A stretch of 64,000 nt of DNA. Origin: Tubulanus polymorphus. Its lineage: Eukaryota > Animalia > Nemertea. Position 1 is the stretch's first letter. Each line of letters opens with the position of its first letter. Both the position numbers and the translations under genes were made by a program. A model generated the notes under the pieces. That model searched no databases, was not told the DNA's origin, and saw only the letters and a list, made by a program, of their open reading frames with translations. The DNA is taken from assembly GCF_964204645.1 (NCBI RefSeq), contig NC_134026.1, forward strand, positions 6,037,950-6,101,949. Reading direction: 5' to 3'. Shown one piece after another: positions 1 to 64,000 of the stretch.

Positions 1-1
1 G

Positions 2-638
2 CAGACGAGAAAGTGTGAAGAATTCCGACACGGACACCACGTAAAACAGGATTGTAATTTATGTCTGTGCATCGATGGGACGATGTCTTGCGTGCAGCGC
101 ATCTTCCCCAACTGTCGTAAGTATTCGAAAACATTTTTCGAAGTGTTGCACCCAGCTTCATGTGAATTTCTTTATGTTTTATTCAAGTTAGAATTATTGT
201 ATTTTCAACTCTGAACCCCGATCCGAAATTCAAAGTTTAGCTCAGACATGTAGAATCGGCTCCAGGTTTAGCCTAGTTAACTTTGAGGTTTTTGAAGTCT
301 GATCGTCTTAATGTCTAAATTATAAGTGGAACGATCTCCGTAAAAATGAACTGTGTCGTCACATCGTCTGAAAAATAATCTACAAGCTTACTCTTACTGC
401 CATGTATTCAAAACTGACTCCAATTTTACTATATTTACTTTCAGTCGAATCTTCTAACTTAGGTGAAAATATCGTGAACTATAATTTCTCAATACTCGAA
501 GAAAGAATGGATTTCTATCGGATTTATGATTTCACCGAAAATAGCTCACCGATTGCGCAAGTGTCGATGGACTATCGAACTATGGTTTTTTTCATAGTAC
601 CTTTTCACGGGTTACTAAAATGTCTTATGCACCGTTGA
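2..638 (+). CDS. 3' end of EGF-CFC family gene (Cripto/Cryptic/one-eyed pinhead-like Nodal co-receptor); last two coding exons (<2..116, 445..638)
   Basis: Frame from base 2 reads QTRKCEEFRHGHHVKQDCNLCLCIDGTMSCVQRIFPNC, i.e. C-x12-C-x2-C-x-C-x2-G-x3-C-x7-C with H and F..C, matching CFC-domain spacing. Phase-1 donor GTAAGT at 117 joins in frame to acceptor TTTCAG at 444. The last exon ends in a hydrophobic tail (MVFFIVPFHGLLKCLMHR*), GPI-signal-like. AATAAA at 1076 and 1340. Confidence 0.7.
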
Positions 639-3019
639 CCTGGCATGTTAGAATGATAAATTACTATCGAATGTGAAGAAAATGTTAAGGACATACTGCT
701 GACCACGAATATGATCTCGGAGCGAACGACTTTGTAATTTGTTACTAAAAATGAAGGAAAATAGTAGCAAACTGTGAGATCTGGGGAAGAGCTCAAAAAA
801 GTTACTTATGTTTCAAATACCCGTCGTTGTAAATGTTTGTGTTCTACAAAAACCACAAACATATCGACGAAACAAATCATTGGATCGAAATCTATTTTGG
901 TCAGAAGGGATCGAACCAGCTGTTCCTGGCCAGTTACACAAGACGATAAACACTCGGTGTTATCTGACAAATTACTCCGAGGCCGTCTGCAACTAATTAT
1001 CCATTATCCATCGCGTATTGATTACTTTTAAGATGTTTTCCAAAGTATCGTCCATAAATATTACCAGCAAGTTCTAATAAAACACTGTATATATTTTGAT
1101 AAGATATGTTGCTATTTATGGAATAAGAACATTCCGTAATGCTGTATTTTGCTAAACCGTTTTGTAAGAGTTAATCGTCTGCTATTACAGGATCGGGATA
1201 TTTCTGTATAAAATCGTATCCACCTGAAATTGAATCATTTATAATCTTCTGATATGTGCTAATTAATTGTATCTTTAATGTAACAAATATAGAAATTGAG
1301 AATTTGTATGGGATCTTTTTTTGTATGTATGCTTTCATTAATAAAACGTTGATACCGAGTTTATCAGCTTGATTGCTGTGGTGTGATATGAATTTATCAG
1401 CTTCACGGTCAAGGCTAACTTTATAGTTGGTCTAAGCCTATGTATGTACACCGATCCTACAACATGGGCTTTTGGACGTTCTGGAGACTGCAGCCGAGTC
1501 AGTTTGTGTCGTCAAATTCTGATCAAAGGGTCTTAGAAACATAGATCCTCGTCGTTAGTGGACATCATTGTTACCAGCTGGTTGTTGTATCGGCAGGCAG
1601 GCAGGGGAACTAGCATTTACACCAGCGGTACAGGATTCCATCCGAATATGTCAGTGTGACATCATGCATGATAAAACTTGGGTACACGGGTAAAAATGAC
1701 TGCTTCCACGGCCCTTAATTGTTCAACAAACAGACGCTTAGGGTGCTAGACTTTGTAATGGAAATGTTGACAGTCACGAATCTTTCAATGTTCCTTCCTC
1801 AGTTCTGAATGGAAACGATTTATAACTAACGACGAATAACCCATATTACAGACATTTTCATTTCTTTTTATTTACATTGTACATGGTCTAATTACAGTAC
1901 GTACATAATCGACTAACATGGAAATCGACAGCTATCTTACACTGTGGACCTTATTCCATAGATGAAAATAAGATTTAAATCTAAGAGTCAACATTCGTCT
2001 TCAATACTTTAAACCAGAACAGTGGAACCAAGGTTATGTTCCATTTCTGATTAATTAAATTACATCATTAATGTGATATCCATTTACTAGCACATGATTG
2101 AGTGACTGTAAAGCTATTTATTTTGCACTATTATTGCATCAGAGGGAGATAGAGATTTCATCACCGTTTATGAACACAAAAGGCTCGAAAAAAGAACCGA
2201 TGCTTCGCTTGAGGTATGACACATCCAATCCAAAAATGGATTCGCCCAGTAAATGCAGAGTTGTAGATTCTTTTTTATAAGATTGAAAAAACTTCCAACA
2301 ACACGACAGAAAAAACTGATGGATCTACTTCATACCAGTAGTTAGCTTTTAAGTGCTTGTTTGTCCCTATGCCCATGAATAAAATGGTTACTTAACATTT
2401 GTAAGGGCAAATAATTTTGGATTACAGGGATTGAGCTCTTCCGTTAGTGGTTATGACCATCAGTGCAGTCCTCATTTCACAGGGTTCACAACACTATGGA
2501 CATAGAAATTGCAGAAAATTCAACTATGGTTTCCCGATACAAAGCTACTAATGTTTTTAACTTCAAAGGCAGCGTTTCAGTCGGTACAATTGTTTGACGT
2601 GGATCACCATACCAGCGATAATTCAAACCAGTGCGTAATGAAATAGACACGAAATGTAAAACTTCAAACATTTTGAGATTTCCGAGATCAGCATAACTAG
2701 TCAGACTCTCCTATTTGTGCAATGCAAGAATCCTGAATCTGTCGGAAACTCTAAAACACTGAAACTTTCGTTAATACCCTTGTTTTCCTTACAGATCCAT
2801 CAAAACCCAACGCTATGGTTTCAATCCGCCCCTAAGCGATCGATTATCCACGGAAGTTAAGTAATGTGCTCGCGATGTACCGTACAACTTATTTTTTTTG
2901 GCGTTTTGCTCTTTTGTTTTTTTTCTCTTCACACGACACACACGTATTCGATTATTCTAAAACACCGCAACCTCTAATACTGTTACGCGATGACAAATAT
3001 ACGTCTAAACGTTCGCGCG

Positions 3020-6000
3020 TCACTTCATATCGAGAATCATCGACGACGGATTCTCCAAGTACAATTTCATCAAGTTCGAGAAACGAGACATCGTCGCCCC
3101 GTCGATGACTCGATGGTCCGCCGACCAGCTTATCTGCATCACGTGCGCTTTGTAGACTTCGCCGCGTTCGTTGAAACGCGGCAACGCCTGCAAGAAAATT
3201 GGCATAATTCGTGTACTCATTATTCAAACTGTTATAGCAGTGAGAAGATGAACACTGTCTTTTTTGTCTGGTAGAATAAATATTTCTTGTGACCTGAAAA
3301 TACTTAATAGAAAACTGTACTCGGCGTATAAGTCGAGGTCAATAATTTAGTGGTAAAATCAAGGATTAAAAACTCGACTTATACGCTGGTTTTACGATAA
3401 ATAAATTCAAATGCTCGGCGATCCGAGGGGGGAAGAACTGTTGTGAGTTTACATTCAGCTGAAGAGGGTTCAGAACAAACATTTTGATACTGATAACCAG
3501 TTCAAAATCTATGATTCGTTCAATTCCACATAATTGACGCGATACCCAACACGACCCCTGGTCTGTTAGATATCGACATCTGAAAATCAAACTAGAACCA
3601 AAAACTGCGGAACTAAGGTCCAAGAGTTATGTCCACTAAAATTGAATTCAGAGAACCAACACCCCATTGCGCGTTCCTCTTATTAAAGGCTAGGATGGAA
3701 TCTCATTTGATTAAATGCAAACTAAAAACTACATCAATTAACACTTTCATCTTCAACTCACATCAACACTAAAAATGGTTATTGGGACAGATGGACATTA
3801 CCAATCATGAATTTATAACCTTATGTCAGGCAATGGGATCTGATGAAGACAATAGCACTTGTAAAGTAACCCTGGGGTTATTTACTCGTTATGGCACATC
3901 ACCTTAATCCAATAGCTTTCTCAAGTGATTAATGCCCTTAAGGGAAAAAAAGAGGACAAAGAGCTATGAACTGACCTGGATTTTACCGAGAGCACCTATT
4001 GCAACTTCAGGTGGCAGTATCATTGGTTTTGCATAAGTTCCACCGATCTACAAAACATACATAAAAATCAAGTATTTTGAATGATTCAAAACATGTCTTT
4101 CATAATATGACTTGGACTGACGGAATAAAATTTGCTGGATTGGCTTGGATTATAGTGACCAAGCCCTCGAGCTATCGTAGTCAGTGCCATATACGTTCGT
4201 AAATTTCTCTCAAGTTGTTGGTACCCTAGAGGATTATCTAGATCCTTTAGCGAAACTGAATTCAGAAATCCGAATTGCATCGTTATGAGTATTGGAAGTC
4301 TGTATCAGATCACACCGGTTTTCTTGACTTACACTTCCAATGTTCGACAGCGTAAAGGTTCCACCAGTCAGGTCACTCTGTCCTAATTTCCCAGCTAACC
4401 CGAGGTGATGAAGACGATTTAGTTCAGCAGCAATTTCCAGCACACTTCGAGACTCGACGTTTTTAACGTTTGGCACCAATAATCCATCACTCGTATCCAT
4501 GGCAATGCCAATATTATGGGCAGCCTAAAACATGGATACAAATCGTTTTAGTTTTCAAAATTGTTCTTGGTTAGCCTCTGTTCATATGTATTCCATTTCC
4601 ATTAAGCGCGCTCTCCACAACAGGTGTTAGAGGGCTGGCCACCCATTTCATTTTTACATCCACCCCTCTGAAAATCAGCTACCCCTTATAAAATATCTGC
4701 TGCCCCTACCAGAGTGGATGTCAATATTTCATCAATGCTGATAATGGCTTTGAAATATATTGAGCTAACGTTGACAAATAGAAGATTACACCAAAATTAC
4801 CGAGTGAGCTTAATTTTTTTGTCTTTTCTAGGCGAACGAAAGCCTTGTTACCTCAGCACTGACAATGTCATACCCATAACATTGAATGCAGCCCCTTTAA
4901 AATACCAGCATATGGAGAACACAGGAATTGAACGTATGAATGAATATATTTTCAAGGGGGTAAGATGGCAGTTACTATTTTGCTATTCATGTAGATACCA
5001 AGCAAACTAATTAGTATTTCACTCAATTTGGAACCAATTTGGAATAACAGGAACATCCATAAGTGGCTATGTTCGTTATATTCATATTCAAATCTTTTTA
5101 GTTATACCTTACCTTATAGGTGATATTATCACAATTTGCGTCAGTATGAGCATTCAATGTCGGGAACTGATGCAATGCTAATGAAGCAGCCTACAAAAAT
5201 TGATAAATCAATATTTGAATTTACACATGTTTTTGAACAGGGCCTGACTGCACAATATAGTCACTTAGAAAAAAGGATTTGAGCTCATAGTAGCCAATCT
5301 CAAAACATTTTAATTCATAAACAATATGATGCCGGTAATTGTGAATTGAGACTAAGTACCTTCATAACGACTGGCATGTATGAAAACTTGATACCCCTTT
5401 CTTCGGCGATTTGCTTCAGTTTTGCTCTCAATTCCACTAGAGCCGTCATATCAAATTCATCGCAATAACCAAAATGCGGAATAGCTTGAGCCATGGTCAT
5501 CGTTTTAGTCATCGCTTTTTTTATGCCTTTCAACTGCTCCTTGCGATCTTGTCCAGCGAGGATTATCGTCGGTTGAACGATCTTTGGAGGAGCCGTCGGC
5601 GGAGCGGGGGCTGCTGCTGCCGCTGGAGATGCAGCTGGCGCAGGAACTACTATTTCTACGAGAATAAAAATCTACCCACTGAATTATTTGGCTACAGTTT
5701 TACAAGACAAGTACTCAAAAACTATCCAATCGAAAATGTGCGGGGTTACAAGAAGGAAATCAGACATTTTTTACAGAATGATTCCCTTTTAACAACAACT
5801 CAATGACGGAGCTCTTTGCTTCTACAGAGCGCACAAAGTTCTTCTTAAAACTTAGCTTAGCGGCCATTGGCAGTATCCCAATGTTTTGTGTAAGCAGAGA
5901 ATAACAATCAATATCATTGACACTGTTCGATAATACATAAACTTTTTCTGCACTTTATCCACCCACTACCTCCTTCCTTTCTCTAGCGCAAAATTCGATT

Positions 6001-9000
6001 AAGAATTCAAATGAATAAATACCTGGCGTCGGCGGCTTTGGCGTCGAAATTTCACCAATGTGACGCAATACATCTTCTTTCAAAATTCGTCCATCTCTAC
6101 CAGTACCCGTTATTTCTCCTAAATCAACCTGAAATTCGAAAAGATAAAGCCCTATTGTATCAACAAATACCTACCAGTAATCTATCAACAAAAAAAAAAA
6201 AAGAAGCAGATCAAGCATTAGAATAATTTTTTGATGTATTAAAAACCGCTACAGCAATGTTTATATACATTGATTCCTAGTATATGTTATTCAAGGAGTT
6301 TTGTGTAAATCGACGAGCACTACGACCTCAATATTGATGTTTCAAAATATCAATTACACTTGTGAATTTTGGCGTTTATTTTGTATTGAACATATTTCAT
6401 GAGTCTTATTTTATATTTCTTACTCGATGCTCCTTGCTTAGACGTCTAACTGCCGGCGTAGCAAGCACTTTTTGTCCTTTAATGATCTGCGTCGTATGTC
6501 GAGCATCGTGAGAACCAATTTCTACGCCTTGTTCAAAGTCCTCCTCCTTGACATTTGGATCTACAAAATTCACCCTATACCAGTTACACAGGATTTCGTC
6601 ACCTCGTCTAATGCAAAGTAGATGTTTTTATCACGTTTGTATTTTCCAGCATTTCTCGAGCTTTGAAAGCAAGAAAATGTTTTTAGATCAAAATGTGTAG
6701 GGCATGTAGACTTTTGAGAGGGAAAGTGAAATTCTAGATATCCATGTCTTTTGGGAAAGTGGTTTTTATTTCTATTTCTTAGATCGGACCCTGCCATGTT
6801 AAAAGCACGCCTGCTGTACTACAGTATACAACACACATACAATGAATTCACTTAGTACTGTCTGCTATTACGTAGTAGCTGAAGTCACAACTGCAAGCCA
6901 CCGGTCTTTAATTACCCGAATCTGCAGCTTCCGTCGAGATGTCGACCAATGGTTTACCGACGAACGCGATGTCGTCAACGTCATAGTGAAGTTTCTTGAC
7001 AACCCCGTCGTAACGACTCGTGATCGTCACCGACGCCTTGTCGCTCTGCACCTCGCATATACTGTCGAACTGAGATACCGTATCTCCTTCTGATACATAC
7101 CTATAAATAATCAAAACAGATGAGTGCCTGAGAACTACGCTACACTCGAGTTACTGCGGTGAATGTCAAAGGATATGCCACAAAAGTTTCAGAATTCAAA
7201 TACATGAAATAGTTGAAAATAGTCGAGACTAATCCCTTTCATTTTTAGATATCTTTAATGAAATGGACTATTTCCAGTCTTGGTGAATGCCATTGAAACC
7301 CACGATATCCATTCAAACAACTGTAGATAAACGAAGAAGTCCCACGATAGAATTTCATACCGGTATGATAAAATCTATTGGAAATGAAACCACTTGGCTG
7401 TAGATTAGCAGCCATCATCAGGTGAAAAAATAGACTATGACAATTTACACACGAGAATCAAACCTAGACAATTTCAATAATGAGATGAATCATCCATTGC
7501 AGACATGTAGACCAACTTTGACAGTGTATCTATCATTATGGTAATCTGCATAATCTGTATTGACTGATGCTGCCTGTCATTAATTTGTGAACCATCTTCC
7601 TATACATTAATTGTCAGGTTTTTTCCTGAAAACCATGTTTCACTCATTGAATGAAGACTGGACGTACCGGTATGCAATACCTGGTACGTGTTTATTTCAT
7701 TGTCTAGGCTGGTTCGGCAGGGTATAAATATTAACAAGTGACGTTTTTCTCAATACTACTGAAAATGGACTTAACCCCCTTTTGTCAGTGGAGGGGAGAT
7801 ATCGGAGCAGCACTTTGTTGTACTCACCATTCTTTGATTACAACTTCTCTGATACCTTCACCGATATCTGACAAATTAAACTGCACGACTTGACTGTTCG
7901 AACCTAAGGAACAAAAAATCACATCATGCTAAGTTGATGGCAGAAGATTTCACACACTCAGGGTCGAGAAAAATTCTTTTTTTCTGATTTCTCCGAGTAC
8001 AGTTCCATGAGCCCGAATTCCACCAAAAATCACATAAAGGAGTAGGTTACCTTCATTTGAGTTTAATTCAATAAAATCTTCACAATCTTCTTAATTTTTT
8101 TTTCAGCAGTCCCTTCAAGACTTTAAGAATGTGGAATTGACTTGAATAACAAGAATTGTTCTATAGTTCCCCAATCCCTTTCATTTTTAGATATCTATAT
8201 TAATGATGAAATACATTTTCTATTCCTTATTTGAAATACATTTTCTATTCCTTATTTTTTTCCTTTCAGAAATCCATACTCCAAATAATTAAAAAAGAAG
8301 GCCTGATTATCGGGAAGCAGTCTCTTGAACTTAGGAACCAGCATGCGACACGATTTGTGTACATTCCGCAGGGTTTTTTCTGTTCTAATTTGTGAACATT
8401 TTGAGCAATCTTTTCCAAAGATTGCAGGTCAGTTCGAGTAATTCCAAGGACGAATTCCAGATTTGTAAGAAGTCATGCGTGTTAATGCATCAATTAAGGT
8501 CTGTAGAAGGATTTCTAGAGTCTAGTACAGTTATCTTCTTTGATGTTTCTTGTTAGGATCTTCGGGGTTTTTTTTTCAATACAGAAACTACTCTTAGATG
8601 AGGTTGATTCATATCAAATGATCATTTACTACATCTGTTGAATTATTAAAACTATAAATGGCAGTGTGAGTTGTTGATAGGAAAAAGATAATTTATGGGA
8701 AATAGGATCAAAATTACTGACCTGGTGTAGTATGGAATTGTTTTAGCTGGTAGGGGTTATCAATGGAGGGCCGAGTCACAGGTAGTCTCCTTACAGGCTG
8801 GATTGGCACTCCGGAAGACTGTTGTCTGTTGACCTGGCATAAATATTCCCCAGCGATAGCAACACTTCTCTTATGATTCTGTCAATGAAAATGATTCAAT
8901 CTGTGAGCTAGAGACTAAAGCCTAAAGGCACTTTTGTGAATCTGATCCAAGCCAGGGACCCTGCTGATGATAGAGTTGGCTTTTTTACCTTTGAAGCCAG

Positions 9001-9683
9001 GTAGTGATGTCAAAAATTAAAAAGGTGAGAGGGATAATCAAACAGAAATATAGGGACTATCAGCATCGGGAAAATTGCGCGAGTTCAACCTGTTTACATC
9101 ATCTATTGGGAGCAACTGTAGTTTAGGCGTCCCTAATGGTTATGTACTAAACCTAACCATAACACTATTCTTTAGTAACACTAGTGCTACATAGTGGAAA
9201 GGTGACCAAAACTGCAGTGAGACCATATACTGATTTAATTTTTTATTTGTGGCAGGATCTGGGGCGTACTCTTTTATGACCTCCGAAGTGGCTCCACACA
9301 AAATCCGAATCGCACCACCTCGTCCTCGACAGTAAGGAGGTTTCGGAGACTCCAAAAAGTCACATGACCAATAAAAGAGTACGATTGGAGGCAAACGGAT
9401 TCTCCGATCTGATAAAAGAGTTCGCCCCTGAAGAGGCAAATTTTTTCATATGTTAAAATCCCAGTAGGTGGCGCTCTAGCAGCCCATCCGTCGCTATCTA
9501 CACTGTTGTAACAGGCGATTAAGACAAAATTATTTGACAAAAAATCTAAAATCAGCCACAATAAGGTATCTTAGTTACGAAATTCATTTTTGGCACATTA
9601 AAATCCAACAGTCATAAACTCACTGCGCGGAAAATTGCACTTTTTAACGCAGAGCTGAGATTTCTGGACACGATGGCCGCCAT
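3020..9683 (-). CDS. DBT: Dihydrolipoamide branched-chain transacylase E2 (BCKDH E2), 11 coding exons
   Basis: Exons approx. 9624-9683, 8721-8877, 7828-7903, 6915-7100, 6424-6560, 6023-6128, 5360-5655, 5113-5190, 4333-4524, 3976-4047, 3020-3187, with GT-AG ends. Lipoyl domain ([10 protein letters not shown]...[18 protein letters not shown]), E3-binding domain (LATPAVRR...[13 protein letters not shown]) and catalytic [10 protein letters not shown] motif; mitochondrial-presequence-like N-terminus. Confidence 0.97.
9461..9474 (+). promoter_or_regulatory. CTCF-type motif in DBT intron 1, next to the shared promoter
   Basis: CCAGTAGGTGGCGC matches the CTCF core consensus CCASYAGRKGGCRS; binding is not shown. 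Confidence 0.5.
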
Positions 9684-10021
9684 ATTGCCTCCAATCACTG
9701 GAACCGGCCACGGAACAAAGTCTGCCCTATCCCTTACTGAAATTTGCAACAAATAAACGTTCAACCCAAACGCTTATTGAATCAATAGATACATGCATAT
9801 GAGTTCTCAAAGTGTGCGAAATTTCATCTTCGTAAAACGTGCATTTTATATGTTATTTTTTGCAGATCTAGACTTTGTTCCGTGGCGTCCCAGACACCGG
9901 TGATAAACCGGGTGAGGGCGCCACTGTAGTATTCTGTCTGGGCACTGAATAAAATACGTTGTGACATTCTGGCTGTCTAAAGGTTCATTTTACCGTCGCA
10001 ATTAGTTTTTTACACACCACA
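9684..10021. promoter_or_regulatory. Bidirectional DBT/RTCA promoter region (338 bp between start codons) containing a 17-bp inverted repeat
   Basis: Divergent ATGs at 9683 (-) and 10022 (+). GCCACGGAACAAAGTCT at 9707-9723 and its exact reverse complement at 9870-9886. Confidence 0.8.
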
Positions 10022-13000
10022 ATGGCTTCAGCCGATGGTCTGATAGATTTAGATGGCAGCGTTCTGGAAGGAGTAAGTATCAGTTTGATTATTTACGTTC
10101 GCAATGTGTATGTATTTTTTTTAAAGTGAAAGTAGATCTCGCTCTTCTCCCTGATCATCTTCCCCAGCCCAATTCATCCTCCCTTAATCCTTGTTGATTA
10201 GAAAAGTGACCAGCCTTATTTTTGCACTAGGTGACTTTTGGTATGATCAAACTTCTAGGTCCTACTCTTATTAGATGATCACTTACTGATGACCTTTGAT
10301 GAGAAGACTTGTAGAAGAATGTAGAATGTATGTAGTACGGGGACCTGTGTTAACCGGGTATAGAATGAATATGAGACGAGTAGTACTTGGTTAACTATTT
10401 TATTTGACAAGCGACCTTTGACTCCGTAGCTAATTAAGACATGAAGAAAATCGTCTTTTTTAGCAAGTCTGGAATGAAATCAATAAGAAATTCAGCGTTG
10501 TTCTGTATAAGGATAATCGGCTGTGACAATGCATATATGACGCAATAAGAGGAAATAATAGTGTTAATATATAAATCAAAGAATTCCTTATGTACTTTGT
10601 TTTCTAGGATATAAAATTGTAATTCTGGAGAAATGAGAAATGTGTGGTTAAAAAGAGTGATTCGGATATTTTGCCTTTATATGATAGGTTTATCCATCTA
10701 TTTTACTTAAGAGGACTCTTTATTAAAAATGAGGGTTAGGTTTATTTACTGATTGTTAATTTCTAAGACGATATACTAAAATTTTTGCTTCAATATTAGA
10801 TTTTATTCAGACATGTTACTTGCATAGGAAAGTGCCATGTTAGCCCATATGAAAATATGATATAGGCTGACATGCCGTAAAACGGAAGCTGTTTGGTTTG
10901 TGATATAATTGTCCGATACCGTTATCCGATGACTGTAATGATCATAACTGACACTCGATGGGGCGAGATTAGATATATCCTGGATGACTGTTTTACTACA
11001 TTTAAATAAGTTGATGTCGAGTAAGACCTATAATTTCCAGATGCTCTGGTTTCGTCATTTACTGTTTCAGTGTGCTAGATTATTTGTTCTATGACAGTGT
11101 AATATCTATAAAGAACAAAGCCTATATTTCGATGTAGAATGGCTCTTTCAATGCAACAGTCACATTGCGTTATGTTAATTAATTGATTGAACGATTGTTA
11201 TTTTCATTTCTGCTCATTTTGCATTTCCACATGTATGTGCTCATCATTAATATCAACTAAGCCTAAGCTTAAGCTTAAAAACCTAAGCCTATTAGGCCTA
11301 ACCTTTATCCGACATTATGAATGGAGGATCCTCTTAGGCATGGAAAGGATCATGACTTTGGAATTGATATATGACTGTTTTGTTTTTAGCCCACTTAAGG
11401 CAAAGCCCCAGCATTAACCTTTTGTCTGTCCGTCGACATAATCTCGTTTTTGGGAAGCTTTAACATGCTTTTGATTTATGGTAGGCCCTATTCGTGTTTG
11501 ATTTATGCGTAGGCCTATGTATCTGCCCTAGAAACATCGACAGCCCATAAGTTAGCCGGATCAGAATCGTGATGGTCGACTATGCAGACTATGCAGACGC
11601 TCTGATCAGTTGTTTTGAGGTTTGGGACAGGATTTATCTTCACAAGAAAAATAATTGGGTCGATTGATTTTTAGCCCTCATGAGACCTTAGCCTCAACAG
11701 ACCATTGCGTTCACTTTTCATTCGTTTGTCTGAAGACAGAATCCAGTTTGAGAAGACGCTTTAGCCTAATGGATTTGGCCCTCCTTTGATCTTTGGGCAT
11801 AATTCCGTGACCCATAGGTTTGCCATTTTTCATTAAAATTTGTTATGGGTATACTATGGGAAGGGATCTAAAACATCAGACAGGGTTTTTTCGATCATTA
11901 GATTTTGATGCGATCGGTGGCCATCTTAGTCTTATCAGTTCTTATGCAAAGAGTTTAAAAAAAGGTTCTTGTTTCATATCTGGAATGTGGTTTTTAAGAA
12001 AAATATCTGCCGGTTTTGTTTAACTTATGGTCTTTTAATGTTTGATAATTGTTCGCACTATCATAGGACATATCTCCATATCTTGTAACCACACTCAATT
12101 GCAAAATTGAAGCTAAAAATGGCATGTTTTACGATTGGTGGCTAGTTTCAAGGTCATTCGTTTTTGTTCACCAGAATATTGAAACAGCCGGATTGTTGAG
12201 TATTTATTGCAAACTACTTCCTAAATGGAAAGGGCATCTCGGGACCCCTAGTTTTCGTATCTAAATTCATCCCTCAATTAAGTTGTCATGCTGCATTTTG
12301 CTACCACAATTATTATATTTTAATGTGTTTGTTTCGTTTAAAATTTCAGCTTTTTATTTCATACTGCTATTATTAAGGTTTATTTTTGCGCTTTAATGAT
12401 TGATAGTCAGTTGTATAATTGAGATATGATTGATGGTCTGTTTTGTTTTGTAGGGAGGACAGATTCTCAGAATTGGCGCGGCGATAACGGCGTTGTTACA
12501 AAAGCCCCTCAGAGTTCAACAGATCCGAGCTGGAAGAAGCAATCCAGGATTAAGGTATCATTTTTTTGACGATTCTTTCTTTAATTCAGTTTTATGAGCC
12601 TGGATCGGTGAAATCAAGACCAGGCTTATTTCCTGAAGCCTATTGCCCGGGCAGATCCAGATAAGGAGCTCGTGTTCCCGTTGCAATTTTCGCGTGTCCT
12701 TTTGAAAATGCAATATTTTTCAGGGCATTCTTTCCCACCCGAAACTAATAAGACAGCAGTCTGCAGTGCAAGATTTAGCTTATATTCCCTAGATGTCCCT
12801 CAAGTGCCTTAAAAAGTATATATGAAAATGCACTGAAATTTTTGAATTTTCCAGACCCTTGTTTTAACTGCGTGGGTACCTAAATTGGCCTTTATCAGTT
12901 TATATGCTCTTCTCATGTCTTTGAGCCCCTGAATGCACCCCTGTATTGGAGTCATGACCCACTACGTAGTCTGTCCTCCATTCAGCATAGCGGACCTAAG

Positions 13001-16000
13001 TTAAGACCGGTGCTATTATTTCAATCCATTCTTGAAACCGGTTTTAAGGCTTTGAAAAGTCTGGTTTAAGGCTAACACCGAATCCATGCATTTAGCATTC
13101 TGTACTTTTACTCGAGTACCGGTCGTTAAATCAACACTTCTCGGTTGTCTAGAAGACATCGGTTTGAAAAATTAGTTGCGATTTTCACTTGCATATACCC
13201 CATAGACGCGGAAACATGTCTAGTTATGTTGAACTGTTTTTTTTTCTAGACCACAGCACTTGGCTGGATTGGAATTGGTTACAGAGATTTGTCGCGGTAA
13301 ACTAGAAGGCGGTTACCCGAAGTCATTATGCATCATGCTCGTTCCGAACAAAATAAGAGGAGGGCACTATCTAGCCGATACTCAGACTGCTGGGTAAGTT
13401 CATGATTATTTATGGGGGGTATTCTTATTATTTGAAACATCTCTTTATTTCACTTTATTTTAGACTCGTTCTATCAGTAATGATTTGCTGTCACCATTAC
13501 ATAGGGATGAGTCATTTTCTATAATTAAACTAAATTTTTTTCACATATGTGAGTGGTTGAACTAAAAACTAGGGCCATTTGTTTTGATTACAGCACTACC
13601 CAATAGTTGTAGTCATCGTATAAGTTTCATGTTCTGAAAATTTTTCTGTCATTTTCATTGCCAAAGATCTGTGCCTTGAGGTTGTTATGTAGGAGTTCTG
13701 AAATATAGGCATAATGCTGTGATGTTTATCGAGGAGTGACAGATAATCAAATAAACTCCACATCCAAAATTAAGCTATTATTTTCTGATTTTGGAGCTAT
13801 ACTGAAAAACTTACACCCTTGACATAGTAGCCTATAAATGTACATTTATTCTGAATGCCATTAGCTTTCAGCCTTTAAAAACAGGATCATTTTGTTCTTC
13901 ACACTATATAGGCCTGTATTCTGATGTTGTGCGGATTGATTCTAGAAAGTGTCTTTTGTATCATCCATTTAGTTAGTGTCTCTGATGTCCATATCAATCA
14001 AATATTTGTCGCGGTTTTTCCCTGTTGTCCGTGTGACAGTTCCGTTGTCTGTGTGACAGTCCCGTTGTCTGTGTGACGGTCCTGTTGTCTGTGTGACGGT
14101 CCTGTTGTCTGTTTATGATGATGTGGTGTTCATCACGTAATGCTAACTATGCTGGCCAGAGACGTGTAAATGTGTGGCATTCATGAGTAACCGAACGAAG
14201 TTATCACTCGACAGCCCGGTTTTTCAGTCTGATGTCCCCTGATTGATGTTTCGACGATCGATAGTCTATATTCTCCTACGTGACACACGGTATACCGGGT
14301 TAGTCTGCCGGTTAGCCAATCGGTACCGCAGCATAGAGTTCCCGTGCATGTATAGGCGTTCGTATAGCCGGTCGTCGCGTTGATTTAGAAATTACACAAG
14401 CATTCACCAGTGCGCGTTAATTATTTCCATGGAGATCGCTGCAGTTTTCTTTCCGAAATGAAATGAGAACCGTCCCGCGGGGCCTCTCCGCAGTATTCAA
14501 TGATATAATGTGTATAATTTGTGTTCGGCACTTTCACTAACTACATATTCTACTACGCGAATAGATTTCAATTACTTTCATAGATCCCCGAATCTCCCAG
14601 GTATAGTTGAATAAAATTTCAACAATTTCGGTGTAATATATCTTCTGATAACGCCTGCGTATGTCGGTATCATATTTATCTTTATTTTTAGCCAATTGAT
14701 GTTATGTATTTATTATACGGCGTTGAACGGAGTAAGTGACAATAGTCTCTTCGGGGCATCACATTGTGTGGGTAGAACGCAGCGTGCTATTTCAGATATC
14801 ATCGATTTCGTTTTCTAGTAAGGGGGGCGCACGACACGGAACCTCGGTTTGTTTGTTTTTCCGTGGTTTTTTTTTCTCATTTTAATCATCGGAAGTGGAG
14901 CTTCATCGATTCTGTGAGGGCTGATGATTTAGCTGTTTGTGGGGATGGTTGAGTTGCTGAGATCAACCAATAATTATTTTCCGCATAGGGCATTCGATTT
15001 ATGAAAATGTTTAGCACAACTGTTTAGTTTGAATGCAAAAGTTTATTTTCTACTGAATTTTTGATATTTTCAGTGGTATAAGTCCATTAATGAAGATAAG
15101 CTTGCCTGTTGTGATTCTGGGTTAAAAGTCATAGAATTTTAATTTTTAGTCACAATTTTATGGCCAATTTGGGGCAAAGCTCTTTTTCGGGTTTTGGAAA
15201 ATAAATATTCCAGGCCATAAATATTCCATTTATTCCTGGCCCTGGAAAAGCTATGGAAATTTTGTTTGTTTTTTTTTTTTTCACTACGAAAAAGGTAGGC
15301 CTATGGGAAATCAGAAAATGGTCTCGAGACTATTTCAATTCTATTTTAAATTTAAGGCTACATGCCTTCTATATATTTGATAACAAACTATATGGAAACA
15401 CTTTTTCGGTGGTATTGATAATTGGCACTTATTTACTTCAACTGGGCCTACATTGCCTGTTTTAGGTTGGCGATGTGCAACTTAGGGGTGTGCCTATAGA
15501 AAATTTGTAATCTGGGTATGAAAAAATATATGGATAATGAAATTTGGAAACACTTAAAAACAATGTAAATGTCTTAATATGTGGTCGGTCCACTTGACGA
15601 GAATGTAAATTTCGAATGAAGTGAAAGATTTTTTTTGAATGCATAATGATTCTCATTTTCAGGAGTATATGCCTACTTATGCAGATAAGCTTGCCTGTGA
15701 TGTTATTCGCCGACCAAGAGGTAGAAATCGTATACCGGGGCGGAACCGATGCAGATTACGCCCCCTCAATCGATCATTTTACGATGGTAAGTCCAATCCT
15801 TACTGGTATATTAACAAAGTCCCTACGACTCCTTGATTCCTTTAAAACAGCTACTAACCAGAAAATGCTTTTAAAAGTTCTTGTGAAACTCCTTTTATTT
15901 TAGCAAGATGCCCGAAACACCTTTTTAAAACTGCTTCAATTTCGAGAAATAGGTTATTAGAAATGTTTGTAGCTGTTAAGTAGACTATGCAATTGGTAGG

Positions 16001-19000
16001 CCCCTATAGTTGGCACCATGAGGAGTACTGTAATTGAGAATGATATAAAAGTGATGCAGACACTGCCTTGGAGCAGGGAAGTGTGATGAGATGGAATACG
16101 GACGCTTTTAATTGCCGGATGTAGGCTATTCAATTCAGCCCGTACATCAAAGGTTACCGCAACAGCGGTAAGCTACGCTTATCGAGTGTGTGTTACCAGC
16201 TGAACACCAGTCAACATCAACTTTGATTTGGTCGCAGAACAACCCGCAATAGTTTTAGCCCGATAAATGTTCTGCGATCGATACTACGCATGCGCACTGC
16301 AGTTCATTGAACAACGTGGAAGTGGCTGTGTATACACATATTTTTCTTTAGAAAATCGGTTGAAATTCAACAATTTCTCGAAAAATTTGTCCAAAAAGGT
16401 ATGTATTTTTATTCTTCTATATCTCCGAAACCCGGTATCGGAACATTAAGTATTTATATTGTGATTAAAGTCTGTTTTTATGTGTTAAACATATGTTTTT
16501 GCCAGTTCGTTCCGATTCCGGGTTTAGCGTTATTTGGGCCTTGAAGATGTCAAATATTTCGGCCCAGACTCGCGCAGCTTTCGTTTCTGACGTCATGTTG
16601 CTATGTTACGACACAAACATATACACGAAGTATGATCTTTAAAATGTGTATTTACTACATAATAATGTTACTTAATAACGCTTACATTAGGCCTACAAGT
16701 TATTGTCCCCCATATAAACCAAGTTGCCTAAATAGCATCAGCAATCTCATTTAATTAACCTTTTCTTGTTTTTAGTCATGGATCTTTGTCGATTGTGTGG
16801 AAAAAATGCGAAACCTCCGGATCGTCGTCCTATCGATAAAAATAATTTCAAAAGCCATGTGAAGGAGTTGTTCAACATTGATTTTGATGATGATACTGAA
16901 CAGTACCCGATATATATCTGTTATATGTGTCGTGTCAAATTACAAAAATGGCGTAAGAACGAAAACGTTAAAAAAACTGTCCCTGTGACTATCAAATTAA
17001 AACAATGGACATGTAAACCACTGGTTAATTCCAAGTCTGGACGGCGACGTATTTGTAGTCAAAATTTTATCGATCGATTTTCCATAATGTACTGCTGCCA
17101 TTCCATTTGAACTGAATTTAAATACTCGATGGTTAATCACTTCAGTCATAGCCTTTTCCAAATATATAGTGTTCCTGCGAAAATAATAATAATGATTATT
17201 ATTTTAACATGTACTTATCTGGATTTTTTATATTATGTTTATATATTTTCTGTATTCGTTTATTATTTTATAACCTAAAAGGATTGTATTGATTATAAAA
17301 ATAAATGTAAAAAATACCTGTATGTGTGTTTTCTCGTGTTCAGATCGCAGTCTCTGGTCAGCTGAGCCTGAGAAGTACCTATATGAAAAAGAAAAGGAAA
17401 GAATAAAGTGCCTGCAATTAGGTGGAAACTATTCCGATATTACATTGATTCAAAAGGAATAACACTCACTAGAATCGGCCGAATTAGTTGATCCTGATCC
17501 AGAGGATTCCCGTAATATTTCCGTATCGATCTGAACCAATTCGTCACTATCAAAGAATAGTTCGTCAAAATCGTCATCATTTATAATTTCGTTGACAACC
17601 GTTGCCATTTTAATACAGCGGAAAGAACCGATATCACGATTGATAAAACACTATATCCGTCTGAAGCGATGTAGAGAGAATCGCACAATGATAACGAAAA
17701 AGTCCAAAAATGTTAGTAGTTTATTCAACGTTTCGTCTATGTCCTAATAGTCATCTTCAGAAATAATGAATACTACAGAAATTATGAGAGATATATACAA
17801 TCCAGAGACAAAGAGACTAATTCAAGTAATCAGAGATGATACAAACTAAAGGAAAATTAACGTAGAAACAGTTACACGCTAAAACAGATTAAAGAGAAGC
17901 AGTTAAGAGACAAACTAGGGGGTACTTAAATTTAAGACAATTGTGAATACAAGTTGATCGACTAAAATTGATGAGGGGAAATCAGGTGTTGAGTTTAACC
18001 TGTTTACAGAGGAATTTTTATGTAAGTTTATTATGGGATGAAAAACCGATATTCGGAAACAACTGAATTATTACGGAGATTCCCGATCTCGCTGGTTATC
18101 GCTTATCGGCGCGTTACGTAACAAAGCGCTCGCCGACGAACCGTTGTCGGCTTTAGGGCAATTACAACGCACATTCGACAAGAGCTGCACAATAGCGTCC
18201 GTATTCCATCTCATCACACTTCCCTGCTTGGAGTTAGACATTTTTCATCGGAAACTCGTTATATCTAGGAATGACTGATCTGTAGGGACCCCGATAGGTT
18301 ATATTTCTTCGACCTCATTTGGATACCACCAACACCCCCTAACCATGGTTTGAATGGCGACATTTCCTCTTAACCCTTTCAGTGCATCTACACCGCAGTG
18401 CAGTGTATAAATCAGTGATAGATTTTTGCTAGTACACCACACTGCAGTGTATTGATGTAATTAGTAATTATCTCTCTTGAAAAATGGCAGCACCTGTCAA
18501 ACATATTGAAATACTAGTAACTAACGATACACCGCGTCGGGGTATAGACGCACTACAGTGGTATTCCCGTTATTCAACACACTGAGGTGAAACACTGTGT
18601 ACACTGGAAGATGTGTCAAATGACCTATGCTCCCCATAGGCTATATTATCAAAGACTTATAAAACGACAACAAAGGGTAAAAGGCTTTTGTTCGCAATTT
18701 GTGAACAAAAGTTTTCTATAAGATTGAAAAATCTTTATCGCGCACGTGGCAGTTTTCGTGTTCCAATATTTTTATCGATATATTTTTCATTAGAATAATG
18801 ACTAGGCACCTCTCGCAATGTGATGATTGAAAAAATATTGCATTAAAATTGTCATTTCGGTAAAAGCTGCTAGGTGTTAATCTGTGGAAGGCTGAATGCC
18901 TGGTAGTAGGTGATCGGATTTTCATAGATTTGAATTTCGATCGCGCTATGAAGAAATGTCGGTTTTTTAATACGAGAATAAAACTATTTGTTGAATGATT

Positions 19001-22000
19001 TATGATCGTAGCATATATCGATGACTTGGGATATTCTTAATCTTGCGCTGGTGGGACGATGTAGGGTTATCGTGAATAACAATCGTGGATAGGCTATTAT
19101 AAAACGACGACATCCAGATGGTTCTATTATATATACAAAACACTATTGTTCTCGTTGGTAACGATTATTGCTTTTATTTCCCGATCAAATCATGATCTGT
19201 GGTGCTATATGTAAATCATGTATGTTTATTTATAGATTTTCCAGTCAGTGGCGAAGCATTTCGGTATCGAATTCGATTGCAAGGTTAGAACAAGGTACGA
19301 AAACCGTTCCGTGTCGTCATCGTTGATAAGAAGAGATTTACGTCTTATTAAGCGTTGATGTCTATCTTAATGTACACCTGATAGGGGTCATCTATTCATG
19401 AAATATGTAATACATGTTCTCCATTGATTAATGCTGATGTACCTGGTCTTTGCTATGTAGATTATTTGGGGGAAAAGAGATTGATTTCGGCGGTGTCTGT
19501 CAGTTTGCGAAAAAAAAACATTTATGTCACTTGACAACAATATAAGCCATTGGCGTATTGATAAACAATGCCTGGTTAACAGAGGTTTGGAAAAAAGCTC
19601 CCACCTTAGATTAACTAGATCTGTTACCCAGGCAGTAAATGACTTTAAGAGCAATATACGTTGAGGAATCGAAATAAGTTTCCATTTCGAGATGAATGAA
19701 TGATCCTCATATTGTAGTGGATGACAGACCCTATTCTTATGATTTATGTGATATCTGATGTATATTATGACAGGGTGGCCATTGACCTGGAAAACTCTAG
19801 AAAAATCTAGAAAAAAATCAGAGAAACTCGAGGAATTTACCAAATTTCCAAAAACCTTGGAAAATTCAGGCAATTTGGATAATGCTATTGACCACGTATT
19901 TCTTTATCAGTACGTGAATTGATGAAAAATGAATGAATTGTAACATTTTGATTAAACCTAAAAATTTCTCTGATTCATTCAGGGAAATTTGTGTAATCAC
20001 ATGGAAAATCAGGGAAAACACGAGGAATTTGTAAATATTAACCAAAAAGTAGCCTCCCTGAAAGAATATTTTTTGGTTTCAATCTGCTGACTGAATGAAT
20101 CCAGGCTGCATTTTTAAGTTTTCACTTATACTTGTTCATGCGAGATGCTGCGATATTGAATAGATTCTACTGGGTATGTTGTTTTACAGAGGTTATTATC
20201 CTCGCGGTGGAGGTGAAGTCGTACTACGAACGCGACCGATTCGCTTTCTGAAACCCGTCAATCTCACCGATCCCGGAACCGTCGTCAGAATTACAGGACG
20301 AGCTTTCGTAGCCGGAGTACTTCCTATCAAGGTTAGTTTTTTATATCCGTAAATCGTGACTCATTTATACGTGTTTTATTCGCATGACATTAATAATTTT
20401 TACCTGGTCTAGTACATGCGAATAAATGAATATGAATATCATTTGTAAATCATGGTTACGAATATCCCTATATAAGTACCTAGCTTGCAGGTTTGAAGTA
20501 CATAGGAAACCTTTTTAGTTGTCCGTGCATGCATTTTTTAGAACCACTGTTATTAGCAGGTTGAAGGATTCTTTTTCCTTATCAACGTCATTATCTTTTC
20601 CTCATCTGATGAATGGATGTTTGCTAAAGGCTTATTGGTGACCGGCTCATTTTACAATTAATAGTTCATAGGATAACCTTTGACCAAGAAACTGACAACC
20701 GAGGATTCAAACCCATCAACTCTGTATTGACACTAAGCTGGTACTTGGACTGTATTTCCTAATATGTACATGTATATCCTTGATGTAGCCATTTCAAACG
20801 TATTGCTACCTACCTTGTCATAAACCTTTGCGATCTATTAATGATTATTTTGTACACATTTCAGATTGCCCACACGATGGCTCACGTTGCCACCGAAGTT
20901 ATACGTGCTGTTTACCCCAAAGTAGCCATCGAAATACAAGCCGTGAAAGAACAGAATGCTATCGGGAATGGAACAGGAATCATGTACGTATTCCATGCTA
21001 TAAAAACTGTTGGTGGAGGAGCATCGATGTAGTTATCAATCGGATTGACGTGGATTATTCGATTATCAATATGTTTCTGTATGTGCAGAGCTTTAGTTGA
21101 TAATCCCTGTCAGTGACAGTAATCCTTTGTAGCTGTCATTTGGCCGCCTGGTTTAATGGGACTGGGCGTTATTCAGTAATTCTTCATTTGAGAGCTATGC
21201 TGAATGATATAACTCCCTATAGAACGGTAATTTTAGGAATCAATGAAAATATTTGAATATCATTGAACCTTGACACTTGTTTTATTGCAGTTATCTTTCT
21301 GAATATATATGCTTTGTCTGGAATAAAACGACCTAAACCCAATGTGAAACATGGATTACAAATTTGTAATTATATGTTTGCTGAGGCGAAACTATATATA
21401 TATATATCATATAACTTATCATCTATTTAACACATCCTGCTATGCTTTTGTAATGTATTTTATGAATAATACATATTCCAAGCATGTGCGGGATATATGT
21501 AAAAATCTTTTAAAAGTCGATGATGAAATATTTAGTTCATTGTAGCTATATGGTACATAAAACTGGGCGCTCGTAAATGAAATATTTAACACTTCGATGA
21601 TATGAATTCTGTATCTGAAAACATTTAAGGAAAGTGTCGTCATCAACTGCATTCATTCGCATACGTAAAAAACAGCTGCGTACAGTGTAAACACCTGTTC
21701 AGTAATAGTATTTGTTCACGTGTGGTTTATGTCCTCTTTTATGTGGCATCTCTCTGCTCGTCATCCGTCGGTATTGTACGGTTCTTCTTCGCATTTTTAA
21801 GATAATTTGTGTACTTTTAACGCAGAATAATGGCCGAAACGAGCACCAGATGTCGACTGGCAGGATCCGCTCTCGGAAAGAAAGGTATTTTCCGCATACA
21901 TCGTATAATGAATTCTTCGTGATTCTGCGCATCGATATTGAAGTTGTACGCGGAGAATTTATTCAATGAATCGATTGATTTTCGCGACGTTTCAGGTGTT

Positions 22001-23165
22001 CCCGCCGAGAAGGTCGGTGAAGAGGCGGCGGATATGTTATTAAACAATCTGGAACATCAAGGCTGCGTAGATGAATATCTTCAAGATCAGGTAAACGCAA
22101 TTTCCAAAATTTTAATTAATTTAACCTCTTGCTTCCTGCGTCTGGTGAAATTATCACAAATTTTGGATACAGTAGACTCTGCCCGAATCGGGTCCGATCA
22201 ACTCTGATAACCATTCAATTCAACAATTTTTTATGACACTAAAACATCCAACTCTGATATCGCTCTCAAGTTGAACACATTTTTACTGTCCCAAGAGATC
22301 CAGCTTGAGTGGAGTCTACTATATAATCATCAGAGGCATCGGTTCATTGTGATTCCAAGCTACATTGTATGTCAAACTAAAGAACCTTCAATTCTCGAAT
22401 TGTTTTTCAGCTCATTATATTCATGGCTTTGGCGAAGGGACATTCTACATTGAAATGTGGAGCACTGTCTCTTCATACTGAAACAGCGATCCATGTCGCT
22501 AAGACACTCACAAATGTAAGTATGAATGATGCAATTGATGTTGGACTTATCTACATGGGATAAATCTTAGTTAAGTACTGGGTCATTACCCATGTTAAAA
22601 TACAGTGATAGTCATATTCAAACAAACATCCTTTGAGTAACTGGGCCACTACAAAAAGTTCACTTACAAAATTTTCATGATTTGAGAATACTCTTCGACT
22701 TCAGCATGAGGACTTCAAATAGAGAAAACATTAATAGTGACAGAGTTATAGTCTATGTAAACCCTTTCGCTGCATCTACCCCGTCATGCGGTTTATAATC
22801 CACTCACCCTACATTGTGTGTACCTCTCAGTGCAGTATTGGTTAAAATCTATTGGAAAATGTCAGCAACTGTAAAAAATTGTGAGATACCGGTATTAGTA
22901 ACTAACGATACATTGCATCACAAGGTAGATGCAATATAGCAGTACATCCGTTGTACATCGCACTGTGGTGTAACTTTCAAATTTTCTCCAGCAATATAGT
23001 GTGGGAAATGTCTCAAGACTAACATTTTATTCATTATTTCTGCTCAATTAGATATTGTTTTCTATGTTTTAGGCTAAATTTGAAGTGAAAGAAGTGGCCG
23101 GCATATCGGGAAGTTTTACTATCGAATGTGACGGCATCGGATTGGAGAATCGTTCCGCGAGATGA
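10022..23165 (+). CDS. RTCA: RNA 3'-terminal phosphate cyclase, 11 coding exons
   Basis: Exons approx. 10022-10072, 12454-12554, 13250-13393, 15663-15786, 19236-19294, 20190-20331, 20865-20983, 21826-21883, 21996-22090, 22411-22515, 23073-23165. Motifs [55 protein letters not shown] and catalytic SLHTET. Confidence 0.97.
14021..14112 (+). repeat. Minisatellite, ~4.5 copies of 20-bp unit CCTGTTGTCTGTGTGACGGT
   Basis: Tandem copies visible directly in RTCA intron 3. Confidence 0.9.
15066..15125 (+). pseudogene. Decayed partial duplicate of RTCA exon 4 (pseudo-exon)
   Basis: ATTTTCAG|TGGTATAAGTCCATTAATGAAGATAAGCTTGCCTGTTGTG versus the true exon 4 ATTTTCAG|GAGTATATGCCTACTTATGCAGATAAGCTTGCCTGTGATG. 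Same phase; reads [16 protein letters not shown] versus [16 protein letters not shown]. Confidence 0.75.
16778..17110 (+). CDS. Transposon-borne truncated ORF with RAG1-N-terminal/Chapaev-like C4 zinc finger
   Basis: MDLCRLCGK...[23 protein letters not shown]...KQW...SGRRR resembles RAG1 LCRICG...[23 protein letters not shown]...EW...RRGLKRK. Preceded by a polypyrimidine acceptor (AG at 16774-16775) and an upstream donor AG|GTATGT near 16398. Confidence 0.7.
   Translation: MDLCRLCGKNAKPPDRRPIDKNNFKSHVKELFNIDFDDDTEQYPIYICYMCRVKLQKWRKNENVKKTVPVTIKLKQWTCKPLVNSKSGRRRICSQNFIDRFSIMYCCHSI
16997..17608 (-). CDS. Transposon-borne second gene, 3 exons (17470-17608, 17318-17378, 16997-17174), convergent with the zinc-finger ORF; product unknown
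   Basis: AAAATGG start context. Phase-consistent junctions A|GTGAGT..TAG|GT and AG|GTATTT..CAG|G give an open frame [26 protein letters not shown]...[46 protein letters not shown]...; the last ~20 codons run antisense into the zinc-finger ORF. Confidence 0.6.
17690..18040 (-). mobile_element. 5'-truncated Penelope-like retroelement fragment nested in the TIR element
   Basis: Contains a minimal hammerhead typical of PLE pseudo-LTRs. Upstream of it on the minus strand is [20 protein letters not shown], reminiscent of a PLE GIY-YIG C-terminus. Boundaries approximate. Confidence 0.5.
17721..17766 (-). ncRNA. Minimal type-I hammerhead ribozyme (Penelope-type)
   Basis: Minus strand: UUAUUU CUGAAGA U GACUAU UAGGAC AUAGAC GAAA CGUU GAAUAA. 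Core CUGANGA/GAAA, stem I UUAUUU:GAAUAA, stem II GACUAU:AUAGAC (one mismatch), palindromic AACGUU in place of stem III. Confidence 0.7.
18370..18680 (+). mobile_element. Interspersed repeat with TTAA-CCCTTT left end (piggyBac-like MITE); related copies at ~22758-22975 and ~63630-63745
   Basis: TTAACCCTTTCAGTGCATCTACACCGCAGTG..GTGTATAAATCAGTGATAGATTTT is nearly identical at 18370 and 63630, with a diverged copy at 22758. Confidence 0.7.
22170..22320. mobile_element. Tc1/mariner-like MITE
   Basis: TA-CAGTAGACTC ... GAGTCTACT-ATA termini. Confidence 0.5.
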
Positions 23166-26089
23166 ATCACAGATGTCAGCACTGAGCTATGCAATGGTTC
23201 CAGCCTTACAACTACCTACTAGAACTACTACTACTACTACACAGTAATTTACAGCTTTTTCAACTAAACGCAAATTACAAAAGAGACGGAAGAGAAACGA
23301 AGAAGAGCCATTCACAAGGTCTCAACAAGAGTATAGAATTTCACTAAATATTGCTCTTCTTCGCTGAGCTTTTTATTTTCCAGATGACAGTAATTGTCGT
23401 CGCGTTCATTATTTTTGTGCGGTTTTACTTCTTCTAACGACGTATTATATAGTCATCGATTGGGGATTTTTTTCGAGAAACGACGGATGATGTTTTTCCC
23501 TGCTCTGGAACAACGGTTTTTGTGCAATGCTTAGTCCTGTGTGTGTGTATAAGTGTGTACGCGTGCGTGCGTGCGTGATATGAAAAAATAAGAACACTGA
23601 CCATTCCGCAAGATGATGAAAATTGGATGCATTACGAATTGCAGTGCATAAAGCATTTTGTTATGCACATGATGTTTATCATTAGTATGTGCTATTAGTA
23701 GCTGCGCTGTAGTCCAGCTTATAATTTAAAACAGTTGGTTAGAGATATCTGTTATTAGACATATATTGATTTGTTGTTCGCTTAAAATTTCGATAATATT
23801 AATTGATACTTGCTAGTTGTTTTGTGAGACACGGTTTTTTTGTTTGTTAATCCATTTCCAGTTGTTCTTAAAGAGCCATTGGTGTTGTTTTAATTAACCA
23901 TATCCGTAAATCCGGCGGTTGCGTTTTCTAGGTATTCGTCTACCTATCTAGTTATTAGATTATGTGTCCTAATTATTTATCCAGTTCATCTGGAAATGGT
24001 TCAAATTTGTGTTAAACCTGAAATTGAGGACTATGTTATAATATCCGATATACATGTTCATGTATATTTCTATTTAGCGGGATACGTATGCGCAATAGCT
24101 GTATCGGGACTTGACGCCATTCGGGGTGAATACTATCATAATAATCTATACCAGTGAAAAGCATCCTGAACAAAGAAAAGAAAAAAAAGTAACTCAAAAA
24201 CCTTAACGATTTTTCGATCGAAAAATAGCGACGAGTCAAACAAACGATCTATACATTCCAATACACTGAAAGCAAACGAACGCACTTTCAGAAAAGAAAG
24301 ACGAAAATCCGGTTGGTATTTTTATCTCTGACGGAATGGTATATTAGAATTTGTGTATTTGTTTGTTCTCTGGTTGTAATATTACGACGTAGTATTCGAG
24401 CTTTATACTTTTAGTTTGCATTTTGTCTTTCTAACGCCTGCGTGCGTGCTTTTGTGTTTGTTTTCATATTATTATGTCATCGAGGGACGAGTTCCGCGTA
24501 TTATTACGTCCGTCGTTTGTTGTATATCATACGATAGTATTTGCTTTTTTTTTTGTTTTTGTTTTTTTCTCCCTAATATTATCTAGTTGCGTTTTTCAAA
24601 CATAATTGTGCCATCAAAAAAATTACGATTCATATCTCCTACCGAATATTATCGATTTAAGTGTGCCATGCGTCCGCATCAAACATAATTTTTATGGCAT
24701 TTCGTTGGTGGCTAATTCAATTTGGCCGATATTTTTTGCCATTTTCATTTAAGCGTAATTCTATATCAAAATATTCATTTTATGCATTTTATTGTCCGAT
24801 TAGTTGTATTTCAAGTCTGAATTCCTTATTTAAAATGTTTTTTTTCTCGCAATCTCAATCATGTAATTCAAAATTTACGACTAACACTAGTAGCATTGTC
24901 AAAATGTCTGCCAGTACGTAGTTACTGTATTTCTAGTTTGGTCGGAAATACTGTTTTGTTTATCTTACCGTTCGTGAAAAGTCAGATCTAACCCGAATGT
25001 TTTCATTTGGCCATCGGTAATTATTATCAAGGTATCTTCTATTTGTTGTCAATTCTAGCGTGAACTGGCACAGAGAGACTAGAATCATTAATCAATGCTT
25101 TATTCCTTAATTTCGTTGTTGCTCGATAGGAATGTTACCTCGTTTTTGATTTTGCGTTGGCTATGAAAAAATCCTACTGCTGTTAATCTTCTGAAATTTC
25201 ACGCGAACTTATGCGTTTTAATTAGTTTTGAAAAATCGTATATAACCAATAGTATTCATTTAATAAGTTAAAAAAACGTAATTTGACTATGAAATACTCA
25301 TTGCATTGCTGGCGTATTGGGTCTTCATGCGAGTGTCATGTCATGGAATTTGACAATCTTTTTTTGTGGAATAACATTAGTTGTAGTAGGGATTATTCTG
25401 ATTTTCGTGAAATAGGCTTCGTTAATATCGGCCACCGATGTGATATATATTCTGTAATGGATAAACCCTATGTTATTCCTTGAATAGCAGCTTTCCTTGT
25501 CATTTTTTAAGTCACGATAGCATTTTTCTTGCCGTACATCGGCTTTAAAGGTATCATGGACTGAAAAATTTGAATATCTTTCTTTCTTATTATTAATTGA
25601 TGATTATTAATTCATCTTCCCTCTATGGCAAGGAAAAAGTTGTCGGTCATTTACACAAGTAACAAATCATCAAGAATATGACAAGGAAAACTTGGCCATT
25701 GCATTATTAACAGGGCTCAGATAACTTAATGAGGTATCTATCCTTAAAGACTATATGTATACCAGATTGTAATTGAATGGCTTAGAAGAAGAAATTTAAG
25801 TTCCAGCCCGAAGTTTATATCCACAGCGAAATCCGCTCTAAGTTAGTAGTAGGTTCCACATCTTACAATCAAAAAACGAAAAACGTTATAATCTCGTCGT
25901 CAAGGGTAGAGACAAGTTCAAATTTTTTTCAGCCATGACTTCGAAATCATTGCATTTGCCATATTGTTTACTTTGTGCCATAAAAAAAAACAGAAAAGAA
26001 ATAATCTCTCGGACTGCTTTATATAATCCATAGTCTGCGTGTTGAATCCACCTAGTTTTATTACTCCATATTTTATGGTTCTTGTCTGA

Positions 26090-26091
<2 letters not shown>

Positions 26092-26156
<65 letters not shown>
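26092..26156. repeat. (TA)n microsatellite
   Basis: About 32 perfect dinucleotide units; the source of the YIYIYI ORFs. Smaller TA tracts at ~27416-27463 and ~33550-33600. Confidence 0.97.
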
Positions 26157-26157
<1 letters not shown>

Positions 26158-27975
26158 TGCCATGCTGTATAACAATAACTGTAGTCACCTGCGATATCCT
26201 CGACACGACTACGCGATGTCCGCTCGTTTCGTTCGCCGCGTTCGCGGGCGGCTCTTTTTCGACCAGCGGGAAAAAAGGACGAAAAATAACCGACGGAAAG
26301 TACGAAAAACAGTTTTTCCTAAAGTGCCAATAATTACGTAATACGTATTTTTTTATGTCTGCCGAAATTCAGTACATTTATATATATACATGATATATAA
26401 ACGTAACAGTATTATATTATCGAAGGTAATCATTCATATCTGCCTCGTGTTTGGTATATTTTAGTCAGTCGCTTCTCGACGTTGTATATTGACACGTGCT
26501 AACGTTAATGTATACACCATCGATGATGACGACGATGATGATAAACTCATAATAATAATTAAAGATGTAGATATGTAGATATTTCATACTAACAATAATA
26601 ATAATAATATAGCGAGATAAAAATGTGAGTATTTTACCGGTATGCAACAGCTTCGGGTTGACCTGTAACGTTGAATGTTTTTGATGTGAGATATTGTGTA
26701 TTACAGTCAACTTCAGTTAATCACGCGGTGAAAATGCGGATTGGGTGTAACATTACGCGAGGAGGAATTTTTACAAGTGAATAAACATGAATTTCGTGCA
26801 ATTAATTGAAACCCTTGGAAAATGAAACAGTGGGTGACAGAACCGGAAGTCTTGAGTATATTCGTAGCCGGATGATTGTCCGGTAACTATTGTAGTATAC
26901 TAGTAGGTAGAAGAAGTCCCTATTTGGCGGAAATATGATTGATTTTTTTACCGCATTGCGTGCAAATTTGCTGAGATTCGCAAGAAGTTATTATTGAACG
27001 TTTTTAATTGAAAATCGATCGCCAGTCGGGATGTGCAAATTACTTTATTTAATTTAAATTTTTTAAGACATATGGATAGATAAGATCTAGATTAACCGGA
27101 GTTGACTGTAGTTTTGTTGTCGTGGTATCTCTAAGTGGATGGTTCATTCGTTTAATGTGTGGATTGATATATTTCTGATACGCTGAGATTGCGAGTGTCT
27201 GATGAGGTATGATCGGCGTGTCGCCGTATACGAGTGCTAGGGGTTTGCGCGAACAGGCGGAAATTTTTTAGTTTTTCTATGAAATCCGGTCATTTATCGC
27301 AGGTGACTATTGAGTATCTTCATTGCTCATTCCTCTCGCTCTGTAATATTCAATGGTACAATGACTCGAAAATTGTAATACGAAACTGTGTTATTTTTTA
27401 TTTATATAAGTATAGATATATATATATATAGATATATATAGATATATATGTATATATATATATTTAATTATTGTTGTCGCGAAAACGACGATAATAGTAA
27501 TCAACCATATAAATGTGCTTCTCTGGGCATTCCGAAAAAAAATCGCGAAAAATATCGTGTCATATCATTGTCTCTGATCATAATGCAATTCGAATTGATA
27601 TTGAAATGAATTAGTGTTGTCTCTTCCTAAAATAGTAGTTGAAAAGTCTGACGTATGTCGTCTGCCAGTCGTTGATGGGAATACACGCTTTGAAAATTTT
27701 TGTCTGTGATTTTATTCATTTTGCCAAAACGATTCGGCTGGCAGACGACGCGTTTCGGCTCTTCGAACTGCGAAGTCTGTGTGTCTGCTGATAAGAAATA
27801 AGAAAAAAAAGAAAAAATTTCCGAATTTTTTTGTAATCTGTTTGTGTATGTATACGTATTAATGCTGCACACACAAAATGTACGTCCATGTTACGGTAAA
27901 TATGTGTTTTAAAGGCGATCGCACACTCTTAGGGATGCAGCGTTGTCCCGTGTAATACTTTTTGGAATGGATCCT

Positions 27976-28115
27976 GGGGCCGGTTGCATAGTCATGGCTT
28001 AGACTTAAGACCAGTCTAAGACCAACTTAGTTCTATAGCCATTCTAACAACTTAAGACCAGTCTTAACATTTAATACCTCATTTAGACTTGAGTCACGAC
28101 TGTGCAACTGGCCTC
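27976..28115. mobile_element. Short MITE with ~25-bp imperfect TIRs
   Basis: GGGGCCGGTTGCATAGTCATGGCTTAG ... TTGAGTCACGACTGTGCAACTGGCCTC; internal TTAAGACCAGTCT duplications. Confidence 0.7.
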
Positions 28116-31100
28116 TACTTACCAGAAGCGTCATTCTTAAGGCTTGTGGGTATGCATGTGTGCGCCTGTGCGGTCACCGTGTACGTAGACATTGGAAAAA
28201 AAAATAGTATCCGTCTTTCTGAGTCATAAATGTCATAAACAAAAAATATGGCGACATCACTATCTCTCTCTGCATACACCTGCAGCCTACTGTATGTTAT
28301 ATATGATTTGAAATATCCACGAAACAAAAAAAAAACTTGTAGTAAATATTTTAAGAGATCTGATTTTATATTTGCTCCCTGCTTGTTGTCGCTGGCAAAT
28401 CGTCGGCCACCATTGTTTAATATAATATGTATATAATAATGTGTATCACAAAATGCTCACATAAAATGATCCTCCTTCGCAGGGGCGAGAACGTTTTGAC
28501 ATACACTGCCACGGTACGTGCCCGTGCCCGGTAGACCAGGTGTTCAGTTATCGTTAAGGATGCGTTATGCATCCCTGTCACCTCGTAGACCAAGGTAGGC
28601 TAGGTCCAATCAGATCCCCTGTTTTTAAATTCACTCGTTGACCTAATAGAACATGATTTCTGATTGGCCAGCGGTGATGTCATAATCGTAACAGCGCACC
28701 TGGCGGGCCTTTTGCAGTTTGGTTTCACCGGCATCGGCTTGTAATCCCTGCATCGGAGGATGACGTATAAATTATAAATAGAATATTCAAATATGAAATT
28801 CAATTTTTTTTAAAGTCGAGTGCAATAGGAATTACGATGAGAGAGTTGTTTGTTGATGATGAATGGTCCACCCAAATTTTTTGAGAAACGTCAAATGCCA
28901 GAAATTGATGCCATCAAATTGAACAAAAACGTTTTCATTCGTTTGATTCAGTCGAATAGGGGTGAGGCCGATTTCTTGGGTGAATTTAAGGAAAAAGAGA
29001 GTGCGGCCATCTTATGATACTACTTCTGAATTTTTTTTTTTTACATCAAAAAGAAAGAAAAGCAATAAATCTTGCCTTGAATCGATCAATCAATGCATTA
29101 GTTAGGTACGTCTATCTCTCAATGGAAGCAGGGTTGATTTTCGATTAAGTATTTTATACTCAGTAGTTCAACTACATCACTTTAGCGTTCCCTTCAAAAA
29201 AATAGTTTTTTTTTAAATGGGGACAGACGGACACAGAAAAAGGAATGTATAATATTCAAAAGTAATAGATAAATAATGTGTACTTCATTTTTCGGAGCGA
29301 ATTTGAATGTACTTAAACGAACAATTTTCAACGCGTTTATTCGTTATAATCGGAATGTGAAGCGTTCAGTTTGTGGTTGCTTTTATTTGAGATACTGTAT
29401 GTATTTTGTGTGATGTACTTGCAATTGAAAAAGAAAAAAAAAACATAGATTTTTATCGATGACAACACATCTATGGTCGAATGCACATTTTTTTTGACGG
29501 CGACGAGAAGTGTAATTTGACACGGTAAACTTTGCCTGTGATATATGATAAAATTTGTACCCTCCCCCCATCGTCAGATGTACAGTCCATGCTACCAGAT
29601 CACGTAATATTCCCCCTCTACTGCGATCACGTAAGAGACGGCTTGGTTCGTTTTTTCTTTCGCTCTTCGTTGAAATGTTTTAAATCTCGAGTCGAATTAA
29701 ACCGACGCGTTTGATCGAATTTTTAAAATTCCTGCTTTAGTGTCGAGGGATTTGACTCTTGAATTTAAATATGCCTCGGGTCACTAATTTCGTATCGGTG
29801 CTCCCAATTTAATCCACATTTAGGGAACCAAGCCTTCGATACCTTTAGTTATTTTCGAAAAAACTACTTATTAATAATGTCTGTGTGTTTTTATTTTTGC
29901 GGTTCTATAACTTTCATTCACCAACTCAACTATTATGTGCTTATTTGTTGTTTGTTTATGGGGAATTATGTAAGTTGGTGTATATGCATCCCATCTGGCA
30001 TGGTATGGTACCATTATTTGGGTATTAAGGTACAATGTTTTGACATCAATGCACCTAATGCAAACCAATGCATTTTGTTCTACTGCCTGTAGTATGAATA
30101 TTGATAAGGTGGTGGATATATATAATGTTATATTCTTCAACTGCTTTTAAAAACCCGTGTGATAAACCTTCGTAGCAATTTAAGAAAAAAACCCTTAAAA
30201 CACTGTAAACATAACTATTAAAATGGTGTGATATTTGTTATATGAGAGAAACTCTGCGAGGGAAGAACGTAGGCTAAAAATGATGTTTGTCATTAGAAAT
30301 CAGAACAATCTACCCGGTTAAACAGAGGAAACCATGCACAACTCGGGACAAAAACTTAAAGCGCTGAATTTTTCTTCGATTTCGATAAAATGGCTTTTGA
30401 AAATGGACCGAGTTGGATGCTGACACAGTTAAAAGCAAAAGTTAAAAATTCAAATTTGAGATCAACTTATTAATTTGAGCAACGGACTGGCCTACTTAAT
30501 TATTTAAAGTTTGATCATTTGTTAAACCAGACCCTTGTTCCTATTCAGATGCAAGTTTATTAAGTAATATTACACAGGCCAGGAGTATGATTTTTGTGAA
30601 ATGACAAGCATTATTTTTCTTAAAATCCGATTCAGGATTATTCTTCGTAATGTTCACAAGTTCTTTGTTAAGTCAGTTTACTGGCACGAAGCAAAATTCG
30701 AGGAAAATTTATAGAAGAAAAAAAAGTACCAGTACAGATTCTGTTCATGATATTGATTTAACTGCATTTCACCGAGGAAATCCGTATTAACGTTAAAACA
30801 TGTATGAGAAATATTCGGTTTTCCCTTATGATGTATGTTTATTCCATCAAGTGTGCATTCTCTCCTGCTGACAAACGGTAATCACTCATCAATTCAATTT
30901 AGTATCGTAATATTTGAAATAGGTAAAAACTACAGTGACATGTCAGTCGAATACGTGAATGTTTCAGTTGGTGTTTTAAAGGAAAATTGTTTCATTTTTT
31001 TTTTTTTTCGGAAGAACGATTTTTTAGAATACGACATTGCACGCTAAGTAAGGTGTGACACAGTACAGTAAAATGTCTGCTGAATAATACATTAAATAAG

Positions 31101-33563
31101 AGATGCAACAATATGCTAGATGTTTATGCAAAACCTGTGATACACCTGCAAATCATATCAAGTATTAAAAACATTGGTGCTTGCCACCTTTATCCATTCT
31201 TAATGATAATTAAAAAAACCATCATTGCCTAATGTTCCAAGATTTTGTGGCATCGACGCCGTGCGGGCGTTTATGTTTGTTGTTTTATTTTCCGAAAAAT
31301 TAATCGAGTCTAATTAAAAGGAATACCGGTATAAAAAGTTTTGATCTGTATTAGTTGAATGTGAACATGCATATAACAATAATAATCTCTTAGTGTAAAT
31401 TTACGTTCAGAGATGGATTGATATGTCTATGCGTCTAACAGTATGTTCGCCCGAATGCGGGTGTGACTTGTTAAAAGAATCCTGTCATCGAATCCTAAAG
31501 AAAAACATGTTTTAGTAGTTCCGCTTTTGAAAAACGGTACGGTCAAAGTCCGTTTTAATGCTGTCATTCTTTTAAATGCCACTGCTCGCTTAACGCCATC
31601 AACATTTAACTCGAATTCAATGAATATCATACCATTCTTTATTGATTTTTTTGAAGTGTGCTGAAATATGAAAGATGTTACCAAAGGTCTTACCTTTGAT
31701 GACTGATTAATTTGAATATTTTCTATCATATTTCAATGAAATGTACTGTAAAAAAAATTAAAATTGTTATTGATAACGCTTATCAGAAGTTGGCAGCCCT
31801 GCAGTGGCATTATAAAGGATTTTTACTGTAGTTTCTTTTTTTAGATTCATTCATTCATTCCATCTCTGAACTGGCTTTCAGTTGCTGGTCATAACAGTAC
31901 AAAGTTCACTGTACATGAAGTATGTTGCTCACTTGTCTTAGGTCAGTTGTTTGTGAGGTTTGCACGACAACAGAATCGCTGTTCCCTCAATCGGAAAAAT
32001 TTTGCCATAGCCACTTACAATCAGAAGTAGAAATGAGTCCCGTGAAACATAATTTCTAGAATGTAGTGCTAAGTTAAGCCTTATTTCTTGATGGTGAAAT
32101 AGTCAAGTTTACGACAGATTTTCAGGACACTTTTAGTAGCCGTACTGAGTAGTTTGTCATCTGCTTTAAGCGAGTTGATACCAATCATATCAATCAACCA
32201 ATCCATGACAAAATAATTACGAAAAAAAAACCCGGTGCACAAACATTTTAATATCTGTTATATTTTGTACTCGACAGTATTAGTATCTCAGATTGAGAGA
32301 AAAGTCTTATACACATACAAGACTGCAGCCAACCAGTACCACAGTGGTCCACTTTTGAATTCAAATGTTTCAGAAAGATTTGAATAATTGCCACTTGACT
32401 GAACTTATTTTCTATTCATTATGTGGAACTGGTCTCTAAACGGCTGTGCTCAGTACGATGTGATTAATTATAATTGAACAGTATTGAAATTGATACACCT
32501 TCGATGGTCCCCGCTCGATTAAACAGTAGTCTCCTCTCAACTTGAATCGTTCTAAGTCAAATTAATATCCGACTTGAATACTGATATTCGAACCATTGCA
32601 AAAGTATACAAAATCAAATTTCCAGTAGTCGTCTGTATTAACTTCAACTTCAATACCCCCGTTTGAATGAACAGGCTTTTCTGTTGTTTTGGAAACCGAG
32701 GTCGTTGAACAAATGTTGTCTCTCTCATTCTGGGAATCTATTTCGCCTTGTTGGTGCGTGCTAGTAAGGCGGAGAGAAGAAACCTTTTTGATCTCTTATT
32801 TATGTATTTTATCATTCGTATATATCCACAGTATTAGAGAATCCTGTTTACGTAGAAGGCAAAACGAGTCTGAAGACGGCATATATTTTGCGTTCCGTTT
32901 GCGGCCCAAAATATGCCGGTCAACTGTGCGTGAATGAACGAAGTTATTTCGATATGAAAATCCACTTCCAAACTTGATAATTGTGATCGTTAGTGATTGC
33001 TCAAATCGAAAGTAAATCGATCAACTGAGATAGAAATAGACAAGCCGTTTGTAGTCTGTTGTATGATATATCTGGGAACAACACAAGCATTAATAACTGA
33101 ATCTGCTTTTTAGGCCACTTCGTAACTTGGTCTGTGTAATAATATGGTAAAGATGATATATGTATTTATATAATTCCGGTTAAATCCAGCACAATCTGTG
33201 TCTTATACACATTATTCAATTAATATGAGCAAATCAACTCGATGAGTGTCGTACGCCGAAAACCTCATGAAAAAATATTCATGATTTCTTGGTCGTACGT
33301 GCGGTATGTAAACATAAAGATTATCGATGTCCCTGTGGGCTTTCAGCTGTATACCGTATGGATATCTATTAGTGATCATTATGGCTATTTAGAATTGGAT
33401 AAGAAGCCTTGACAATGCACATTTTATGTATCATTACATGTAATAATGTACAGTTCATTTGATCTCTTTGAAATTTTAAATGTTTTTTTCGATCCTAGTC
33501 TTGTTTTAAAATCCTAGATGAACAGTCATTTCCATGCGTGGATACGACAATATATATAAATAT

Positions 33564-33601
<38 letters not shown>

Positions 33602-35288
33602 TTCTCTAGGTGCGTGTAATATTATTATAGTAGCTTGGCTTTGAGGTGAACTGCTTTCTTACAACTGTATTCTTAATTATGATCTTAAAAAGGCATAAAA
33701 TGCCATTTTCATGATGTTTGCTTTTTTTGTCGCTAATTATAATTAAAAAAAACATTTTTTTGTGTGTATGCATGTGCGGGCTATCATTTGTTCTATAATT
33801 TGTCAGTTTGACATCGAACAAACGCCTACGAAAAAAAGATGTAGTTAATAATGATATTATTTAGCTGTGTAAACACATAATGTTTTATTCCATCCTTGCC
33901 TTATACCCTCTCGGACTGTCTTCGAAAATTCCGTGTAAATTTACAAGTAATTGCGTGGAGATTCTTCATAGTTTTTAATATAAATTTAAGTTGGTGATTA
34001 GAAATCGCGTACAGCTGTGACTATATAGTACAATCGACGGTTCGAAGACAGTCTGTTGGGAAGTAATTTTTTGTTGTGATAATTCAGCTGTGTACGGTGT
34101 ATTGCAGCATGGCTTATTGACTTTGTGAAATTTTTGTGCTGTTGTGTCTAGGATTCGAGGTCTCTACGTTGCTGCAAGACACAATTTCAATGAACAAAAC
34201 ACACATTATGTAATGGAATAACCCTTTATTAAAGCTTCCACGCTTAAACTCACTTGTTATTTTCTTTTTTCGATGACTTTTAAGGTTCGATGTTCTATAT
34301 TTAACCAGTCTTTGGTCTTTGGCCATACTTTCTGCTCTGAGCCTGACAAAACTCTGCCAATGATAGAGTTACCAGGCCCATAGCATATCTGAAGTCATTG
34401 TTGGGAGGATCAAATTAATGACAACTTCATACTAATTGAATACTGGTACATATTGGGACCAAAAATGGCAGCGACGTAAGAAATGTTACAACTACTTACA
34501 TTAAGAGAGTGACTAGTGCCCACTCAAAGGCGAAGATCGTGAGGAAGAGGTCTAGAAAATACATGTATTCTTGCCACTAGCAATAGATGTCCAAGCACTA
34601 AGATCTGTTCACTCACTACCAGTAAATTCCTAATCTAAAACTGTGTACTTTATGTTGAATGAGCTGCTCCTTTTCTAATTCAATAGTCTTTTCAAGGGTG
34701 GATCAAGGATTCTTCGAAGGGGATGGACCTGAAAATTTGAATGGGTGTCGGATTTGAAAAGGGTACTTTTGGCTATGCAAGGGATGCAAGGGCGAAACAT
34801 TGGTGGGGGTTCTGTCGGACCTCCAACAGGAAACTTAGGACTGCAAGGAGCTTTACTGGTGCTTTTGGATTTATCGTGTCTATGAAAAATCTTTAAGAGG
34901 ACATTCGAATTTTGGGTGCCAAATCTGCCCTTGCTTGTAGGTTACATGTGAAACATAGTTAGTACCATATTACTTCCTGGAACCAATTATGCCATAATTT
35001 AACCCATCTATCCAGGTTCTATAAAAGATTTAACTGGTCTGAGTAGGTTCAAGCCAGATGTACTTGTCCTTAAGCCGGGGTTTACTTAAGGTCACCAGAA
35101 TTAATACCTGACAGAACAATAGTTTATTCCTTCAAAGTAAAAAGATAAAAGATGAATTCCTATATACAAAAGAATTAATTTATATATTTCTTGACACTTT
35201 ATATGATACAAAATGCTATATACAGTTCTCACGATGTAATAAACCTGACAATTATTCTAACACAAGTCACATAGGAAGATGAGAAGTG

Positions 35289-37277
35289 TCAGCTAGCTTT
35301 TTTCATTTGTTCTTCGATTTGTTTTTCCCTCATCCGATCCAGCCTACTAGCAGCTTTCACAATACTTGATTTCTGTAAATAGACATAAAAGAATGGGCTA
35401 CTTTATCATAAGATACGCGTAGGGTTTGAGAGGGATGAAGATAACTGCCTTCGATTGATAAAATTGTGCTTACAGCAGAAGGGTCCTCATGACGAAACAA
35501 CTCGGCCTGAAACAAATCAAAGCGATGCATTTCACTCAACGAGAAAGAACATTTCAAACAGGGGCTTGCCACATGATAGAGGATGGATGATAGCCAATAT
35601 CTGTATATAAAAAAAGAGTATATCCCTACAAGGATACTGGTATCATCCATTCACCAACATATCGTGACAAGCCCCTATGATATTTCATTGTTGGCTAGTA
35701 AAATTATCTGAAATCTTATAGGTGCGCTGCTAAATGCAAGATACTATAAACCACAAAGATCAGGTGAAGCCTTCTTGGGCGGCTAGTCGTCGCTCGTTGT
35801 TTGATATCGTTACTTACACGTTTTTCGATCATCCAACTTTCAAAAAATTCTGGTTGATTGAAATAATAAAACAATCCTATTGGAAATGTCATATACATCG
35901 CCATCTGGAAAGATATATGGTTATCATACATACATTACACAACCACAGGGGCTCGTTACGATAGCTGGGGGTCCAAAATCAAAGATTTGACCCAGTATCC
36001 TAGGTACCACCTATAAAAAAAGAAAAGGGAGCTAACATTTTGACATACAAGAATTGACCTTCTCATTTCAACCCCTCATAACTTCGTAACCGATCGACCG
36101 ATTTACACGAAATTAGATTCGTTTCATTCCCAAGAGGTGACTTTTTCGTTTGAGACCTTCCCCGATGAAATCGGACCGGAGACGCCCGAGAAATCACGAC
36201 TCAAATCCGAAAAAACGGGTCAAAATATCCAAAGCCGGAATTACTAGGACGGCTTGAAGTGCTCAATTTCCGACGAAAAATGATGATTTGACGCGGTTCC
36301 CGGACGTTAATCTTCACATATCATACATCGCTGGAAAGCTTATGAACTGACCTTATTGACAGACGCGTTTATTTGATAATCCGTTCCGATACCCGCGACT
36401 GGCGAGCTGATAATCCAGATTGATGCGATAAATACGATTTCCAAGTGTATTCCTGCCGCCATTAACTGCGTGACGTCATGAGAAATCCCAGCATGCAACG
36501 CTAGATAATTAACATATTCAGTCGACCAATCACGTATCGCGAATTTATCAGTCCTCAGAGCCCGTGACGTCACACCCTCAATGGCGGTTCAATGACGCTT
36601 AAGGTGCGTATTTATCGGTTCGGTGCGTATTATCACCTCGCTTGTCGCCGGTTTCGGAACGGATTATCAAATAAACGCATTTTTCAATAAGGTCAGTTCA
36701 TAAGCTTTCCAGCGATGTATGATATGTGAAGATTAACGTCCGGGAACCGCGTCAACTCATCGTTTTTCGTCGGGAATCGACTACTCCGAGACGTCCTAGT
36801 AATTCCGGCTTTGGCTATTTTGACTCGTTTTTTCGGATTTGAGTCGTGATTTCTCGGGTGTCTCTTATCCAATTTTGTCGCGGAAGGTCTTAAACGAAAA
36901 AGTAACCTCTTAGGAATGAAACGAAACCAATTTCGAGCGAATCGGTCGATGAGTTACGAAGTTATGAGCGATTGAAATGAGAAGGTCAATTCTAGTATGT
37001 CAAAATGTTAGCTCCCTTTTCTTTTTTTATAGGTGGTACCTAGGATACTGGGTCAAATCTTTGATTTTGGACCCCCAGCTATCGTAACGAGCCCCTGTGT
37101 ACACAACGGTAACGAATTCATTACGTAAATGTATGATTTCGTTAAGTTTATGTCGGTAATTAGTACGACAATCGAACCTCTCGAACATGTATTAAATAGG
37201 GGTTCACGATGTTATCACGTGGTTTCAGGCATTAACTATTGACTTACCTTAAATACCTCCAATTTCCATCCACCCAT
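35289..37277 (-). CDS. PET100: Cytochrome c oxidase assembly factor PET100 (77 aa), 4 exons
   Basis: Exons 37248-37277, 35818-35904, 35474-35506, 35289-35372 (all phase 0, GT-AG) give MGGWKLEVFKMAMYMTFPIGLFYYFNQPEFFESWMIEKRAELFRHEDPSAKSSIVKAASRLDRMREKQIEEQMKKAS, matching the PET100 N-terminal pattern KLE.F.M..Y.TFP...F...NQ.E.FE. Confidence 0.92.
35944..37099. mobile_element. Foldback-type non-autonomous DNA transposon (1156 bp) with ~500-bp TIRs and 8-bp TSD, in PET100 intron 1
   Basis: Termini CACAGGGG...CCCCTGTG. The outer ~105 bp are perfectly inverted and the inner arms progressively diverged. TSD TACACAAC at 35936-35943 and 37100-37107. Confidence 0.93.
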
Positions 37278-40249
37278 TTTAACTAATTAAATCAAACTGT
37301 TGTATTAATCAAACTATGTTTATTGTTGTTTGCTACGGTGTCGATCAATCTCACGGGAACCTCCACATGACCTTGGCGTCCCATATTTGCCTATGTCCCT
37401 GAATTGTTTGATGGCGGTTTTTTCAAAATGGTTTAAATCCCCAAAATGTATGAAATGTACAAAAAGTCAATATTCTAGAATAACCAGAGCATCTTCCACG
37501 TTAAACATCTAGATTAGAGTGAGATAGGTAGGTAAGAATTGAAGGTTTATTTCCTCGTGTTCTTCCTTTAGGCTTTTCATCGATCGTGCCGTTTTTCACC
37601 CACAAAAGGCCCCAGGCCCCCGCCCGGCAGGCCCAGGCAGGGTCAGGCCAGCCGCACCTCCCGAGCAGCAGGCCCACCCAGTCCTATTCTGCTGGGTGGA
37701 AGTGACCTTGTATCGATAGTGATCTCCGTTGCTCTACGATCCTAGTGTAGGCAGTGGGGCAGTAGTGGTAACATCTTGGTGAAGCCGTTTTTTTAGTAAC
37801 TGGTTAGAAAAAAAAATCAGGGCCCTTCTTTTCAGTCTTACACACACGGGCCGGCTGTTTTTCTGTGATATATTGCTTAGATTTTTGAGTAGGCCTATAT
37901 TATGTACATTCCTCATTTAACGGGACGGCCAAAAATCAAGGATGTGGGCTCTAAACCATTGATTTTAGGGGAAATTAAAGGAAGTGGATATTTATGCCAA
38001 TAATGTGGCATTTTTTTAGTAAACGCTATTTTGTTGACATCTACGTAAGATAAGGCTATACAAATAAAAATGAAATCAATAAAATCCTTTTATTAGGTTT
38101 AGGGTTTCGATAGGGTAGGGTCGAGAGGGTTAGGATTAACTACCAAAAAAATAAAAAAATTATGTTGAATTGAATTCAAATGATGGGAGAAACAAAGATT
38201 AAGAAAACTACTAGAACGTTCTGCAAATCGAAAATGAAGATGCAAATTCTTTGCTGGTGGATCTGTATTCCAAGTAATGAGAAAGAAGTCGCTAGCCGTT
38301 GCTCCCAAGAGGGGGGCCCGTCGAAATCGCCAGGTACTCAGACTACCCTAAACCCACATGTTTTCAGCTAATCTCAACTGAGAATCCCATCTAAACGCAA
38401 CGCATACCTGAAATACTGAACAATGATTATGTGACAAGTGAACTATGTTTTCTATTTGATAACGTCGTGATATGATCACAATTCTACAGCTATTTACACA
38501 TTTTCTGTTATTCCTCGACAAATTTACCTTCCACGATAACGCTATATACACGCAATTGAACTAATTTGTGGATGACTCTTGTTATTCTTTGCGCGATAAC
38601 ACGAATGTTACATGATTACGATACCTTAAATCGCGTCATCCCGAAAATTATGGAATTTGAAACCGCATATCTTCCTTCCTGCTGGGTTCGGGAGATACCA
38701 GTCCCGGAGCAGCCCCAGATTCTGCGGGAAAGTCTAGGCTTACATTTCGTTTGCTATGCCTATAAATTTAGTATACGTTGTTTATTTTCAAGAAGAAAAA
38801 ATCACTAGACTATTCGTTTGCCGGATTTTGAGTCGGCATATACATCGGAACCTCGTTACAGCGAACTTCACAGGACCAGAAAACATGTTCGTTATAACCG
38901 ATAGTGAACTCGTTATATCCAGTGTGAAATTGAAAGTGAATTTTCTTACTTGGGACGAAATCCTATATTTGTTATATTCGTTGAATTGTATCCGAGTTCG
39001 ATATAACGAGGTTCCACTGTAATAAGATGGCGAACAACACGACCGGACTATTTTTTCCTGAATTCGTTAGATTGTTGCAGCAGGTGCAGAGAGACAATCG
39101 ATGATAATTAACTAATTATAGACTTGCTCATCTAGTTATCGTTAGCCTACATGCTGATTGATTAAGTCATATGGCTATAAACCTTCAGGATGATTGAGAA
39201 GACCATCTCGATCGGTCGAACATGATTTTGAGATATTTCTCGTGATTTTAATGAGGAATTTTGAAACAAAAATTGGCCGTACATAGCGAGGGCAGCCCGA
39301 GGACAGTTCTCCCCAGACATTTTGGAGTATAGTTCCATTTCAATATTATTGATATATCCAATCTGCCCTTTTCGGGTTTCTCAAGATATAAATGTAAGTG
39401 TTAAGTGTTGTTAATGATTTTGTTGATCAGTCCGGTCTCACTCTGCTTTACAAATTTGAATTTAATCTATAAATCTCTTTCCGTTACGAGTGGGAGTCGT
39501 TAAGAAATAGGATGGGCCCCGACAATGACACCATTTATTAACTAGTTGGGATGGCGTTGCGTTGCGTAAAAAATTTCCACATTCCACAACTTGGCGTGAC
39601 CCGATTTTGACATTTCACCACTCCGCTCTGAATGCCAAGTACAAGTGAGGGGGCGGCCTTATATTATACCGTGACCCTCTTTGATCGTAGATCACGTGTG
39701 TGTTCATTAGTTCGAAAATAGAGTAGGAGTGTTAAAACCCGTCTTGCGGTTGGAATATCTCGCTAACTGGGAATCCCCCATTCTAGTAGACTGATAGGTA
39801 CTGGTGCACTACTTAGAATCGGCGCTTTTTTTGTTAGCGTATAATGTCCTATTTACTGAATTAATGTTTGTACATACTTTTGGGATAGGTTCACGGCAGC
39901 GATGAATGAAAGAGATCATTGTATCCAGTTCCAGTTTTAGAAAGTGGCGTGAGTTTTTTTCCGATTTACGTCACAAGTCTTCTTTTCTTTCACGACCTGT
40001 CAATTGTCACGCGAGGTAGTTGAATTTATAGCTATTTTGAATGGTAAGTTTCTTGAATAGAAATGTACGAATTGCGGTGATGGTTTCAAAAATAGAAATT
40101 ACGTCATTAAGTTGAAGATCCTGTACAGAGCGAAAACCTTTGTTTTCGGATCTCCTAATTTGGCCTAACTTCACCGAATATGGTGTGGGGCAAAAAATGG
40201 CGCCCCGCTTTTATGATTTTTTACACATTTTTGTCGTAGACGAAATTTA

Positions 40250-40767
40250 CAGTAAACCTAGCGAAGTCGGAAAATCGCTTATATCGGATGGTTATTGATG
40301 GTCACGATTTTTCCTTCTCTTTTTCAAAGAAATTTAAATTATACACATGTATTCCAAAGTCGGATTTTGTAAGTCGAAATCTCGTATTATACCTTTCTTG
40401 GTCCCAAAATAAAAAATCAGTCAAAACCCACACACCGAAAGTCGGAGGGCTATTTTCTTCCCACTGCAGTTTGATTTTTCCCTGTTCCGACCCCTGTTTT
40501 CCTGACTTGAAATCGACGATACATGTCAACAGTCGTTATTTTAGTTGTGGTTAGTGAATTATTTGAATATAGAAATTTAACCCGAAATATTTCATTGTTT
40601 TAAAATCATTTCTTGTAGATGTTGATTTGATCTTTCCATTTACAGAAATTAATTCTCAAGTAGTTTTCGGAAAAAGGCCGGAAATCCGGCTTATTCAAAG
40701 TCAGACTTATTCTAAATCGGAGGTTTTTTCTTGGTCCACAAAGATCCGACTTGGGCAAGGTTTACTG
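40250..40767. mobile_element. Tc1/mariner-like MITE (TA TSD); related short element at 57077-57206
   Basis: TA-CAGTAAACCTAGCGAAGTCGGA ... TCCGACTTGGGCAAGGTTTACTG-TA. The same CAGTAAACCT termini with TA flanks occur at 57077-57206. Confidence 0.8.
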
Positions 40768-43700
40768 TACTTTCATATCATACGCGGAAATGATTTGAGT
40801 ATATAGCTCCGATGAACTTTGTCCTAAAGTTGATATCCGATTCTTTGAAATCAAATTTTATCTAAAAGTTTTACCGTAAACACTTAACGAACAACGCGCC
40901 GTCGACGTCAGAGAAAATCGAGATAAGAAAAAATACCATCCAGGAAGTAAGGACTCGGTTATTACGAGGGTCAGACAGGCAACGATCGCGTCTACTGAGA
41001 CTGAGGTCAACTAAGGTCTAAACCCGAGTTCGAAGAATTTCTTGCTTTTTGAATGATTTACTGACGAAATTTAGCAGACTTGAGATTTTCAACTCTCAGC
41101 TCGGGGGTAGAGTTCAACGTGCGCGCGCAACGTAACAGCCGACATTTTAGCGTAGATTTTTTTCTCACATTTGCTCTTATATACTTACGAAACGAATACA
41201 GGCGGATTGAAATACATGTATTTGAACTGAAATATCAAAGACCGGTTTACGTTGAGTTTATGCGCATGTGAGAAGAGTGACCAGGTGTACTAAATTATAT
41301 GCCTACCGTATAGACGAGCTAATGTTTGACAGGTTTATGCAGATTTGTTTTGGTTTCGGAAAATGAGATTCGAGAGGTTTAGGGTATCGTAGAAAGTCGA
41401 ACTTAGCTCAAAGTAGCCCGCAATCCGTTCCCATCATGATAACAAACTCCAGATTCAGTCTGGGACCAGGCGAACGTATACGGGTACCCTGATGAATGTA
41501 TTTGCTGGTTGCTTTTAGATGAATATTCAGATTTTGTAAATAACGATTGAGATAAAATAGTTATGGATTATAGTAAACATAGCTGATACGGGAAATGTCG
41601 TAAGGAACTTATTCTAAGTAAGCCTACATTAAAGTGTCGAGTGTTTCCAGCGAACATGGCTACACGGTTGTCGGATTATTTTGCCTTCTGTTTGCAGCGC
41701 TTGCGGCTGTTATTTCAAGGATCAGTTCTGGCGAGATTGCCGCCGAGAGGATCTGTACGTGCTCCCGTAGACATGTGAGAGGTTTCTACCATAACAAAAT
41801 CATCAATTACCCTACCTGAATCCTGACAGATGAGCTATGTAAACTCATTCGAGTTTACCTGGGATTTTTGTGCAGGTGAAACTGCCGAGGCTGTGTGCAG
41901 GAATACAATATTCCTGCGTTCACATACAACTAGGATCTATACCGCTATCTGAGTACTTAACCAGATCCGACGATTTCTGAGGCGTAACTATGGACCCGGG
42001 GCCAGTCCATGCCGACCGCGGTACCGTGGACCAGTAAAACACGTGTTGTATTGGAAGTAATCAGTGTATTTAAACTATTAGAAGTCTTTTCTTAACGACC
42101 ATACAACCTATAACATTCAGTCTTAACGAAAGTTTTACTATAAATATTATATTGTATTTCAATAGGTGGCAGATTTGCCACCCATAGTTCTTATCGAAAT
42201 AATCGTCCCGACCCAAAATGAAACTTTTGTATCACAAAATCTCCATTTTCAGCTTGAGCGTTAATGAGGTGTGCGGTAATGTGTAAGTACAAACGTATCG
42301 ATCGCACATTCTGGATCAGGCAATCAGAATCAATATTCTCTAATAGAAAATCACATATCAGGATCGATTCAAAAATTTCATATTCATTCCCGATAAAAAA
42401 TTCAGCGGTAAAAATGCTCCATGTGTTCAGTTTCTACTTCGTACACGAGAAAAGCAGGCGGCGGCGTTGGCGGTGGTGTAATCACCCTTACACACACACA
42501 CGTTCGCGTTCAGCGTCAGCCGGCTTTGTCTCCTTTGTTCTCTATATCTCCCTATACTTTTATTTACTGCAGGAATGTCCCAGAAAGCATTTCCTGCTCT
42601 AGCAAGGCGTGATATACATGCGCGTTGGTCGGTAGGATTTCCTATCACGCAGTTCGTGTAATAGAGCTTCGTTTTCTAGTGCATAAAATATATAATATGT
42701 ATAATAAAACTGTGGAACTTTCTTTGTGTGTAGGATAAATACTGGTATATAGCAAATAGTGAACAATGTTGACCGAAGAAAAATATATACTTAGAGACAG
42801 GCTGAAATTTATGCGTTTGTTTTTCACCCTCATGTCCTCAATTGTTTCCTTTTGATTACAGAACGGAAATATACATGAGAAACATATAGCGAAAGCTTTA
42901 TTCAAAGAGTATGGGTGTCATGTCGGTGTGATACAACCTTCCATTCTCGACTCTACGATTCAGTCATCTCCCCTTTTCAAAAATCATGGAATCGTTGGTT
43001 TCAAAAACAAGTTTCAGCGTCGTGAAATCGACCTGACCTATTGATGCCCGTTAGATTCTTTTCCCAGTAACTGGGTATATATAGTAGGTTTCCCGACTGC
43101 TGCTTGGTGCTAAAAAGATTTGGCTTCTGAACGTGCTCCTTTGAAGCTGTACGAGCAATCTCGTAGTTTTGAAGTAAATCCCGACTTTTTACGACAACGG
43201 ACTTGTTTGATCCTCTTTCAGCATTCAGACAAATCGACCAACATAAACTAAAGCAACTTCCATCATATACAATATCCACTCTCATTTTTAATTGCAAAAG
43301 TAATAAATATCATATAGAAAAGCAGTGTGTTTCAAAGTCTTCCATTCGGGATTATTCATAATGAAAGGCAAATAATTACAAACCACATGATTTTAGAACA
43401 TCTCTTATTAATTAATTATTTCATAATTAAATCAATCTTTCCAACTTAAATTTGGTTGACTATTAAGCACCGTAGTAAAAAAAATTCATACACATACAAT
43501 ATATATGTAGTTGAATTTCAACAAAAAATGTACACCTATTTACAAAATAAAGATTTCCTCGTATTTATAATATCTACAAAACTGAAATGAAGGCCTGCCC
43601 TATATTGTAGTTTGATTCCTCCATATATATACATACATACATAATCAAGTGATAAAACATTCAATGCTTATTCCAATTTCATTCAACATCAAACCGAGGA

Positions 43701-45296
43701 AGCGAATTTTCAATGAATTCTTTTTTTCCTAATAATATTCTAAATGCCAAGTTCCGACTGAGAAAAACGCCTTGCGCATCTGTTTTCTCATTAATTCCAG
43801 TAGTACATATATATATGTATATACTTTGAATATTGTCTGAAACGAACGTCCGTTAAAATTTGAGAACTTTTACAAACAAATAAATACACATTAACATCAA
43901 ATATACATCTGTCTGGCAGTGATAGAACACTACGTGCACTAACAATTCAACCCACACGATAATTATTACTTAAAAAAAGAAAAAAATAGTTCAGCGTCCT
44001 AAAACCAGAAATACATTTATCCAGGTAATAATTATAATATTATCATAGAAAAACATCCTTTAAAATTAGAATCTATTCTGTTTGGCATACGTGTCTACTC
44101 CGTTTTCATCATCAGTTTTTTTGTGGTTTTTACGTATATATAAAAAGAGCCAAAATCGCAATAAGAGTATAAACGCTTTTCTTCGTTCTCAGACTGAATA
44201 ATAATACAAAATGGCGACCGACCGATGCATAGTCATAGTTTCTTCTTTTTTTTTTCATAATAATATAGAATACAAATTTCGTAAGAAAGATTTCAAAATA
44301 TATATACGAAGTGGAAGCCTCAGCTGAACAGAATGCAAGGTCTGCCCGCAATAAACGTGTGTGACGAGAAAAAATACAAATACTGGCAGGCTTACACTAT
44401 ACACTTAAATTCTTTCCATCAATTGTCTCTAGATCGAAGTCTATTACAGTATAAATGCATATAAGGTGCACACAGTGACAATGTTTTTTTTTCCTTCGAA
44501 CGAATACAATCGCGCCCGCTTAATCCGAATCGGGATTTCGATCGATCGTAATCCATCCACCTATTGGCCTACGCTGAATTCATACACGAAATAGGGTCTA
44601 GATGTTCGATCTCGGGTTCCGCATGGACCGGTCCCAATTTATCGGAATCAAGCGGCGCGTATTATATGATTTAATCAAATCAAACGACGCGCACAAAAAA
44701 AAGTTCATCGGAAAATAATCAATCATCATTTTAAAATCGAAGTTTTAGATTTAGTTGCATCAAATGGAAGGTACACGTACTAACATCATATATATATATA
44801 TCATTATTATCATACTCTCAAGCTGTTCAACAGCTTTCGAAATGTCTCGCGTCAAAAAAAAGAGAGTTTTCGAATACACAAAACGAAATCTAGTTTCGTC
44901 TGCCCGTCTCATTCACTCACAATGCAATTCGGAATTCAAATTTATACACACACATATATCTTTTAAAACCTCTGCACATGTTACAAGTCTGAGCACGGAA
45001 TGTGCGAATTTTTGGTCATATCGTAATCATTATCATTGTACAACATAATGCGTTTATGGCACCGGCTAGGAAGACGATTCACTAGCGACTAACTTCACCC
45101 TTTCGTTCTGCTTCAGTCTCTTTTCCCGCATCAGTACGAATTCAACATACCTAAACGGCCCAAGAGTGTCTACTACTACACCGCTGCAACTTATGGCCGC
45201 ATCATCGACGACAACAGATCTACCCAAGCATCCGCTTTATTTAGCACATGATTTCAACGCTATCAAGACGACGAACGAGTCTCTCGCGGCGCACGC

Positions 45297-46301
45297 TCAA
45301 AACGTCAGATTCTGAGACATCATAACCTGACAGCCGCTTTTCACGTGTTCGAGAATTTGCTGTTTCAACCGGCAGACCTGTTCGCGTAAACTCGTCGCCG
45401 TCGTCGACAAGTTCTCGTTTTCGTCCTTCAAATCGTTCACTTTGTCTTCGAGACGCGAGATCCGTTCGAGTTTGCGGTGGCGACACTTGCGCGCGGCGAT
45501 GCGGTTGCGCGCGCGTTTGCGTTCGACTTTCATCACCTCCTGGTTCTCCATGTCGACGGGCGACAACGGAGGAGAATTGCATAGACTCGGAACAGTTTGC
45601 GGCTCCTCTTTGATGCGCATGATCAGCGGATTTTGCGCCGCGTTCGTCATGGAATTCGTGACGGTGGTCGTCGCGATCGGGACCGTGTCGACGAACGATT
45701 GTTGCATCGACGGCAACGACGCGACAGTGTTCAACGTTGTGTACGTAGTTTGAGGCTGAGCGAAGCCGGCGGCGGTCGCGTCGAACGAACTCGACGACAC
45801 TTGCTGTTGACTGAGCGTCGTCAGGTTATCGATCGAATCGCCGCCCTCGTGGGTTTTGTGAAGTTCTTCGAGCGCGTCGACGAAGCCTCGCGCGTACGCT
45901 TCTTGTTCTTCGGTGACGAATTTCGGGCACAGGAACTGCGTCGGAGTCGGCGTCGTCGTGATCATACCGTTCTGTTGGATGATCATACGCTCGAGTTCCG
46001 GTGACGCCAACTTCAACATGTTCAAATCGGGCGATCCCAATAATCCGGGCGTATTCGCCAGTTTCGCCTTCTTCGACTTGATCGCTGACATTCCCGAATT
46101 GAAATCGAGCGTCATCGTTCTCTTCAACTGGCGAACGGAATTCTGCGATTGGACATCGTCTCCGTACATGGTGGTCTCCATTTTAGACGTTGTTGGTTGT
46201 TGCTGCTGTGGTTTTGAGTTGGACGATGCTGCAGACACTGGATCTGACTGCTCTTGCGGGTGATAACGACGACGACCGGTTAGTAACGACAATACCGGCA
46301 T
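45297..46301 (-). CDS. JUN: AP-1 transcription factor Jun (intronless bZIP); first ATG 46301, conserved METT start ATG 46181
   Basis: SKMETT N-terminus, delta domain [12 protein letters not shown] sites [17 protein letters not shown] and [36 protein letters not shown], and b[32 protein letters not shown]...HVKSGC. Confidence 0.98.
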
Positions 46302-46406
46302 CCAAATGTTCAATTCGATAGTTTTATTATTGAAAACACTGAATGTTATTACTCACTGTGTAGTTGAACTTGTTTTGGCACCAGCGCCGGCTCTAGTTTA
46401 AGAGTA

Positions 46407-46911
46407 TGACTCACTTATTTTTCGGATCAGTAAGATTTTCGTGTGGCTTTCCTCACCGCGATACAAACGTGTAATGACTCAATAGTCAGTTATCACCGCA
46501 TTTATAGCGATGACTCACTTTCTATTTTTAGAATGACATCACTTCTAAGCACACTGATTGGCTACCGATGATGTCATCAGAAGCACGTGCAAATCGTGGA
46601 TTTATATCACGTGGTTTTGTTGCCGAGCGACTGGCAATCAATACGGACGACGTAAGGGATTCCGCTGACGTCAGAAGAGACGCCTCCATATATGGGGAGG
46701 GGTTTTCCGACGTCTTTGTCTAGCGTTGTTTACACGTCGTATTTCTTGTCGCATAACTCTCGATTTACAATACTATCGTAACGTCAATAGGCGAAAAGTA
46801 GACCGCTCTCCTATAAACGTAAATAGCGCCGTTGTTACCGGCCTAAGATTCGACCGGCATTTTTACAATGGAACGAACCGGGCGTCTTTGCGTGGGAGGC
46901 ATTTCCTGGAA
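46407..46911 (-). promoter_or_regulatory. jun immediate-early promoter with dense TF motif cluster
   Basis: TATAAA (minus, 46501-46506); AP-1 TGACTCA at 46407, 46475, 46511; MEF2 CTATTTTTAG 46522-46531; TGACATCA 46534-46541 and 46569-46576; CCAAT 46557-46561; E-boxes 46584 and 46608; CRE TGACGTCA 46666; CArG CCATATATGG 46686-46695; kB-like GGGGTTTTCC 46699-46708; STAT-like TTCCTGGAA 46903-46911. Confidence 0.85.
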
Positions 46912-47335
46912 TACAATTGATAGCGTGATTATATTTTATCGACCCTCTGCGTTAATTCAAAAGTACACCGAGACCTGTCAAACTTTCACCCGCCCGAACA
47001 AACAAAACACCGCTAAATAAATTAGACGAAAATAGAAATTACCCGATCATAGCAATTATCGAAAATGTGGGACTTCCACAAGTTGTTTATCGATTAACTT
47101 TAAGCGGGATATTTACTCACATAATTAGCCTAGATATAGGCCTACCACTCTCATTATTGAAGTTATATGGTTTTTTAAGTTAAATGTTTTCCCAAATTGA
47201 ATTTGATATACAGATAATTATTGAATGATATATATCTTAAACGATTCAGCTAATGTTTAATCAAAACCAATCACCTTTCAACTTCTACAATCATATATGA
47301 TATTTTCATTTTTAGAAAAATCGCACTTAATCAGA

Positions 47336-48078
47336 ATGTCTAGTTCGGCGATGGAAACCGATTCTACTTCGAGTGAATTGAGTTCATCAGATATTGCACA
47401 ACAAACCAGAAGACACGTCTCTGACTCTGATGATGAATTGCCACAGGTTTCTTTTTGAAAATTCCTTTTCACTTATTCACAACAAAAAGCCTTTTCACGC
47501 GCGCATCCATTCGGCGTTTTAACCGGCCGAAGAGAATAACAATTATTTCCAATTCATTGATATTTCTAAAGATCGACTCCAGGCTTTTTCTTTTCTATTT
47601 CTGATGCAGATATATTTAAGTGTCATTTGGCAAGGTGGAAAATTAGGAGTCGCATATTACGACGTGGACGCAGCTACTATTCATATGATGTTAGACACGC
47701 CGGAAAAAAACGATTTTCTACTATTGAAAACTGGTATATGCAGAGGCCCTATTATATAGACATATTTTTTGAACTGTCGTTTCTATATTCAAATCTAGAC
47801 CGGTTCGCGTTAGTTACTCTACATATAAGCGAAAAAAATGCTTGGCATTCTCTAATATTATGCATCAGTCGAAATGGTTGCAATTCCAAAGCTTATTACC
47901 TAACGAATAATCAAAATTGTATGAATGCTAGTTAAGGAGACCTGAGCGTTTCGTTGATTATAGAAATAACAAACAAAATACGCCTTTTAGAAAGTTAATT
48001 TCAACGTGTGAGCACAGCACAATCGAAACGAAACCTGTAAATCGATTAAAGTTGAAATGAGGATTCGATTGTATTCTT

Positions 48079-48148
<70 letters not shown>

Positions 48149-51100
48149 CCACGTCGGTCTCTACTTTTCAGTCAAACATCAAATACAGCCCTCTTGTGTA
48201 ATAACCAGCTCAAAACAGGATGATAAATTCATCACAGTTTTGCAAACACTCGGTGAGTTGACCTGTAATAAAACAACGATCCGCGTGATCTATATTGAGA
48301 CATTTTGCGGGGTTTATTTGTCAACATTTGTATTTGTCTGATTCATGTACAGTAAAAGTCCTTTATAATGCCGATGTAAGGACGAAAAACAAAAACAAAA
48401 TATGATGTTTTCAATTAATTTGATATAGATTGAGCAAATCTGTTCACTGAAAAATGTTAGCGTGAACAATGGTATTGAAAAGGATGGCAGCTTTACAACG
48501 GACTTCGACTGTAGGGCAAATTGCGTACTGCTTAAAAATCACGGGAATGTCCTTGTGTTAATAGCGCGATGCAGAAAACTTGTCAAACCTGTACGGTAGA
48601 ATTTAATGCTCCCAGCTATTGATAGCAACGCTAGATGGTTGACGTATGTTAAAATTGATCATTTCTGTCAGATCAAAAACAATCTAGTTTTCTCTGCGCC
48701 AGCGGCGATTTGTTTTTCGAAATCACATTTTTTTCAATAATCTAGCCGAGAGTAATGATGTAATGATCTATTTTTGCGAGCGAATAAAATTACTTCCCGA
48801 TGACCGCATTGAAAACCAACCAAAATTTGTCAATGTGGCAAAGGCAAAAACAACCCATTCCTGTGGGGGTTTTTCTATATAATAGTGTACACATTTCTTA
48901 GCCATTTTCACCAAGTCTCTAACATAGTTTCAATTAAACGAATGTTGCTGTCTTTTTTTTTGTTTCAGCGCAAGATAGCTATGATAATGAAAATTCGGAG
49001 GAAAACTTACGATTTTCAAACGGATTCATACAATTGCTGCCAAGTTTAGAATTCAGTAAGGATTATTTTTGGAGTACTTGAAACTCTTAGAACACTGTTA
49101 AGCGGCGAACATGCCCGTTTTTGCATTCGTAACGAATATCACTTAATATGGTTTTTAGATCTTTGAAAATTCTTATCATTACAATACTTTGAAAATGTTA
49201 GATTTCTAATTTTTGCGGGCATAGGACACGAAATTGGAAAGAGCGTTAACACAACTGCAAAATCCAACAGCTTCATTTCTGGATGAAGTCCAATTTTTCC
49301 ACCTTAGCAAGAATAAAAGCAAATGTGTCACAGCTTCAATAATCTGACAGTTCTTATTTGTTTGAATTGATGTTTTTCAATAATGTACCGTTATTTTTGG
49401 GGTTTTGTTTACTGTTTACAGATCAAGATGTTTGTAAGCGGCGTCTGCTGGCTATCGATTTACCCAGTATTCCTGAACACTATACAGAAACAGAACGCAC
49501 GATACACGTGTCTAGTTTAGTGCCATTTGACAACGTCAATATGGTTAGTACGACACAAAAACAACATAGATAGCAAATAATCGATTAAACAATATATCTG
49601 AAAAATTGATTTTCAATTTTTACATTTATTCATTTATTTGATGTGCGTGTGTAACAGGTGCTGCCCGATACGTATTTCAAGTTTATTTGTTGCCAGAAGC
49701 AGCTTTTAACAAAGAGGATCAAATTTTGTCAAATTGATTCGAAATTCAAACCTTTTTTTGTGATTCTGAACCCTTACCATAAGTAATGATGATTAACAAA
49801 CAATAAACTTTGAAAAGTACAAATTACAATAAATGTTACTCTTAAATACAGTTAATCAACTCAGACCTTGGTCAACTGCTTAGAATTATGAATACTGGCG
49901 ATTCTTTATTTCTATATAGCTTAATGTTCTTGCTAAAAATCTCGAAGCTGGGCAAACTGTATTTAGAATCATTGTTAATTTCATTATGGTAATGTGATCT
50001 TTTTTGTTCTCGTGACAATTCATGTAAATAATAGACCTGCATTGCTTAACAATGATTTCAATTTTTTGTTGCTGGTTTTTTCCTGGTTTTCACAACATGG
50101 AAAGTCCATATTCGGATCTATTTGCACTTGCAGGTTCGAGCCACAGGTGCGTTGTTGAAGTTTCTGGAAAAGAATCGAATTGGAGTCGAATTAGAAGACG
50201 CTGAAGTGAGAGTTCCTATAATAGCGTTAAAAGTCTTCTCACTGTAAGTCTAAATGGTCCTTTTGGAAGAAACAAAGTTAATGTTTTCAATTTATACATG
50301 TTTGTTTTTTCATGGTCATTTTCAGGGGTGATTTGATGATTGTTGATGAGAACACATTCAGGTAATTTATCACTCCTCTGCATATCGGATACGTGTAGTT
50401 TCTCTGATTTCCTGATGAGGGCAGCACCTCTTATATCGTTTCTTTTGAATTAATTTCAGTGCTTTACAGATATTTAACAGGGAAACTCATCCATCAGTAT
50501 ATAAAAGTGGCTCTTGCGGAAATTCTGGTGCCAAAGAAGGACTCAGTCTTTATGGTAGGCCTATAGCTACGTCAGTATTGCTTCTTTTCTTTTTCTTCCG
50601 TAGGAAATTTGATCCAGGGACTGATATATATTTTTTCTTCATTCTAGGAGTTATGAATAGATGTCGATCTGCTATTGGCAGTCGGTTATTGAGGTAATTC
50701 CAAATGAAAATGGCGAAGTTTCTAAAAGTTTCTACTTATGGATGAAATTTCGAAAGATCTTCATGCGACTTATGATAGATAAATTCTAGGTTTTCAATTT
50801 TAGATTCTATGCTACAATTCTTCTATGTATTTATGAAACTGGAATTACAGATTATGGTTCATGCGACCGCTGAAGAACAGTCAGATTCTCAAACAGCGGC
50901 ACAGTGCAATAACATTCTTTTTGAACCCGCGCAATGCAGAAGTTATTGCGTCAATGCAGTCTTGCCTCAAAAACATTAAAAATATTCCAGTAAGTTCTCA
51001 ATGAACCAGATCATAGAGACTTGTTTCATTTTTATAAACCTCTGATATTAGAGTCACTTGCACCTTTTTGTAGTTAATGGCAAATGAAATCTATGATTTC

Positions 51101-54100
51101 AGAGTTGAATTGAGCAAATGATATTTTGCAGGGAATTTTGTCAAGAATGAGGCAAGCTAAAGCATCAATGGGTGACTGGCAAGCACTTTACAAGGTTCAT
51201 TATTTGTAAACTCATTCAAGCGATCAAGAGAATTTGCCTCAAGATGCTTCCAGGAAAGATGTCTGCATGAAATCCCCTGTCACTAATTAGCAAGGCAGTG
51301 TGTACGAGTATTTTGATTAAAAAATTTTACTCAAAAAAGAAAAACTAATTGGTTATTAATTACTAATTTATAACCAATTAGTTTTTCTTTTTTGCGTTGA
51401 TACTCGGAGGCAGGATTTTAAGATGCAGCCATCTTTTCTTGCAGGTTTGCCCACCAGTTGTTTTTATTAGATTTTCCATCATTTACAGACTGCTTTCAAT
51501 GCTGTGTATATTGCTGACTTGGCGCGTGGTCACAGTCGTGATGTGTATATTTTCAAAATAATTTGCGACACCTTTACAGAAGAATTAAATCAAATTGCTT
51601 CCCTGATCAACAAAATAGTGAGTGCAAGTAGTTGAGACTATTTCCAGTCTTGAATGTTATTGAGTGAAAACCCACAATACGTCAAAACATCAGGAATAAA
51701 ACAAAAGCTGTTGTTTTAGATTTCTATTGCGGGTTTTCACTCAATAAAATAGTAAGTGTCTAAAAGTTTGAAAAGCATTTTTTTAGCCTGAATCAATACA
51801 GTCAGATGATAAATTATATCATACGACTAAGTGATGTTTATGCTATGTTATAAGTTATGTTTCAGGTGGATTTTGAAGAATCAGCAGCTCAGAATAGATT
51901 TATAGTGAAACCAAATATCGACCCTGAATTAGATGAAAGTAAATAGTCTTCCATTCAATTTGAAATTCTTTCCTTCAAATCATCATTCAACATATTGATA
52001 AGTATATTATATCGTTGACAGGAAAAAGAACGTACAATGGTCTGCCTGATTTTATGACGAAAGTAGCTCGCGCTGAGTTAGATTGTTTGGATGATATTAA
52101 TGAATGCAATGTCATATATCTACCGCAGGTACATTTATTATCTAGTAACATAAAACTAGTTCATTTAGGGAAGCATTTAAAGTTCTCATCTGTCAGTAGG
52201 CCTATACGTATAAGTGATAGAATTCAGACTCATTAGAAATGGGCTGCAATTTTCATCATTTACAATCCACAAGTTGTTCTGATCGAGAAACTTTTGTTCC
52301 AATTTTCTAGTTAGGATATCTACTAGCTATTCCCTTCGATAACATCACCGACGTGGAAACAAGTTCAATTCCTGGACTCTCGTTCATAGTAAGCTGTTCT
52401 TGTATGCAAAATACCCATATAGATTGATACGGTGGTGATTAGATTTTAACATGAAATGGAATGTTCCAATCTATTTCAGTTTTCTTCGAACAAAATGCAT
52501 CACTTTAAAAGTGAAGCAACAAAAGGTACGTTACATTAATTTCACTAGTTTCATACTAGGAATGTCATGCTGGACCCAAGTAAGCATTCATTCATCTAGT
52601 ATCTACAGCAGACTCCTCCTTACTCAGTCCCGGTCATGTTGGTGAATCTATTTGGTAAACCCTTCAATTTCTCTGATTTTCTATTAAATCGCAAACCATA
52701 CATCATTGCATCGGCTTTCAAAATGCGTTCCAATCGCGTGTATGATGAGTTTCAATTGGTATGATAAATGTGAATGCTATTCTTTAATGATTTGTATATC
52801 CCGCAACTTACTTACTTCTCTGCATCCCCTTTTGACCTCACATGTGGAAACAATCTTTTTTTTAGAGTTGGACATACTTTTAGGTGATACGCAGTGTGAA
52901 ATAACAGGTACTGTAGAGTTAGTTTAGCCTTTTTAGCCCACTTTGGACTTAAGTCCTGGCAGGTTATTGTGTTTACTTTTCGTCCAATGATTAATTTCTT
53001 CCAATGGCCAAAATGGTTAATTTTACTTAGATCTAAAAACAGCAACAGGACTTAAACTGCTTCATGAAAATAGATGATTGACCATTCTCTTCTGTAAAAC
53101 AGTTCACTGGAGTTAATCAACTTTTGTATTTCTAGATCATGAGACCAATATAATGCATCGTGTACAGGATCTGATATTACAATTGTCACCAGTTCTGATC
53201 AATGTCATGGACTATGCGGCTGAGCTTGATTGGTTTGTAGTCTAAATTTGGTTTTCTGTTTCCCTTGGCATTTATTGTATTCACTATAGCATCATGAGCT
53301 TCTTTGCCCTGTATAGTAAAGTAAATGATTCTAGTGCAGTTGGGCTATGCAAATATGAATTTTCTAACTTGGCCCAATGGTTTTTTTCTTCCGAAACTTA
53401 ATCCGATATATACAATTCCACAGCTTGTTGTCGTTGGCTGATTGTGCTAAAGAATTGAACTATGTATGTCCTCAGTTTACCGATTCTACTGGTGTAAAAG
53501 TAATCGGTGGCAGGTAATTACGGTAACTTTTAAACAATATTTCGAACTGGAATTATAATTAGTATGATTCATATAATATATTTATTAATTTATGTAACTG
53601 GAACGCTTGGAAACACCTTTTTTTGTTGATGGAAAATGTCTTGATTTCCTTATCGACTTCCCGCCTCTCTCTATCATGTCACTAAAAAGTATCGATAAAC
53701 GTCAAGCTTAGAAGATCGTGGCAATTGTAATCGAAAGCTTTATTTCTTCCCTTTGAAGGCATCCATTACAGGAGCTGTGTTGTAGCCCATTCGTTGCTAA
53801 TGATTGGAATAGTGGTGCGGATGCGAGTAAGGTGAAAATACTGACTGGTCCAAATGCCAGTGGGAAAAGTATATATTTAAAACAGGTAAATGTATTTGAT
53901 CTACATAGACAAGTGACAAGTCTCTAATTCAGTGGAAGAAAACCCACATTTAGAGGATTAGTGACTTTTCAACCAAATTTTGTTTCAATTTTAATTGTGG
54001 CCCATAAAATTGAGTCGAAATGACATTGCTATAGTTTTTCTTCATAATTGTGGGATTTTTCTTAAAAAAAACTGGTATTTTGATTTTTCACTTGGTTTTA

Positions 54101-55847
54101 CATTCTCTACGGACCCTACCGCTAAGGCAAAGCTTTTAAATACTTTTTTGCAAAATAATCGTTTGATCACCCTTCAACTTAAATGCATTTTTCTAATGCT
54201 GTACAGGTAGCTACGATTGTATATATGGCTCACATTGGAAGTTTTGTACCCGCTGAATCGGCAGTTATCGGACCCATTGATCGGATCTTTACCCGTATTC
54301 GAACCTCGGAGAGCGTTTCAGTCGGTTTATCAACATACATGATAGACTTGACACAGGTCGGTCAAATAAGATACCAATACTTACTGCTAGAATAATATCC
54401 CAGCACCGGTTTTCAAATAGAATGTATTGAAGTTGTACAGCTGTTAATTACAGTATAGCTAAGCAACTAAAACGGTGGTTATCAAGGAAACATTTTCATA
54501 AGTTTTACATTGTATATTTAATACCTGCTTTTTATCTGAATTTTTCCTAACGCGTAAAATATTTAGTAGTCTTTCTATTAAATATACACAGGTGTCATCA
54601 TCACTTCAATCAGCTACTGGAAACTCGTTGGTCATTCTTGATGAATTTGGCAAAGGTACTGAGATGGTAAGCTATTTCTATGACTTTATCATCTGCAATC
54701 ACTGCCTCAAAAATCTAATCAATTAATCAATCAATCAAAGACAATCCCTGTACTACGATCAAGAAAAGAACATTTGTCATATAATTATTCTCTATGGCAA
54801 TAATGTCTAATTTACTGATACCAAATCGATTTTGCAAGATGATTAATTGTGATAAAGGAGATAGACTGAGAGGAATTTCATCAGAAATTGATGCATTTTT
54901 TGGGAAAGAACTTATTTATTTCGGACTGGATCTTAATGGTTGTGGTAGGAGCTTAGTGACCAAAACTTAGAACACTTGAGGCTGCTGGGAACTCAGATGT
55001 GCTTAATTTTTTAGGTAGATGGAATTGCCCTTTTAGCTGCTTGTATTAGGCATTGGATTGCTAAAAGAGAGAATTGCCCACATTTGTTGGTTTCGACACA
55101 TTTTCATGGAATTATACATCAACATTTACTTCCAGATTCTCAACTTGTTTCCTATCAGGTAGCTTTGTAAACCGTAGTACTGAGTGCATAGTTAGTATGA
55201 AAGCATGAGCTAAGACTTAGTTCGTATTTGTAGACAATGGAGACAATACAAGAAGGTAATGAACTAGTATTCCTGTATGGACTAATTGATGGATATGCTG
55301 CCTGTAGTTACGCCGGTCATGTTGCAGCCCAAGCCGGATTACCCGATGAAATTATACTCAGAGGAAGAGAGGTAAGTTCGAATATAACAGAGCTTTGTGT
55401 GATTTACTTTTAGATTCATCTGACTTCATGGAACTTAAATCGGATTCGCCTTTTTTAGGTGTCAAAAATGCTCAGAGAGAACAAACCAATTAACCGTGTG
55501 GCAAATGAAACATATGAAAATCAATATAAAAGGTTTGTAAAAGAGGGATCAAGTCTAACTTGCTCCTGTGGAACCGGGTCTCAATGATTTATACCAATCA
55601 ATATTCCTATTCAACGGAAGAAATGAAAATCAATCTTCAATGACTTGAAGAAAGACCTTGGATTGACTGATCTGATGAAATAACGAAAATCAAACACTTC
55701 ATCACTCATTCATCTTACTCGTAATTTCTACTTGGTTGTAGGTGTTCTACTATCGTTGAAAAGTTCTTGGAGCTCGATTTGGAGAAAGACGACATCCATA
55801 AATTTCTACGGGAAGTAGTATTACCAACCAGCAAAGACTTGTTATGA
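47336..55847 (+). CDS. MSH5: Meiotic MutS homolog 5, ~26 coding exons
   Basis: Spliced peptides [83 protein letters not shown], Walker [54 protein letters not shown]; stop TGA 55845-55847. The first exon (47336-47446) is less certain. Confidence 0.95.
48079..48146. repeat. (GTT)n microsatellite
   Basis: About 22 trinucleotide units just upstream of the MSH5 exon 3 acceptor. Confidence 0.97.
48351..48511. mobile_element. Degenerate TA-flanked MITE
   Basis: TA-CAGTAAAAGTCC ... GGACTTCGACTG-TA. Confidence 0.5.
51332..51394. repeat. AT-rich palindrome with 25-bp perfect arms in an MSH5 intron
   Basis: CAAAAAAGAAAAACTAATTGGTTAT-(13 nt)-ATAACCAATTAGTTTTTCTTTTTTG. Confidence 0.85.
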
Positions 55848-58800
55848 AACTAATTTGTTTACCCGGCGTGTGTATGTAGGAATTTTAATGCTACTCAAGA
55901 TGCAGTGGTTTACGTTGTTCTTTACTGCTCAATTATTGAGATACTTACTTGTTATTTGATGATATTTATTTTGCTGTTTTTGATATATTTTGAACACGTT
56001 ATTGTTTGTATTGTTGTTTCATGAATAGAATCCTGTGTTGTTCTGGTGAAATCTTACTCTTTACTTAGTCCATTCTGGGCCGGGTTTCTCGAAAGTTAAA
56101 CCCTCTTACATAAAAATACATCCTCTTTATGTATTTTAGCTTACATGGATAGTGATATATTGCAGATTGTAGGCTGGCTACATTGGAATACTGTTCAAGC
56201 TCAAACATTGGGTAGATGAACGAAGAGTCCATGGGTAAACTGATAAATTTGATATATATGAGGCCCTACCCTTATCCTTGAAATTATTAAGTCAACTCAG
56301 GCATGGCTCCCCAGTCTCATGAGATTAGTGGTAGACAACCCGATAATCCTAATGCCGTCGAACAACCTGCTGATGTTGCCATCGGACCCAGGGAAAGTGC
56401 ACAATCTTAAGTCCATGGTTTACATTATATGAAATTGCATGTCCTGCATGAATTCTTTTGAAGTAAAGACCACCTTAGGTAGGATGTAGGTAATGTTGAT
56501 GATTAGTTTGTCTGACAAGTCAGTCTCTACACTCGGGCAGCTAGCTAATCATTCAGTCTACCCAGACGGCTACTCCAGTTACTCCAGCTCCTTGAGCTCT
56601 CCATGCAGGCATTAATTTACCATATTCAATTCACTTCAGCTGCCTTCATGTCGATCCACCCTCTCAACTACTAAACTGACAAAAAATATTCAGATTTCTT
56701 ACTGTTTATTTACAAAAATCAAAGTACATTTAAATATGGTATCAATACAGAGTCATTAATGGCATTAATGATTTCATAATAATATATTACAGTACAAAAA
56801 TTGCCAGACAACAAATCATCCTTTTTAAACAACATTTACTGACAAGCATCATTTTACTGAAGTGGTTGGCACAGACACCTATAACATTTCATCTTTATCG
56901 AATTCTAATTAAATGATTTATTTGACCGAATTTTAAAACTATGTCGAGTTACGCTAAAAATGTCACTATGTAATTCCATCTCATAACATTATGCTAACTT
57001 CATGCAAATGATTTTTGTATTGAAAGACTACTGCGTTCTTTAAAAAAATAATGGAACCACGATTGATGTACTGGTACAGTAAACCTCGCCTTACTCGGAC
57101 AAAGCAAACTCGGACGTTCGACATTTTCTTATCCTTATCTCAGATTTCGCTTACTTCTGACCAATTTTGCCGGTCTCAGTTTGTCCGAAGTAGGCAAGGT
57201 TTACTGTACCATTATACCTTTGGTTCCCAGGTGTTGTCGTTGACCATACAAACAAATTATTGAGTTACATTAAATATCAGTCACCATTGCACCTGCGGGT
57301 ACGCGTAATATGATATGAGCGAAAAAATAAATACATAAATCAATTATGAAATAAAATACACCTTTACGTATATGTATAGTACACACATACATTTAATCAA
57401 CATCTAAGCAACTGTCTGCCACCCACAGTTACAAATACATGTACACCTTATATACGAATGCATTCCTATACCGGTAAAAATAAACGTCGAGATGGAAAAA
57501 AGAGAAATACGGAATTCACTCCATCGAACCTATGAAAAAAATTCCACGAGGAAAGGAGTGGCATTTCTGCTGTATTTCAATTCATTGGCATCTACAATTT
57601 GGGGAAAGTAGGCTTCGGACTACAGTTGCCTGAAAAAGACCTTATGGCTTGAAGTACAGCTTTAGATAGAAACAGGCTTGTCAAAAAAATGTTTTGTATA
57701 GTTTTATTCTTCCTTTGATTAGTGAAATTAACAGCCCTCAATAGACAACAAGTGACTGAAATCAAAAATATAGGGGTGATTGTAGACAAAGCTTATCTAT
57801 CAGTGTATTCAATCTTTGAGTTATCATTCTGACATCTGTACTGCTTACTCTTACTCTTACTCTTTCTACCAGCTTCTCTCAATTCCATCCCTGGGTTCGA
57901 TGATCTTTATTATTAACCCACAATTTATCTACCACCAACAACTAGTGTCCTTTTGTTCACAAAAAACCAAACATTAAAATATTCTATAAAACAGCATTAC
58001 CACTAACCCAGGATGAATATTTTCATTTGTAATACAAATTATGTACATAAATGTACATACATGAAGATGTTCATCCTTATTATATGTGTTTAGTGCAAGA
58101 ATGTATGTAAAAATTGGGCATCGTCAGATTTGAACACATATTTCATGAGCAAACTGAATGAAGGAAGCACAGGGATAATGGTATACTGGCAACGCTACAG
58201 TGGCCAGCGAGCATTCGGCAATAATCCGCCAGGATCGCTAGTTGCACTGGGTTACCGCGCTTCAATTTCCTTCCTACATTTCAATTAAATTGGAATCTAT
58301 CTTTCTCATTGGCAAATCAATTCTCAGCAGTGAAATCTATACCAGACACTGAGCGAGAAAGCGGATCTTATATCTATACAATGACTCATTCGATAATTTC
58401 AAATTTCATCGAAAATGAACTGATTTTCACTATGAATAACCCAGTGTTTTGTTGCGCCATCTGGTGAGTGCCGGTATCCCATTGAATTATACAATTATCA
58501 TCCAATAAGGGTCTGGGGCCGACCGCAGCCGAGTAGCTCTTCAGACAACATAGATACCAATAGTACACAGGTACAAATCAATTCATATCATATAAACACC
58601 TTATCGATAAAAAATTGTTGCCTTTAGCATAAGATAATATAGTCTCCATTCAATGAGTTAGCTACAATTTTAAAATATAGATGCGTACTCATATATGCTG
58701 TCATATTACGGCCACGTTGAATCCACATCAAAATTCCTTCATACTGTACATACAGACTTCAATACAGATCTAGATATCAAGTTACAATATATTTTACAAG

Positions 58801-59139
58801 ATTTCTGTCCAGAATTTTCTTGAATATATGCGTAAAGCATGGAAATGAAATGGCCCAATGGAAAATAATATCAATACGGCGATTGTTGAATTGCTCTAAA
58901 TACCATTAGCCAGTTAAGAAGATCACCCCATTTAACCACGCGATAATCTAATGTGAATATTTTCAGGAGGAATTATCGCTGGGGTCTATCGTCTAATGCG
59001 TTTGATTGTTGCAACGTACAAAAAAAAAAAAAACTACCATTAAATCACATTTAAATATTACACGAGTGAAAATAAACGCACTGCCTTTTTATCTCAGTCA
59101 TAACCATTCAGTTCAATATGTTTCCTATATCACGAGTTG

Positions 59140-62100
59140 TTAGGCATTCTCTTCATCCGACATGAGTGGTTGAATTTCGTGTTTTCTAAGACCTGCAACA
59201 AATGGAATCAAATGAATCCGAGAATTAATTACAATACACTAGTGTGTCGTGCCTAGACTGACAAGAGTTGCCGTGGACCCAGTTAGTTAGAAGTTGAGTC
59301 GTCTACCATTAAAATTAGTTAATTCATAATGATTTAACTCGTAAGTGATCTTATAAAACTGTGGGACTGGGTCTTGTATTTAAAAAAAATATTCTTCAAC
59401 ACCGTAAAAACCATAACAATAATGTTTACATACATCGATACATATAGTATGCATTGTGTAAGGGGGTTCTGTGTAAGTCGATGTGCACTACTTCATACTA
59501 ATATTGGCGTTTCAAAATAACAATTACAATCGTGAATTTTGGCGTTCATATTCATGACACTTATTTTCTACTTGATAAATTTTCATGACAATTTTCATGA
59601 ATTTTGAGTAGACACGCATTAAATCAACAGTACCGAACATACCTGTGTCTCTATTGAATTTATCTATAGACGTTGTTACCGAGCCGCGCCTCGACGTTGA
59701 TTTCATATTAGCATGCGGATTCTGCGGGATCATTGTCGCTATAAGAAGCGCCAGGAAAACTAACACCGAACCAAATGCAAACGGTGGACCGGGCATGATC
59801 GTCTGAAAATCAGAAATGTTCATCAGTAAGCGAAATATTTCAGTACTTATAATTCCAACCTCAATGATCAATATCCAAAACCTTCACAAGTCTTAGTCTC
59901 AGAGTTATTTACTAACAAATCGATCTTATCTCAAACCTTGATTTAATGAAAATGCTTCTAATGAAGTATCAGTTACAACAAAGAAATTTTCACACCCCGG
60001 TGGTTTGCCGGTTCAGGGTGACTGGAACCGAAATTTCCAATTATGTACTTTGATTTAAACAGAAAATTCTGTAAATTCGACCACCGATCACACAACTTTA
60101 TATCTGTACTTCGATTTCCGATTTCATAATGAAATCCCCTGTTTCATGCCCGGCAAATGCATCCTCTCTTGGCATGGATTTGAACCTGGTGGCATCGCTT
60201 GACTCAGCCACGGCACGAAACCCTGCCACACAAGACCGAGTGTGCAGCCTAAGATGATGTCATTAGTAGCCAATCAGAAATCCCATTTGATTTTAGCCCG
60301 GGTTTTTCCACTTAAAGTTGTTTCCACTTATAACTGTCTGATGGCAGTCTTTGGCAGCAATCCTGCGCGTGTATCTGGTTTTGTACCGTGGTGAGTCTCG
60401 ATGCCATCAGGTTCGAATCCCTGACGGCGGAGGACGATAAAGAGTTAAATCTGAGCGTACTAACCTCGTGTATGCGATGTAATGAGTTGATCGAGTTACT
60501 AGTGACGTTGTTCTGTAATTGCGGCGTATTTTTCACGTCGTCGTGGTCGTTTAAATTAACGTGGAATAAATAGAATATCAGCCCGTACAGAGCTGGACCG
60601 AGTCCGTTACACAGTCCTCGGATACCGGTTACGACGCCCTGCGCAACTCCTAAAAAAGATACATCCAAACATTTTTTTAAATAGGCAATTATTGAAATTT
60701 GATAATACATTTAGATTTAGATTTTGATGATAGTCCTACAATGATTTGAAAACTAGAAGGCTGGTTTGAATTTAATGCACTCTTTTATCAAGTCAAGGGA
60801 TGGCATTTTTGAATGAAAACCATTAAGCCTAGAACAATTAATTTCGATGTCGCGTGACCTTGAGCTATACTGTCACTGGGTAAGAGAGTACATTGTACCT
60901 ATGCAGTATTTTGATGGGGCCTAAATAAAAACATGTTTTTCATTTTCGATTCATAAATACAGCAGGCCTTCATCTTTAAAAATCTCTAAATGGGCATGAA
61001 TGCACTAAAACATTTTTATCACTACACAAACAAAAATCTTTTAAAGAACAATGTAACAGCTTAGAGATAAGATAATGGGCATTTCTAGATTGTCTTGTTA
61101 GCAATCACGATCAGTCTTTTTCTGATTAAAATGTCAAGAGGGTACTATGTGTACTAGCAACATAACTCTGGCTTGTACTAGCTGGTTACACAAACCGATA
61201 TATACATAGTCACATGTTGTATTCAACATTTATGACATGAATATATAAATTATCTTTACCCAAAATCCATAAATAGCAGAACATTGGATACATTCTAGGG
61301 CTCAAGCGAGATGTAAGGCGAAAATACGTATTCTGACTTACGTATTACAGTAGCCATAATTATCACCTGATCATCGTACTTAGTGGCTGAAAAAAATGTA
61401 GATTTCAAATACAAAATGTTTCTCGTACCTTGTTGGTCGACTTCCGCATGTGTTGAAACAAATGAACTGATAGCCGGATATGTAATACTTGAACCAGCCG
61501 CGATACAACCAGCCGCCCACATTATCCTGAAAGAGTGGGGAATAAAACTCATTAATGGAAAAACAATGACTGAAGTAAAATTTCAAACCGTTTTTCCACT
61601 TCAGCATTCACGGGCAACTGTTGACGACATCCCAGTGGTCACCAACTGATGACCACAAGGATTAGGATACAGAGGTCAAACAGCCACATGCTTTTGCTAT
61701 GCAACTATGTCATAGTGACGGCCAAACACAATGGTAAATTTACATGACAAATTACTGAAATTTGTAAAGGACTATATGACTTTTATTGTTATATATGTCT
61801 GCAACACCGACGAGCAAACAAATTACCAGTTTGATGTCACATGCACAACATCTAGGGGTCATTCATTACGTATGCTTGAGGGCAGGGGGAGGGGTCAGTG
61901 CAGCGCTGATTTTGCATACGAGAGGAAGGGGGGTTGAAAAATTATGATGCATACGTAATAAATGAATGATCTCCTAGCGTATCAAGAGATGACATCCAAG
62001 AACTTGCCACCGTCCTATACAATATGCAGGCATCTCAATCGTCCTAACCTCGTTAACTATGAGCGCCAAGCTTAGGTAGCCACCGCAATTCGATAGCATT

Positions 62101-64000
62101 TTTGTACACAGAACACAGGAAAATTCGTTATTCATCGCAACTGTTTATCGGCAAATATTCATATTCACACAACAGCGCGACGTACTAATCTACCAGCACA
62201 AAAATTCGAAAAACAGCTGTTCCCTTTCATTCCATATGAATCAAGACCCTAGATTCAATAATACAAATGGATCCGAGCTAACTCTTGTTGACACGCATAT
62301 ATGGCTGCGCAATTCGTAAATAATCAATATCTCTTTTTGTTAGTTGATTTTCAGGACTCGGTTTCATTGACTGCATGATACTTGTTATAACCCGTGGGAA
62401 TATTGCAAAATATGACGATTTCTATGATTTTTCATTTTTTCCTATGGCAGTAATCGGATAAATAAATGCCACCGGATAATTTTGACATGCAGCTAATGAA
62501 ACTGAGTCGACAACTACGGTTTGTCGTTTCCCTAGCCTAACTTTCTATTGAGTCCTAACCCTGTGGCCGCTTTTAGTGCGGATGCTTACTGGTACGATGC
62601 TGCGAATAAATTTCAAAAGAAATGTCTGAAAATTTCCAAAATGATTTGACAGGCATCAGCCATCTTTTATTTGAAAAAAGGAACATGGCTACGCCCCATT
62701 TTTTTCAGTAGTATAACACACGGGAGATAGGAAGCGAAAATGAGATAAGGGAGAGAAATCGAACACCGGCCAAACACAGGTGAAAAACTTACCAGACCTC
62801 GGAACCGAACCCGTAGCACGCCAGCTGCAGCATTTCAAACACTAGACCGATCATGATTGTATGCTTATTACCGAGATATTTCATCAACACGGCGAGAATG
62901 GCAGTCTAATATATCAACGATGAGAAAACATCCAATTACAAAAATCACTATCAAGAACGTAGAGGATAAAACAATAAGCAATAACGAGCTTTGAAATTAA
63001 CAATTGTAATCAAATTGAAGATATTTTCCAAATATCAAAATTGAGACTTTCTTCTTCAGTACAGTGGGTTTTCACTTTTCTAAATATGGAATTTAAACAT
63101 TTTCCGCTTGCTTAAGTTTAAAATATTACGGTTTTTGAGATTCTATAAGCCTATAATTTCTTTGTATCTTTCGCATGTTAAAAAGCAGACCCAGTTTCCC
63201 AGTTCCTGAACTTCCACAAAGTTCATTTTCTTTTCAATGCAAACTGGGACCCAACTCCACAGTTGTGAGTTAGAGTTTACTCTGAGTTAAAGTTAGTTCA
63301 TTTTCAATTAGTTAACTCAAGGGAACTGTGGAACTGGACCCAGTACATTCAATCGATACAGGGGAGATGACGATTCAATGTCAATCGTAACAATAGCAGC
63401 GGTTTTTAAAAACGGTTAAGCGGTTAAGGAGTGGAAGGAAGGAAGGGAAGTTAATCGGTACGTACTTGAGCTAAAACAGATAAAACACCGACGACTGCAA
63501 TAAAAGATGCTACAGCCTCTTCTGAGAAACCCATTATCTGTAAAATGTGAAGATAGTAATTAACATCGTTGCATCTCTAGCCAGTAATCAGTTTAAAAAG
63601 TGTAGATTTCACAGACAAAGCGTATAGCATTAACCCTTTCAGTGCATCTACACCGCAGTGCGGTGTATAAATCAGTGATAGATTTTGCTAGCACACCGTA
63701 CGCGGTGCGGTGTAGATGCACTATAGTGGAATTCCTGTATTCCATTGTTCATAATATAAGACTAATGCAATATTCGGAATTAACTCCGGAGATAATCCGA
63801 ATAAATTAATTTTTCGCCAATTCACGGTTGCGAAACAGATCACCTAATTGATTCAAACTAGAAGTAAACCGTCGTTCGTGAAACCGGGCCTTACAGTCAT
63901 AATACGTACCAGTTTGAGATAGACGAAGAAACACGAATATTCACCGGCTTCAGGCAAATACGACAGGAACACCGTTATACACAGCATAATCATCATTTTG
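59140..64000 (-). CDS. MFSD14A: MFS transporter MFSD14/HIAT1 family, 3' portion (runs off the window)
   Basis: Exons approx. 63910->64000, 63467-63537, 62793-62906, 61429-61527, 60467-60649, 59643-59802, 59140-59192. Motifs CITVFLSYLPEAGEYSCFFVYL, GNKHTIMIGLVFEMLQL, MWAAGCIAAGSSITYPAISS, QGVVTGIRGLCNGLGPALYG, PGPPFAFGSVLV. It cannot be assigned to the vertebrate A versus B paralog. Confidence 0.93.
60163..60433. mobile_element. Two inverted copies of a tRNA-derived SINE-like fragment (60163-60240 minus; 60367-60433 plus)
   Basis: Shared GT.CCGTGG.TGAGTC..CGATGCCA.CAGGTTC.AATCC; pol III B-box GGTTCGAATCC at 60410-60420. Confidence 0.6.
63244..63343. mobile_element. Short MITE; related remnants near 32330-32435 and 59275-59375
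   Basis: CTGGGACCCAACTCCACAGTT ... AACTGTGGAACTGGACCCAG inverted termini. Confidence 0.65.

What the first reader, a model, noticed from the sequence alone, without database searches (positions are those of the whole stretch)
16067..18233. Two-gene TIR transposon with ProtoRAG-like architecture but non-RSS ends
Seen: perfect 33-bp TIRs, a duplicated target, and two spliced genes pointing inward from opposite ends that meet at about 17000-17110, consistent with an internal deletion removing both 3' halves. The + gene opens with a RAG1-N-like zinc finger. Known: ProtoRAG/RAGL transposons carry convergent RAG1L and RAG2L genes between TIRs that start with a CAC heptamer and make 5-bp TSDs. Inference: this is a young deletion derivative of an autonomous two-gene element. 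Its ends (CAGGGAAG) are not RSS-like, so it may be an undescribed RAG-related or RAG1-N-bearing family.
Basis: partly seen in the sequence, partly recalled or inferred. Interest (0 to 1): 0.88.

Follow-up and report, generated by a model that had tools for sequence, protein, structure and literature searches.

The report
Split P-type transposon with RAG1-like finger
This is a young, many-copy jumping gene of a ribbon worm with its middle deleted; it is not a relative-in-layout of the antibody-gene (RAG) transposon but likely belongs to a group of P-element-type transposons whose enzyme is split over two facing genes, and it carries a RAG1-like zinc finger where P elements normally have a different DNA-binding domain.

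Summary
The element is real: 16074-18226, perfect 33-bp TIRs (CAGGG...), 7-bp TSD, about 60 copies by read depth, in a genome whose near-identical proteins are labelled Tubulanus polymorphus (nemertean). The deletion junction is at 17011/17012; RefSeq copies show a second, independent deletion. The + stub is a ZFa/ZAD-type C4 finger that does resemble the RAG1L N-terminal finger. The ProtoRAG reading fails: no CAC end, no 5-bp TSD, no kelch start. Instead, the - gene's longest surviving part (from longer copies) matches, moderately (14 bits, above 9,449 real decoys; it leans on a WxxFH motif), the N-terminal helical domain of a second gene that I found facing a P-type transposase in 49 of 55 informative metagenomic loci. 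These relatives have CA-starting 22-50-bp TIRs and 7-bp TSDs (9 elements), their transposases stop before the C-terminal domain, and the second gene carries that domain (profile E 2e-5; Z 11.4 to Drosophila P transposase 6P5A). Best reading: a non-autonomous derivative of a two-gene, split-transposase P-type element with a RAG1/Chapaev-type finger in place of THAP. Its catalytic core is deleted and could not be tested.

The parts
16067..16073 (.). Left copy of 7-bp target-site duplication CTTGGAG
   Evidence: boundary supported by reads differing at 16073
16074..16106 (+). Left TIR, 33 bp, perfect
16399..16775 (+). Putative 5'-UTR intron of the + gene (GTATGT ... TTTTAG); unverified
   Evidence: no RNA data
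16778..17011 (+). 5' stub of the presumed transposase: ZFa/ZAD-type C4 zinc finger resembling the RAG1L/Chapa N-terminal finger, cut by the deletion after 78 residues
   Evidence: Pfam zf-AD 31 bits, above cut-off 28; Atlas; by-eye comparison
17011..17012 (.). Deletion junction of the commonest class of copies
17012..17174 (-). Exon 3 of the second gene, genuine part (first helices of the partner's N-terminal domain); reads through to a stop at 16997
17318..17378 (-). Exon 2 of the second gene
17470..17608 (-). Exon 1 of the second gene (acidic, Ser-rich start)
17716..17765 (-). Short stretch shared with a very high-copy tandem repeat; holds a hammerhead-core-like pattern (17760-17731); not essential to the reading
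   Evidence: no Rfam match
18194..18226 (-). Right TIR, 33 bp
18227..18233 (.). Right copy of the 7-bp TSD

Best explanation
This is an internally deleted, multi-copy DNA transposon with 33-bp ends and a 7-bp target duplication, likely derived from a two-gene P-type element in which the transposase is split: the + gene would make the catalytic part, headed by a RAG1/Chapaev-type zinc finger instead of THAP, and the facing - gene would make the C-terminal domain as a separate subunit. Shown: ends, TSD, copy number, two independent deletions, the finger, and the two-gene split layout in relatives. Inferred: that this element's - gene is that partner gene (moderate profile match), that its missing + interior is a P-type RNase H/GTP-binding core, that the two proteins act together, and that the finger binds the ends or dimerises. 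The copy itself cannot encode either full protein; it would be moved in trans, cut-and-paste, by an autonomous copy that recognises the TIRs.
For: (1) 7-bp TSD and CA-starting perfect TIR, as in P-superfamily Galileo/1360 (7 bp; PMC3698922) and in 9 related elements (4, 5). (2) A recalled P-transposase motif fetched 120 loci; both transposases scanned hit PF21787; 49 of 55 loci with at least 1 kb downstream carry a convergent second gene, 1 carries it on the same strand, 5 show none. (3) Fetched the other way, by the second gene alone, 4 of 5 loci hold a facing P transposase or part of one, with TIRs and 7-bp TSD. (4) All 112 of 120 transposase frames that reach a stop end within 94 residues of the motif, with no CTD match in the tail; the second-gene profile hits the Drosophila P transposase C-terminal chain 6P5A_B (E 2e-5) and its model overlays it at Z 11.4, rmsd 2.3, 118 of 118 residues, next row Z 7.1. 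(5) Residues 66-148 of the longer Tubulanus copy P0038 align colinearly over 75 columns to the start of the group A partner profile: 13.9 bits, 0 of 5000 shuffles; ranks above all 9,449 real decoy frames, best decoy 7.9 bits, again with 19 sequences; hhalign P 1.3e-4, 0 of 60 shuffles as high.
Against: The match of the - gene is modest: hhalign probability 54% and 18% with the whole protein; without the WxxFH segment it falls to 4.8 bits, rank 7; the part encoded in the window alone is not significant (57 of 5000 shuffles); pairwise scores to four independent partners are not significant (129-777 of 2000 shuffles); with group B sequences mixed in the profile gives only 4.9 bits (16 of 5000). 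I went to this family from a recalled motif, so the test is post hoc. None of 25 relatives with at least 3 kb upstream shows a ZFa-like finger. The relatives' TIRs start CATAGAT and are not more similar to this TIR than chance. No catalytic core and no autonomous copy was recovered. Canonical P elements have THAP and one gene (PMC7776569).
Confidence: 0.75

Rival explanations
1. A RAG-like (RAGL/ProtoRAG-type) transposon with altered ends: + gene RAG1L, - gene RAG2L.
For: Convergent layout; finger about 43% identical by eye to an oyster RAG1L N-terminus; nemerteans carry RAGL elements (PMC7204232); some RAG1L carry ZFa only (bioRxiv 10.64898/2026.01.24.700457).
Against: Protostome RAGL TIRs start CAC and TSDs are 'invariably 5 bp'; here CAG and 7 bp. 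The first 148 residues of the - protein hold no GG kelch motif, unlike the RAG2L N-termini listed, and give no kelch hit in Pfam at E up to 10.
Confidence: 0.05
2. A Chapaev/CMC element that has picked up a second gene.
For: The finger is the ZFa half of the Chapa/NZD domain, said to be kept only in RAG1L and Chapaev transposases.
Against: Chapaev hallmarks are CAC...GTG ends and 3-4-bp TSD (PMC4079192); neither is met. No N-terminal His for ZFb before the finger.
Confidence: 0.05
3. A two-gene element of another or an undescribed superfamily that makes 7-bp TSDs; the likeness of the - gene to the P partner is chance.
For: The partner match leans on one short motif; TIR sequence unlike the relatives'; finger absent from all relatives examined.
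Against: Colinear match at the right end of the right protein, above all real decoys, together with TSD length, TIR length and gene orientation that were not used to pick the family.
Confidence: 0.1
4. A P-type non-autonomous element in which the finger stub is captured cargo (from a host or RAG1L/Chapaev gene), not the head of its own transposase.
For: No relative with this finger; no annotated protein sharing words with the stub at 47-2000 residues.
Against: The stub sits where the transposase start lies in relatives, about 700 bases inside the left end and pointing inward; both deletion classes keep it.
Confidence: 0.05

Closest known systems
P superfamily: Drosophila P element (PDB 6P5A; PMC7776569, passages read), Galileo and 1360 (7-bp TSD; PMC3698922, passages read)
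   Same: Perfect TIR of about 31-33 bp, 7-bp TSD, many internally deleted copies; in relatives, the RNase H/GTP-binding core and a CTD fold matching 6P5A_B.
   Different: Two convergent genes instead of one; CTD on a separate gene with an extra N-terminal helical domain; C4 ZFa/ZAD-type finger instead of THAP.
Two-gene P-type elements found here in metagenome and MAG contigs (L006, L009, L062, L066, L121-L124 and others)
   Same: Convergent layout, CA-starting 22-50-bp TIRs, 7-bp TSD, partner N-terminal domain ending in WxxFH.
   Different: TIRs start CATAGAT; partner genes mostly read as one open frame; no ZFa finger in 25 examined.
ProtoRAG / RAGL transposons (PMC7204232 passages and supplement hits; PMC4411706 part 1 of 4 and passages)
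   Same: Two convergent genes between TIRs; N-terminal ZFa-type finger on the gene at the left end.
   Different: CAC heptamer and 5-bp TSD absent; second protein helical-domain-like, not kelch/PHD.
Chapaev transposons / Chapa (NZD) domain (PMC4079192 passages; bioRxiv 10.64898/2026.01.24.700457 abstract, section 8, passages)
   Same: ZFa-type finger at the transposase start.
   Different: Ends, TSD length, second gene; no N-terminal ZFb histidine.

Membership tests
RAGL/ProtoRAG | TIR starts with CAC heptamer-like sequence | tested here: not met
   CAGGGAAG
RAGL/ProtoRAG | 5-bp TSD | tested here: not met
   7 bp
RAGL/ProtoRAG | Two convergent genes | tested here: met
RAGL/ProtoRAG | RAG1L N-terminal zinc finger (ZFa) | tested here: met
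   (by eye); Pfam prefers zf-AD and gives no PF12560 hit
RAGL/ProtoRAG | RAG1 catalytic core | not testable with these tools
   deleted; no genome held
RAGL/ProtoRAG | RAG2L kelch propeller from the N-terminus | tested here: not met
   148 residues without GG motif or kelch hit
Chapaev (CMC) | CAC...GTG termini and 3-4-bp TSD | tested here: not met
Chapaev (CMC) | Full Chapa domain (ZFa + ZFb) | tested here: inconclusive
   ZFa present; no N-terminal His; C-terminal ZFb ligands would lie in the deletion
Canonical P element | 7-8-bp TSD and about 31-bp perfect TIR | tested here: met
   the CA..TG rule for P termini is recalled, not read
Canonical P element | N-terminal THAP domain | tested here: not met
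   zf-AD, no THAP hit; so not filed as a canonical P element
Canonical P element | Single gene with CTD fused to the core | tested here: not met
   two facing genes; split shown in relatives
P superfamily | RNase H core with GTP-binding insertion | not testable with these tools
   deleted in this copy; shown only for relatives
Two-gene P-type group (defined here) | Convergent partner gene with N-terminal helical domain ending in WxxFH | tested here: met
   moderate support; motif-dependent
Two-gene P-type group (defined here) | CTD region (YxxGY...RGGL) in the partner | not testable with these tools
   lies beyond the longest surviving part

The most novel reading that the evidence does not exclude
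A widespread, undescribed lineage of P-superfamily transposons uses a two-subunit transposase (core plus separately encoded C-terminal domain from a convergent gene), a layout arrived at independently of RAG1/RAG2, and the nemertean branch has replaced THAP with the RAG1/Chapaev N-terminal zinc finger, making P elements a third transposase lineage that carries this finger and showing it is a swappable module.
Probability: 0.45. Interest if true: 0.75.

Novelty: new variant of a known kind. Interest (0 to 1): 0.58.

Why it matters
It removes a false lead on RAG ancestry: convergent genes plus a RAG1-N finger do not make a RAGL element. In exchange it points to a natural split of the P transposase at the linker between RNase H and CTD, which in the Drosophila structure is flexible and places the CTD on transposon and target DNA (PMC7776569). 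A trans-acting CTD subunit would make it possible to test what the CTD does and whether its supply controls transposition, and would offer a two-part transposase. A ZFa finger on a P-type element would bear on the 2026 proposal that only RAG1L and Chapaev keep this domain and that it came from a ZAD-like one-zinc ancestor.

Tried and rejected
No whole genome held, so no search for longer copies in the assembly; the window has no second copy. No RNA holder listed. A closer read view of the junction was not obtained, so the letters that longer copies carry across it remain unknown. An empty-site joint at the exact TSD is not among the 15 joints shown (370 more not shown); a 16068-18260 joint is imprecise and not used. 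Protein searches with the finger found nothing (PDB sequences); phmmer with exon 3 found only the Tubulanus record, and the two of the other 29 hits that I opened were repetitive proteins. Atlas gave no usable hit for the - protein. No relative of P0034 in metagenome contigs; none of the motif or partner family in viral contigs. Single-sequence fold of P0042 was all-helical but unreliable (pLDDT 40). Foldseek alone ranked 6P5A_B first but at E 0.26. A likeness I thought I saw between the inner TIR and the relatives' TIRs was rejected (1636 of 5000 shuffles; 1204 of 8210 window 36-mers). The hammerhead-like stretch has no Rfam match and no unusual folding (z -1.35). No complex prediction was run. 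Ten paper searches gave no description of a two-gene or split P element; Repbase Reports and a Repbase review (not held) could not be read and may already record such elements. The bioRxiv preprint's supplements were not seen.

Full report
What is there. The element spans 16074-18226 (2,153 bp) with perfect 33-bp TIRs and the 7-bp duplication CTTGGAG. In one WGS run (X6, about 12 in 100 reads) depth over the left arm is about 60 times that of four single-copy flank bins, 27-75 times on four right-arm bins and about 36 times on the bin beside the junction (reads counted from 85% identity, so a rough figure). The main contigs of runs X1 and X3 differ from the window by 1-3 bases per 150-440, so the family is young. 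A contig of run X5, from another study, spans the junction (16719-17176). The best protein hit is a RefSeq model labelled Tubulanus polymorphus, 98% identical; the window also holds a c-Jun gene.

The two stubs. The + ORF starts at 16778 with a CxxC...CxxC finger, Pfam zf-AD at 31 bits. The Atlas places it next to a cluster in which 33% of members carry PF12560 RAG1_imp_bd (score 0.92), and by eye it shares about 23 of 53 columns with an oyster RAG1L N-terminus printed in supplement 8 of PMC7204232. A 2026 preprint (10.64898/2026.01.24.700457; abstract, section 8 and passages read) splits this domain into ZFa, similar to ZAD, and ZFb, and says Chapaev is the only other lineage that keeps it; PMC4411706 says the same of the Chapa domain. 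The stub has ZFa and lacks the N-terminal His of ZFb. The - gene splices in three GT-AG exons to give exactly RefSeq model P0037. Of 17 RefSeq proteins aligned (15 listed of a 16-member cluster plus a 2-member cluster), 9 end as in the window, 6 continue about 22-27 genuine residues further to a KMW/KMWAKFH motif, 1 continues two residues and 1 ends earlier. Three of the 6 then run into the antisense of the + arm at 16992. The two classes have a longer left arm and a longer right arm respectively, so neither is nested in the other: at least two deletions from a longer parent. The window's junction is 17011/17012.

Not RAGL, not Chapaev. Protostome RAGL elements start CAC and make 5-bp TSDs (PMC7204232, passages); Chapaev elements start CAC and make 3-4-bp TSDs (PMC4079192, passages). 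RAG2L proteins begin with kelch repeats with GG motifs; the 148 surviving residues here have none and no kelch hit.

The P lead. The 7-bp TSD fits Galileo and 1360 of the P superfamily (PMC3698922, passages). From memory, the WxxFH motif recalled proteins found beside P-type transposases in marine invertebrates, so I tested this with a recalled transposase motif as a DNA pattern. It fetched 120 loci from metagenome contigs (scan stopped at its limit; 40 loci have short flanks). Two transposase frames scanned both hit PF21787, one also PF21788 strongly. Of 55 loci with at least 1 kb downstream, 49 carry a related second gene facing the transposase, 1 on the same strand, 5 none (loci are not independent, several come from one sample). 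All 112 transposase frames that reach a stop end within 94 residues of the motif with no CTD match. The second-gene profile hits the C-terminal chain of Drosophila P transposase (6P5A_B, E 2e-5); its model (pLDDT 81) overlays residues 617-734 with Z 11.4, rmsd 2.3, 118 aligned, next row 7.1 (the tool warns that Z under about 13 can be generic for helical bundles, but the sequence hit is independent). Residues 1-130 form an extra helical domain without a clear match. Complete elements have CATAGAT-starting TIRs and 7-bp TSDs in 4 loci (4 more TIR pairs of this type there lack a TSD) and 5 elements. In the reverse test, loci fetched by the second gene alone held a facing P transposase or part of it in 4 of 5. 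Among 21 non-redundant partners chosen by their C-terminal half, 15 form group A (14 with WxxFH or WxxYH) and 6 form group B with a C2H2 finger.

Linking the window's element to this group. Residues 66-148 of P0038 align over 75 columns to the start of the group A profile, from the first helix to WxxFH: 13.9 bits, 0 of 5000 shuffles, hhalign P 1.3e-4 and probability 54%, above all 9,449 real decoy frames (best 7.9 bits). Against this: whole-protein hhalign probability is 18%; without the motif segment 4.8 bits, rank 7; the window-encoded part alone, the mixed A+B profile and single pairwise comparisons are weak or not significant; no relative has the ZFa finger (0 of 25); TIR sequences are unrelated beyond CA. 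The link therefore rests on a moderate profile match plus three features not used to choose the family: TSD length, TIR length and gene orientation.

How it most likely works. Shown: a non-autonomous family amplified recently by a transposase that leaves 7-bp duplications. Inferred: the parent made a P-type core from the + gene and the CTD from the - gene; in Drosophila the CTD hangs on a flexible linker, sits between RNase H and the GTP-binding domain of another subunit and contacts transposon and target DNA (PMC7776569, passages), which makes supply in trans plausible. The finger would replace THAP in end binding or dimerisation (untested). Both stubs here are truncated, so this copy would depend on an autonomous one.

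Novelty. Ten searches of the held library found no account of a split or two-gene P element or of an NZD-type finger on one; PMC9587614, PMC10983969, PMC6431247 and PMC5753468 (passages read) do not mention it in the passages seen. Verdict: real element; RAG link not supported beyond the finger; likely a new variant of the P superfamily; interest 0.58.

Noticed in passing
window 17716-17765 (- strand pattern 17760-17731): About 50 nt shared with a very high-copy tandem repeat (depth about 3,500 against 6); holds a CTGAxGA...GAAA hammerhead-core-like pattern upstream of the - gene. No Rfam match, folding not unusual.
   Followed up: partly
window 35944-37099: 1.15-kb palindromic (foldback/MITE-like) element, 85% self-inverted.
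   Followed up: no
window 45297-46352 (-): Intronless c-Jun/AP-1 gene (Pfam Jun and bZIP).
   Followed up: partly
window 18252-18291 and 18370-18583; 63630-63697: High-copy repeats right beside the element; part of the second recurs at 63630-63697. The left flank 15780-16050 is also repetitive.
   Followed up: no
L121-L125: Contigs filed in bacterial and archaeal MAGs carry animal-type two-gene P elements (L121 with microsatellite flanks), which suggests host DNA in those genome bins.
   Followed up: partly
L003, L010, L018, L025, L055, L070: Group B partner proteins (6 of 21) have a C2H2 finger, some after an acidic start, in front of the CTD-like region, so DNA-binding modules vary on both genes of this group.
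   Followed up: partly
L124 (3.3-kb element) and L052: L124 is an internally deleted element that keeps the partner gene; L052 has THAP-like start and a possible right end only 437 bases after the motif, with no room for a partner.
   Followed up: no
TSDs of 9 relatives and of the window element: Second base is T in 8 of 9 relatives and sixth base A in 5 of 9; the window's TSD has both. Too few to test.
   Followed up: no
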